Of a DNA stretch of 42,459 nt, positions 1 through 42,459 are shown in pieces. Source of the stretch: Alloprevotella sp. (lineage in GTDB: Bacteria > Bacteroidota > Bacteroidia > Bacteroidales > Bacteroidaceae); NCBI GenBank assembly GCA_051868815.1, contig JBJEAH010000116.1, forward strand, positions 1 to 42,459, given 5' to 3'. Each line of letters opens with the position of its first letter. Position 1 is the first letter of the stretch. The translations under genes were made by a program, and so were the position numbers. The notes under the pieces are model-generated. The model did not search any database. It saw only the letters and a list, made by a program, of their open reading frames with translations, and was not told where the DNA came from.

Positions 1-31
1 TCTTTAATCATACTCGTATACTTGTTTACTC

Positions 32-2842
32 TTAAAACTTATATGATGCCGAAAGGCTGAAGGAGCGGCCGGGGCGGTAGCTGCGCGTCACTTCCTGAAT
101 GTTGCGCTGCGTGCCGTTGGTGAGGGTCACGTCGTTGATTTGTTTGAACACCACCTTTTCGCCCAGCACATCCTTTACGCCGAGGCGCACGCGCCATTTG
201 CCGAACGTGCGGGCGCAGGAGAGGTCGAGGGCGTTGCGTGGCATCTCGTAAGAGTCGGGGATATTCACGCTCTGGTCGCCCGTTGTGCCGAGGCTGCGCC
301 CCACGCCGATGAGGCGCTTGCCGATGCGGTTGTAGAGCACGGTGGCCTCCCAGCCCTTATGTTCGTAGAAGATGCCGCAATTCACGAGGTAGGGCGACTG
401 TCCCTGCATGGGGCGGTTCTTCTGCCGCGAGCCTTCCTCGAAGAACACGCGGCTCTTGATGAGCGAGCCGTTGAAGAGTAGCGTGAAGTCGCGAAGACCG
501 ATGAAGCCGAGGTTCTTGCGCACGTCGAGTTCGAGGCCGAGGCTGATGGCGCGGTCGGCATTCTGATAGGAATACACGAGGTCGGTGCCGCCCGCCACAG
601 TGTAGGTCCATTCGATGGGGTCGTTGAAGTTCTTTACGAACGCGGCGAGCGAAATCTCGTCGCCCTTTGCGGGATACCACTCATAGCGCACGTCGGCATT
701 GTCCACGTGGCAGGAGCGCAGGTTCGTGTTGCCCTGCACAGAGCCGGGGAGGTCGAAATCGTAGAACACGGAGGGGCTCACCTCTCGAAACTCGGGGCGG
801 TTGATTGTGCGCCCGTAAGAGGCACGCAGCTGCTGCTCCTTGGGCAGGCGCCAGGTGAAGTTGAACGACGGGAAGAAGTCGTTGTCTTCAAAAAACTTGC
901 TCATCGGACTCTTCTCATAGTCGCGCGTGTTGCTGATGAGTTCCATGCGGTCGTGCTCGAAGCGCACGCCGGCGTAGATGTTCACCGCGCCGATGGGGAG
1001 CGAAAGCCCCGCGTAGCCGGCGGCGTTGAGGCGGCGGCCCTGATAGTCGTTGCGCATCTTTGTATCGTCGATCAAGTAAAAGCCTTGCTCGTCGAGATAT
1101 TCCTCCTCGCTCAGGAGGGCGGGAATGCCGGCGGTGCGGAAATCTGAAGGCAGGTCGTTGGCGGCGGGGTTGAAGCCGTAGATAAAGCTGCGCGTGCGGT
1201 AGTCGCGGCTGCGGTATTCGCCATAGCCGCCCACGCGGAGCTCCGGTTCAATCTTCTTGCCCTCCACAATCTTGAAGCGGTAGTTGAGTGCGGCAGAGCC
1301 GATGTGCTCTTTGAGGAAGGTGAACTCGCGGTTGATGTCGTTGCCCGTGGTGAGGCCTATGCTGCCCGTCTCGAGCGCGTCGTTGAGCACGTAGCGTCGG
1401 CGGTCGGGGAGGTTGCGGTTGGCAAAGGCGTAGCCCACGCTCCAGTCTATGTTGTGGCGGTCGAGGGCGATTTTGCTCGTGAACTGCGTGTTGTAGACCG
1501 TGCGGCTGCTGTAATAGTATTCCGCCTCGCGGGCAGCGTTGCTCTGCGCGTCAACGCCCGTGCGGTCGGTGTAGCGCGACTTGCCGAGCTGGTTGAAGAT
1601 GTTTTTCCACTCATAGCGTCCTTTCTTGCCGGCAGGCACAAAGGTGAGGTTGAGCATCGCGCCGAGGCGTGCGTCCTCGGAATATTGGCGGTCGGTGTAG
1701 CGGTGCATGTAGACGCTGCAGTCGTGGGAGAGGTCGTAAGCGCCGAAGAGCGCGTTCTCCATAGGCGCGTAGGTGGTGCGCGTGTTGGAGTAGTTGAGCG
1801 AGGCGAGCACCGCCCAAAGCGCTCCCTTGTCGGTTTCGCGCGAGCGGTTGATGTCGGCGGAGAAGTTCAGGTCGGGACGGAAGCCGCGCTTGCGCACGCG
1901 CCAATCGTTGCACAGGCCGCCGCTCAGGGGGCTGACCGCATCGTCGCCCACGGCGAGCGGTTGCATCTTCGTGTCGATGCCTGAGGAAAGACCGCGCAAG
2001 CCATTGTCGAAACCGAGGAAGTCCGTGCCGCTGCTCATCGTGGCGAAGAAGTCGCGGAAGTGCGTGCGGTCGTTCACAGATGCCCCGAGCGAGAGGCTCG
2101 CCGTGTTGCGGTTGGGCACCTCTTTTGTCTCAATCTTGATAAAGCCGCCGCTGAAATCGGCGGGATATTCCGGCGCGGGCGACTTGACGATTTGCAGATT
2201 GTCCACCTGCGAGGAGGGAATAACGTCGAAAGAGAAGGCGCGCTGGTCGGCCTCGCTCGACGGCACCGCAGAACCATTAATCCACACATTATTATATCTC
2301 TGCGACAGGCCGCGCACCATGACAAATTTCTTGTCGATAACGGAAATGCCAGGCACGCGGCGGATAATCTCTGAGGCATCCTTGTCCTGCGTCTTGGCAA
2401 TCTGCGCTGCCGACACGCCGCTCTGCACCACGAGGCTGTTCCGCTCGATGTTCACCATCGCCACCTCCGTGTTGCGCTGTGCCTGCGCCTTCACCGTGGC
2501 AGTGCCGAGCATCGATTCCAAAGGCTCGAGGCGAAACACGGTGAGCGTGTCCACATCGGGGCGTTCGGCCGTTTGCTCGAGGCGCTTGTAGCCGAGATAA
2601 GTGAATTGCAGTTTCAGCCGCTTCGCGCCGCGTTCCAGCGGCAGCACGAATACGCCGTGCTCGTCTGTCTGCACGACAGGTCCTTGCGGCATTGCCTTTA
2701 CCGTAACCCCGATGAGCCATTCGCCCGTGCCGGCATCTACCACGCGGCCTCGAAAGGCGGCGGGCGCGGCGGCACGGAGCGAAGCGGCCATCAGCATCAA
2801 AATCATAAGAACAAGAACTTTGCTGTTTTTTCTAAAAATCAT
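32..2842 (-). CDS. TonB-dependent receptor (N-terminal carboxypeptidase-regulatory-like domain, plug, beta-barrel)
   Basis: 936-aa ORF with signal peptide, GRVVDAGTGEWLIGVTV N-domain, plug motif RRVPGISV...VMVRGLSQRYNNVWING and C-terminal barrel strand ending SASYKF. Confidence 0.92.
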   Translation of the reverse strand: MIFRKNSKVLVLMILMLMAASLRAAAPAAFRGRVVDAGTGEWLIGVTVKAMPQGPVVQTDEHGVFVLPLERGAKRLKLQFTYLGYKRLEQTAERPDVDTLTVFRLEPLESMLGTATVKAQAQRNTEVAMVNIERNSLVVQSGVSAAQIAKTQDKDASEIIRRVPGISVIDKKFVMVRGLSQRYNNVWINGSAVPSSEADQRAFSFDVIPSSQVDNLQIVKSPAPEYPADFSGGFIKIETKEVPNRNTASLSLGASVNDRTHFRDFFATMSSGTDFLGFDNGLRGLSSGIDTKMQPLAVGDDAVSPLSGGLCNDWRVRKRGFRPDLNFSADINRSRETDKGALWAVLASLNYSNTRTTYAPMENALFGAYDLSHDCSVYMHRYTDRQYSEDARLGAMLNLTFVPAGKKGRYEWKNIFNQLGKSRYTDRTGVDAQSNAAREAEYYYSSRTVYNTQFTSKIALDRHNIDWSVGYAFANRNLPDRRRYVLNDALETGSIGLTTGNDINREFTFLKEHIGSAALNYRFKIVEGKKIEPELRVGGYGEYRSRDYRTRSFIYGFNPAANDLPSDFRTAGIPALLSEEEYLDEQGFYLIDDTKMRNDYQGRRLNAAGYAGLSLPIGAVNIYAGVRFEHDRMELISNTRDYEKSPMSKFFEDNDFFPSFNFTWRLPKEQQLRASYGRTINRPEFREVSPSVFYDFDLPGSVQGNTNLRSCHVDNADVRYEWYPAKGDEISLAAFVKNFNDPIEWTYTVAGGTDLVYSYQNADRAISLGLELDVRKNLGFIGLRDFTLLFNGSLIKSRVFFEEGSRQKNRPMQGQSPYLVNCGIFYEHKGWEATVLYNRIGKRLIGVGRSLGTTGDQSVNIPDSYEMPRNALDLSCARTFGKWRVRLGVKDVLGEKVVFKQINDVTLTNGTQRNIQEVTRSYRPGRSFSLSASYKF

Positions 2843-2866
2843 AAATACACCAGATTGTTTTTTACA

Positions 2867-2928
2867 AGATTTTCGGCTGCGCTCGGCAATTCAAGTAAAC
2901 TTGATTGCGCTTGCTTGCACGAAAATTC
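2867..2928. repeat. 62-bp palindromic dispersed element, copy A
   Basis: Close match to 18024-18085; internal hairpin TCAAGT-AA-ACTTGA inside GCAA..TTGC and ATTTTCG..CGAAAAT. Confidence 0.85.
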
Positions 2929-3111
2929 ACGCTGCAAAGTTCGCCCCTCCTTGTAACGTTTGCGTTCCAAATATGTTACATTGGTGTGAAAAGGGCAGGG
3001 AGATAAATGAATAAGGAGTAAATTGCTTTTTTGCCGTGCAAATCTCCCTAAAAAACTGAAAAAAACGCGGAGTTTTCCGAGCGCGGGCGGCTGCAATCGG
3101 ATAAAACCTCG

Positions 3112-3119
3112 TAACTTTG
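3112..3119 (+). promoter_or_regulatory. Bacteroidetes sigma-A -7 element for the rsfS-ftsH operon
   Basis: TAACTTTG (TAnnTTTG) 80 bp upstream of rsfS. Confidence 0.65.
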
Positions 3120-3199
3120 CGGCACGCATTTTGCAACTATCTTAGCAGAAACCGTAGTTTGGCAAATACACATTATTATATATATATAGACAAGACAAA

Positions 3200-3559
3200 A
3201 TGACAGAAACAAAAAATCTGGTAGAAGCAATCATCGAAGGCATACAAGAAAAGAAAGGCCGCGCCATCAGCGTGGCAGACCTCAGCAGCATCGACACCGC
3301 GCCTTGCAAATACTTCGTGATCTGCACCGGCGGGTCGCCGCAGCAGGTGGAAGCCGTGGCAGACAGCGTGGAAGAGTTTGCACGCAAGCACGCCGCCGAG
3401 AAACCCGCCGCCGTGTGCGGCAAGGCCAACGCCGAATGGGTGGCTCTGGACTACGGCACGGTGATGGTGCACGTGTTCCTCCCTGATGCCCGCGAGCATT
3501 ACGACCTTGAGCATCTCTGGCACGACGCGCCCGTGCAAAGCATTCCCGATCTGGATTAA
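3200..3559 (+). CDS. rsfS: Ribosome silencing factor RsfS (Iojap)
   Basis: 119 aa; YFVICTG..QVEA and WVALDYGTVMVHVF..REHYDLEHLW motifs. Confidence 0.95.
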   Translation: MTETKNLVEAIIEGIQEKKGRAISVADLSSIDTAPCKYFVICTGGSPQQVEAVADSVEEFARKHAAEKPAAVCGKANAEWVALDYGTVMVHVFLPDAREHYDLEHLWHDAPVQSIPDLD

Positions 3560-3585
3560 AAACATCCTTTCCCCTCTGCACAATA

Positions 3586-5634
3586 ATGGACAAAAACAAC
3601 AATAAAATCCCCGGCGGCAAGAAAAGCAACATGCCGAAGTTCAGCCTCAGCTGGCTCTACATCGCGGTGATTGCCGCCCTCACCATCATGCTCTTCCAAG
3701 GCAACGACAGCAGCGGAGGAGCAAACAAAGAGGTGGACTACACCTCGTTCAAAACCTACGTGGCCAACAACTACGGCACGGAAGTAGTGATCGACAAGAC
3801 TGCCGGCGAGGTGAGCATGACGATACGCCCCGAACGCATACGCGAAGTGTTCAAGGCAGGCACTGACCGCGTGGGCAAACAGCCCACAGTGTCGACCAAG
3901 TACGGCTCCATCGACCGCCTCGACGACTACCTCGCCGAGAACTTCAAGGGCAAGGTGAAATACCGCGAGAGCGACAGTTTCTTCCTGCGCCTGCTGAGCA
4001 GTTTCCTGCCCATCATACTGCTCGTGTTCCTCTGGTTCTTCATGATGCGCCGCATGGGCGGCGGTGCCGGCGGCGGCGTGTTCAGCGTGGGCAAGAGCAA
4101 GGCCAAACTCTTCGACAAGAACGGGCAGGGCACCAACGTCACATTCAAGGACGTGGCGGGACAGGAAGGCGCCAAGCAGGAAGTGCGCGAGATTGTGGAC
4201 TTCCTCAAAAATCCCAAGAAATACACCGAACTCGGCGGCAAGATCCCCAAGGGCGCATTGCTCGTAGGTCCTCCGGGCACAGGTAAGACCCTCTTGGCAA
4301 AAGCAGTGGCGGGCGAGGCCGACGTGCCTTTCTTCTCCATGTCAGGGTCAGATTTCGTCGAAATGTTCGTCGGCGTGGGCGCCAGCCGCGTGCGCGACCT
4401 CTTCAGTCAGGCCAAGGAAAAGTCGCCCTGCATCATCTTTATCGACGAAATAGACGCCATTGGCCGCGCCCGCGGCAAAAATCCCGCCCTCGGCGGCAAC
4501 GACGAGCGCGAAAACACGCTCAACCAACTGCTCACGGAGATGGACGGCTTCGGCACGAACTCCGGCGTGATTATCCTCGCAGCCACCAACCGCGTGGAAA
4601 TTCTCGACCCCGCCTTGCTCCGTGCCGGACGCTTCGACCGCCAAATCCACGTGGACCTGCCCGAACTCTCGGAGCGCGTTGCCATTTTCAAGGTGCACCT
4701 CGCGCCGCTCAAACTCGCCGACGACCTCGATGTGGACATGCTCGCGCGGCAAACGCCGGGCTTCTCGGGCGCAGACATCGCCAACGTGTGCAACGAGGCG
4801 GCACTCATCGCCGCCCGCCACAACCGCACCCACGTGGGCAAGCAGGATTTCCTCGATGCCGTGGACCGCATCATCGGCGGACTCGAAAAGACCTCGAAGG
4901 TGATGACCGCCGACGAGAAGCGCAGCATCGCGATCCACGAGGCAGGCCACGCTTCCGTGTCGTGGCTGCTGCAATACGCCAACCCGCTGGTGAAGGTGAC
5001 CATCGTGCCGCGCGGACAAGCCCTCGGCGCAGCGTGGTATCTGCCCGAAGAGCGCAACATCACTACGAAAGAGCAGATGCTCGACGAAATCTGCGCCACC
5101 CTCGCCGGCCGCGCCGCCGAGGAACTCTTCACAGGCCACATCTCCTCGGGTGCGCTCAACGACTTGGAGCGCGTGACGAAGCGTGCCTACGGCATGGTGG
5201 CATACCTCGGCATGAGCAGCGAACTTTCCAACCTTTGCTACTACAATAATCAGGAATACAATTTCACCAGACCCTATTCCGAAAAGACGGCCGAGAAGAT
5301 CGACACCGAAGTGAGCCGCCTCATCGGCGAGCAGTATGCACGCGCCAAGAGCATTCTCACCGACAATGCCGAAAAGCACGGGCAACTGGCGCAGCTGCTC
5401 ATCGAGCGCGAAGTGATTTTCACGGAGGACGTGGAGCGCATCTTCGGCAAACGCCCCTGGAAGAGCCGCGCCGATATCCTCATGGAGGAGGAAGAAAAGG
5501 AGAAAACCGAACAAACAGCGCAGCAGCCTGACGAAACGCCTGCCGACGGCGAAGAAAAGCAAGTGCTCACCAATGAAGAGGTAGAACAACTCATTGCAGA
5601 ACGTGAGAAACAAAAACAAAGCGACCATGAATAA
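3586..5634 (+). CDS. ftsH: ATP-dependent zinc metalloprotease FtsH
   Basis: Two TM segments, Walker A GPPGTGKT, Walker [27 protein letters not shown] zinc motif. Confidence 0.98.
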
Positions 5635-6472
5635 CCTCGTATTACGCACCCTCACGGGCGTGCTTTTCGTGGCAACCCTCGTGGGCGGCACCATTTACTC
5701 GCCAGTCACCTTCACCGCCCTCTTCGGCCTCATCACTGCCCTCACCCTTTGGGAGTTTACGGGCATCGTGAACAACCATGCCGGCGCAAACGTGAACCGC
5801 CTTATCACCACGGCGGCAGGCACGTATCTCTTTTTCGCCTTTGCCGGCTTCTGCGGCGACTTTACGCCGAGCCGCGCCTTTGTGCCCTATCTGCTCTCGC
5901 TGATGTATCTGCTCATCGAAGAGCTCTACCTGCAGCACAAAGACCCGCTGCGCAACTGGGCGTTAGCCTTCGCGGCGCAGGTGTACATAGCCTTAGGCTT
6001 CGCCATGCTCAACGTGCTGGCGTTCCGCTACGATGCAGTGACAGGGCAGACGGTCTTCGAGTGGATATTCCCGCTCTCCGTCTTCATCTTCCTTTGGACG
6101 AGCGACACGGGTGCCTACTGCTGCGGCAGCCTGCTGAGCCGCTATTTCCCCGCCAAACTCTTCGGGCGCATCTCGCCTAAAAAGTCGTGGGTGGGCAGCA
6201 TCGGCGGCGGTCTGCTCTGCATCGTGGCAGCCGTCATTATCAACGCCCTTTGCCCGGGCAAGATGGAACTGGTTTATTGGATCGGCCTCGCGCTTACCGT
6301 CTGCGTGTTCGGCACATGGGGCGACTTGGTAGAAAGCCTCTTGAAACGGCAATTAGGCATCAAAGATTCCGGCAACCTCCTGCCGGGACACGGCGGCATG
6401 CTCGACCGCTTTGACTCCGCGCTCCTCGCCATTCCCGCCGCCGTGCTCTACTTCTTCTGCATAGGCTGTTAA
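5627..6472 (+). CDS. cdsA: Phosphatidate cytidylyltransferase
   Basis: SDTGAY, ISPKKSWVG and GDLVESLLKRQLGIKDSGNLLPGHGGMLDRFDS signature; ATG at 5627 overlaps the ftsH end. Confidence 0.95.
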   Translation: MNNLVLRTLTGVLFVATLVGGTIYSPVTFTALFGLITALTLWEFTGIVNNHAGANVNRLITTAAGTYLFFAFAGFCGDFTPSRAFVPYLLSLMYLLIEELYLQHKDPLRNWALAFAAQVYIALGFAMLNVLAFRYDAVTGQTVFEWIFPLSVFIFLWTSDTGAYCCGSLLSRYFPAKLFGRISPKKSWVGSIGGGLLCIVAAVIINALCPGKMELVYWIGLALTVCVFGTWGDLVESLLKRQLGIKDSGNLLPGHGGMLDRFDSALLAIPAAVLYFFCIGC

Positions 6473-6499
6473 GGGAAATTGCCTAACGGCAAGACTATC

Positions 6500-7138
6500 A
6501 TGAAACTGAAAAAACTATCGCGCCGCAGCGGCGAGGAAATCTTCAACACGCTGACGCACTTGGCAGGCGTGGTGTTCACGCTCTCGGTGGCATGGATCAT
6601 TATCCGCTACGGCTACCGGCAGAACTGGCAGCACGCTTTCGGCGTGACGTTCTTCACCTCCGGCATGCTGCTGATGTACGCGTGCAGCACCCTTTACCAC
6701 TGGTGGCTGCCCGGGAAGACCAAAAGCGTGCTGCGCATCTTCGACCACTGCGGCATCTACGTGATGATTGCCGCCTCATATACGCCCATCTGCATCGGAG
6801 TGGTGGGTGGCGCGCTCGGTTGGACGGTGTTCGGACTGCTGTGGGCGGTGGTCGTGGCAGGCATAATATATAAAGTGAAAGCCTTGGGGCGATACCCGAA
6901 GCTTTCACTTTTTCTCTATCTTGCCATGGGCTGGTCGGTTGTCTTTATCGCCGAGCCCGTGGTCAGCAAACTATCCATGCCTTCGCTGCTTTGGATTTTG
7001 TCAGAAGGTCTTTTCTATACCGGCGGCACCTATTTCTTTGCCCACGATGACCGCCGCTATTTCCACGGCATTTGGCACATCTTCGTCCTCCTCGGCTCTG
7101 CGAGCCACTGGGCCGCCGTTTATTGCATCGTTTCCTAA
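6500..7138 (+). CDS. Hemolysin III / PAQR family membrane protein
   Basis: EEIFNTLTH, STLYH, RIFDHCGIYVMIAASYTP and HGIWHIFVLLGSASH motifs; multiple TM segments; start placed at the ATG at 6500. Confidence 0.92.
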   Translation: MKLKKLSRRSGEEIFNTLTHLAGVVFTLSVAWIIIRYGYRQNWQHAFGVTFFTSGMLLMYACSTLYHWWLPGKTKSVLRIFDHCGIYVMIAASYTPICIGVVGGALGWTVFGLLWAVVVAGIIYKVKALGRYPKLSLFLYLAMGWSVVFIAEPVVSKLSMPSLLWILSEGLFYTGGTYFFAHDDRRYFHGIWHIFVLLGSASHWAAVYCIVS

Positions 7139-7141
7139 AAC

Positions 7142-7681
7142 TTAGAAATTCACAACCATGCTGATGCCCCCGCCGTCGCCGAACGATGCCGGGGCGATGC
7201 TTACGTCTGCCTTTTTCACGAAGGGACGGGTGTAGATGAACGCTGCGCCCGCGCCGATGGCGGCACCGCCGAGCACGTCCCACCAGTCGTGGCATTTGGC
7301 ATAAGTGCGTCCCCATGCCACGTAAGCGGCCGCGGCGTAGGCAGGTACGCCCCACTTCCAGCCGTAACGGCGGAGAAGGAACGATGCGCCGTCGAAAGCC
7401 ACCGCCGTATGCGTGCTCGGGAAAGCGTGATGCCCTGTGCCGTCGGGGCGGTCTTTCTTAATGACGGCTTCCAGCCCGTAATTGATGGCGAGCGTGGTGG
7501 CAGAACTGAGGCCGAGCTGCAAGATGCCCTTCTTGTCCTTTTCCACAATCGCCTTGATAAGACCTGTGGCGGAGGGAGCCAGGCACAGTACGTCTGTGGA
7601 AGGCTCTACGAATTTATGCTGTGCCGTGAGGCATGTGGCGTGGAGCATGAGGCAGGCAAAGAGGATAAAGCTGATTTTCAT
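7142..7681 (-). CDS. PAP2-family phosphatase (possibly lipid A phosphatase-like)
   Basis: K-x(n)-RP (KKDRPDG), FPSTHT and RTYAKCHDWWDV catalytic motifs; signal peptide. Confidence 0.85.
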   Translation of the reverse strand: MKISFILFACLMLHATCLTAQHKFVEPSTDVLCLAPSATGLIKAIVEKDKKGILQLGLSSATTLAINYGLEAVIKKDRPDGTGHHAFPSTHTAVAFDGASFLLRRYGWKWGVPAYAAAAYVAWGRTYAKCHDWWDVLGGAAIGAGAAFIYTRPFVKKADVSIAPASFGDGGGISMVVNF

Positions 7682-7690
7682 AAATGGCGG

Positions 7691-9532
7691 TTATTTCTTC
7701 TTATTCTTCTTACTGGTTTTCGCAGAGTGCGCCGGCTGCGTGACGCTGGCCGTGTCAATAACCGGGGCATTGCCGACCGCGCCCGCTTGGCTCGGTGCGC
7801 CAGGCACGAAGAACTGTCCTCGGTCTTCCACGATGCGTATGTCGCACACGTTGCACCAGGCACAGTTGCCGCTGGCTTGCTGCGTTTTCGACTGGTCGCA
7901 GGTCACGCCGAACGTAATCGTGCCGCCCGCGTGGCGGAAAGGTCGGGAGGCAGAGAAACTCCAACGATCGGCGCGCTCGGCTATGTCTTCCCAATCATCT
8001 TTCGTATAATAAGCCTGCTTGAAATAGTCCATCGTGTAGGCAAGTTCGTAGGGCGTTCTCCCGATGTTGCTCGGCACGTCCTTTATATAGGCCGGCAGGG
8101 GCACGAGGTTCGTGTAAACCCCGGCGGAGTCCACTGTGTAGCCGAAGCAGCCCGGTGCACTGGCTTGCGATATGATTTCCAGGCGATAGTTGCCGGCAGG
8201 AAGCGTCACCGTCTTTTGCAGGTCGAAAATCATAGGCTGGTTGTCCTGATAGCGCGAAAAGGCCCAGTGGGAGTCTTCCGCTTCATCGTTGAAAAACGAT
8301 TCGTGCCATTCGTACACCCCGCCCCAGTTGTTGCAGTTTTCCAACTTCATGATGTGTGCGCCGTCCGCTGCGAGGCGGTTGCGGTCGGAGGGTTGCAGAT
8401 AGATGCCGTTCACCGTATTCTTGTCGCGCAGCACCTTTGCTTCGGCTTTGCTGATATTCTTGATTAAGAAGCCGCCCAGTATGCCGGCCACGCTGAGCGA
8501 AAGCACTAAGGAGAGGACGAGGAGCACAATGCGCCCGAGCGAATATGGCTTCCCCGGCGTGCCGCCCGTAAACATACGGACAAGCAGATAGAACAAGATG
8601 TTCCCGGCAGCAAGCAGGCAAAAGGCGATGGCGATGAGCGAGATCGTTGAGTTGGGAATGGCTTGCAAAGCCTCGGTAATCGTGGGGTCGCATCCCCAGA
8701 AACTCGTCAGGCAGGAAAAACTCGTGGCTACGATTGAGATAACGAAGAAGGCCGTAAGTACCACGCCGATGATAAACATGCCAACAATGCACGCCACGCC
8801 AACTTTAAGCAGGATAACCAAGGCGTGCAGCAACGTGTTGATGAGGCTGCGCCCGCGTGCCTCCTTTTGCTGCGGCGCAGCGGAGGGGTTGACGGCGGTG
8901 GCGTTGCGGATGATCTCGTCGTTGATGGTCTGCGCGTTCACCGTCTTGCCGCGCATCTGTAACTTCTGCTCGGCCGTCTGCGCCGCCGGCACGAAGAGCC
9001 ACAGCACGAGATAGATAATGGCCACCGTGGAGAAACTAAGGAAGCAGAGCAGCACCATGGCGATGCGCCACGGCAGCGGGTCGGTGCCGCCGAAGTAGTG
9101 GCAAAGTCCCGAGAGCACGCCGCCCAGCATCTTGTCGTCCTCGTCGCGGTAGAGCCGGCGGCGGCGCAGCCAATCTGTCAGGCGGTCGGCTGTGCTTGCC
9201 GGTGCGCCCGTTTCCGAATCAGTTTCTTCTGACTCTGTGGCGGCGGCATCGGAGGACTCGGCCGTTTCGCCCGAGTCCATTTGCTCGGGGTCGCCGATGC
9301 GGTGGATAATGTTCTGCACATCGTCGATGTCGCAGGCTTCCTTGCCGCTTTGCTTCAATTCTTCCATAAGTTCCGCCACGCGGTGTTCCACGTCGTCGGC
9401 GATTTCGTCGCCTCCCTCCTTTTTGGAGAAATAGCGGCGCATGTTTTCGAGATAGCTCTTCAAGAGTGCATAAGCGTCCTCGTCGATGGCGTAGAGCGAC
9501 CCGAACATATTGATTGTGATATTCTTTTTCAT
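7691..9532 (-). CDS. PspC-domain membrane protein with a large C-terminal extracytoplasmic domain
   Basis: N-terminal MKKNITIN..IDEDAY..EIADDVEHRVAE domain, PspC motif RRLYRDEDDKMLGGVLSGL, several TM segments, ~240-aa soluble C-terminus. Confidence 0.88.
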   Translation of the reverse strand: MKKNITINMFGSLYAIDEDAYALLKSYLENMRRYFSKKEGGDEIADDVEHRVAELMEELKQSGKEACDIDDVQNIIHRIGDPEQMDSGETAESSDAAATESEETDSETGAPASTADRLTDWLRRRRLYRDEDDKMLGGVLSGLCHYFGGTDPLPWRIAMVLLCFLSFSTVAIIYLVLWLFVPAAQTAEQKLQMRGKTVNAQTINDEIIRNATAVNPSAAPQQKEARGRSLINTLLHALVILLKVGVACIVGMFIIGVVLTAFFVISIVATSFSCLTSFWGCDPTITEALQAIPNSTISLIAIAFCLLAAGNILFYLLVRMFTGGTPGKPYSLGRIVLLVLSLVLSLSVAGILGGFLIKNISKAEAKVLRDKNTVNGIYLQPSDRNRLAADGAHIMKLENCNNWGGVYEWHESFFNDEAEDSHWAFSRYQDNQPMIFDLQKTVTLPAGNYRLEIISQASAPGCFGYTVDSAGVYTNLVPLPAYIKDVPSNIGRTPYELAYTMDYFKQAYYTKDDWEDIAERADRWSFSASRPFRHAGGTITFGVTCDQSKTQQASGNCAWCNVCDIRIVEDRGQFFVPGAPSQAGAVGNAPVIDTASVTQPAHSAKTSKKNKKK

Positions 9533-9553
9533 GATGTGGGGTTGTGTATAATA

Positions 9554-9928
9554 TTATAATATTGTGCTTGGCGTATATCCGTCGAGCGTGAGGCGTGCCG
9601 GGCTTTCCGCTTTGAGCAGTCCCACGGTGCGTGCCAGTTCGTTCCACGCGCCGTCGAGTTCGGCCAAGGCCAGTTCGCCTTGGGCGGTAAGCGCGTAATA
9701 CTTGCGCGGCGGTCCTTGCGTGCTTTCGCGCCATTCGTAAGAGAGCATCCCGTCCTTTTTAAGTCGGGTAAGCAAAGGGTAGAGCGTGCCTTCCACCACG
9801 ATCATCTCCACGCTTTTCAGGCGGTTGATGATGTCGTTGGCATACGAAGGCTCCTTGCGCAGCAACAGCAGAACGCAGTATTCCAGCATCCCTTTGCGCA
9901 TCTGTGATTTCGCATTGTCTACATTCAT
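9554..9928 (-). CDS. PadR-family transcriptional regulator
   Basis: QMRKGMLEYCVL, EGTLYPLLTRL, GPPRKYYALT; start moved to the ATG at 9928. Confidence 0.95.
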   Translation of the reverse strand: MNVDNAKSQMRKGMLEYCVLLLLRKEPSYANDIINRLKSVEMIVVEGTLYPLLTRLKKDGMLSYEWRESTQGPPRKYYALTAQGELALAELDGAWNELARTVGLLKAESPARLTLDGYTPSTIL

Positions 9929-9991
9929 GATCCTTGAGAATATTGGTAACAAATTTGCCCCCGGCCGTGGGGCAGTATCAACTATCTGCCG

Positions 9992-10033
9992 CAAAAGTAT
10001 GCAAAAGATAAGTACCTTGCAAAGCAAAGTACT
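9992..10033 (-). promoter_or_regulatory. padR promoter (-7 TACTTTTG) with a palindromic candidate PadR operator
   Basis: CAAAAGTA at 9992-9999; AGTACCTTGC-AAA-GCAAAGTACT at 10011-10033 (9/10 inverted repeat) in the -33 region. Confidence 0.65.
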
Positions 10034-10166
10034 AAGAAAATCTTGTTTATTAGTATAAATTTAATATTTTGAGCAAGGAAAGCGCGGTTTTGTCAATATA
10101 TTTCATTTCATTATGCTTTATCCTTCTTCCTTTTTCCTATATGATGCGCGGTATAAGAAAACTATT

Positions 10167-10197
10167 TTTGCCAAGATAGTTTATTTTTGTAACTTTG
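10167..10197 (+). promoter_or_regulatory. Sigma-A promoter of tetR
   Basis: TTTG-N19-TAACTTTG, canonical -33/-7 spacing. Confidence 0.75.
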
Positions 10198-10225
10198 CAG
10201 CAGATAATCCCCTGGAAATCATTTT

Positions 10226-10894
10226 ATGGAAAATATGACTGCTACATCCGAGAAGCCAGCCGGCACCGGCGGCACACATAAAGAGGAGGTGCGCCTGCGC
10301 GTGATAGAGCAAGCGATGCGCATGTTTCAGACGCAGGGCATCAAAAGCGTCACTATGGACAGCATCGCCGATGCCCTGAAAATGTCGAAGCGCACACTCT
10401 ATGAACTCTTTGCAGACAAAGCCGCGCTCCTTCTTGCCGGCCTGCGCCGCCACGACGAGCAGAAGACGCAGCGTATGATTAGGCGATGCGCAGAGACGGA
10501 CAACGTGCTCGAGATTATCCTGAGCGACTTTGCCGACAGCATGCGCGATTTCAGCATGGTCAATCCCACTTTTTTCATCGACATACATAAATATCCCGCC
10601 GCCGTAGCCTATTTCGAGGCGCGGCGCGAGGAGCGCGAGACATCTGCCGTGGCCTTTCTGCAGCGTGGCGTAGAGCAGGGGCTTTTCCGCAGCGACGTGG
10701 ATTACCGCATCGTTTATCGCCAAATCACCAACCTGCTCAACCACCACATCATGGAGGAACTTGGGCGCGACTGCTCGCTAAAATCCCTTTTCTATAATAT
10801 CGTTATCGTTTACATACGTGGCTGCACCACCCCCGAGGGTGCCCGCTATATGGACGACATCTTAGAGAACATTTTGCAGGCGGAGCAGTTATAG
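10226..10894 (+). CDS. TetR/AcrR-family transcriptional regulator
   Basis: N-terminal HTH FQTQGIKSVTMDSIADALKMSKRTLYELFADK. Confidence 0.93.
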   Translation: MENMTATSEKPAGTGGTHKEEVRLRVIEQAMRMFQTQGIKSVTMDSIADALKMSKRTLYELFADKAALLLAGLRRHDEQKTQRMIRRCAETDNVLEIILSDFADSMRDFSMVNPTFFIDIHKYPAAVAYFEARREERETSAVAFLQRGVEQGLFRSDVDYRIVYRQITNLLNHHIMEELGRDCSLKSLFYNIVIVYIRGCTTPEGARYMDDILENILQAEQL

Positions 10895-10914
10895 CTTGCC
10901 ATGTTATAATTTAT

Positions 10915-10940
10915 TGCTGTCTGCGGACAGCATTTTTTTT
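10915..10940 (+). terminator. Intrinsic terminator of tetR
   Basis: TGCTGTC-TGCG-GACAGCA followed by T8. Confidence 0.75.
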
Positions 10941-10948
10941 AGGCAGAA

Positions 10949-10988
10949 AAGCGGCGCACAATGCAGAAAAAAGCATTGTGCGCCGCTT
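10949..10988 (-). terminator. Terminator of purA (possibly bidirectional)
   Basis: Perfect 16-bp stem AAGCGGCGCACAATGC/GCATTGTGCGCCGCTT just downstream of the purA stop. Confidence 0.8.
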
Positions 10989-11009
10989 AACGTATACAGG
11001 TCAAAGGTA

Positions 11010-12278
11010 TTACCGAATAATCGTTGCCTCTCTGTCCGGCCCTACGCTGACGATAGAGATGCGTACGGCGAGCTGCTTTTCGAGATAAGCGATGTAGGCG
11101 GAGAAGGCGGGCGGGAAATCTTTTTCGTCGCGGATTTCCGTAAGCGGTGTCTGCCAGCCGGGGAGTTCCTCGTATACGGCTTCGTAACCCTCGGTGTCGT
11201 AAGGCATTTCCGTCACCACTTCATCGCCCTTCTTGTATGCCGTGCAGACTTTGATGGTCTCGAACTCGTCGAGCACGTCGCCCTTCATCATTACGAGGTC
11301 GGTCACGCCATTTATCATGATGGCGTATTTCAGGGCTACGAGGTCAATCCAGCCGCAGCGGCGGTTGCGGCCCGTCACTGCGCCGTACTCGTGTCCGATG
11401 CGGCGGAGCGTTTCGCCCGTTTCGTCAAAGAGTTCTACGGGGAAAGGCCCGGAGCCGACGCGCGTGCTGTATGCTTTGAAGATGCCGAAAACGCGGTCAA
11501 TCGTATTGGGGGCTACGCCCAAGCCGGTGCAAACGCCGCCGGCGGTGGTGCTGGAAGAGGATACGAAAGGATAGGTGCCGTGGTCGATGTCGAGCAACGA
11601 GCCTTGCGCTCCCTCGGCAAGCACAGACTTTCCCTCGGCGAGGGCGCGGTTGATTTCTGCCTCGGTGTTAGAGAGCTTGAAGCGGCGCATATATTCCACG
11701 CCCTCCATCCATAGTTTTTCTTCTTCCGTAATGTCGTAATCCGTAAAATGCAGGTCGCGGAGGATTTGTTCGTGACGGGCTTTGAGCGCATGGTATTTCT
11801 CTTCAAAGTTCTCCTCGATGTCGCCGACGCGCAAGCCTACGCGGGCGGCCTTGTCGCTGTAAGCCGGGCCGATGCCCTTGCCCGTCGTGCCTACCTTGTT
11901 CTTGCCCTTGGCTGCCTCGTAGGCGCGGTCAAGCACGCGGTGGGTGGGCAGAATGAGATGGGCACGGCGGCTGATGTGGAGGCGGGGGGCGATGTCGTAG
12001 CCGGCTGCCTCAAGTTCGCGGGCTTCTGCCATGAAGAGGTCGGGCGCGATGACGCAACCGTTGCCTATGATGTTGATTTTGCCTTCATCGAAGATGCCCG
12101 ACGGAATGGAGCGCAACACGAATTTCTTTCCGTCGAAGATAATTGTGTGGCCGGCGTTGGGGCCTCCGGCAAAGCGGGCGACTACATCGTAGCGCGGCGT
12201 GAAGAAATCCACGACCTTGCCTTTGCCTTCGTCGCCGAAAACAATGCCCAGCAGGGCATCAACTTTTCCCTTTGTCAT
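11010..12278 (-). CDS. purA: Adenylosuccinate synthetase
   Basis: GDEGKGK, GGPNAGHT, GTTGKGIGPAY, EGAQG and VTGRNRRCGW motifs. Confidence 0.98.
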   Translation of the reverse strand: MTKGKVDALLGIVFGDEGKGKVVDFFTPRYDVVARFAGGPNAGHTIIFDGKKFVLRSIPSGIFDEGKINIIGNGCVIAPDLFMAEARELEAAGYDIAPRLHISRRAHLILPTHRVLDRAYEAAKGKNKVGTTGKGIGPAYSDKAARVGLRVGDIEENFEEKYHALKARHEQILRDLHFTDYDITEEEKLWMEGVEYMRRFKLSNTEAEINRALAEGKSVLAEGAQGSLLDIDHGTYPFVSSSSTTAGGVCTGLGVAPNTIDRVFGIFKAYSTRVGSGPFPVELFDETGETLRRIGHEYGAVTGRNRRCGWIDLVALKYAIMINGVTDLVMMKGDVLDEFETIKVCTAYKKGDEVVTEMPYDTEGYEAVYEELPGWQTPLTEIRDEKDFPPAFSAYIAYLEKQLAVRISIVSVGPDREATIIR

Positions 12279-12297
12279 ATTTTATTTTTTTTGATTA

Positions 12298-12981
12298 TTA
12301 TATTCCCAAGAGGTTTTTGATAAGGAAGAACAGCATCGGCATCACGAGGGCGGGCAGGAGGTTGATGGTCTTGCAGTCCTTGATGTTGAGCACGCCCAGT
12401 CCCGAGGCGGCAATAAGCACGCCGCCCACCACAGAGACTTCTGTGATAAGCTGTTCGGAGATGAACGTTTGCGAAACTTTGGCGATGCCGTAGATGCCCG
12501 CTTGCCACAGGAAGATAACGATGCCTGTCACGGCGGTGCCGAAGCCGTAGCTCGAAGCGAGCACGATCATCGTTACGAGATTGAGCGTGGCGGCTGTCAT
12601 CAGATAAGTGTTGTCGCCGTAGAGCGCGCTCAGCACGGGCCCCATCATCGAGAGCGTGCCCACGCAGCAGAGCAGCACGCCGGTGGTGATGCCTTCCACG
12701 AGGTTGGAGGTGGACATGCGGCGCGTGGCGCTTTCCATGCGCTGGTCGAGTTTGAGCACGGTGCCGAGCAGTCCGCCGAGGGAGAGGCAGAAGATGAAGA
12801 GCACGGGGTACTTGCTGTTGGCCATATTGGTCATGGCCACGTTGATACCCAGCACGAGGGCTGCCAAGCCCATCGCCGTGTTGAGCACGTTGATGTATTT
12901 CTCCTTGATGCCTTTGCGGGCTATTGCGCCGATGGCACTGCCGATTATGGCCGCAAGGGCGTTGAAGACGATGGCGAGCAT
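12298..12981 (-). CDS. DUF554 (YdfK-like) membrane protein
   Basis: Hydrophobic 227 aa; NALAAIIGSAIG, LCCVGTLSMMG, VGGVLI..GL, NLLPAL pattern. Confidence 0.8.
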   Translation of the reverse strand: MLAIVFNALAAIIGSAIGAIARKGIKEKYINVLNTAMGLAALVLGINVAMTNMANSKYPVLFIFCLSLGGLLGTVLKLDQRMESATRRMSTSNLVEGITTGVLLCCVGTLSMMGPVLSALYGDNTYLMTAATLNLVTMIVLASSYGFGTAVTGIVIFLWQAGIYGIAKVSQTFISEQLITEVSVVGGVLIAASGLGVLNIKDCKTINLLPALVMPMLFFLIKNLLGI

Positions 12982-13009
12982 ATTTTTTATTGCTTATTCA
13001 ATGAGCCGA

Positions 13010-13819
13010 TTATATGCGGGCGATGATGCTGCGGAAGATTTCGGCCATGAGCGGCTGCACGGCGTTGGCGGCCTTCTGCACTTCTTCGTGCGTCACCTCC
13101 ACGATTTTGCCTTCCACGCCGAGGTCGGTGATGATGCTGATGCCGAAGACGCGCATGCCGCAGTGGCGTGCCACGATGACTTCGGGCACGGTGCTCATGC
13201 CCACGGCATCTGCGCCGAGGCGGTGGTACATCTTATATTCTGTCGGCGTTTCGTAAGTGGGGCCCTGGTTGGCGAGATACACGCCTTCCACCACACGGAT
13301 ACCTTTCTCCTTGGCAATTTCGCGGGCGAGGGCGAGGAATTGCTTGTCGTAGGCTTCGCTCATGTCGAGAAAGCGGGGACCATAGGGGAAGTTCTTGCCG
13401 CGCAAGGGGTGCTCGGGCAGGAAGTTGATGTGGTCGGTAATCAGCATCATGTCGCCTATTTCAAAATCGGGATTAACGCCGCCGGAGGCATTGCTCACAA
13501 AGAAGTTCTTGATGCCGAGTTCGTGCATCACGCGCTCGGGAAAGGTTACTTCTTTCATTGTATAGCCTTCGTAGTAATGGAAACGCCCTTCGAGTGCCAT
13601 CACCTCTTTGCCGCCGAGACGGCCAAAGAGCAGGCGGCCGCTGTGTCCCTCGACGGTGCTGACGGGAAAGTTGGGGATTTCGTTGTAAGGGAAGGCGTCA
13701 ACGATTTCTATCTCTTCGGCCAAATGGCCAAGCCCTGTGCCGAGCACGATGGCGGTTTCGGGGCGGAGCGCGGTGTGGCTCTTAATCCACGCGGCGGTTT
13801 CTTGAATGGCTTGCAACAT
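13010..13819 (-). CDS. punA: Purine-nucleoside phosphorylase
   Basis: IVLGTGLG, STVEGHSG, GRFHYYEG, GPTYET and GADAVGMSTVPE motifs. Confidence 0.96.
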   Translation of the reverse strand: MLQAIQETAAWIKSHTALRPETAIVLGTGLGHLAEEIEIVDAFPYNEIPNFPVSTVEGHSGRLLFGRLGGKEVMALEGRFHYYEGYTMKEVTFPERVMHELGIKNFFVSNASGGVNPDFEIGDMMLITDHINFLPEHPLRGKNFPYGPRFLDMSEAYDKQFLALAREIAKEKGIRVVEGVYLANQGPTYETPTEYKMYHRLGADAVGMSTVPEVIVARHCGMRVFGISIITDLGVEGKIVEVTHEEVQKAANAVQPLMAEIFRSIIARI

Positions 13820-14843
13820 AGTTGAGAATAAGGTTGTTGAATTTCTGTTTTTCTGAATTTGAGAAAGTTATTTCTATAGGCTGGTAATACAGCTTTTTCT
13901 TCATTTCGAGGGGTAGGGGGAGGGCTTTGAGGCGCATCATGTCCTTTTCGGTGGTGACGATGCAGCTTGCCTCTTGTGCCGCCTCTGCCATTTGCCGGAT
14001 TTCTTCGGGCGTGAAGGCGTGGTGGTCGGGATAGCGCAGCACGCTTGTTTCTTTCGCCTGTCCTTGCCAGCGGGCTATGAACGGTTCCGGGCGGGCTATG
14101 CCGCACACAATCAGCACGCGCCCCGCGCCGTATGCGCTCTGCCATTCCGGGGTCTCGGCGAAGCCGGGCCGCAACGCACCGTAGCCTACGGAGGAGAAGA
14201 ATACCGGGGCGGCGGAGTAGCGGTCGATTTTATTGCGAATGCCTTCTCGCTCTTCTTCACCCAGAGTTTCGGGGCATTTGGTCACGATAACGGCATCCGC
14301 ACGCTTCGCTCCGCTGCGATTTTCGCGCAGTCGGCCGGCAGGCAGCACGCAGTCGCCGGTGAAGAGGTTGCTGTAGTCGGTGAGCAAGAGGTAAAGCCCA
14401 GCCTTGATGTAGCGATGCTGATAGGCATCGTCGAGCACAATGACTTGCGGCTCTGTGCCTGCGGGCATTTGCAGCAACCTCTTGCAGCCTTCCACGCGAC
14501 TCTCGCACACGGCAACGCAGGTGTCGGGAAACTTCTGCTTTACCTGCAACGGCTCGTCGCCCACTTCCGCGCCCGTGCTTGCCGCCGTGGCTTCGCGAAA
14601 GCCTTTCGTGCGCCGCCCGTAGCCGCGAGAGAGCATGGCGGTGCGCAGTCCCTGCTCGCCGAGCAGGCGCAAGAGGTATTCCGTATGCGGTGTCTTGCCC
14701 GTTCCGCCCACGGCGAGATTGCCCACGCAGAAGGTGGGCACGCCGCACGTCGTCTGCTTCAATATGCCCTTGTCGAAGAGCATATTACGAATGCCCATAA
14801 CGGCGGCGTAAATCCACGAGAGCGGCAACAGCAGGCGGAGCAT
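13782..14843 (-). CDS. lpxK: Tetraacyldisaccharide 4'-kinase
   Basis: VGNLAVGGTGKTP, LSRGYGR, GDEP, LDDAYQH, LPAGRLRE, PDHH and TTEKD motifs; start at 14843; 3' end overlaps punA by 38 bp. Confidence 0.96.
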   Translation of the reverse strand: MLRLLLPLSWIYAAVMGIRNMLFDKGILKQTTCGVPTFCVGNLAVGGTGKTPHTEYLLRLLGEQGLRTAMLSRGYGRRTKGFREATAASTGAEVGDEPLQVKQKFPDTCVAVCESRVEGCKRLLQMPAGTEPQVIVLDDAYQHRYIKAGLYLLLTDYSNLFTGDCVLPAGRLRENRSGAKRADAVIVTKCPETLGEEEREGIRNKIDRYSAAPVFFSSVGYGALRPGFAETPEWQSAYGAGRVLIVCGIARPEPFIARWQGQAKETSVLRYPDHHAFTPEEIRQMAEAAQEASCIVTTEKDMMRLKALPLPLEMKKKLYYQPIEITFSNSEKQKFNNLILNYVASHSRNRRVD

Positions 14844-14850
14844 TGCAATT

Positions 14851-16623
14851 TTATTGTATGTTCGGCAGATAGGGAATGCGTGCCTGCAGTGCATTATGGC
14901 GGTTGAGGTTGCCCACGAAGCGCAGGGGCTGATAGTAGATGCCGAGCGCGTCTTTCACGCGGCTTTCCATATAGTCGCTGCCGGTGACGTTCATGAGGTT
15001 GTCCATCCAACTGGACGGGGCGGGGTAGTCCGCCGTGTAGTAGTCCTTGCTCTTGGCGAGGCGGGCGGCTTCAGCAATCGCGTCGTCCAATGTGCCGAGT
15101 TGGTCCACGAGTTTAAGTCCCAGTGCCTGCCGTCCCGTCCACACGCGACCCTGCGCAATGGAGTCTACGGCGGCGACGGGCATCTTGCGCCCTGCTGCCA
15201 CGCGGCTGAGGAATAGTTTGTAGCCGCGCTCGATATAGGCCTGCATCACGGCCGACTCTTTTTCGTTGAACGGGCGTCCCGTTGCGCCGAAGTCGGCTGC
15301 CTCGCTCGTCTTGGCCACATCGAAGTGCAGGCCGAGTTTTTCGGTGAGCAGTCCGCTGGCATCGGGAATCATGCCGAAGATGCCGATGCTGCCCGTCAGC
15401 GTGGTGGGGTCGGCGAAAATCTTGTTGGCGCCGCACGCCATGTAATAGCCGCCCGAGGCAGCCATGCCGCCCATCGAAACCACTACGGGCTTCTTGGCTT
15501 TGAGGAGTTCCACGGCATGCCAAATCTGCTCGGAGGCATACGCACTGCCGCCGCCCGAATTGATGCGGATAACGACGGCCTTCACGTCTTCGTCCTCTGC
15601 CAGTTCGTCGAAGTCCTCGACAAGCGTTTGGCCCACAATCTCGTTGTCGCCGCCCATGAGCGAAGCCGTTCCGGCCTCGTCCACAATGTCGCCGTAGGCG
15701 TAGTACACGGCGATTTCATCGCCCTTGTCCTTGCTGCCGCCGGCGGCAATCACGTCGGCGGGGCTTACAAGGTTGAGTTTCTCCTGCTTGGAGAGCGTGC
15801 GCAGTTTGGCGCGTGCGCCGTCGATGTAGGTGAGCGTGTCGACCAGTTTGTTCGCCACGAAATCTTTCGTCTCGGCAAAGCCGATGTAGGTGTCGGCCAG
15901 TTCTTTCAGGCGCTCCGGCGTGAGTTTGCGGTCGGCAGCCACGTCGGCGCACATCGTGTTCCAAATGTCGTTGATGTAAGAGGTGACCTGCTCGCGGTTG
16001 GCGGGGCTCATTTCGGTCTGCGTGAAGGGTTCCACCGCACTCTTGTACGTGCCGACGCGGAATACCTGCATTTTCACGCCGATCTTCTCGAGCATCTCCT
16101 TGAAAAACATGGGCTGGGCGGCAAGGCCGTGCCAGTCCACCATACCCGAGGGGTTAAGCATCACGGCGTCGGCCGTGGCGGCAAGATAGTAGCCTGCCTG
16201 GGTATAGGTGTCGGCATAGGCGGCGATAAACTTGCCCGATTTCTTGAAGTCGAGCAAAGCCTTATGCAGTTCTTCGAGCGAGGCAAAGTCAGAAGCAAGC
16301 GCACCCCCGTCGAGGTAGATGCCGCTAATGTTCTTGTTGTCCTTGGCAAGGCTGATGGCTTTCAGGGTCTCGTCAAGGCCGAGCGTGGCTTCTGTGGCGT
16401 TGCCCATAAACTCGTCGAAAGGATTGGCCTCGGCGGCGCGTTCTTCAACGACGGCATTGAGCGAGAGGCGCAGCACGCTGCCCTTGTCAACGGAGGCGGT
16501 GGTTTGGCTGCCGCCGGCGGCAATCATGGCTGCCAGCATCACGAAGCTCATAAATGCGAAGAATGCGAACACGCAGAGCGTGCCGAGCATCGACGCGAGG
16601 AGCATTTTGAAAAACTGTTTCAT
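14851..16623 (-). CDS. sppA: Signal peptide peptidase SppA (67K type)
   Basis: VGTYKSAVEPF, RINSGGGS, SMGGMAASGGYY, TGSIG and GRVWTG motifs. Confidence 0.96.
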   Translation of the reverse strand: MKQFFKMLLASMLGTLCVFAFFAFMSFVMLAAMIAAGGSQTTASVDKGSVLRLSLNAVVEERAAEANPFDEFMGNATEATLGLDETLKAISLAKDNKNISGIYLDGGALASDFASLEELHKALLDFKKSGKFIAAYADTYTQAGYYLAATADAVMLNPSGMVDWHGLAAQPMFFKEMLEKIGVKMQVFRVGTYKSAVEPFTQTEMSPANREQVTSYINDIWNTMCADVAADRKLTPERLKELADTYIGFAETKDFVANKLVDTLTYIDGARAKLRTLSKQEKLNLVSPADVIAAGGSKDKGDEIAVYYAYGDIVDEAGTASLMGGDNEIVGQTLVEDFDELAEDEDVKAVVIRINSGGGSAYASEQIWHAVELLKAKKPVVVSMGGMAASGGYYMACGANKIFADPTTLTGSIGIFGMIPDASGLLTEKLGLHFDVAKTSEAADFGATGRPFNEKESAVMQAYIERGYKLFLSRVAAGRKMPVAAVDSIAQGRVWTGRQALGLKLVDQLGTLDDAIAEAARLAKSKDYYTADYPAPSSWMDNLMNVTGSDYMESRVKDALGIYYQPLRFVGNLNRHNALQARIPYLPNIQ

Positions 16624-16696
16624 GGTTTAAGGGGAATTTCTTATAGTGCCTATAGTGTTCTATAGACCCTATATATAATATTGTATGCTTTGAATA

Positions 16697-17452
16697 TTAA
16701 AACTCAATGTTTACTTCCACCGGGCAATGGTCGGAGCCGAAAATCTCGGTGTGTATGGCGGCGCTTTGGAGTTGCGGCTGCAGGCGGTTGGAGGCAAGGA
16801 AATAGTCGATGCGCCAGCCCGCGTTTTTCTCGCGTGCCTTGAAACGGTACGACCACCAGGAATAAATCTCCTCTTTGTCGGGATAGAAATAGCGGAACGT
16901 GTCGGTGAAGCCCGCTTCGAGCAGGAGCGAAAACTTTTCGCGCTCCTCGTCGGTGAAGCCCGCGTTGCGGCGGTTGCTCTTCGGGTTTTTGAGGTCGATT
17001 TCCCGGTGCGCCACGTTCAGGTCGCCGCACACCACCACCGGTTTCCGCTCATCGAGGGCTTTCAGATAGGCGCGGAAGTCGTCCTCCCACGTCATGCGGT
17101 AGTCCAGCCGGCGCAGCCCGTCCTGAGAGTTCGGCACGTAGACCGTGACGAGATAGAACTGCTCGAATTCCAGCGTAACGGCGCGTCCCTCATGGTCGTG
17201 CACGTCGATGCCCAGCCCGCGCGACACTCTCAGGGGCTTGTGGCGCGTGAAAATGGCCGTGCCCGAATAGCCCTTCTTGTCGGCGTAGTCCCAATAAGAC
17301 TCGTATCCGGGAAATTGCAGGTCTATTTGTCCCTCTTGCAGTTTGGTTTCCTGCAAGCAGAAGAAGTCAGCGTCGAACTCTTTGAATATATCGCGGAATC
17401 CCTTACCCTCGCAGGCGCGGAGTCCGTTGACGTTCCAAGAAATGAATTTCAT
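16697..17452 (-). CDS. xth: Exodeoxyribonuclease III
   Basis: SWNVNGLRA, LQETK, GDLNVAH, YSWWSYR, GWRIDY and SDHCP motifs; start at 17452. Confidence 0.97.
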   Translation of the reverse strand: MKFISWNVNGLRACEGKGFRDIFKEFDADFFCLQETKLQEGQIDLQFPGYESYWDYADKKGYSGTAIFTRHKPLRVSRGLGIDVHDHEGRAVTLEFEQFYLVTVYVPNSQDGLRRLDYRMTWEDDFRAYLKALDERKPVVVCGDLNVAHREIDLKNPKSNRRNAGFTDEEREKFSLLLEAGFTDTFRYFYPDKEEIYSWWSYRFKAREKNAGWRIDYFLASNRLQPQLQSAAIHTEIFGSDHCPVEVNIEF

Positions 17453-17475
17453 AAGATGTGCGTTTGTATCTTGTG

Positions 17476-17483
17476 CAAAAATA
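17476..17483 (-). promoter_or_regulatory. -7 element of xth
   Basis: TATTTTTG on the minus strand about 24 bp upstream of the ATG. Confidence 0.6.
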
Positions 17484-17627
17484 AGCAATTTCTATTGAAA
17501 TATAACTTTTGTAAGGCAATAAACTCCCATTATCCTATATGATAGGCCGTAAAACCCGCGCAGCGGCAGCGCGGCAGAGGCGGCGCGTCGCGATTTTCTT
17601 GGCGGAGTGCAGACGCTTCAAAGCAGC

Positions 17628-17851
17628 AATTTTTTATTTTCTCGGAGATATTTTTCACGATCTCCTTGCTATTTTTTCCTCTCCTATAAGAAAGTTTTTG
17701 TTACAAACTTTGTAACACGTATTACAAACTTTGTAACATGTGTTAGAAACTTTGTAACAAGCGTTACAAACTTTGTAACAAACTTTTTCTGCGCAGATAG
17801 TGAAAAATATCAAGGAAAAACAAAAAAATATCTCGGAGATAGTAAAAAATA
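17628..17851. mobile_element. MITE-like element with four 21-bp-phased palindromes, copy 1
   Basis: GTTACAAACTTTGTAAC-type units at 17700, 17721, 17742 and 17763 between long imperfect inverted repeats; second copy at 23453-23688; ends approximate; mobility inferred. Confidence 0.7.
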
Positions 17852-17899
17852 TCAGGCGGCTCGCCAGCGCGTTTCCCCGTGCAGCCGGCGGCGGAATGC

Positions 17900-18148
17900 C
17901 GGGACAAAGACGCAGTAAGGGCTGAGATAGAGCAGTCTGCTCCAAAGGCCCTGAAGCCCCGCGAGATAATCCACGACCCTTTTATCCTTGAGTTTCTTGG
18001 AATTAAGCAGGGCGAGCATTTGTAGATTTTCGGCTGCGCTCGGCAATTAGAGCAAGCTCTATTGCACTCGCTTGCACAAAAATTCCTGAAAGGCGACCTT
18101 CAGCAGATGCTGATCAGTAAGTTGCAGCACTTCCTGCTGCAACTGGCA
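17900..18148 (+). pseudogene. DUF1016/YhcG (PDDEXK nuclease-like) fragment interrupted by a 63-nt insertion
   Basis: RDKDAVRAEIEQSAPKALKPREIIHDPFILEFLGIKQGEH [insertion] FLKGDLQQMLISKLQHFLLQL resembles the YhcG DPY.LEFLG...DLE..LI..LQ.FLLELG region; no start codon, stop inside the insertion, C-terminus missing. Confidence 0.8.
18024..18085. mobile_element. 62-bp palindromic element, copy B, inserted in the DUF1016 remnant
   Basis: Homologous to 2867-2928; hairpin TAGAGC-AA-GCTCTA; separates two in-frame halves of a coding remnant. Confidence 0.85.
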
Positions 18149-18368
18149 AACAGTATTGCATCGAGAATTAGGCTGCGCTATAGCTTTCGCCCCGAGAAAT
18201 GCCTCCACATGACTATGCAGGGAGATTGGTGGCACGCTGCAAACCATCTCTCCCAAATGTCCTTGAATATTGTTGATAGTGCAGCCGAGGCCGTTATCAG
18301 GGATATCGAGAGCAATAAGGTAATGTAGGGCGATTTTTTGCTTAAAACAAAACTTTTATAGCAAATAG

Positions 18369-18399
18369 TTTGCTTTTTGCTCGGAATGTGCTACATTTG
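18369..18399 (+). promoter_or_regulatory. Sigma-A promoter of the Phe/Tyr operon
   Basis: TTTG-N19-TACATTTG. Confidence 0.78.
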
Positions 18400-18441
18400 C
18401 AAGCGAAAAGCAATCGTTCTACCAATAGAATAGGCGCATTT

Positions 18442-18492
18442 ATGGCATACAACGCACAGTTTTTCGGCTTTTACTTTTACTTTGCTCAGTAA
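18442..18492 (+). CDS. Phe/Tyr-rich attenuator leader peptide MAYNAQFFGFYFYFAQ
   Basis: ATG GCA TAC AAC GCA CAG TTT TTC GGC TTT TAC TTT TAC TTT GCT CAG TAA: 5 Phe + 3 Tyr in 16 codons, between the promoter and a terminator upstream of pheA. Confidence 0.88.
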   Translation: MAYNAQFFGFYFYFAQ

Positions 18493-18544
18493 AGCGAAGC
18501 GGGAAAACGCGTGCCAAACATAACATTTGACCATACAACAATTC

Positions 18545-18580
18545 AATCCCGCTTCCTAAGAAGAAGCGGGATTTTTGTTT
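18545..18580 (+). terminator. Attenuator terminator upstream of pheA
   Basis: AATCCCGCTTC-CTAAGAA-GAAGCGGGATT then TTTGTTT; the 5' arm can alternatively pair with GAAGCGGGA at 18496-18504. Confidence 0.88.
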
Positions 18581-18595
18581 TGAAATAATATAGGC

Positions 18596-19426
18596 ATGAA
18601 AAAGATAGCCATTCAGGGCATTCGCGGTTCGTTCCACGACATTGCCGCCCATCAGTATTTCAAAGGAGAAGAGTTGAGGCTCGTGTGCTGCGACACGTTC
18701 GAGGACGTGTTCCGGCAGATGCGCTCCGACAGCGCCTGCCTCGGTATGGTGGCGATTGAAAACACCATAGCCGGCAGCCTGCTCCACAACTACGAACTCC
18801 TGCGCGAGAGCGGCATGAGCATTGTGGGAGAGCACAAGCTGCACGTAGAGCACAGCCTGCTGTGCCTGCCCGAAGACACGGCCGAGGATATTCGAGAAAT
18901 AAATTCCCACCCCGTGGCCCTTGCGCAGTGTCGCCGCTTCCTGTCGGAAAAGCGCGGGGCAAAACTCGTGGAAACCGACGACACGGCCGGCGCTGCGGAA
19001 CAGATAGCCCGGGAGCAGTTGCGCGGGCACGCCGCCGTGTGCCACGCCGATGCGGCCGATATCTACGGCCTGAAAGTCTTGGCGCGGGGCATAGAGGACA
19101 ATAAGCACAACTTCACGCGCTTTCTCGTGCTGGCAGATCCCTGGCAGGCCGAGGCGGTGCGGCAGCAGGAAGAGGCCGACAAGAGCAGCATCGTCTTTGC
19201 CCTGCCCCACGAGGAAGGCTCCCTCTCGCAGGTACTCAGCATTTTCAGTTTCTACAAAATAAACCTCACCAAGATCCAATCTTTGCCCATCATAGGTCAC
19301 GAATGGGAGTACCTGTTTTATGTGGACGTGGTGTACGGCGACAGCCTGCGCTTCCGGCAGAGCATCGACGCGCTGCGCCCGTTGACCCGCGCGTTGAAGA
19401 TTTTGGGAGAATATAAAGGCAAGTAA
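18596..19426 (+). CDS. pheA: Prephenate dehydratase
   Basis: IAIQGIRGSFH, AIENTIAGS, SHPVALAQC, NFTRFL and ACT-domain INLTKIQS motifs. Confidence 0.95.
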   Translation: MKKIAIQGIRGSFHDIAAHQYFKGEELRLVCCDTFEDVFRQMRSDSACLGMVAIENTIAGSLLHNYELLRESGMSIVGEHKLHVEHSLLCLPEDTAEDIREINSHPVALAQCRRFLSEKRGAKLVETDDTAGAAEQIAREQLRGHAAVCHADAADIYGLKVLARGIEDNKHNFTRFLVLADPWQAEAVRQQEEADKSSIVFALPHEEGSLSQVLSIFSFYKINLTKIQSLPIIGHEWEYLFYVDVVYGDSLRFRQSIDALRPLTRALKILGEYKGK

Positions 19427-19428
19427 AT

Positions 19429-20607
19429 ATGGACGCATTACGCAAACCGCAGCCCGCCGACCGCCTGAGCGGCGTGAGCGAATACTATTTTTCAAGAAAA
19501 CTCAAAGAGGTGGCCCAGATGAGGGCGCAGGGCGCAGACATCATCTCGCTCGCCATAGGCAGCCCCGACTTGCCGCCTTCGCCCGAAACGGTGGAAACGC
19601 TCTGCCGCGAGGCGAAACGCCCCGACGGGCACGGCTACCAGCCCACGATGGGCACGAAAGAACTGCGCACCGCCATGGCAGGCTTTTATAGCCGCTGGTT
19701 CGGCGTGACGCTCGACCCCGACCGGGAAATCCAGCCGCTCATCGGCTCGAAGGAGGGCATACTCCACGCCACGCTCGCGCTGGCCAACGTGGGCGACAAG
19801 GTGCTCGTGCCCAATCCCGGCTATCCCACTTACACTTCCCTCTCTAAACTCCTTGGCTGCGAGGTGGTGCCCTACAACCTGCGCCCCGAAAACGGCTGGC
19901 AGCCTGACTTCGAAGAACTCGAACGCCTAACCGACGACAGCCGCGTGCGTATCCTCTGGATGAACTACCCGCACATGCCCACCGGCGCGGCGGCGCAGCG
20001 CACCACGTACGAGCGGGCGGTGGAACTGGCGCGGCGCAAGGGCTTTGTCGTCGTCAACGACAATCCTTACAGCTTTATCCTTTCCTCTGAGCGGCAGAGC
20101 ATCTTGCAAGTGCCCGGCGCAAAAGACTGCTGCATCGAACTCAACTCCATGAGCAAGAGCCACAACATGCCCGGCTGGCGCGTAGGCATGCTTGCCTCGA
20201 ACGCCGAGTTTGTAAGTTGGGTGCTTAAAGTAAAGAGCAATATCGACTCGGGCACCTTCCGCGCCTTGCAGCTCGCGGCAGCCACGGCCTACGACAATGC
20301 CGCCGCCTGGCACGAGGAACACAATATATATATATACGCGCGACGCCGCCGCTTGGCGGAAGCTATCATGGAGGCACTCGGCTGCACCTTCGACCCCGCG
20401 CAGGTGGGCATGTTCCTTTGGGGGCGTATTCCCGAAGGTATGGGCAATGCCGAGCAGCTTACGGAGCGCGTGCTGCACGAGGCGCACGTGTTTCTCACGC
20501 CCGGCTTTATCTTCGGCAGCAATGGCGACCGCTACGTGCGCATCTCGCTTTGCGCCTCCGAAGAAAAGCTCCAGGAAGCCCTGCAACGGATTAACGCAAT
20601 TCACTGA
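19429..20607 (+). CDS. PLP-dependent aminotransferase class I/II (likely aromatic amino acid pathway)
   Basis: GSKEG, PNPGYPTY, NYPHMPTG, DNPY and SMSKSHNMPGWRVG motifs; position in the operon. Confidence 0.9.
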   Translation: MDALRKPQPADRLSGVSEYYFSRKLKEVAQMRAQGADIISLAIGSPDLPPSPETVETLCREAKRPDGHGYQPTMGTKELRTAMAGFYSRWFGVTLDPDREIQPLIGSKEGILHATLALANVGDKVLVPNPGYPTYTSLSKLLGCEVVPYNLRPENGWQPDFEELERLTDDSRVRILWMNYPHMPTGAAAQRTTYERAVELARRKGFVVVNDNPYSFILSSERQSILQVPGAKDCCIELNSMSKSHNMPGWRVGMLASNAEFVSWVLKVKSNIDSGTFRALQLAAATAYDNAAAWHEEHNIYIYARRRRLAEAIMEALGCTFDPAQVGMFLWGRIPEGMGNAEQLTERVLHEAHVFLTPGFIFGSNGDRYVRISLCASEEKLQEALQRINAIH

Positions 20608-20667
20608 TAATATCTTTTTTGTCTATTTTCGGGCGTTTTGCAAAACGCCCCTACTAATCTCAAAAAT

Positions 20668-21738
20668 ATGGAACTCAATATTACTCCTTTATCGCTGCCC
20701 GGCATAGAGATGCAGCGTCCGCTAATCATAGCCGGCCCCTGCTCGGCCGAAACGGAAGAACAGGTAATGAATACAGCGTGCCAACTGGCAGGCAAGGGCG
20801 TGCGCATCTTTCGCGCAGGCATCTGGAAACCCCGCACCAAGCCCGGCGGTTTTGAGGGCGTGGGCGAAATCGGCTTGCCTTGGCTCACGCGCGTCAAGAA
20901 GGACACGGGGTTGCTCGTGGCAACCGAAGTGGCCACGCCGCAGCACGTCGAGGCGGCACTGGCGGCAGAAGTAGATATCCTCTGGATAGGCGCACGCACC
21001 GTGGCCAATCCCTTTGCCATGCAGGCCTTGGCCGACGCGCTGAAAGGTACAGACGTGCCTGTTTTTGTGAAAAATCCCGTCAATCCCGACCTCGAACTGT
21101 GGATCGGCGGCATAGAGCGGCTCAACGGCGCAGGCATCACGCGCTTGGCCGTTATCCATCGCGGCTTTTCTTCTTATGAGAAACGCCTGTACCGCAACAC
21201 GCCGATGTGGCATATACCCATAGAATTGCGCCGCCGCATTCCCAATCTGCCCATCTTCTGCGACCCGAGCCATATCGGCGGTGTGCGCGAACTGATCGCC
21301 CCGCTTTGCCAGCAGGCCATGGACCTCGGTTTCGACGGCCTGATGGTGGAAAGCCATTGCACCCCCGACTGCGCATGGAGCGACGCGAAGCAGCAGGTCA
21401 CGCCCGACGTGCTCGACTTTATCCTCTCAAAACTCGTGGTCCGCGAGCTTGCACCCACCACCGAAAGCCTTGAAGTGATGCGCCGCCACATCGACGAAAT
21501 CGACAACAACCTTATGGAACTCCTTGCCAAGCGTATGCGCATCAGCCGTGAAATAGGACAGTATAAATTGGAACACAACATGACCGTCGTGCAAACGCGC
21601 CGCTACAACGAAATCCTCGACAAGCGCGGCGCACAAGGCGTGCTCTGCGGCATGGCGCCCGAATTTGTGAAAAGCATCTTTGAGGATATTCACGAAGAAA
21701 GCGTGCGCCAGCAGATTGAATTGATGAATAAGAAATAA
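20668..21738 (+). CDS. Bifunctional DAHP synthase (class I beta) / chorismate mutase
   Basis: IAGPCSAE, RAGIWKPRT, WIGART and DPSH motifs plus C-terminal CM domain RRHIDEIDNNLMELLAKR; start at 20668. Confidence 0.93.
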   Translation: MELNITPLSLPGIEMQRPLIIAGPCSAETEEQVMNTACQLAGKGVRIFRAGIWKPRTKPGGFEGVGEIGLPWLTRVKKDTGLLVATEVATPQHVEAALAAEVDILWIGARTVANPFAMQALADALKGTDVPVFVKNPVNPDLELWIGGIERLNGAGITRLAVIHRGFSSYEKRLYRNTPMWHIPIELRRRIPNLPIFCDPSHIGGVRELIAPLCQQAMDLGFDGLMVESHCTPDCAWSDAKQQVTPDVLDFILSKLVVRELAPTTESLEVMRRHIDEIDNNLMELLAKRMRISREIGQYKLEHNMTVVQTRRYNEILDKRGAQGVLCGMAPEFVKSIFEDIHEESVRQQIELMNKK

Positions 21739-21751
21739 AGCAATAACTCCC

Positions 21752-22537
21752 ATGCGCATACTTATTCTCGGAGCCGGCAAGATGGGCTCTTTCTTTACAG
21801 ATATCCTTAGTTTCGACCACGAGACGGCGGTCTTCGACACCGACCCCAAGCGGCTGCGCTTCATGTACAACACGCAGCGGTTCACTTCCGAGGAAGAAAT
21901 CAAAGCCTTCCGCCCCGAACTCGTGATCAACGCCGTGTCGCTTAAGTACACCTTAGACGCGTTCCGCAACGTGCTGCCGCTCCTGCCGCAGGACTGCATC
22001 TTGAGCGACATTGCGTCCGTCAAGACCGGGCTGAAAGACTTTTACGAAGCCAGCGGCCGCCGCTACGTCTCGACCCACCCGATGTTTGGCCCCACCTTTG
22101 CCAACCTCGGTGCGCTCCACGATGAGAACGCCGTGATTATCACCGAGGGCGACTACATGGGGCGCATCTTCTTCCGCGACCTCTATAAGAACCGCCTCGG
22201 ACTGAACGTGTGTGAATACACTTTTGAGGAGCACGACGAAACGGTGGCCTATTCCCTAAGCATTCCCTTCGTTTCCACGTTCGTCTTCTCGGCGGTGATG
22301 AAGCATCAGGACGCGCCCGGCACAACCTTCAAGCGGCACCTGCGCATCGCCCGCGGCGTGCTCGGCGAGGACGACTGCCTGCTGCGCGAAATCCTTTTCA
22401 ATCCCTACACCATTGGGCAGGTGCGTAAGATCGGCAGCGAGATGGAAACGCTCGCCCACCTTATTGAGCAGAAAGATGAGGAAGGACTCAATGCCTTTAT
22501 CCGACGCATTAGAAAAAATGTGTGCGAGGGCAAGTAG
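21752..22537 (+). CDS. tyrA: Prephenate/arogenate dehydrogenase
   Basis: GAGKMG Rossmann motif, DIASVK, THPMFGP, EEHD. Confidence 0.93.
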   Translation: MRILILGAGKMGSFFTDILSFDHETAVFDTDPKRLRFMYNTQRFTSEEEIKAFRPELVINAVSLKYTLDAFRNVLPLLPQDCILSDIASVKTGLKDFYEASGRRYVSTHPMFGPTFANLGALHDENAVIITEGDYMGRIFFRDLYKNRLGLNVCEYTFEEHDETVAYSLSIPFVSTFVFSAVMKHQDAPGTTFKRHLRIARGVLGEDDCLLREILFNPYTIGQVRKIGSEMETLAHLIEQKDEEGLNAFIRRIRKNVCEGK

Positions 22538-22551
22538 GGGCTTTATGATAC

Positions 22552-22589
22552 AAGAAGAGAGGAATGTCATGCGACATTCCTCTCTTCTT
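22552..22589. terminator. Bidirectional terminator between tyrA and rpmA
   Basis: Perfect 17-bp stem AAGAAGAGAGGAATGTC-ATGC-GACATTCCTCTCTTCTT between convergent genes. Confidence 0.85.
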
Positions 22590-22625
22590 TAATGAAAAAC
22601 TCGGGGCGTAGCCCCTTAATGCGTT

Positions 22626-22889
22626 TTAGGCTTCTGCCTGAGGCTCCACGGAGACAACGCTGCGGTCGCGGTTGCCGCGGTGGAAAGTTACCGTACCGTC
22701 AACGAGGGCGAAGAGCGTGTGATCCTTGCCCATGCCGACGTTCTTGCCGGGATAGTGTACAGTGCCTCTCTGGCGAACGATGATGTTGCCTGCGATGCAG
22801 GTCTGTCCGCCCCAGATTTTAACGCCTAATCTTTGTGAAGCTGATTCGCGGCCGTTCTTAGAACTACCGACACCTTTTTTATGTGCCAT
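22626..22889 (-). CDS. rpmA: 50S ribosomal protein L27
   Basis: [30 protein letters not shown]. Confidence 0.99.
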
Positions 22890-22909
22890 GTTTTCTTCTG
22901 TTTTTTAGA

Positions 22910-23227
22910 TTAAGCAATAACTTGTTTGATTGTGAGTTCCGTGAACTGCTGACGGTGACCGTTCAGCTTGCGATAGCCTTTGCGGCGCTTCTTGTGGAAC
23001 ACGAGCACCTTGTCGCCCTTTACGAGCACGGTCTTCACCTCGCATACTACCTTTGCACCCTCTACCACGGGAGCACCTACTTTAACTTCGCTGTCTGTGT
23101 CGAGCAGCAGCACTTTCTCAAATTCAACAGTCTGACCGGCTTCGGCTTGCGGCATGTGGTTCACGAAGAGCTTTTTGCCTTCTTCGGCCTTGAACTGCTG
23201 ACCGTTAATCTCAACGATTGCGTACAT
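22910..23227 (-). CDS. rplU: 50S ribosomal protein L21
   Basis: [13 protein letters not shown]...[15 protein letters not shown]; start at 23227. Confidence 0.99.
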
Positions 23228-23317
23228 TGTTGTTTTGATTGTGTATAAACGGTTATTCCGGGAGGCGTGCAGCACCCGCTGCCCCTTGTCCAGCCCCTTC
23301 GGACTCTAAAAGTGCCG

Positions 23318-23325
23318 CAAAGTTA
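23318..23325 (-). promoter_or_regulatory. -7 element of rplU-rpmA
   Basis: TAACTTTG on the minus strand about 90 bp upstream of rplU. Confidence 0.7.
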
Positions 23326-23452
23326 CTAATTCTTCTCGAATTAAGATGCCTAGCCGCCCTTTTTCTTATAAGGAAAGTGATTTTTTTAACGTTGAAAGAT
23401 TCAAATCCCTCTTTTCTCCTGCCCGTTTCGCAGCAACCGGCGTGTAGTGTCG

Positions 23453-23688
23453 GCAAGATATTTTTCATTATTCCCGAGCAAAATCTTACTTTCTGCCTGC
23501 AATTTTTTCCTATCCTATAAGAAAGTTTTTGTTACAAAGTTTGTAACATGTATTACAAACTTTGTAACATGTGTTAGAAACTTTGTAACAAGCGTTACAA
23601 ACTTTGTAATAAACTTTTTCTTATAGGATAGTGAAAAATATCAAGAAGAAAGGGAAAATTATCTCGGAGAAAGTAAAAACTTTCTTGC
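23453..23688. mobile_element. MITE-like element with four 21-bp-phased palindromes, copy 2
   Basis: Units at 23531, 23552, 23573 and 23594; perfect inner IR TATCCTATAAGAAA (23511-23524)/TTTCTTATAGGATA (23617-23630) within ~75-bp imperfect IRs. Confidence 0.72.
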
Positions 23689-23790
23689 GGATAATGGGAA
23701 TTGTGTGCTAAGAGCCTTGGGAGTGCGGCGCGGCACAATTGCGCTTCCCAGGTATAAGAAGTTGCGTGCTAAGATGAGTTTGATTGCTAG

Positions 23791-23997
23791 TGCGCCCCTG
23801 AAAGGGGCAAATAAATTAGCGTAGGGGCTTGCCCCTACGTAGGGTGTTTTAAATAAGATTGCCCCTGAAAGGGGCTTATAATTAAACTCATACTCTCATT
23901 AAGTCGTAATTATAAGCCCCTTTCAGGGGCAATCGGAAACCATTACCTTTACACAGGGGCAAGCCCCTGTGCTATGTTATAAAGCCCTTTCAGGGCA
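23791..23997. repeat. REPIN/BIME-like palindrome cluster, copy 1
   Basis: Six hairpins (GCCCCTGAAAGGGGC, CGTAGGGGCTTGCCCCTACG and inverses) arranged as one large inverted repeat; inverted homolog at 42061-42261. Confidence 0.85.
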
Positions 23998-24032
23998 CTG
24001 CCATTTAGGATAAATCAAAATTTGCGTGGAGG

Positions 24033-27000
24033 TTATCTCACCAATACCTTGCGGCCGTTCACGATGTAGATGCCGCTGCGGCTGATGCCGCCGAGGCGAC
24101 GGCCGGAAAGGTCGTAGATGACGGCGGGCGTGGTGGCGTTGCCGTTTTCTACCTTTTCGATGCCCGTATCGTCCGAGGCGTAGGTGAGCGTCACGACGGT
24201 GTTGTCGGCCACGGAGGAGAGACCTTCGTCGCCTTCGGTGGTCTTGAGGTAGTAGCCCTCAATGGCGGGCGCAACGAGCGTGTAGGCATCGCCTGCCTTG
24301 ACCCATTCGGAGGCGGAAGAAAGGACAGCGGCGGTCTTCTCGTTTACGGCGTTGACCGTTACGGAGAAGTAAGGCTGTGCGTAGTATTCGTAAATGCGGT
24401 AGGGGTGTCCGGGGTCGTTCCAGCCTACGAGTGCGCCGGCTGCAAGACCGTCCCAGCATACGTTGTTAGAGCCTTTGATTTTCCAAGAACCGTCGGCGTT
24501 GCGCGTGAAGGCGAAACTGTCGCCTGTGGCGCTAAGGAAGGCGGCGGTGGAGTTCTGCAAAGAAGGCACATACTTGCCTGCGCCGTTGTTGAGCACCTTA
24601 TATTTCGTGCCGCTTGCCTCGAGCGTCCAGGTGTAATAGGGCGTTTTGTCGTCGATGCTGTTGTCCTTGACCACTGCGCCGGTCTTGGCATTGGCCATGC
24701 GGTAGCCCTTGCGGGCGGCTTCGGTGGTGCAGTCGTCGTAGATGATGTAAGACTTGCCTGCCTCTACGGCCGTCACTTCCTTGCCGAGGCGCTTCACGCC
24801 GTTGGTGGCGCGGGTGGTGTAAACGGCGTTGATGGTCATGTCTTCGGTCGGGGAAATGGTGGCCTCGCCCGTGTAGTCGGAAGACTCGTAAGCGTAATAG
24901 GGCAGATTGGGATAGGCTATGGTGTAGGTTTCGCCGACGGGGCAGCTCGTTTCGCTTTCATCGACGATGGCGCCATACTGGTCGCGGCTGACAATCAAGA
25001 TGCTGTAAGCCGAACGCTGGTAGGTGACGTTCACGGTCTTGTTTTCCGCCAAATTCTCAAACTCGGGAGCGGTGGCAGTGCCCGTGAGTTCGTAGGTCTT
25101 CACGCTGTGGTTCTTGATTTCGGGGGCGGCGCAGGTGTAGGTTTTGCCTGCGGGTGCGCTCTGCACGTAAGTGCCGATGGGGTTGCCCTCGGTGTCCTTG
25201 CAGACATAAGCGACGGTGTAGACCTGTTCCACATTCCAGGCCGCGCCCTGCGGGCGGACAGCATTGCGGGAGTCGTCGATCGTAGAGCCGGAGCTGATGA
25301 TGCCGGGAAGCGTATTGGAGGTGGCGGCAATGGGGAAGAAGTTGCGGGCGTTGAGCGCAAGGGCGTAGTCGCCGTAAGCGGGGTCGAAGGTCAGGGTCAC
25401 GTCGCCTGCCGTCGCGCCCATGTAGACGGGATAGGCCATGCTGCCGCTCTTGGTGGCGTTGGTGGAGATGAAACGTCCCGTGGCGGCGTTCTTGAGTTGT
25501 ACGCTCTGCGTGCCGTCGGTTGCCACCGTGCTCTTCGTCACGAGCCAGGCATCGCTCTGCCAGGTTTCGCCGGCGTGGCGCAGCATGGTGCTTTCGCCGT
25601 CGTCGACAATCGCCGTGCCGGCAAAGGCTTCAACGGCGTTGGTGAAGCGGTAAGTCTTACCCTCTTCGAGGAAACCGAAGGAGGCGAGGAAGGCAGCGTA
25701 TTTGGCATCGAGCTGCTGCACGAAGGTTTCGAGTTCGGCGGCGGTGAGCGCTTCGGGGTCTACGTCCTTGATGAAGTCTTCAAGTTCCTGCTTTTCGGTT
25801 GCGCCGTACAGACCCGGGGCCTTCGCCTCTGCCGTGGCGTAGGTCTTGGCCTTGGCAAGATGTGCCTTGACGGCGGCGAGCTTAGCCTTGGCATCGGCTG
25901 CACCGTCGGCAGCCTGGAGCATGGCAAATTCCCAAAGACCGCCGTTGCCGTCGGCAGGATTGTTGTAGAGATTGACGGCATAACCCTGTCCGCCGAGCGA
26001 AGCGTTCATCCAAAGGTTCTCAATCTGGTCGCAGCGGATAGAATAATAATAGTTGCCATTGTCGAGGCGGCCGTAGCCGGAGGCGTGGTCGGCAAGCACG
26101 AAGTTGTAGTTTTTCGCAGCAACATCGTAGTTCCAGCGGCCGGTGTTGTTCTGCGCCGTGGCGTTGGGGTTAACGGAGCCTGCGGGCACGGCCTTGCAGA
26201 CGAGGGCGTAGTGGCCGGGATTGGCGGCATCTTCCTCAAGTGCCCAGAACTGGTAGTCGTAGGCCGCGTCGCCCTCGGCAGCCTGTGCGTTGGTCCAGAG
26301 GCGGTTGGCGGCGGCGTTCTTGGCAGAATATTCGGTGATGAGCGGAGAGCCCTCGCGGAGCAGTTCTATGCACTTGCCGGCGCGTTCGCCCGTGGCGCGG
26401 GTGATGATGCGATACCACGTCTTGCTCTCGTTGGTGGACACCTTCGGCATTACCTGCCCCGTTTCGTTGCCGCTCTCTTCACCGGAGAGGATGTAGTGGC
26501 GGCCGTAGTTATAGCCTCCATAGTTGAGCAGGAGCGTGTCGGCAGTGATGCGTTTCTGGAAATCGGCGAAGTCCTTGCGGGCCTTGGGCGTCCAGCCGGC
26601 TTCGGCAATGGCGATTAGGCGCGGCAGGGCGAGATATTCCATGAGGTTGCGGTCGGCCACGTGTTCCGTCCAGAATGTGCCTTGCACGCCCGTGTAGTGG
26701 GCGGCTTGGGCGGTGGTGATGTCGGTGGGCACGGCTTCCTGTGCATAGGTGTTCGCCACGTTGTCAGAACCGTCGCCAGGGAGAGTGGCCTCGCCCGCAT
26801 CGTTGCTCTGCTTGCGGTTGATGTAGTAGGGGCCCCAAGGCGTGAACACGTTGTCAAGACCAAGCTCGGCGGCCTTGCGTGCGCCGGCTGCGGCGGGCTG
26901 CCAGCAGAACACGGTGGCGCCCGTCTCCTTAATCAGTTCGGTGTCGGCGTTGCCGGCCGTTATCGCCTCGTTCCACACGATGGTCTTCTTGCCGTTTTCT

Positions 27001-28139
27001 TTCAAAAACTCTGCCATCTCCTTGATGAAGTGGCTCTGCAACTGGCGGTAGTTGGTCAATCCTAATTCCTGGTATTTGGCCTGGCAGTCGGCGTTGCTTT
27101 CCCATTGCGAGGTGGGGCATTCGTCGCCGCCGATGTGGAAGTAGTCGTAGGGGAAGAGGGGAATGAGTTCGGAAAGTATGTTTTTGGCAAACTGCACGGC
27201 GGCGGGGTTGCCCACGTTGAGCACGTCGGAAGAAATACCTCCGTTGACCCACACGCTGGGAGCGGACTCGGGGTGGCAGCAATATTCGGGATAAGAAGCC
27301 ATGGCGGCAACGAAGTGGCCCGGCATGTCCACCTCGGGAATTACCTCGATGTGGCGCTCCTTGGCATAGGCCACGACTTCCTTAATCTGCTCTTGCGTAT
27401 AGAAATAAGGGCCATAGACCTGATTGGTCCAGTAGGGACCGTATTCGAGGTCGGTGACGTAGCAGTTGGAAGCCGTTGCGCCGATGGTGGTGAGCTTGGG
27501 ATATTGCTTGATCTCCACGCGCCAGCCCTGGTCGTCGGTGAGGTGCCAGTGGAAGCGGTTCATCTTGTAATACGACATCACGTCGAGCATGCGCTTCACC
27601 TCTTCCACGGTGAAGAAGTGGCGGGATACGTCGAGCATGAAACCGCGATAGGCAAAGCGCGGCTCGTCCTGAATGGTGACGCAGGGCAGGGCGTACTTAG
27701 TGACGGCGGCGTCCTGCTTGCCGGCCATGACATTGGCGGGCAAAATCTTCTTGACCGACTGGAAGGCATAGTAGAAACCGAGCACGCTCTTGGCACGCAC
27801 GGTTACCTTACCCTCGTTGACCATGAGGTTGTAAGCTCCTTCGTTCATCGTGCCGGCATAGAGCGCCACGTCAAAAAGCGGAGCCTCAGCATCGGCCTGT
27901 GCCACAGCGTTGTAGCCCGTAGCGGCGTTGAAGTCGAGCACGAAGCGCTGCACCTCTGCCACCATGTCGGCGGAGAGCGCACTGCTGTAACCTACCACAA
28001 AGTCCTGTGGCAGAACCACCTCTCCCGAGAGCGCGGTCATAGCCTTGGGTCTCGGCGTGAGGTTTACGAAATTGTCGGCGGACGCGATGCCCGTAGACAA
28101 AATCAAGGACATAAGAATCCAGAGAATTTTGTTTTTCAT
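24033..28139 (-). CDS. Secreted multidomain GH20 beta-N-acetylhexosaminidase with a T9SS-type C-terminal signal
   Basis: Signal peptide; PRFAYRGFMLDVSRHF, FHWHLTDDQGWR, PEVDMPGH, catalytic HIGGDE, WTE; C-terminal TGIEKV..IYDLSGRR..GIYIVNGRKVLVR. Confidence 0.95.
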   Translation of the reverse strand: MKNKILWILMSLILSTGIASADNFVNLTPRPKAMTALSGEVVLPQDFVVGYSSALSADMVAEVQRFVLDFNAATGYNAVAQADAEAPLFDVALYAGTMNEGAYNLMVNEGKVTVRAKSVLGFYYAFQSVKKILPANVMAGKQDAAVTKYALPCVTIQDEPRFAYRGFMLDVSRHFFTVEEVKRMLDVMSYYKMNRFHWHLTDDQGWRVEIKQYPKLTTIGATASNCYVTDLEYGPYWTNQVYGPYFYTQEQIKEVVAYAKERHIEVIPEVDMPGHFVAAMASYPEYCCHPESAPSVWVNGGISSDVLNVGNPAAVQFAKNILSELIPLFPYDYFHIGGDECPTSQWESNADCQAKYQELGLTNYRQLQSHFIKEMAEFLKENGKKTIVWNEAITAGNADTELIKETGATVFCWQPAAAGARKAAELGLDNVFTPWGPYYINRKQSNDAGEATLPGDGSDNVANTYAQEAVPTDITTAQAAHYTGVQGTFWTEHVADRNLMEYLALPRLIAIAEAGWTPKARKDFADFQKRITADTLLLNYGGYNYGRHYILSGEESGNETGQVMPKVSTNESKTWYRIITRATGERAGKCIELLREGSPLITEYSAKNAAANRLWTNAQAAEGDAAYDYQFWALEEDAANPGHYALVCKAVPAGSVNPNATAQNNTGRWNYDVAAKNYNFVLADHASGYGRLDNGNYYYSIRCDQIENLWMNASLGGQGYAVNLYNNPADGNGGLWEFAMLQAADGAADAKAKLAAVKAHLAKAKTYATAEAKAPGLYGATEKQELEDFIKDVDPEALTAAELETFVQQLDAKYAAFLASFGFLEEGKTYRFTNAVEAFAGTAIVDDGESTMLRHAGETWQSDAWLVTKSTVATDGTQSVQLKNAATGRFISTNATKSGSMAYPVYMGATAGDVTLTFDPAYGDYALALNARNFFPIAATSNTLPGIISSGSTIDDSRNAVRPQGAAWNVEQVYTVAYVCKDTEGNPIGTYVQSAPAGKTYTCAAPEIKNHSVKTYELTGTATAPEFENLAENKTVNVTYQRSAYSILIVSRDQYGAIVDESETSCPVGETYTIAYPNLPYYAYESSDYTGEATISPTEDMTINAVYTTRATNGVKRLGKEVTAVEAGKSYIIYDDCTTEAARKGYRMANAKTGAVVKDNSIDDKTPYYTWTLEASGTKYKVLNNGAGKYVPSLQNSTAAFLSATGDSFAFTRNADGSWKIKGSNNVCWDGLAAGALVGWNDPGHPYRIYEYYAQPYFSVTVNAVNEKTAAVLSSASEWVKAGDAYTLVAPAIEGYYLKTTEGDEGLSSVADNTVVTLTYASDDTGIEKVENGNATTPAVIYDLSGRRLGGISRSGIYIVNGRKVLVR

Positions 28140-28225
28140 AGTAACTATGTTGGTTATAAAAATGTTTTTCCGTCTGCTAATATATTACGCGTTGGTCGAA
28201 TTAAGATAAAATCCAGAAAAAACAA

Positions 28226-28348
28226 CTTGTTCAGTGTGGACTAACGCTCGCCTTAGCGAATAAATCCCGAGCCTAAAAGCAGAGCTTTTGGCTCGTGCTT
28301 TCTCCGCTGCGGCAGCGGTCGGTTCCCGCCCGCCCCACACAGAACAAG
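28226..28348. other. 123-bp multi-stem structured element upstream of the GH20 gene
   Basis: Ends CTTGTTCAGTGTGG/CCACACAGAACAAG (13/14 IR) enclosing three hairpins; GC-rich island in an AT-rich intergenic region. Confidence 0.6.
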
Positions 28349-28483
28349 GAAAAAACAAGGAAAAACCATTTTCTATAAGACACCAAAATAGATGCTTATC
28401 GATTGCATCAAGGTCTCACGTGTTTTTACAGGTTTTTATCTAAACCCCTTTGAATAATTCAACTAACAGGTAACTATCTTTTG

Positions 28484-28491
28484 CAAAAGTA
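28484..28491 (-). promoter_or_regulatory. Candidate -7 element for the GH20 gene
   Basis: TACTTTTG on the minus strand about 345 bp upstream of the ATG. Confidence 0.5.
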
Positions 28492-28563
28492 TGAAAAATA
28501 AAGTATGTCCGCAAACCTTTTCCCTTTTTCCTTAGCAGATAAGCGGCTTTTGTGGAAAATGCG

Positions 28564-28571
28564 TAATTTTG
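28564..28571 (+). promoter_or_regulatory. -7 element of wzx
   Basis: TAATTTTG followed by CAGC and then the ATG at 28576. Confidence 0.6.
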
Positions 28572-28575
28572 CAGC

Positions 28576-30024
28576 ATGTCCGAACAAAGCCTGAAAGACA
28601 AAACAGCCAAGGGACTGCTGTGGGGAGGCATCAGCAACGGCGCACAGCAGTTGCTCAACCTCATCTTCGGCATCTTCCTCGCCCGCCTGCTCACACCAGC
28701 CGACTACGGCATGGTGGGGATGCTCACCATTTTCTCCCTTATCGCCAACGCGCTGCAAGAGAGCGGCTTCATCTCCGCGCTCAACCAAAAGAGCGAGGCA
28801 ACGCACCGCGACTTCAACGCCGTGTTTTGGTTCAACGTGCTTTGCAGCATCGCCATATATATAATATTGTACTTCTGCGCCCCGCTCATCGCGCTGTGGT
28901 TTCGGCAGCCCGAACTCACGCCTCTGGCGCGGCTGTCGTTCCTCACGTTCGTCATCTCCTCTTTCGGCACGTCGCCCCGCGCCTACCTCTTCCGCAACCT
29001 GCGGGTCAAGGAAACAGCCTATATGTCGTTTGTCGCGCTGGTCGTTTCCGGCATCACAGGCGTGACGCTCGCCTGTCTCGGCTTTGCGTATTGGGGCATC
29101 GCCATACAGAGCCTCACCTATTGCCTGTGTATGACCGTGACCGCGTGGTGGTTCTCCGGCTGGCGGCCCACGCTGCACATAGATTTCAGTCCCTTGAAAG
29201 GAATGCTGTGGTTCAGCTCGAAACTGCTGATTACAAATATCTTCACCCATATCAACAACAACCTCTTCTCCCTCTTCTTCGGCCGGCTCTACGGCGAAAA
29301 GATGGTGGGCTACTACAACCAGGCAAACAAATGGACGGGCATGGGCTACACCACCCTGACGGGTATGCTGTGGAGCGTGGTGCAGCCCGTCTTCGCGCGA
29401 CTGGCCGACGACAGCCGCGAGCGGCAGTGCCGTGCCTTCCGCAAGATGCTGCGCTTCACGGCCTTCCTGTCGTGCCCCGCGCTCTTCGGGCTGGCGCTCA
29501 TTGCTCCCGAGTTTATCACCTTGACCATCACCGAGAAATGGCTGCCTGCCGCCCGGCTGATGCAGGTGCTCTGCGTGGGCGGCGCGTTTATGCCCGTGGC
29601 GAGCGTGTTCTCCAACTTCGTGATCGGCAGGGGGCGCAGCGATGTGTATATGTGGAGCACCATTGCGCTCTGCCTGTTGCAGACGCTGCTGCTCGTGCTG
29701 TTGCACCCCTACGGCGTGGAGGCGATGGTGTGGGCGTACGTCGTGCTCAACACGCTGTGGATAGGCGTGTGGTATCGCTACGTGCGCGGCATGACCGGGC
29801 TGAGGTTCATAGATTTGCTTAAAGACCTCCTGCCGTTCGTTTGCCTCGCAGCGGCAGCGGTGGCTGGCGGCGGCGCGGCGGCCATGGCGCTTGCCGGCGG
29901 CACGCTCACCTCGCTCAGCATCAAGATGGCCGTCACGGCCGGCATCTACCTCGGTGCGCTTTGGCTGCTCAAAGCGGCTATCTTACGGGAAAGTTTGGAA
30001 TACCTTTTGCATAAGAAGAAATAG
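28576..30024 (+). CDS. Polysaccharide flippase (WzxC-like lipopolysaccharide biosynthesis protein)
   Basis: SLKDKTAKGLLW..LARLLTPADYGMVGM..ESGF..AL.QK, VGYYNQA and EKWLPA; many TM segments. Confidence 0.9.
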   Translation: MSEQSLKDKTAKGLLWGGISNGAQQLLNLIFGIFLARLLTPADYGMVGMLTIFSLIANALQESGFISALNQKSEATHRDFNAVFWFNVLCSIAIYIILYFCAPLIALWFRQPELTPLARLSFLTFVISSFGTSPRAYLFRNLRVKETAYMSFVALVVSGITGVTLACLGFAYWGIAIQSLTYCLCMTVTAWWFSGWRPTLHIDFSPLKGMLWFSSKLLITNIFTHINNNLFSLFFGRLYGEKMVGYYNQANKWTGMGYTTLTGMLWSVVQPVFARLADDSRERQCRAFRKMLRFTAFLSCPALFGLALIAPEFITLTITEKWLPAARLMQVLCVGGAFMPVASVFSNFVIGRGRSDVYMWSTIALCLLQTLLLVLLHPYGVEAMVWAYVVLNTLWIGVWYRYVRGMTGLRFIDLLKDLLPFVCLAAAAVAGGGAAAMALAGGTLTSLSIKMAVTAGIYLGALWLLKAAILRESLEYLLHKKK

Positions 30025-30113
30025 ACGCTCGCGTGTGCCCGTTGGCAACCATACAATATTATATATACGCGCGCGAGAATTGTTTTACTATTTACCCATC
30101 AATAATCACAATT

Positions 30114-30794
30114 ATGATTTACTGGATTTTATTTATCGGCATTGCCCTTGTGAGCTATTTAGTGCAATCGCAATTGAACGCAAAGTTTGAAAAATACGGC
30201 AAAGTGCCCAACGAGGCCGGTCTCACGGGACGCGAGGTAGCAGAAAAGATGCTGCGCGAGAATGGCATCTACGACGTGAAGGTAACCAGCACGCCCGGCA
30301 TGCTTACCGACCACTACAATCCTGCCAACGGCACGGTGAACCTTTCCGAAGGCGTTTACAACAGCCGTTCCGTGGCCGCTGCCGCCGTTGCCGCGCATGA
30401 GTGCGGCCATGCTGTGCAGCACGCCGTGGCTTACGCTCCGCTGCGGCTGCGCAGTGCGCTCGTGCCCATTGTGCAGTTCGCCTCTACGTGGGTGCAATGG
30501 GTGCTGCTGGCAGGCATTCTGCTTGTGGAGAGTTTCCCCTCGCTGCTGCTCATCGGCATTGTGCTCTTCGCAATGACCACGCTGTTCAGCTTCGTGACGC
30601 TGCCCGTAGAGATCGACGCCAGCCGCCGCGCCACGGCATGGCTCTCCAACGCCGGAATGACCACGGTGCGCACGCACGACATGGCAGTCGATGCCCTGCG
30701 CTCGGCAGCCTATACCTACGTAGTTGCCGCCCTTAGCTCGTTGGCCACACTCGTTTATTACATCATGATATTCTTGGGGCGCAATAGAGATTAG
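30114..30794 (+). CDS. YugP-like membrane zinc metallopeptidase
   Basis: LTDHYNP, VAAHECGHAVQH, TLPVEIDASRRA and AAYTYV motifs; start at 30114. Confidence 0.93.
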   Translation: MIYWILFIGIALVSYLVQSQLNAKFEKYGKVPNEAGLTGREVAEKMLRENGIYDVKVTSTPGMLTDHYNPANGTVNLSEGVYNSRSVAAAAVAAHECGHAVQHAVAYAPLRLRSALVPIVQFASTWVQWVLLAGILLVESFPSLLLIGIVLFAMTTLFSFVTLPVEIDASRRATAWLSNAGMTTVRTHDMAVDALRSAAYTYVVAALSSLATLVYYIMIFLGRNRD

Positions 30795-30844
30795 ACCGCA
30801 CAAGCGGCGGCGGTCAGCCTCTGCTGCAATCTATTAAAAATAGA

Positions 30845-32197
30845 ATGGAAAAGTTCAATGTCCTCGGCGAAGCCCCCGTGGGGCGACTGCTGGCGCAGTA
30901 TGCCTTTCCCGCCATCGTGGCGATGGCGGCTTCGTCGGTCTACAACATCATCGACGGCATCTTCATCGGGCAGGGCGTGGGCGCGGAGGCTATTATGGGC
31001 TTGGCGCTGACGGCTCCCGTGATGTCGCTCACGGCGGCGTTCGGCGCAATGGTGGGCGTGGGCGCGTCCACGCTGATGAGCGTCAAGCTCGGACAGCGCG
31101 ACTACGAAACGGCGCAGCGCATCCTCGGCAACGTGGTGATTATGAACATCGTCATGGGACTGTCGCTCGGTCTGCTGCTGCTCGCCTTCCTCAACCCCAT
31201 CCTCCGCTTCTTCGGAGCGAGCGATGCCACGCTGCCCTATGCCTACGACTTCATGAGCGTTATCCTGCTCGGCAATGTCGTGACGCATCTCTACCTCGGG
31301 CTCAACGCCCTGCTGCGCTCCACCAACCGCCCGCAGAAAGCCATGCTCGCCACCTTCGGCACCGTGGGGCTTAACTGCGTGTTCGCCCCGATTTTCATCT
31401 TTGCCTTAGACTGGGGCATACGCGGCGCGGCATTTGCCACCATTCTCTCGCAGCTGGTGATGCTTTGCTGGCAGTTGAGGCTCTTTTCAGACAAATCAGA
31501 CCTTATCCACCTGCATCGCGGCATCATGCGCCTGCAACGCAAGATTGTGGGCGAGTCGCTGCTCGTGGGCCTGCCGCAATTTCTCATCAACCTCTGCGCC
31601 TGCATGGTCACGGTAGTCGTGACGCGCAGCATGGCAGAGTTTGGCGGCGACGTTTCGGTCGGCGCATTCGGCATCTGCAACCGCCTGGTGCTCTTTGCCG
31701 TGATGGTCATCATCGGCCTGAACCAAGGCATGCAGCCCATCGCCGGCTACAACTACGGGGCGCAGCGTTACGACCGCGTGCTGCAAGTGCTCAAAATCGC
31801 GCTCATCGCCGGCGTGTGCATCATGAGCATCGGCTTCTTGGTAGGCACGTTCTTTGCCGAACCCTGCGTGACACTCTTTGCGAAAGACGCGCCCGAACTG
31901 ATAGCCGGCGCGGCGCATGGCCTGCGCATCATGGTGATGTTCTTCCCGATTGTCGGCGTGCAGATCGTTTCCACCGCCTTCTTCCAAAGCATCGGCATGG
32001 CGGGCAAGAGCATCTTCCTCTCGCTCACGCGCCAGCTCATTTTCCTTCTGCCCTTGCTCCTGATTTTGCCGCACGTAATGGAAAATCCGATTGACGGCGT
32101 GTGGTATGCCTCGCCCTTTGCCGACGGCATCGCCTCCATTCTGGCCATGACGCTCCTGGGCATTGAAGTCAAGAAGTTTCGCAAACGCATCGCTTAA
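30845..32197 (+). CDS. MATE-family efflux transporter
   Basis: YNIIDGIFIG, GIRGAAFAT, QPIAGYNYGA and GVW motifs; about 12 TM segments. Confidence 0.93.
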   Translation: MEKFNVLGEAPVGRLLAQYAFPAIVAMAASSVYNIIDGIFIGQGVGAEAIMGLALTAPVMSLTAAFGAMVGVGASTLMSVKLGQRDYETAQRILGNVVIMNIVMGLSLGLLLLAFLNPILRFFGASDATLPYAYDFMSVILLGNVVTHLYLGLNALLRSTNRPQKAMLATFGTVGLNCVFAPIFIFALDWGIRGAAFATILSQLVMLCWQLRLFSDKSDLIHLHRGIMRLQRKIVGESLLVGLPQFLINLCACMVTVVVTRSMAEFGGDVSVGAFGICNRLVLFAVMVIIGLNQGMQPIAGYNYGAQRYDRVLQVLKIALIAGVCIMSIGFLVGTFFAEPCVTLFAKDAPELIAGAAHGLRIMVMFFPIVGVQIVSTAFFQSIGMAGKSIFLSLTRQLIFLLPLLLILPHVMENPIDGVWYASPFADGIASILAMTLLGIEVKKFRKRIA

Positions 32198-32209
32198 TTG
32201 TTTCCCCTT

Positions 32210-32839
32210 ATGACGACCCCCTTCGTAATCACCATAGGCCGCCAGCTCGGCAGCGGCGGCAGGCAAATCGGCAGGCTGATTGCCGACAGGCTGCAAATAG
32301 AATACTTCGACAAGGAAATCCTCGACCTCGCCGCCCGCGAGAGCGGCTTCCGCCCGGAACTTTTTGAGGAGAGTGATGAGAAAAACAGTTTTCTGCGCTC
32401 CATATTCGGCAATATCATTCCTTTCTTCGGCAGCCCTTCCGAAAAGATTTACCCCGACGCGCTGAGCCGCGAGAACCTCTTTCGCTTGCAGGCAGATTCC
32501 ATTCGCAAGGCGGCGGCCGAACGCTCGGCAGTCTTTATCGGCCGTTGCGCCGACTACGTGTTGCGCGACCACCCGCGCTGCCTCAATGTGTTCCTGACTG
32601 CCAATATGGAAGACCGCATTGCGCAGGTGATGCGGCGTGAGGGCATCGACCGCGCGGCAGCCGAGCGGCGCATCGAAAGCGGCGACCGCCAAAGAGCATC
32701 CTTCTACAACTTTTACAGTTCCGGCACGTGGGGTGCAGCTGCCACCTACGACCTCTGCATCAATTCCTCCCTGCTCGGAATGGAAGAGACGGCAGAACTG
32801 ATTATCGGCTTTGCCCGCAAACGTTTTGAGAACTTATGA
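32210..32839 (+). CDS. Cytidylate kinase-like family protein
   Basis: ITIGRQLGSGG, FIGRCADYVL and YDLCINSS motifs. Confidence 0.88.
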   Translation: MTTPFVITIGRQLGSGGRQIGRLIADRLQIEYFDKEILDLAARESGFRPELFEESDEKNSFLRSIFGNIIPFFGSPSEKIYPDALSRENLFRLQADSIRKAAAERSAVFIGRCADYVLRDHPRCLNVFLTANMEDRIAQVMRREGIDRAAAERRIESGDRQRASFYNFYSSGTWGAAATYDLCINSSLLGMEETAELIIGFARKRFENL

Positions 32840-33330
32840 AGCGCATCGGACTGCTTTCGGATACACACAGTTGCTGGGACGAGCGCTTTGCAGACTATTT
32901 TGCCGACTGCGATGAGATATGGCACGCCGGCGATGTGGGTTCTATGGAAGTCGCCGACAAACTCGCGGCGCTACACCCCCTGCGCTGCGTGTGCGGCAAC
33001 TGCGACGGCGGCGACTTGCGCATTGTATATCCGCCTTTGGCGCGTTTCCGCGTGGAGGAAGTAGAAGTGATGATGACGCACATCGGCGGCTATCCCGGGC
33101 ATTACGCGCCGCATATCCGCGAGCGGCTGATGAGCCGCCCCACCGACCTGTTTGTGTGCGGTCATTCGCATATTCTGAAAGTCGTGCGCGACCCTGTGCT
33201 CAATCTTCTGCACATCAACCCCGGCGCGGCTGGGCATCAGGGCTGGCATTTGGTGCGCACCCTTGTGCGCTTCAGCATTACGGGCAAGCGGATCCACGAC
33301 CTCGAAGTCGTGGAGTTAGGAGGAAGATAA
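32836..33330 (+). CDS. YfcE/MJ0936-type metallophosphoesterase
   Basis: SDTH, HAGDVG, GNCD, GHSH and NPGA motifs. Confidence 0.92.
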   Translation: MKRIGLLSDTHSCWDERFADYFADCDEIWHAGDVGSMEVADKLAALHPLRCVCGNCDGGDLRIVYPPLARFRVEEVEVMMTHIGGYPGHYAPHIRERLMSRPTDLFVCGHSHILKVVRDPVLNLLHINPGAAGHQGWHLVRTLVRFSITGKRIHDLEVVELGGR

Positions 33331-33335
33331 TAATG

Positions 33336-33383
33336 ACAATAACGAGGGAGGCACGCCGATTGGCGTGCCTCCCTCGTTATTGT
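33336..33383. terminator. Bidirectional terminator hairpin
   Basis: Perfect 22-bp stem ACAATAACGAGGGAGGCACGCC-GATT-GGCGTGCCTCCCTCGTTATTGT between convergent genes. Confidence 0.85.
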
Positions 33384-33403
33384 ATGCCTTTGCGGCTAAG
33401 TGG

Positions 33404-33868
33404 TTAGGCAATGGTGAGTAGCGTGGTGCCTTCCATCACGCTGTCGCCTGCTGCCACGCACACGGCGGACACCGTGCCGGCCGACTCGGCGCAGATGTTG
33501 TTTTCCATCTTCATGGCTTCCAGCACGAGCACCACGTCGCCTGCCTTCACGGCCTGACCAGCTGCTACGTTCACTTTCGTCACTACGCCAGGCAGGGGGG
33601 CCTTCACGGGCGTGCCGCTGCCGGGTGCGCTCTTGCCTGCTGCGGGTGCGGGGGCTGCGGCCGGCGTTTCGGCTGCCGGCTGTGCGGCGGGCGCGGGAGC
33701 GGCTGCGCCGGTGGCACTTTCGGGCAGGTTCTCTTCAAGCAGCGAAGAGCCGTGCATCTGTACCTCAAAAGGCAGGCCGTTCACCTCAACCTGTGCCTTG
33801 TCGCCTTGGATGCCGCGAATGGTAACGTCGTACTCGGCACCGTTAATGGTATATTTGTATTGCTTCAT
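33404..33868 (-). CDS. Biotin carboxyl carrier protein (MmdC-like)
   Basis: Ala/Pro linker and biotinylation motif LEAMKMEN. Confidence 0.95.
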   Translation of the reverse strand: MKQYKYTINGAEYDVTIRGIQGDKAQVEVNGLPFEVQMHGSSLLEENLPESATGAAAPAPAAQPAAETPAAAPAPAAGKSAPGSGTPVKAPLPGVVTKVNVAAGQAVKAGDVVLVLEAMKMENNICAESAGTVSAVCVAAGDSVMEGTTLLTIA

Positions 33869-33913
33869 CTTTTTGAAATCGTTGTTTTAGAAATTATTGT
33901 TTACGGAACTGCA

Positions 33914-34177
33914 TTAAAGCCTGTTCATCAGCTGCGAGGGATGATTCCAGCTGCTTTCCTGCGGCATGAAGGTGATGATGCCGGTTTCGTCGTCGTGCAC
34001 CACTTCCACTTCGTGCTCAATCAGCGCGAGGGCAATGGCCGCAGCATAGGAGGGCATGCGTTCCTCGCTCACTTCCGGGTGTGCGCCGTCGACGAGGAGG
34101 TCGGCTATCGTGCCTTCGCGGTCATCGAGGCGAATGCTCACGGCGTGTCCGTTGATTTGATATTGAAAAGTTTTCAT
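33914..34177 (-). CDS. Small soluble OadG/MmdD-like protein
   Basis: 87 aa between the carboxyltransferase and BCCP genes; AAAIALAL..VHDDETGIIT..SSW resembles the OadG/delta-subunit C-terminus; no TM segment. Confidence 0.7.
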   Translation of the reverse strand: MKTFQYQINGHAVSIRLDDREGTIADLLVDGAHPEVSEERMPSYAAAIALALIEHEVEVVHDDETGIITFMPQESSWNHPSQLMNRL

Positions 34178-34198
34178 TGCTTGCTTTTTGCCTTTTGT

Positions 34199-35752
34199 TT
34201 ACAAGGGGATATTGCCGTGCTTCTTGACGGGGCGCGTTTCGCGCTTGTTGGCCAACTGCGCGAGGGCGCGGCAGATGCGGAAGCGCGTGTTGCGCGGCTC
34301 GATTACATCGTCCACATAGCCGAACTCGGCTGCCTTGTAGGGGTTGGTGAAGAGGTCGTTGTATTCCTTTTCCTTCTCGGCGAGGAATGCCTTGGGGTCT
34401 TCCTTCGTCTTGGCTTCCTTACCGTCGAGAATTGCCACGGCACCCGATGCACCCATCACGGCGATTTCGGCAGAGGGCCATGCATAGTTGAGGTCGGCGC
34501 GGAGCTGCTTGCAGCCCATCACGATGTGCGAGCCGCCGTAGCTCTTGCGCAGCGTTACGGTTACCTTGGGCACCGTGGCTTCGCCGTAGGCATAGAGCAG
34601 TTTTGCGCCGTGGTCGATCACGGCGTTGTATTCCTGACCCGTTCCCGGCAGGAAGCCCGGCACGTCCACGAGGCTCACGATGGGTATATTGAAGCAGTCG
34701 CAGAAGCGCACGAAGCGAGCAGCCTTGCGCGAGGCGTTGCAGTCGAGCACGCCGGCGTAAACGCTGGGCTGGTTGGCCACAACGCCCACGCTCTCGCCGT
34801 TGAAGCGGGCGAAGCCGATGATGATGTTGCGGGCAAAGGAGCGCTGCACTTCGAGGAACTCGCCGTTGTCCACCACAGCCGAGATAACCTTATACATGTC
34901 GTAGGCCATGTTGGGGTTGTCGGGGATAATCTCGTTGAGGCTGTCTTCCTTGCGGTCGATGGGGTCGTTGCAGGCAACGCGCGGGGCGCGTTCCATGTTA
35001 TTCTGGGGCAGATAGGAGAGCAGGCGACGGATAAGGGCTGCGAACTCCTCTTCCGTCTTGGCCGTGAAGTGGCAAACGCCGCTCTTCGTGGAGTGAACGC
35101 CTGCGCCGCCGAGGTCTTCCTGCGTCACGTCCTCGCCCGTCACGGTTTTCACCACCTTCGGACCGGTGAGGAACATGTAGCTCACGCCTTCGAGCATCAC
35201 CACGAAGTCCGTGAGGGCAGGGGAATAAACCGCGCCGCCGGCGCACGGGCCGCAGATGCCGGATATCTGGGGCACCACGCCGCTGGCCTCAATGTTGCGC
35301 TGGAAGATGTTGCCAAAGCCGGCAAGGGCGTTGATGCCTTCCTGTATGCGTGCGCCGCCTGAGTCGTTAAGACCGATGCAGGGTACGCCCATCTTCATGC
35401 TCTGGTCCATGACTTTGCAGATTTTCTCTGCCATTGTTTCGGAAAGCGAACCGCCGTTTACGGTGAAATCTTGTGCAAACACATAGACGAGGCGGCCGTT
35501 GATAGTGCCGCTACCGGCTACCACGCCGTCGCCGAGGAACTGCTTCTTCTCCATGCCGAAATAGTGGCAGCGGTGAAGCTTGAACATGTCCATTTCCTCA
35601 AACGAACCTTTGTCGAGCAGCATGTCGATGCGCTCGCGTGCGGTGGCCTTGCCTTTTTCGTGTTGCTTCTCAATCGCTTTTTCCCCGCCGCCGAGGCGTG
35701 CCTTCTGGCGGAGTTCCACGAGTTGCTTGATTTTCTTTAATTGTTCACTCAT
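34199..35752 (-). CDS. Acyl-CoA carboxyltransferase subunit (MmdA/PccB-like)
   Basis: [45 protein letters not shown] and KKHGNIPL motifs; start at 35752. Confidence 0.95.
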
Positions 35753-35824
35753 AATGTGTAATTGTGTGATGATTTCTATTCGGGCGAGACACACAATATT
35801 ATATATATGTATCTCAAAGCGGGG

Positions 35825-35832
35825 CAAAGTTA
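35825..35832 (-). promoter_or_regulatory. -7 element of the carboxyltransferase operon
   Basis: TAACTTTG on the minus strand. Confidence 0.65.
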
Positions 35833-35962
35833 TGAAAAAAACGGCACACTTATAGGGCGTTTTGTGCGATTTCGTACATTTGCTGCGCAGAAAGTATGCA
35901 AAAAGTGACGGATGTTTAGATTATTTATGTGCGGAAATAGCATCGGAAAGCTGGAAACATTG

Positions 35963-35970
35963 TATTTTTG
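35963..35970 (+). promoter_or_regulatory. -7 element of the small Cys-rich protein gene
   Basis: TATTTTTG(CAG) 66 bp upstream of the ATG. Confidence 0.6.
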
Positions 35971-36036
35971 CAGTCGAGAGGTTATCCTCTTTTTATAATC
36001 AAAATCATATCCACCAAAAACTAAAACTTATCCATT

Positions 36037-36273
36037 ATGAAGAAGTTAATGATGCTTGCCACCATGGCAATTTTCTGCGTCAGCATGAACGCGCAGGAAC
36101 CCCAGAAGAAAGAATGTTGCAAGAAGGAGAAGACCGAATGCTGCAAGAAGGACAGTGCCTGCTGCAAGAAGAAAGGCGACTGCCCCAAGCAAAAGGCAGA
36201 TGGCTGCAAGAAGGACAGCACTTGCTGCAAGCAGAAAGGCGAAGGTTGCAAGAAAGCCTGCGACAAGAAATAA
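36037..36273 (+). CDS. Small exported Cys/Lys-rich repeat protein (metallothionein-like composition)
   Basis: Signal peptide ..VSMNA|Q; the 59-aa mature part has 12 Cys and 20 Lys in CCKK repeats; own promoter and terminator. Confidence 0.85.
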   Translation: MKKLMMLATMAIFCVSMNAQEPQKKECCKKEKTECCKKDSACCKKKGDCPKQKADGCKKDSTCCKQKGEGCKKACDKK

Positions 36274-36295
36274 TGTTTTAGAAAACCAATATTGG

Positions 36296-36330
36296 AAAGA
36301 GGAGGCCATCAAGCCCTCCTCTTTTTTGTT
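36296..36330 (+). terminator. Terminator of the Cys-rich gene
   Basis: AAAGAGGAGG..CCTCCTCTTT hairpin followed by a T-run. Confidence 0.8.
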
Positions 36331-36452
36331 GCGTCCCATTCTATCGCGCGTTGCCTTCCTTTCGTATTTCCCACCCGCCTTTTGGGACACATCAAAATCC
36401 TTTTACACCCCCCCCCCGAAAGCAAAGACTTTTCAAAAAAATACACACTTTT

Positions 36453-36483
36453 TTTGCGCTTTCAGAAAAACGCTATATCTTTG
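36453..36483 (+). promoter_or_regulatory. Sigma-A promoter of susC-susD
   Basis: TTTG-N19-TATCTTTG. Confidence 0.75.
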
Positions 36484-36586
36484 CCAAGACAAACTATCTG
36501 CGCAGAAAGGTGACAACGGGTCCGACTTTCATAGCAGACAAGCACATCAGTTTTTTTACGGACTCATCCTTAAATCTATTTCCTAT

Positions 36587-39500
36587 ATGCTTAAACCCAT
36601 TAAATCTGTCAGCATGGCGCTTATGGCGGCAGCAGTGACGGGCATGCCCCTCTTCGCTGCACCGATCGAAGCACATGCCGAGGTTGCCGCTGTGCAACAG
36701 ACAGGCGTTGTGAAAGGTGTCGTCAAGGACGATGCCGGACAGCCGGCTATCGGAGCCGTTGTCTTCGTGGTAGGAACGAAAAACTCAACCACTACCGACG
36801 TTGACGGCTCGTTTACATTAAAGAATGTGCATAAAGGCGCAACCATCCGCATCTCCCTGATTGGCTACAAACGTCAGGACATCAAGTGGGAAGGGGGCAC
36901 CCTTAATGTTACCCTCGAAAGCAACGACAACTCTTTCGAAGAGGTTGTAGTTACCGCCATGGGTATCGCCCGTAAGGAAAAGTCGCTTACATACGCCACC
37001 CAGCAGATTAAGAACGACGAATTCATGAAAGTGCAGGATCCCAACCTCGTGAACTCTATCGAAGGCAAGGTTTCCGGCGTTACCATCACCCCCAGCGCAG
37101 GTGGCGCGGGCGGTGCCTCCAAGATTATCCTCCGTGGTAACAAGTCTATTATGGGTAACAACCAGCCGCTTATCGTTGTGGACGGTATACCTATGACCAA
37201 CAACACGCGCGGGCAGATGGACGGCACGGGCGACATCGCCGTGCTCAACTCCACCGCCGTGAGCGAAGGCTCCGACCCCCTCTCTCAGATTAACCCCGAC
37301 GACATCGAGTCGATGAACATCCTGAAAGGCGCTAACGCCGCCGCACTCTACGGCTCGGCTGCCGCCAACGGTGTCGTGATGATTACCACGAAGAAGGGTA
37401 AGGAAGGCAGGCTCGACGTGAACTTCACCTCCAATGTTACTTTCGACACCCCGCTCCTCACGCCTGAAATCCAAAACCGCTACGGCGCGTCGATCAACGG
37501 CACGAGCATCAGTAAGGACAGCTGGGGACCCGCGCTTGGCAACACTGGTAACCATTACACTTTGCAAAGTGCTGACGGCAAGACGGTTTACCTGCGCGAC
37601 CAGGCTTACGATGACATCAAGGACTTCTATCGCCTCGGTGTTACTACGAACAACTCCATCTCGCTCTCCGGCGGTACGGAAAAGATACGCACCTACGTGT
37701 CTTACGCCAACTCGCACGCCAACGGTATGATCCGCACGAACAGTTACAACCGTAACACGTTCGCCTTCCGCCAGTCATACAAGTTCTTCAAGCGCGTGAC
37801 CATTGACGTAAACGCCAACTACGTGCAGACAGTGACGAAAAACCGTACGTCCGGCGGTAAGGTGCTCAACCCCATCTACGACCTCTATACCGCTCCGCGC
37901 AATGTGGATATGCGTTATTATAAGGACAATTATCAGGGCTACGGCACTTGGACTTCCGCTCCGCAAAACGGCTGGCTCATGGATCCCACAAAGGGTAACA
38001 ACTACGTTTGGGGCAGCAAGACCTATCAGCTCACCGGTCTCATGCAGCAGTGGGCTATCAACAACGCCGGCAACAACAACCCCTATTGGCTCATGAACAT
38101 GAACCAAGGCAAGGACAAGGAAGACCGCTTCTATGGCTACTTCCAAGGAAAGGTTGACATCTGGGACGGTCTCTCTTTCCAAGCCCGCGTATCGCTCGAC
38201 CACACGAAGTTCAACTCCGAAAGCCACCGCTACGCCACTACGCAGTTGCCCAGCTCTATGGACGATTTCGGCCGCTATTGGCTCAATAACCAGAAGACGA
38301 ATGAACTCTATACCGACTACCTCCTCAGCTATAACAAGAAGTTTGGCGACTGGAGCGTATCGGCTACTGCCGGCTACGTAGGCCACACGCTCAAGTCGCA
38401 GAGCGTTTCAACCGATGTGACCGCCACGCAGTTCGACGGACAGCGCAAGTTCCTCTCCGATGACAAGGTCGTCATCAACCGCTTCGAGCCGAACTCCGGC
38501 GGTGACGGCGCAACCTCCAAGTCCGAAGACTCCAACTGGGACAAGGCCGCCCTCGTTACGGCGCAGATTGGTTGGAAAGACTACGTTTACGTGGACGGTT
38601 CTTACCGCCGCGACTGGTACCGCGCTTTCAAGCAGTTCGCTTACATGGGTACGCCCGACAACTATGGCTATTTCGGCTTCGGTGCCAACGCCATTCTCTC
38701 CTCGCTCCTCAAACTGCCTGAATGGTTTAACTATGCCAAGTATCGCCTCAGCTACTCTGAAGTAGGTAACTCCATTCCCAACAGTGTCTACAACCTCGCC
38801 GTCAGCAACAACGTGCGCGGTACGACCACGCTCTCCGGCTACAACAGCTTCTGGCCCATTCCTGAAAAGACCAAGTCGTTTGAAACGGGTCTGGAAATGC
38901 AGTTCTTCAACAACCGCCTCAATGCCGACATTACTTATTATAACTCGGCCATGCACAATTCCTATCTCGAAATCTCCGGCACCAACGGCCGCACGCAGCC
39001 TGTCAATACGGGCGTTATCCGCAACCAGGGTGTTGAACTGACGCTCGGCTACGACTGGAAGATTTCTAAGGACTGGCGTTGGAAGACTTCTGTTAACTTC
39101 TCGTTCAACAAGAATAAGATTGTCGAAACCTACCGCGACGAGCAGGGTAATCCCAAGATGCTTACGCAGAGCCTCGCCGGCGTGCAGGTGCGCTATGTCG
39201 AAGGCGGTTCTTACGGCGATATGTACGTGAGCGATTTCCGTCGTTGGCAGACCGATGTTTATCAGTATGAAGTGCCCGACGTGAATGGCGGTGCCCCCAC
39301 CGTTTATTACACTAATTCGCCCACGGCCGATGCAGCTGGCAACCCCCTCGCCGAAGGTATTACCACAACTAAGATTCACAATGCAGGCGACATCTACGTC
39401 AACTCCGAAGGCAAACCGACCATCGACGGTAGCTTCGCATACGTGAAGCCCAGCGGCACGATCAGCAACACGCCGAGCAATCCTTACAGCAAGTACATCG

Positions 39501-40039
39501 GCAACATGAACTCCAAGTTCCAAATTGGTTGGTCGAACTCATTCCACTTTAAGGACTTCACGCTCTACTTCCTCATCAACGGTCGTATCGGCGGTAAGGT
39601 GATTTCTATGACTGAAGGCTATCTCGATGCACTCGGACAGTCGCAGCGCACGGCCGATGCCCGCATGTACGCAGAAAACAACGGCATCTACGCCGACAAC
39701 GGTCAGCTCGGCATGTACGTGCCCGACGGCAGCGGACAGATTGTACCCATTCAGACTTGGTATGAAACGGTCGGTCAAAACAATCCTGCCGACTACGTTT
39801 ACGATGCCACCAACTTCCGCCTCCGCGAGCTCTCATTCGGCTACACGTTCCGCAACCTCCTCGGCGACGGCAAGAACCTCACCATCTCGTTCATCGGACG
39901 TAACCTCTTCTTTATTTATAAAGATTCTCCCGTTGATCCCGATATTTCTCTCTCCAACGGTAACGGCCTCGGTGCATTTGAAATCTTCAACCTCCCGTCC
40001 GCACGTTCCTACGGTCTGAATCTCAAACTTAATTTCTAA
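36587..40039 (+). CDS. SusC/RagA-family TonB-linked outer membrane protein
   Basis: EEVVVTAMGI, IILRGNKS..NQPLIVVDGIP, INPDDIESMNILKGANAAALYGSAAANGVVMITTKKG, C-terminal LKLNF; start placed at 36587 downstream of the promoter. Confidence 0.96.
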   Translation: MLKPIKSVSMALMAAAVTGMPLFAAPIEAHAEVAAVQQTGVVKGVVKDDAGQPAIGAVVFVVGTKNSTTTDVDGSFTLKNVHKGATIRISLIGYKRQDIKWEGGTLNVTLESNDNSFEEVVVTAMGIARKEKSLTYATQQIKNDEFMKVQDPNLVNSIEGKVSGVTITPSAGGAGGASKIILRGNKSIMGNNQPLIVVDGIPMTNNTRGQMDGTGDIAVLNSTAVSEGSDPLSQINPDDIESMNILKGANAAALYGSAAANGVVMITTKKGKEGRLDVNFTSNVTFDTPLLTPEIQNRYGASINGTSISKDSWGPALGNTGNHYTLQSADGKTVYLRDQAYDDIKDFYRLGVTTNNSISLSGGTEKIRTYVSYANSHANGMIRTNSYNRNTFAFRQSYKFFKRVTIDVNANYVQTVTKNRTSGGKVLNPIYDLYTAPRNVDMRYYKDNYQGYGTWTSAPQNGWLMDPTKGNNYVWGSKTYQLTGLMQQWAINNAGNNNPYWLMNMNQGKDKEDRFYGYFQGKVDIWDGLSFQARVSLDHTKFNSESHRYATTQLPSSMDDFGRYWLNNQKTNELYTDYLLSYNKKFGDWSVSATAGYVGHTLKSQSVSTDVTATQFDGQRKFLSDDKVVINRFEPNSGGDGATSKSEDSNWDKAALVTAQIGWKDYVYVDGSYRRDWYRAFKQFAYMGTPDNYGYFGFGANAILSSLLKLPEWFNYAKYRLSYSEVGNSIPNSVYNLAVSNNVRGTTTLSGYNSFWPIPEKTKSFETGLEMQFFNNRLNADITYYNSAMHNSYLEISGTNGRTQPVNTGVIRNQGVELTLGYDWKISKDWRWKTSVNFSFNKNKIVETYRDEQGNPKMLTQSLAGVQVRYVEGGSYGDMYVSDFRRWQTDVYQYEVPDVNGGAPTVYYTNSPTADAAGNPLAEGITTTKIHNAGDIYVNSEGKPTIDGSFAYVKPSGTISNTPSNPYSKYIGNMNSKFQIGWSNSFHFKDFTLYFLINGRIGGKVISMTEGYLDALGQSQRTADARMYAENNGIYADNGQLGMYVPDGSGQIVPIQTWYETVGQNNPADYVYDATNFRLRELSFGYTFRNLLGDGKNLTISFIGRNLFFIYKDSPVDPDISLSNGNGLGAFEIFNLPSARSYGLNLKLNF

Positions 40040-40048
40040 AAAGCAGAA

Positions 40049-41860
40049 ATGATGAAACGCAAAATATTCTTTTCAGTCCTGGCTGTGGCAACCGCTTTCA
40101 GCTTGCAGTCCTGCCTCGACTACGATGTGCCCGGCGATGAATTGAACTCTGACCAGTCGCAGCTCTCCAATGACTTCCAGGGTGACATTGACCAAGTTAA
40201 TTACCACCACCAAACGTCAGAGGAAGGATTTGAGGCAGCCTATACCGCCTTGGCCCCTTATCTCGGTTCGTGCAAAACGGCGCAGTATTGCCTGCGCGGC
40301 GGTAAGAACGGCGACGTGCCCGGCGCACACGCCTATCAGCGTCAGTATGGCCTCGGTACCGACTGCTACGCCAACTACATGACCATTCCTCACCGCGACT
40401 TCATGTATGGCACGTGGACCTCTACCTACAACAACTCCAACGACTTCAACGGCGACCCGCGCGGCAGCTACACCATGGTGAAAAACGGCATTATACCCGT
40501 GCTCAACCACCCGCAGATCGACAGTATTCCCGAAGTCAAGGCCATCAACCTCCTTTACTACTGCATCTCCGCACAGGAAATGGCCGACATCTCCGGTCCG
40601 TTCACCTATATCGAAGACAAGAAGAACATAGAAAATCCTTCTGTCTACAACGATATGGAGACCATTTACAAAGGCATCGTGCAGAACCTCGATACAATCG
40701 TGGCTTGCCTGCGCAACTTCTCCTCCCGCCCCGAATGGTACAAGAACCGCGTGGGTGACGTGCTGATGTCCAACAACGAGACCAACCGCGACCTGCTTAG
40801 TGGCTTCAGCGGCATGACCACTTACATCAAGCTGGCCAACTCCTTGAAGCTCCGTATGGCGATGCACATTGTGAAGGTTGAGCCTGGACTTGCACAGAAA
40901 TGGGCAGAAGAAGCCGTGCGCGACGGCGTGGTAGAATCCATTGAAGAACAGTCTGGTTTGTTCCCCATGGTCAGCGGCTTCTCGCACCCTATGGTTACCA
41001 TTATCGACTCTTGGGGTGACTCCCGCATCTCCGCATCGTTCGAGAGCTTGCTCATGAGCCTTGACCATCCTTACACAAAGTATTTGATTCAGAAAAATTC
41101 CAACGAGATTACCAACAAGAAGACAGGCGAAGTGCTTCCCGCTAACTCCAAGATTGTTGGTATTCGCAGCGGCACGCTGGTCGGCGATGGCCAGAGCTAC
41201 GGACAGAACCAGCGTCAGGCTTACTCAGGCATCGACCGCAACTACTTGAATGACGCTCCGCTTTACCTTGTGAAGTTTGCCGAAGTAGACTTCCTGCGTG
41301 CTGAAGGTGCGCTGCGCGGCTGGAACATGGGCGGCACCCCAGAGTTCTTCTACGAGCGCGGCATTCGCAACGCGTATCTCGAAGAACCGTGGTTTGTGTT
41401 TGAATACAACGACCTCGTCGAGGAATACCTGCAGCGCGAAAAGCCCGTTGAAATAGAGGACGAGAATGGGAATAAACATTGCTACATCCAATCTGACCCT
41501 ATGGGCGACGGCGAAGATTGGCCGAGCCTTACCACGATTGGTGTGAAGTGGAACGAAGCCGACTCCAAGGAAACGAAGCTTGAAAAGATCATCACGCAGA
41601 AGTACATCGCCCTCTTCCCCCTCTCCACAGAGGCATGGACGGAACTGCGCCGCACAGGTTATCCCAAGTGCTTCCCCGTGCTTAACACGAACGACGGCGA
41701 CGGTTCTATCCCTCAGGGCGAACTGATCCGCCGCGTGCCTTGGCAGAGCACCGACCCCATTGAGATACAGAACATCAACAACACGGGTATCACGGCCCTC
41801 GGCGGACCTGACTTGCAGGCCACGCGCCTCTGGTGGGACGTTGATGCACCTAACTTCTAA
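40049..41860 (+). CDS. SusD/RagB-family lipoprotein
   Basis: Lipobox SLQSC; ANSLKLRMAMHI, AEVDFLRAEGAL, IITQKYIALFP..EAWTELRRTGYP, TRLWWD; directly follows susC. Confidence 0.95.
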   Translation: MMKRKIFFSVLAVATAFSLQSCLDYDVPGDELNSDQSQLSNDFQGDIDQVNYHHQTSEEGFEAAYTALAPYLGSCKTAQYCLRGGKNGDVPGAHAYQRQYGLGTDCYANYMTIPHRDFMYGTWTSTYNNSNDFNGDPRGSYTMVKNGIIPVLNHPQIDSIPEVKAINLLYYCISAQEMADISGPFTYIEDKKNIENPSVYNDMETIYKGIVQNLDTIVACLRNFSSRPEWYKNRVGDVLMSNNETNRDLLSGFSGMTTYIKLANSLKLRMAMHIVKVEPGLAQKWAEEAVRDGVVESIEEQSGLFPMVSGFSHPMVTIIDSWGDSRISASFESLLMSLDHPYTKYLIQKNSNEITNKKTGEVLPANSKIVGIRSGTLVGDGQSYGQNQRQAYSGIDRNYLNDAPLYLVKFAEVDFLRAEGALRGWNMGGTPEFFYERGIRNAYLEEPWFVFEYNDLVEEYLQREKPVEIEDENGNKHCYIQSDPMGDGEDWPSLTTIGVKWNEADSKETKLEKIITQKYIALFPLSTEAWTELRRTGYPKCFPVLNTNDGDGSIPQGELIRRVPWQSTDPIEIQNINNTGITALGGPDLQATRLWWDVDAPNF

Positions 41861-41871
41861 TACACTATAAT

Positions 41872-41906
41872 TAATAGGGGCGTATAATATCTATGCGCCC
41901 CTATTA
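41872..41906. terminator. Hairpin after susD (REP-like; terminator or mRNA stabiliser)
   Basis: TAATAGGGGCGTATA-ATATC-TATGCGCCCCTATTA 15-bp stem with one G-U pair. Confidence 0.65.
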
Positions 41907-41941
41907 TAAAAGATACCCGAAAGGAAAACAAAAACCGTTTT

Positions 41942-42071
41942 GTTGCCCTGAAAGTGAATATTTTCCGAACGGTTGCCCTGAAAGGAAATAACCACATGGT
42001 TGCCCTGAAAGTGAATATTTTCCGAATGGTTGCCCTGAAAGTGAATATTTTCCGAACGGTTGCCCTGAAAG
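41942..42071. repeat. Tandem 27-30-bp repeats, each starting GTTGCCCTGAAAG
   Basis: Core at 41942, 41972, 41999, 42029 and 42059; three units continue TGAATATTTTCCGAAYG. Confidence 0.9.
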
Positions 42072-42261
42072 GGCATAATAACATAGCACAGGGGCTTGCC
42101 CCTGTGGAAAGGTGATTGCGGTCGATTGCCCCTGTAAGGGGCTAAAAATTAAAAGATCAAACAATAATAATTATAAGCCCCTTACAGGGGCAATCGAACG
42201 CACAACGCCCTACGTAGGGGCAAGCCCCTACGCTAATCTATTAGCCCCTTTCAGGGGCGCA
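42061..42261. repeat. REPIN/BIME-like palindrome cluster, copy 2 (inverted relative to copy 1)
   Basis: Same six hairpins in reverse-complement order to 23791-23997, with diverged linkers. Confidence 0.85.
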
Positions 42262-42308
42262 TTATCACGGAATAATCCTTTACCGGGGCGCATTATCACG
42301 GAATAATC
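42254..42308. repeat. Direct duplication of GGGGCGCATTATCACGGAATAATC (31-bp period)
   Basis: Copies at 42254-42277 and 42285-42308 at the right end of the REPIN. Confidence 0.85.
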
Positions 42309-42459
42309 TTTAGGGTCGCGTTTTCGCGGAACTATATACCTCAAACGTTATCCCCCTCAATGTCTCAATCTCTGTCAAAAATTTACGTTCACCTCGTGTT
42401 TTCCACAAAAGGACGCACCGAAACGTTACCTAATAAACATTTGACAGAAGTGCATTCCT

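What the first reader, a model, noticed from the sequence alone, without database searches (positions are those of the whole stretch)
18369..18596. Unannotated dual Phe/Tyr leader-peptide attenuator controlling the pheA-aminotransferase-DAHP/CM-tyrA operon
Seen: a canonical promoter (TTTG-N19-TACATTTG) is followed by a 16-codon ORF MAYNAQFFGFYFYFAQ (18442-18492; 5 Phe, 3 Tyr) and four mutually exclusive pairing segments. Segment 1 (GTTTTTCGGCTTT, 18459-18471) lies on the Phe codons and pairs with segment 2 (GAAGCGGGAAAAC, 18496-18508). Segment 2 pairs with segment 3 (TCCCGCTTC, 18547-18555), forming an antiterminator. Segments 3:4 form an 11-bp terminator with a U-tail 15 nt before pheA. Established: this is the architecture of E. 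coli pheL/trpL ribosome-mediated attenuation. Inference: one leader senses both end products of an operon that makes both amino acids. I know of Trp attenuators in Bacteroidetes but do not recall a characterised combined Phe+Tyr one.
Basis: partly seen in the sequence, partly recalled or inferred. Interest (0 to 1): 0.8.

Follow-up and report, generated by a model that had tools for sequence, protein, structure and literature searches.

The report
Phe/Tyr leader-peptide attenuator before pheA
A 16-codon mini-gene packed with phenylalanine and tyrosine codons, followed by competing RNA hairpins, sits in front of this gut bacterium's Phe/Tyr biosynthesis operon and likely switches it on when either amino acid runs short; the mechanism is a textbook one already predicted in relatives, and the new point is that the tyrosine codons drop out in lineages where the first gene has split away from the tyrosine-making genes.

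Summary
A Phe/Tyr-rich leader precedes pheA in 155 of 162 family, 76 of 85 other Bacteroidales and 24 of 27 other Bacteroidia loci, in 0 of 40 from other classes, and before 13 of 1325 control genes. Antiterminator and terminator sequences change together (own pair -10.7, swapped -5.8 kcal/mol, n=90), 9-14 nt past the last aromatic codon in 174 of 206. Dual sensing has comparative support: where pheA has neither tyrA nor DAHP/CM behind it, 5 of 5 leaders have at most one Tyr in the run, against 1 of 158 with tyrA; tyrA units of such genomes carry their own 4-6 Tyr leader. Nothing was tested at the bench. It is not new in kind: an attenuator was predicted for this operon in B. thetaiotaomicron (2005), its parts are listed in a 2020 supplement, and the Flavobacterium homologue is annotated as a leader-peptide attenuator (2021). 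This scan also reported it on other DNA several times. Trp co-sensing is not supported.

The parts
18369..18399 (+). Bacteroidota-type promoter: TTTG, 19 nt, TACATTTG
   Evidence: Sequence. A TAnnTTTG box lies within 150 nt of the leader start in 227 of 255 leaders against 8.6% of shuffles; 102 also have TTTG 19-21 nt upstream. Consensus recalled; activity here untested.
18404..18405 (+). Predicted transcription start
   Evidence: Inferred by analogy: the mapped B. thetaiotaomicron BT_3936 start lies 5 nt after the TAnnTTTG box (PMC7366714 supplement).
18442..18492 (+). Leader ORF, 16 codons, MAYNAQFFGFYFYFAQ; control run at codons 7-14
   Evidence: conserved in 255 of 274 Bacteroidia loci.
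18453..18492 (+). Segment 1 (core 18459-18471 on the Phe codons), pairs with segment 2
   Evidence: segment 2 pairs back onto the leader codons with P>0.5 in 186 of 206 loci.
18496..18508 (+). Segment 2, switch strand, 12 nt after the last Phe codon
   Evidence: spacing 9-14 nt in 174 of 206 loci.
18547..18555 (+). Segment 3, shared by antiterminator 2:3 and terminator 3:4
   Evidence: own versus swapped pairing test.
18545..18581 (+). Intrinsic terminator: 11-bp stem 18545-18573 and U-rich tail to 18581
18596..19426 (+). pheA, prephenate dehydratase
   Evidence: PF00800 E 1.8e-57; best NCBIfam PRK11898, 213.6 bits against a cut-off of 219.
19429..20607 (+). PLP aminotransferase class I/II; aromatic role inferred from position only
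   Evidence: PF00155; no NCBIfam cut-off met among the 25 best shown.
20668..21738 (+). DAHP synthase I fused to chorismate mutase
   Evidence: PF00793 and PF01817.
21752..22537 (+). tyrA, prephenate dehydrogenase
   Evidence: PF02153 E 6.8e-9.
22552..22589 (.). 17-bp hairpin closing the operon, between tyrA and the convergent rpmA
   Evidence: rpmA by NCBIfam.

Best explanation
This is likely a classical ribosome-mediated transcription attenuator that is predicted to read the supply of both charged tRNA-Phe and charged tRNA-Tyr and so control the four-gene Phe/Tyr operon behind it. A ribosome follows RNA polymerase over the 16-codon leader. With both amino acids plentiful it reaches the stop codon and covers segment 2; segments 3 and 4 then form the terminator and transcription ends near 18580. 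If Phe or Tyr is short, it stalls in codons 7-14, which breaks helix 1:2 but leaves segment 2 free; 2:3 forms before segment 4 is made and polymerase reads on into pheA. With no ribosome, 1:2 forms and the terminator follows. Shown: the sequence parts, their conservation, matched change of segments 2, 3 and 4, fixed spacing, and the link between Tyr codons and operon content. Computed: which helix is open at each ribosome position. Inferred and untested: translation of the leader, termination, stalling, and response to each amino acid.
For: Ribosome-walk folding of RNA that ends before segment 4: 2:3 has P about 0.97-0.99 with the A site on codons 3-14 and drops to 0-0.01 from codon 15 or 16 on; with no ribosome 1:2 has P 0.88. 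Prevalence 155/162, 76/85, 24/27 against 0/40 and 13/1325. Terminator in 206 of 255 by a strict search plus 44 of the other 49 by a relaxed one. 2:3 helix mean -13.5 against -4.2 kcal/mol shuffled, better than all 20 shuffles in 183 of 206. Own versus swapped 2:3 pairs in 90 non-family loci: -10.7 against -5.8; best of 5000 permutations -6.9. The GCGGG core of segment 2 is read in three frames (59, 23, 13) or lies past the stop (22), so the RNA and not the peptide tail is conserved (117 of 206 have this core). Inside the runs Leu (4), Cys (5) and His (2), one base change from Phe or Tyr codons, are rare beside Ser 71, Gly 58, Ala 57. 253 of 255 runs hold both Phe and Tyr. Split operons: at most one Tyr in 5 of 5 against 1 of 158. 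A sixth Phe-only leader is in a genome where neither tyrA nor Phe hydroxylase was found. The six lie on separate branches of a pheA tree. Eight tyrA-DAHP/CM units that lie apart from pheA each have their own leader with 4-6 Tyr. B. thetaiotaomicron has a mapped start 213 nt upstream of pheA with the sORF and terminator inside.
Against: No direct evidence of termination or translation. On the full-length leader the terminator wins (P 0.99) at every ribosome position, so the switch works only if 2:3 is kept kinetically. Any stall on codons 2-14 frees segment 2, so the folding test does not single out Phe or Tyr. The B. thetaiotaomicron terminator is listed with 'coverage decrease FALSE'. The split-operon group is small (5, one of them added by hand below my threshold) and kin are not independent, so the Fisher p values (6.7e-9; 5e-7 outside the family) overstate. 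Six further pheA loci that lack both partners have no scored leader (G340, G311, G135, G156, G453, G257). No Tyr-only leader was found before 7 tyrA genes lying apart from DAHP/CM. One leader with tyrA behind it has one Tyr (G255), and G225 keeps two Tyr although neither tyrA nor Phe hydroxylase was found there (94% complete). Runs were defined by F/Y/W richness, so raw F and Y counts are partly circular.
Confidence: 0.88

Rival explanations
1. It is an attenuator, but it senses Phe only; the Tyr codons are U-rich fillers kept for RNA pairing or to limit Phe over-sensitivity.
For: Phe-only leaders exist and look complete. The last aromatic codon is Phe in 226 of 255. The F. psychrophilum homologue is filed under phenylalanine biosynthesis. 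No experiment separates the two.
Against: Tyr codons pair less with segment 2 than Phe codons (0.23 against 0.34). 249 of 255 runs keep two or more Tyr. Tyr is lost where the tyrosine-feeding genes leave the operon and kept in the leader that goes with them. Three genomes with no tyrA over the cut-off but with Phe hydroxylase keep 3-4 Tyr.
Confidence: 0.06
2. The nascent aromatic peptide acts in the ribosome tunnel and senses free amino acid (TnaC-like arrest peptide), or is a small hydrophobic protein; this would explain the tolerated Trp residues.
For: Trp occurs in 25 of 255 runs, more than Leu, Cys or His, and is not tied to trpA (16 of 69 against 1 of 10; hand tally) nor more paired than Phe (0.35 against 0.34). 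The C-terminal pattern YFYF is well kept.
Against: The hairpin geometry makes stalling in the run anti-terminate; arrest by abundant amino acid would induce a biosynthetic operon when it is not needed. Order of F and Y varies freely, length varies, and the tail is read in three frames.
Confidence: 0.03
3. A protein- or ligand-controlled terminator, or a constitutive weak terminator, with an incidental U-rich ORF.
For: 13 of 1325 control upstream regions also pass the sORF threshold, one being this locus. The terminator dominates at equilibrium.
Against: An open frame with start codon and in-frame F/Y run is kept in 255 of 274 loci across Bacteroidia, at ribosome-footprint distance from segment 2.
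Confidence: 0.03

Closest known systems
Flavobacterium psychrophilum pheA-aspC3 5' element THC0290_N_0195 (PMC9723704; passages and supplementary file 8 row 24 seen)
   Same: Same gene, same class of bacteria; annotated as 'leader peptide attenuation element' with a 27-aa F/Y/W-containing peptide, terminator and mapped start 172 nt upstream of pheA. Most likely the homologue.
   Different: Filed under phenylalanine biosynthesis; no mention of Tyr sensing in the row seen; no functional test reported there.
B. thetaiotaomicron pheA > hisHb > aroA-aroQ > tyrA putative attenuator (PMC1173090 Table 7 and section 36 passage) and BT_3936 5' UTR (PMC7366714 supplements)
   Same: Same four-gene operon. 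The 2020 supplements list the start site, sORF_00347, a weak Rfam Phe_leader hit (E 6.8e-4) and terminator_01669.
   Different: Listed as separate automatic predictions; the main text passages searched do not discuss them. In the passages seen the 2005 paper names no leader peptide.
E. coli pheL-pheA attenuator, Rfam RF01859 Phe_leader (PMC3082878; abstract start and passages seen)
   Same: Short leader with Phe codon run, alternative hairpins and intrinsic terminator before pheA; same predicted logic.
   Different: pheL senses Phe alone. This leader has alternating Phe and Tyr and heads an operon with tyrA and DAHP synthase/chorismate mutase. It does not reach the Rfam threshold: no hit at E<=10 here; 28-30 bits against 55 in 3 of 7 relatives.
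Corynebacterium glutamicum aroF leader (PMC4046766; passages seen)
   Same: Predicted attenuator leader with Phe-Tyr-Phe before a DAHP synthase gene: a printed precedent for mixed aromatic codons.
   Different: Other phylum, three codons only, other operon; no sequence relationship tested.
Multivalent leaders thrL (Thr/Ile) and ilvL of E. coli (recalled, no call); Bacteroid-trp motif RF01692 (table row seen in PMC2864571)
   Same: One leader reading two or more amino acids is an established design; Trp leaders are catalogued in Bacteroidetes.
   Different: Other amino acids and operons. No Rfam family covers the Bacteroidia pheA leader.

Membership tests
Classical leader-peptide transcription attenuators | Short 5' ORF with a run of codons for the operon's end products | tested here: met
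   5 Phe + 3 Tyr in 16 codons before a Phe/Tyr operon; 255 of 274 Bacteroidia loci.
Classical leader-peptide transcription attenuators | Intrinsic terminator between leader and first gene | tested here: met
   250 of 255 loci. Sequence level only.
Classical leader-peptide transcription attenuators | Mutually exclusive 1:2, 2:3 and 3:4 helices kept through sequence change | tested here: met
Classical leader-peptide transcription attenuators | Stalled ribosome frees segment 2, finished ribosome covers it | tested here: met
   Computed only: switch falls at codon 15-16; spacing 9-14 nt in 174 of 206.
Classical leader-peptide transcription attenuators | Short terminated transcript in vivo | tested here: inconclusive
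   Only assembled contigs were available; they cannot show ends.
Classical leader-peptide transcription attenuators | Read-through depends on leader translation and on Phe/Tyr limitation | not testable with these tools
   Needs reporters or Term-seq/Ribo-seq under limitation.
Rfam RF01859 Phe_leader | Score at or above the gathering threshold (55 bits) | tested here: not met
   No hit at E<=10 in the window; 28.1-30.4 bits in 3 of 7 related loci.
Trivalent Phe/Tyr/Trp leader (relatives only) | Trp codons in the run go with Trp biosynthesis | tested here: inconclusive
   Trp in 16 of 69 trpA-positive and 1 of 10 trpA-negative genomes (hand tally); the window's leader has no Trp and trpA was not found in its 88.6% complete genome.

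The most novel reading that the evidence does not exclude
The Bacteroidia leader is one ancient attenuator module whose codon content is re-tuned, repeatedly and independently, to what the operon behind it makes: Phe+Tyr for the full operon, Phe only when pheA splits off or Tyr synthesis is lost (six branches), a duplicated Phe+Tyr copy for the departing tyrA-DAHP/CM unit, and Phe+Tyr+His in one genome where pheA-aminotransferase-DAHP/CM runs into hisG and two His codons occupy the switch position. Leader codons could then be used to read pathway output and gene function across the class.
Probability: 0.5. Interest if true: 0.55.

Novelty: new member of a known kind. Interest (0 to 1): 0.33.

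Why it matters
Bacteroidales are dominant gut bacteria, and this switch would explain how most of them control Phe and Tyr synthesis. It is near-universal in the class sample, has no Rfam family, and I found no experimental test, although B. thetaiotaomicron makes one easy. The split-operon comparison turns 'senses both' from a guess into a claim with evolutionary support and supplies natural Phe-only controls. It does not change how attenuation is understood.

Tried and rejected
Rfam scans: no family at threshold. RNA runs: 4 of 24 listed were laid; all are contigs. Three bridge leader and pheA and begin at 18338-18351, upstream of the predicted start, so DNA or upstream read-through cannot be excluded; one piece stops matching at 18584 but runs on unlike; no conclusion drawn. 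Trp co-sensing: no link to trpA; explanation by RNA pairing also weak (Trp paired 0.35 against Phe 0.34; a YCGR core in 13 of 21 Trp and 23 of 69 other leaders); left open. Tyr-only leader before lone tyrA: none convincing in 7 loci. Relatives of the His-codon genome: its family holds 2 genomes and the other has no pheA match, so conservation could not be tested. A maximum-likelihood tree did not finish; the tree used is FastTree with weak deep support. No covariance model or alignment-based pair count was built; an alignment-free swap test was used instead. Literature: 10 searches found no experimental study of this leader. PMC10994844 main text has no 'attenuat' or 'leader'; 9 of its 20 supplements were not searched. 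Lopatovskaya et al. 2010 (Mol Biol 44:128) was seen only as a reference and is not held; from recall it predicts pheA attenuators and covers Bacteroidetes, so it may already describe the Phe/Tyr leader. PMC2659441, PMC4833913 and PMC13759103, PMC12125101 (passages) added nothing on this leader.

Full report
Observation. The leader folds better than 200 of 200 shuffles (z -3.79) into 1:2 plus 3:4. The genes behind it are prephenate dehydratase, an aminotransferase, DAHP synthase fused to chorismate mutase, and prephenate dehydrogenase, closed by a 17-bp hairpin. Titles of the nearest named relatives point to Alloprevotella/Prevotella-like Bacteroidales. No Rfam family reaches its threshold.

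Conservation. I collected pheA loci from genus, family, order and phylum searches (and the fetches 22-26, 32, 35, 36). This is a subset: of the family and phylum matches I took the best-scoring ones plus a hand-picked spread. 358 loci reduced to 334 genomes or records, 318 with distinct upstream sequence; 4 with under 250 nt upstream were dropped. A sORF of 8-45 codons with at least 6 F/Y/W in 10 residues lies within 450 nt of pheA in 155 of 162 family-level loci (this group includes the named records, whose family I did not verify), 76 of 85 other Bacteroidales, 24 of 27 other Bacteroidia and 0 of 40 loci of other classes. In the window's own genome 13 of 1325 long ORFs pass, one being this locus. 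253 of 255 runs hold both Phe and Tyr. Codons one change away (Leu 4, Cys 5, His 2) are rare within runs.

RNA switch. A terminator follows in 206 of 255 leaders by a perfect-stem search and in 44 of the other 49 by a relaxed one. A segment complementary to the terminator's 5' arm lies 9-14 nt after the last aromatic codon in 174 of 206; its helix averages -13.5 against -4.2 kcal/mol for shuffles. In 90 loci outside the family, each segment-2 window pairs better with its own terminator arm (-10.7) than with those of other loci (-5.8; best permutation mean -6.9); shared ancestry inflates this somewhat. Segment 2 pairs back onto the leader codons in 186 of 206. The leader reads the conserved core of segment 2 in three frames or stops before it, as the window's does, so selection there is on the RNA. 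In the window, blocking bases under a ribosome leaves 2:3 open for A-site codons up to 14 or 15 and closes it after that; but once segment 4 exists the terminator wins at equilibrium in every case, so the switch has to be co-transcriptional, and any stall in the leader would open 2:3.

Does it sense both amino acids? Split operons give a natural test. Among loci with a leader, those where pheA has neither tyrA nor DAHP/CM within at least 3 kb downstream have at most one Tyr in the run in 5 of 5 cases; those with tyrA in view do in 1 of 158; those with DAHP/CM but no tyrA in view in 2 of 25; 69 loci with short downstream sequence were set aside, none with under two Tyr. Two Phe-only leaders below my threshold (G375, G267) were added by hand. 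G267 keeps DAHP/CM in the operon, but neither tyrA nor Phe hydroxylase was found in its 99% complete genome. The six Phe-only leaders sit on separate branches of a FastTree pheA tree with weak deep support. In eight genomes where tyrA and DAHP/CM lie apart from pheA, that unit has its own leader with 4-6 Tyr and 3-8 Phe; for example G297 has MTRFFTHFFFFFTQQ before pheA and MNNTFGYYAFYYYFFYNN before tyrA. Three genomes with no tyrA over the cut-off but with Phe hydroxylase keep Tyr codons. Against: six further pheA genes lacking both partners have no scored leader, no Tyr-only leader was found before 7 separate tyrA genes, G255 has one Tyr with tyrA present, and G225 keeps two Tyr with no Tyr route found. 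The pattern fits 'Tyr codons are kept when the operon feeds Tyr', and was partly refined after seeing the data.

Trp and His. 25 of 255 runs contain Trp. This is not linked to trpA (16 of 69 against 1 of 10, hand tally) and pairing explains it only weakly; it stays open. One genome (G225) has the leader MKNINKFYFYIHHPAT, with the last His codon 13 nt before segment 2, ahead of pheA-aminotransferase-DAHP/CM-hisG. It is a single case, co-transcription with hisG is not shown, and no relative was available.

Expression. Public RNA runs were available only as contigs and do not show ends. In B. thetaiotaomicron a primary start is mapped 213 nt upstream of BT_3936, and the supplements list the F/Y sORF, a weak Phe_leader hit and a predicted terminator marked without coverage decrease (PMC7366714).

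What is known. PMC1173090 Table 7 lists a putative attenuator before this same operon in B. thetaiotaomicron. PMC9723704 annotates the F. psychrophilum pheA 5' region as a leader-peptide attenuation element. PMC4046766 predicts a Phe-Tyr-Phe leader before C. glutamicum aroF. Multivalent leaders such as thrL are textbook (recalled). Lopatovskaya et al. 2010 could not be read and may hold the same prediction. Ten searches found no experiment on this leader. Earlier reports of this scan describe the same element in other Bacteroidales genomes; they are not independent support, and in the lines shown none mentions the split-operon pattern.

Verdict. Real, well conserved, very probably a classical attenuator (0.88), probably reading both Phe and Tyr. 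It works like pheL/trpL but is not a member of Rfam Phe_leader by score. It is a new member of a known and already predicted kind. Interest 0.33, carried mainly by the split-operon evidence and the His-codon lead.

Noticed in passing
L225 (G225:C705), about 140 nt upstream of pheA: Leader with two His codons at the switch position, ahead of pheA-aminotransferase-DAHP/CM followed by hisG; possible Phe/Tyr/His leader. Single genome.
   Followed up: partly
L359-L362, L369, L376, L380, L381: Second copies of the leader in front of tyrA-DAHP/CM units in genomes where pheA lies elsewhere.
   Followed up: yes
L180, L194, L272, L274, L282, L332, L337, L346 and L362/L384: Two aromatic-rich sORFs in tandem; 25 of 255 loci were flagged, many look like chance, these look like true doublings. 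Terminators of the second copy not checked.
   Followed up: partly
L070 (Alloprevotella sp. OH1205), upstream of pheA: The leader has a one-base shift in the F/Y run and reads in frame into pheA; assembly error or true fusion.
   Followed up: partly
window 18017-18090: About 60-nt dispersed repeat with 50 blastn matches in the own genome and high depth in RNA-run contigs; REP- or MITE-like, not characterised.
   Followed up: no
window 17625-17855 and 23457-23690: About 225-nt repeated element with internal inverted symmetry and 21-nt periodic units, 211 blastn pieces in the own genome; MITE-like, not characterised.
   Followed up: no
L253, L254, L259 (family genera g41, g45): These carry a divergent, longer pheA (30-36% identity) with no leader, perhaps acquired from another phylum.
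   Followed up: no
L171, L172, L181, L192, L270, L276 and others: In many non-family Bacteroidales the leader heads a longer operon with aroB, aroD and aroC after DAHP/CM.
   Followed up: partly
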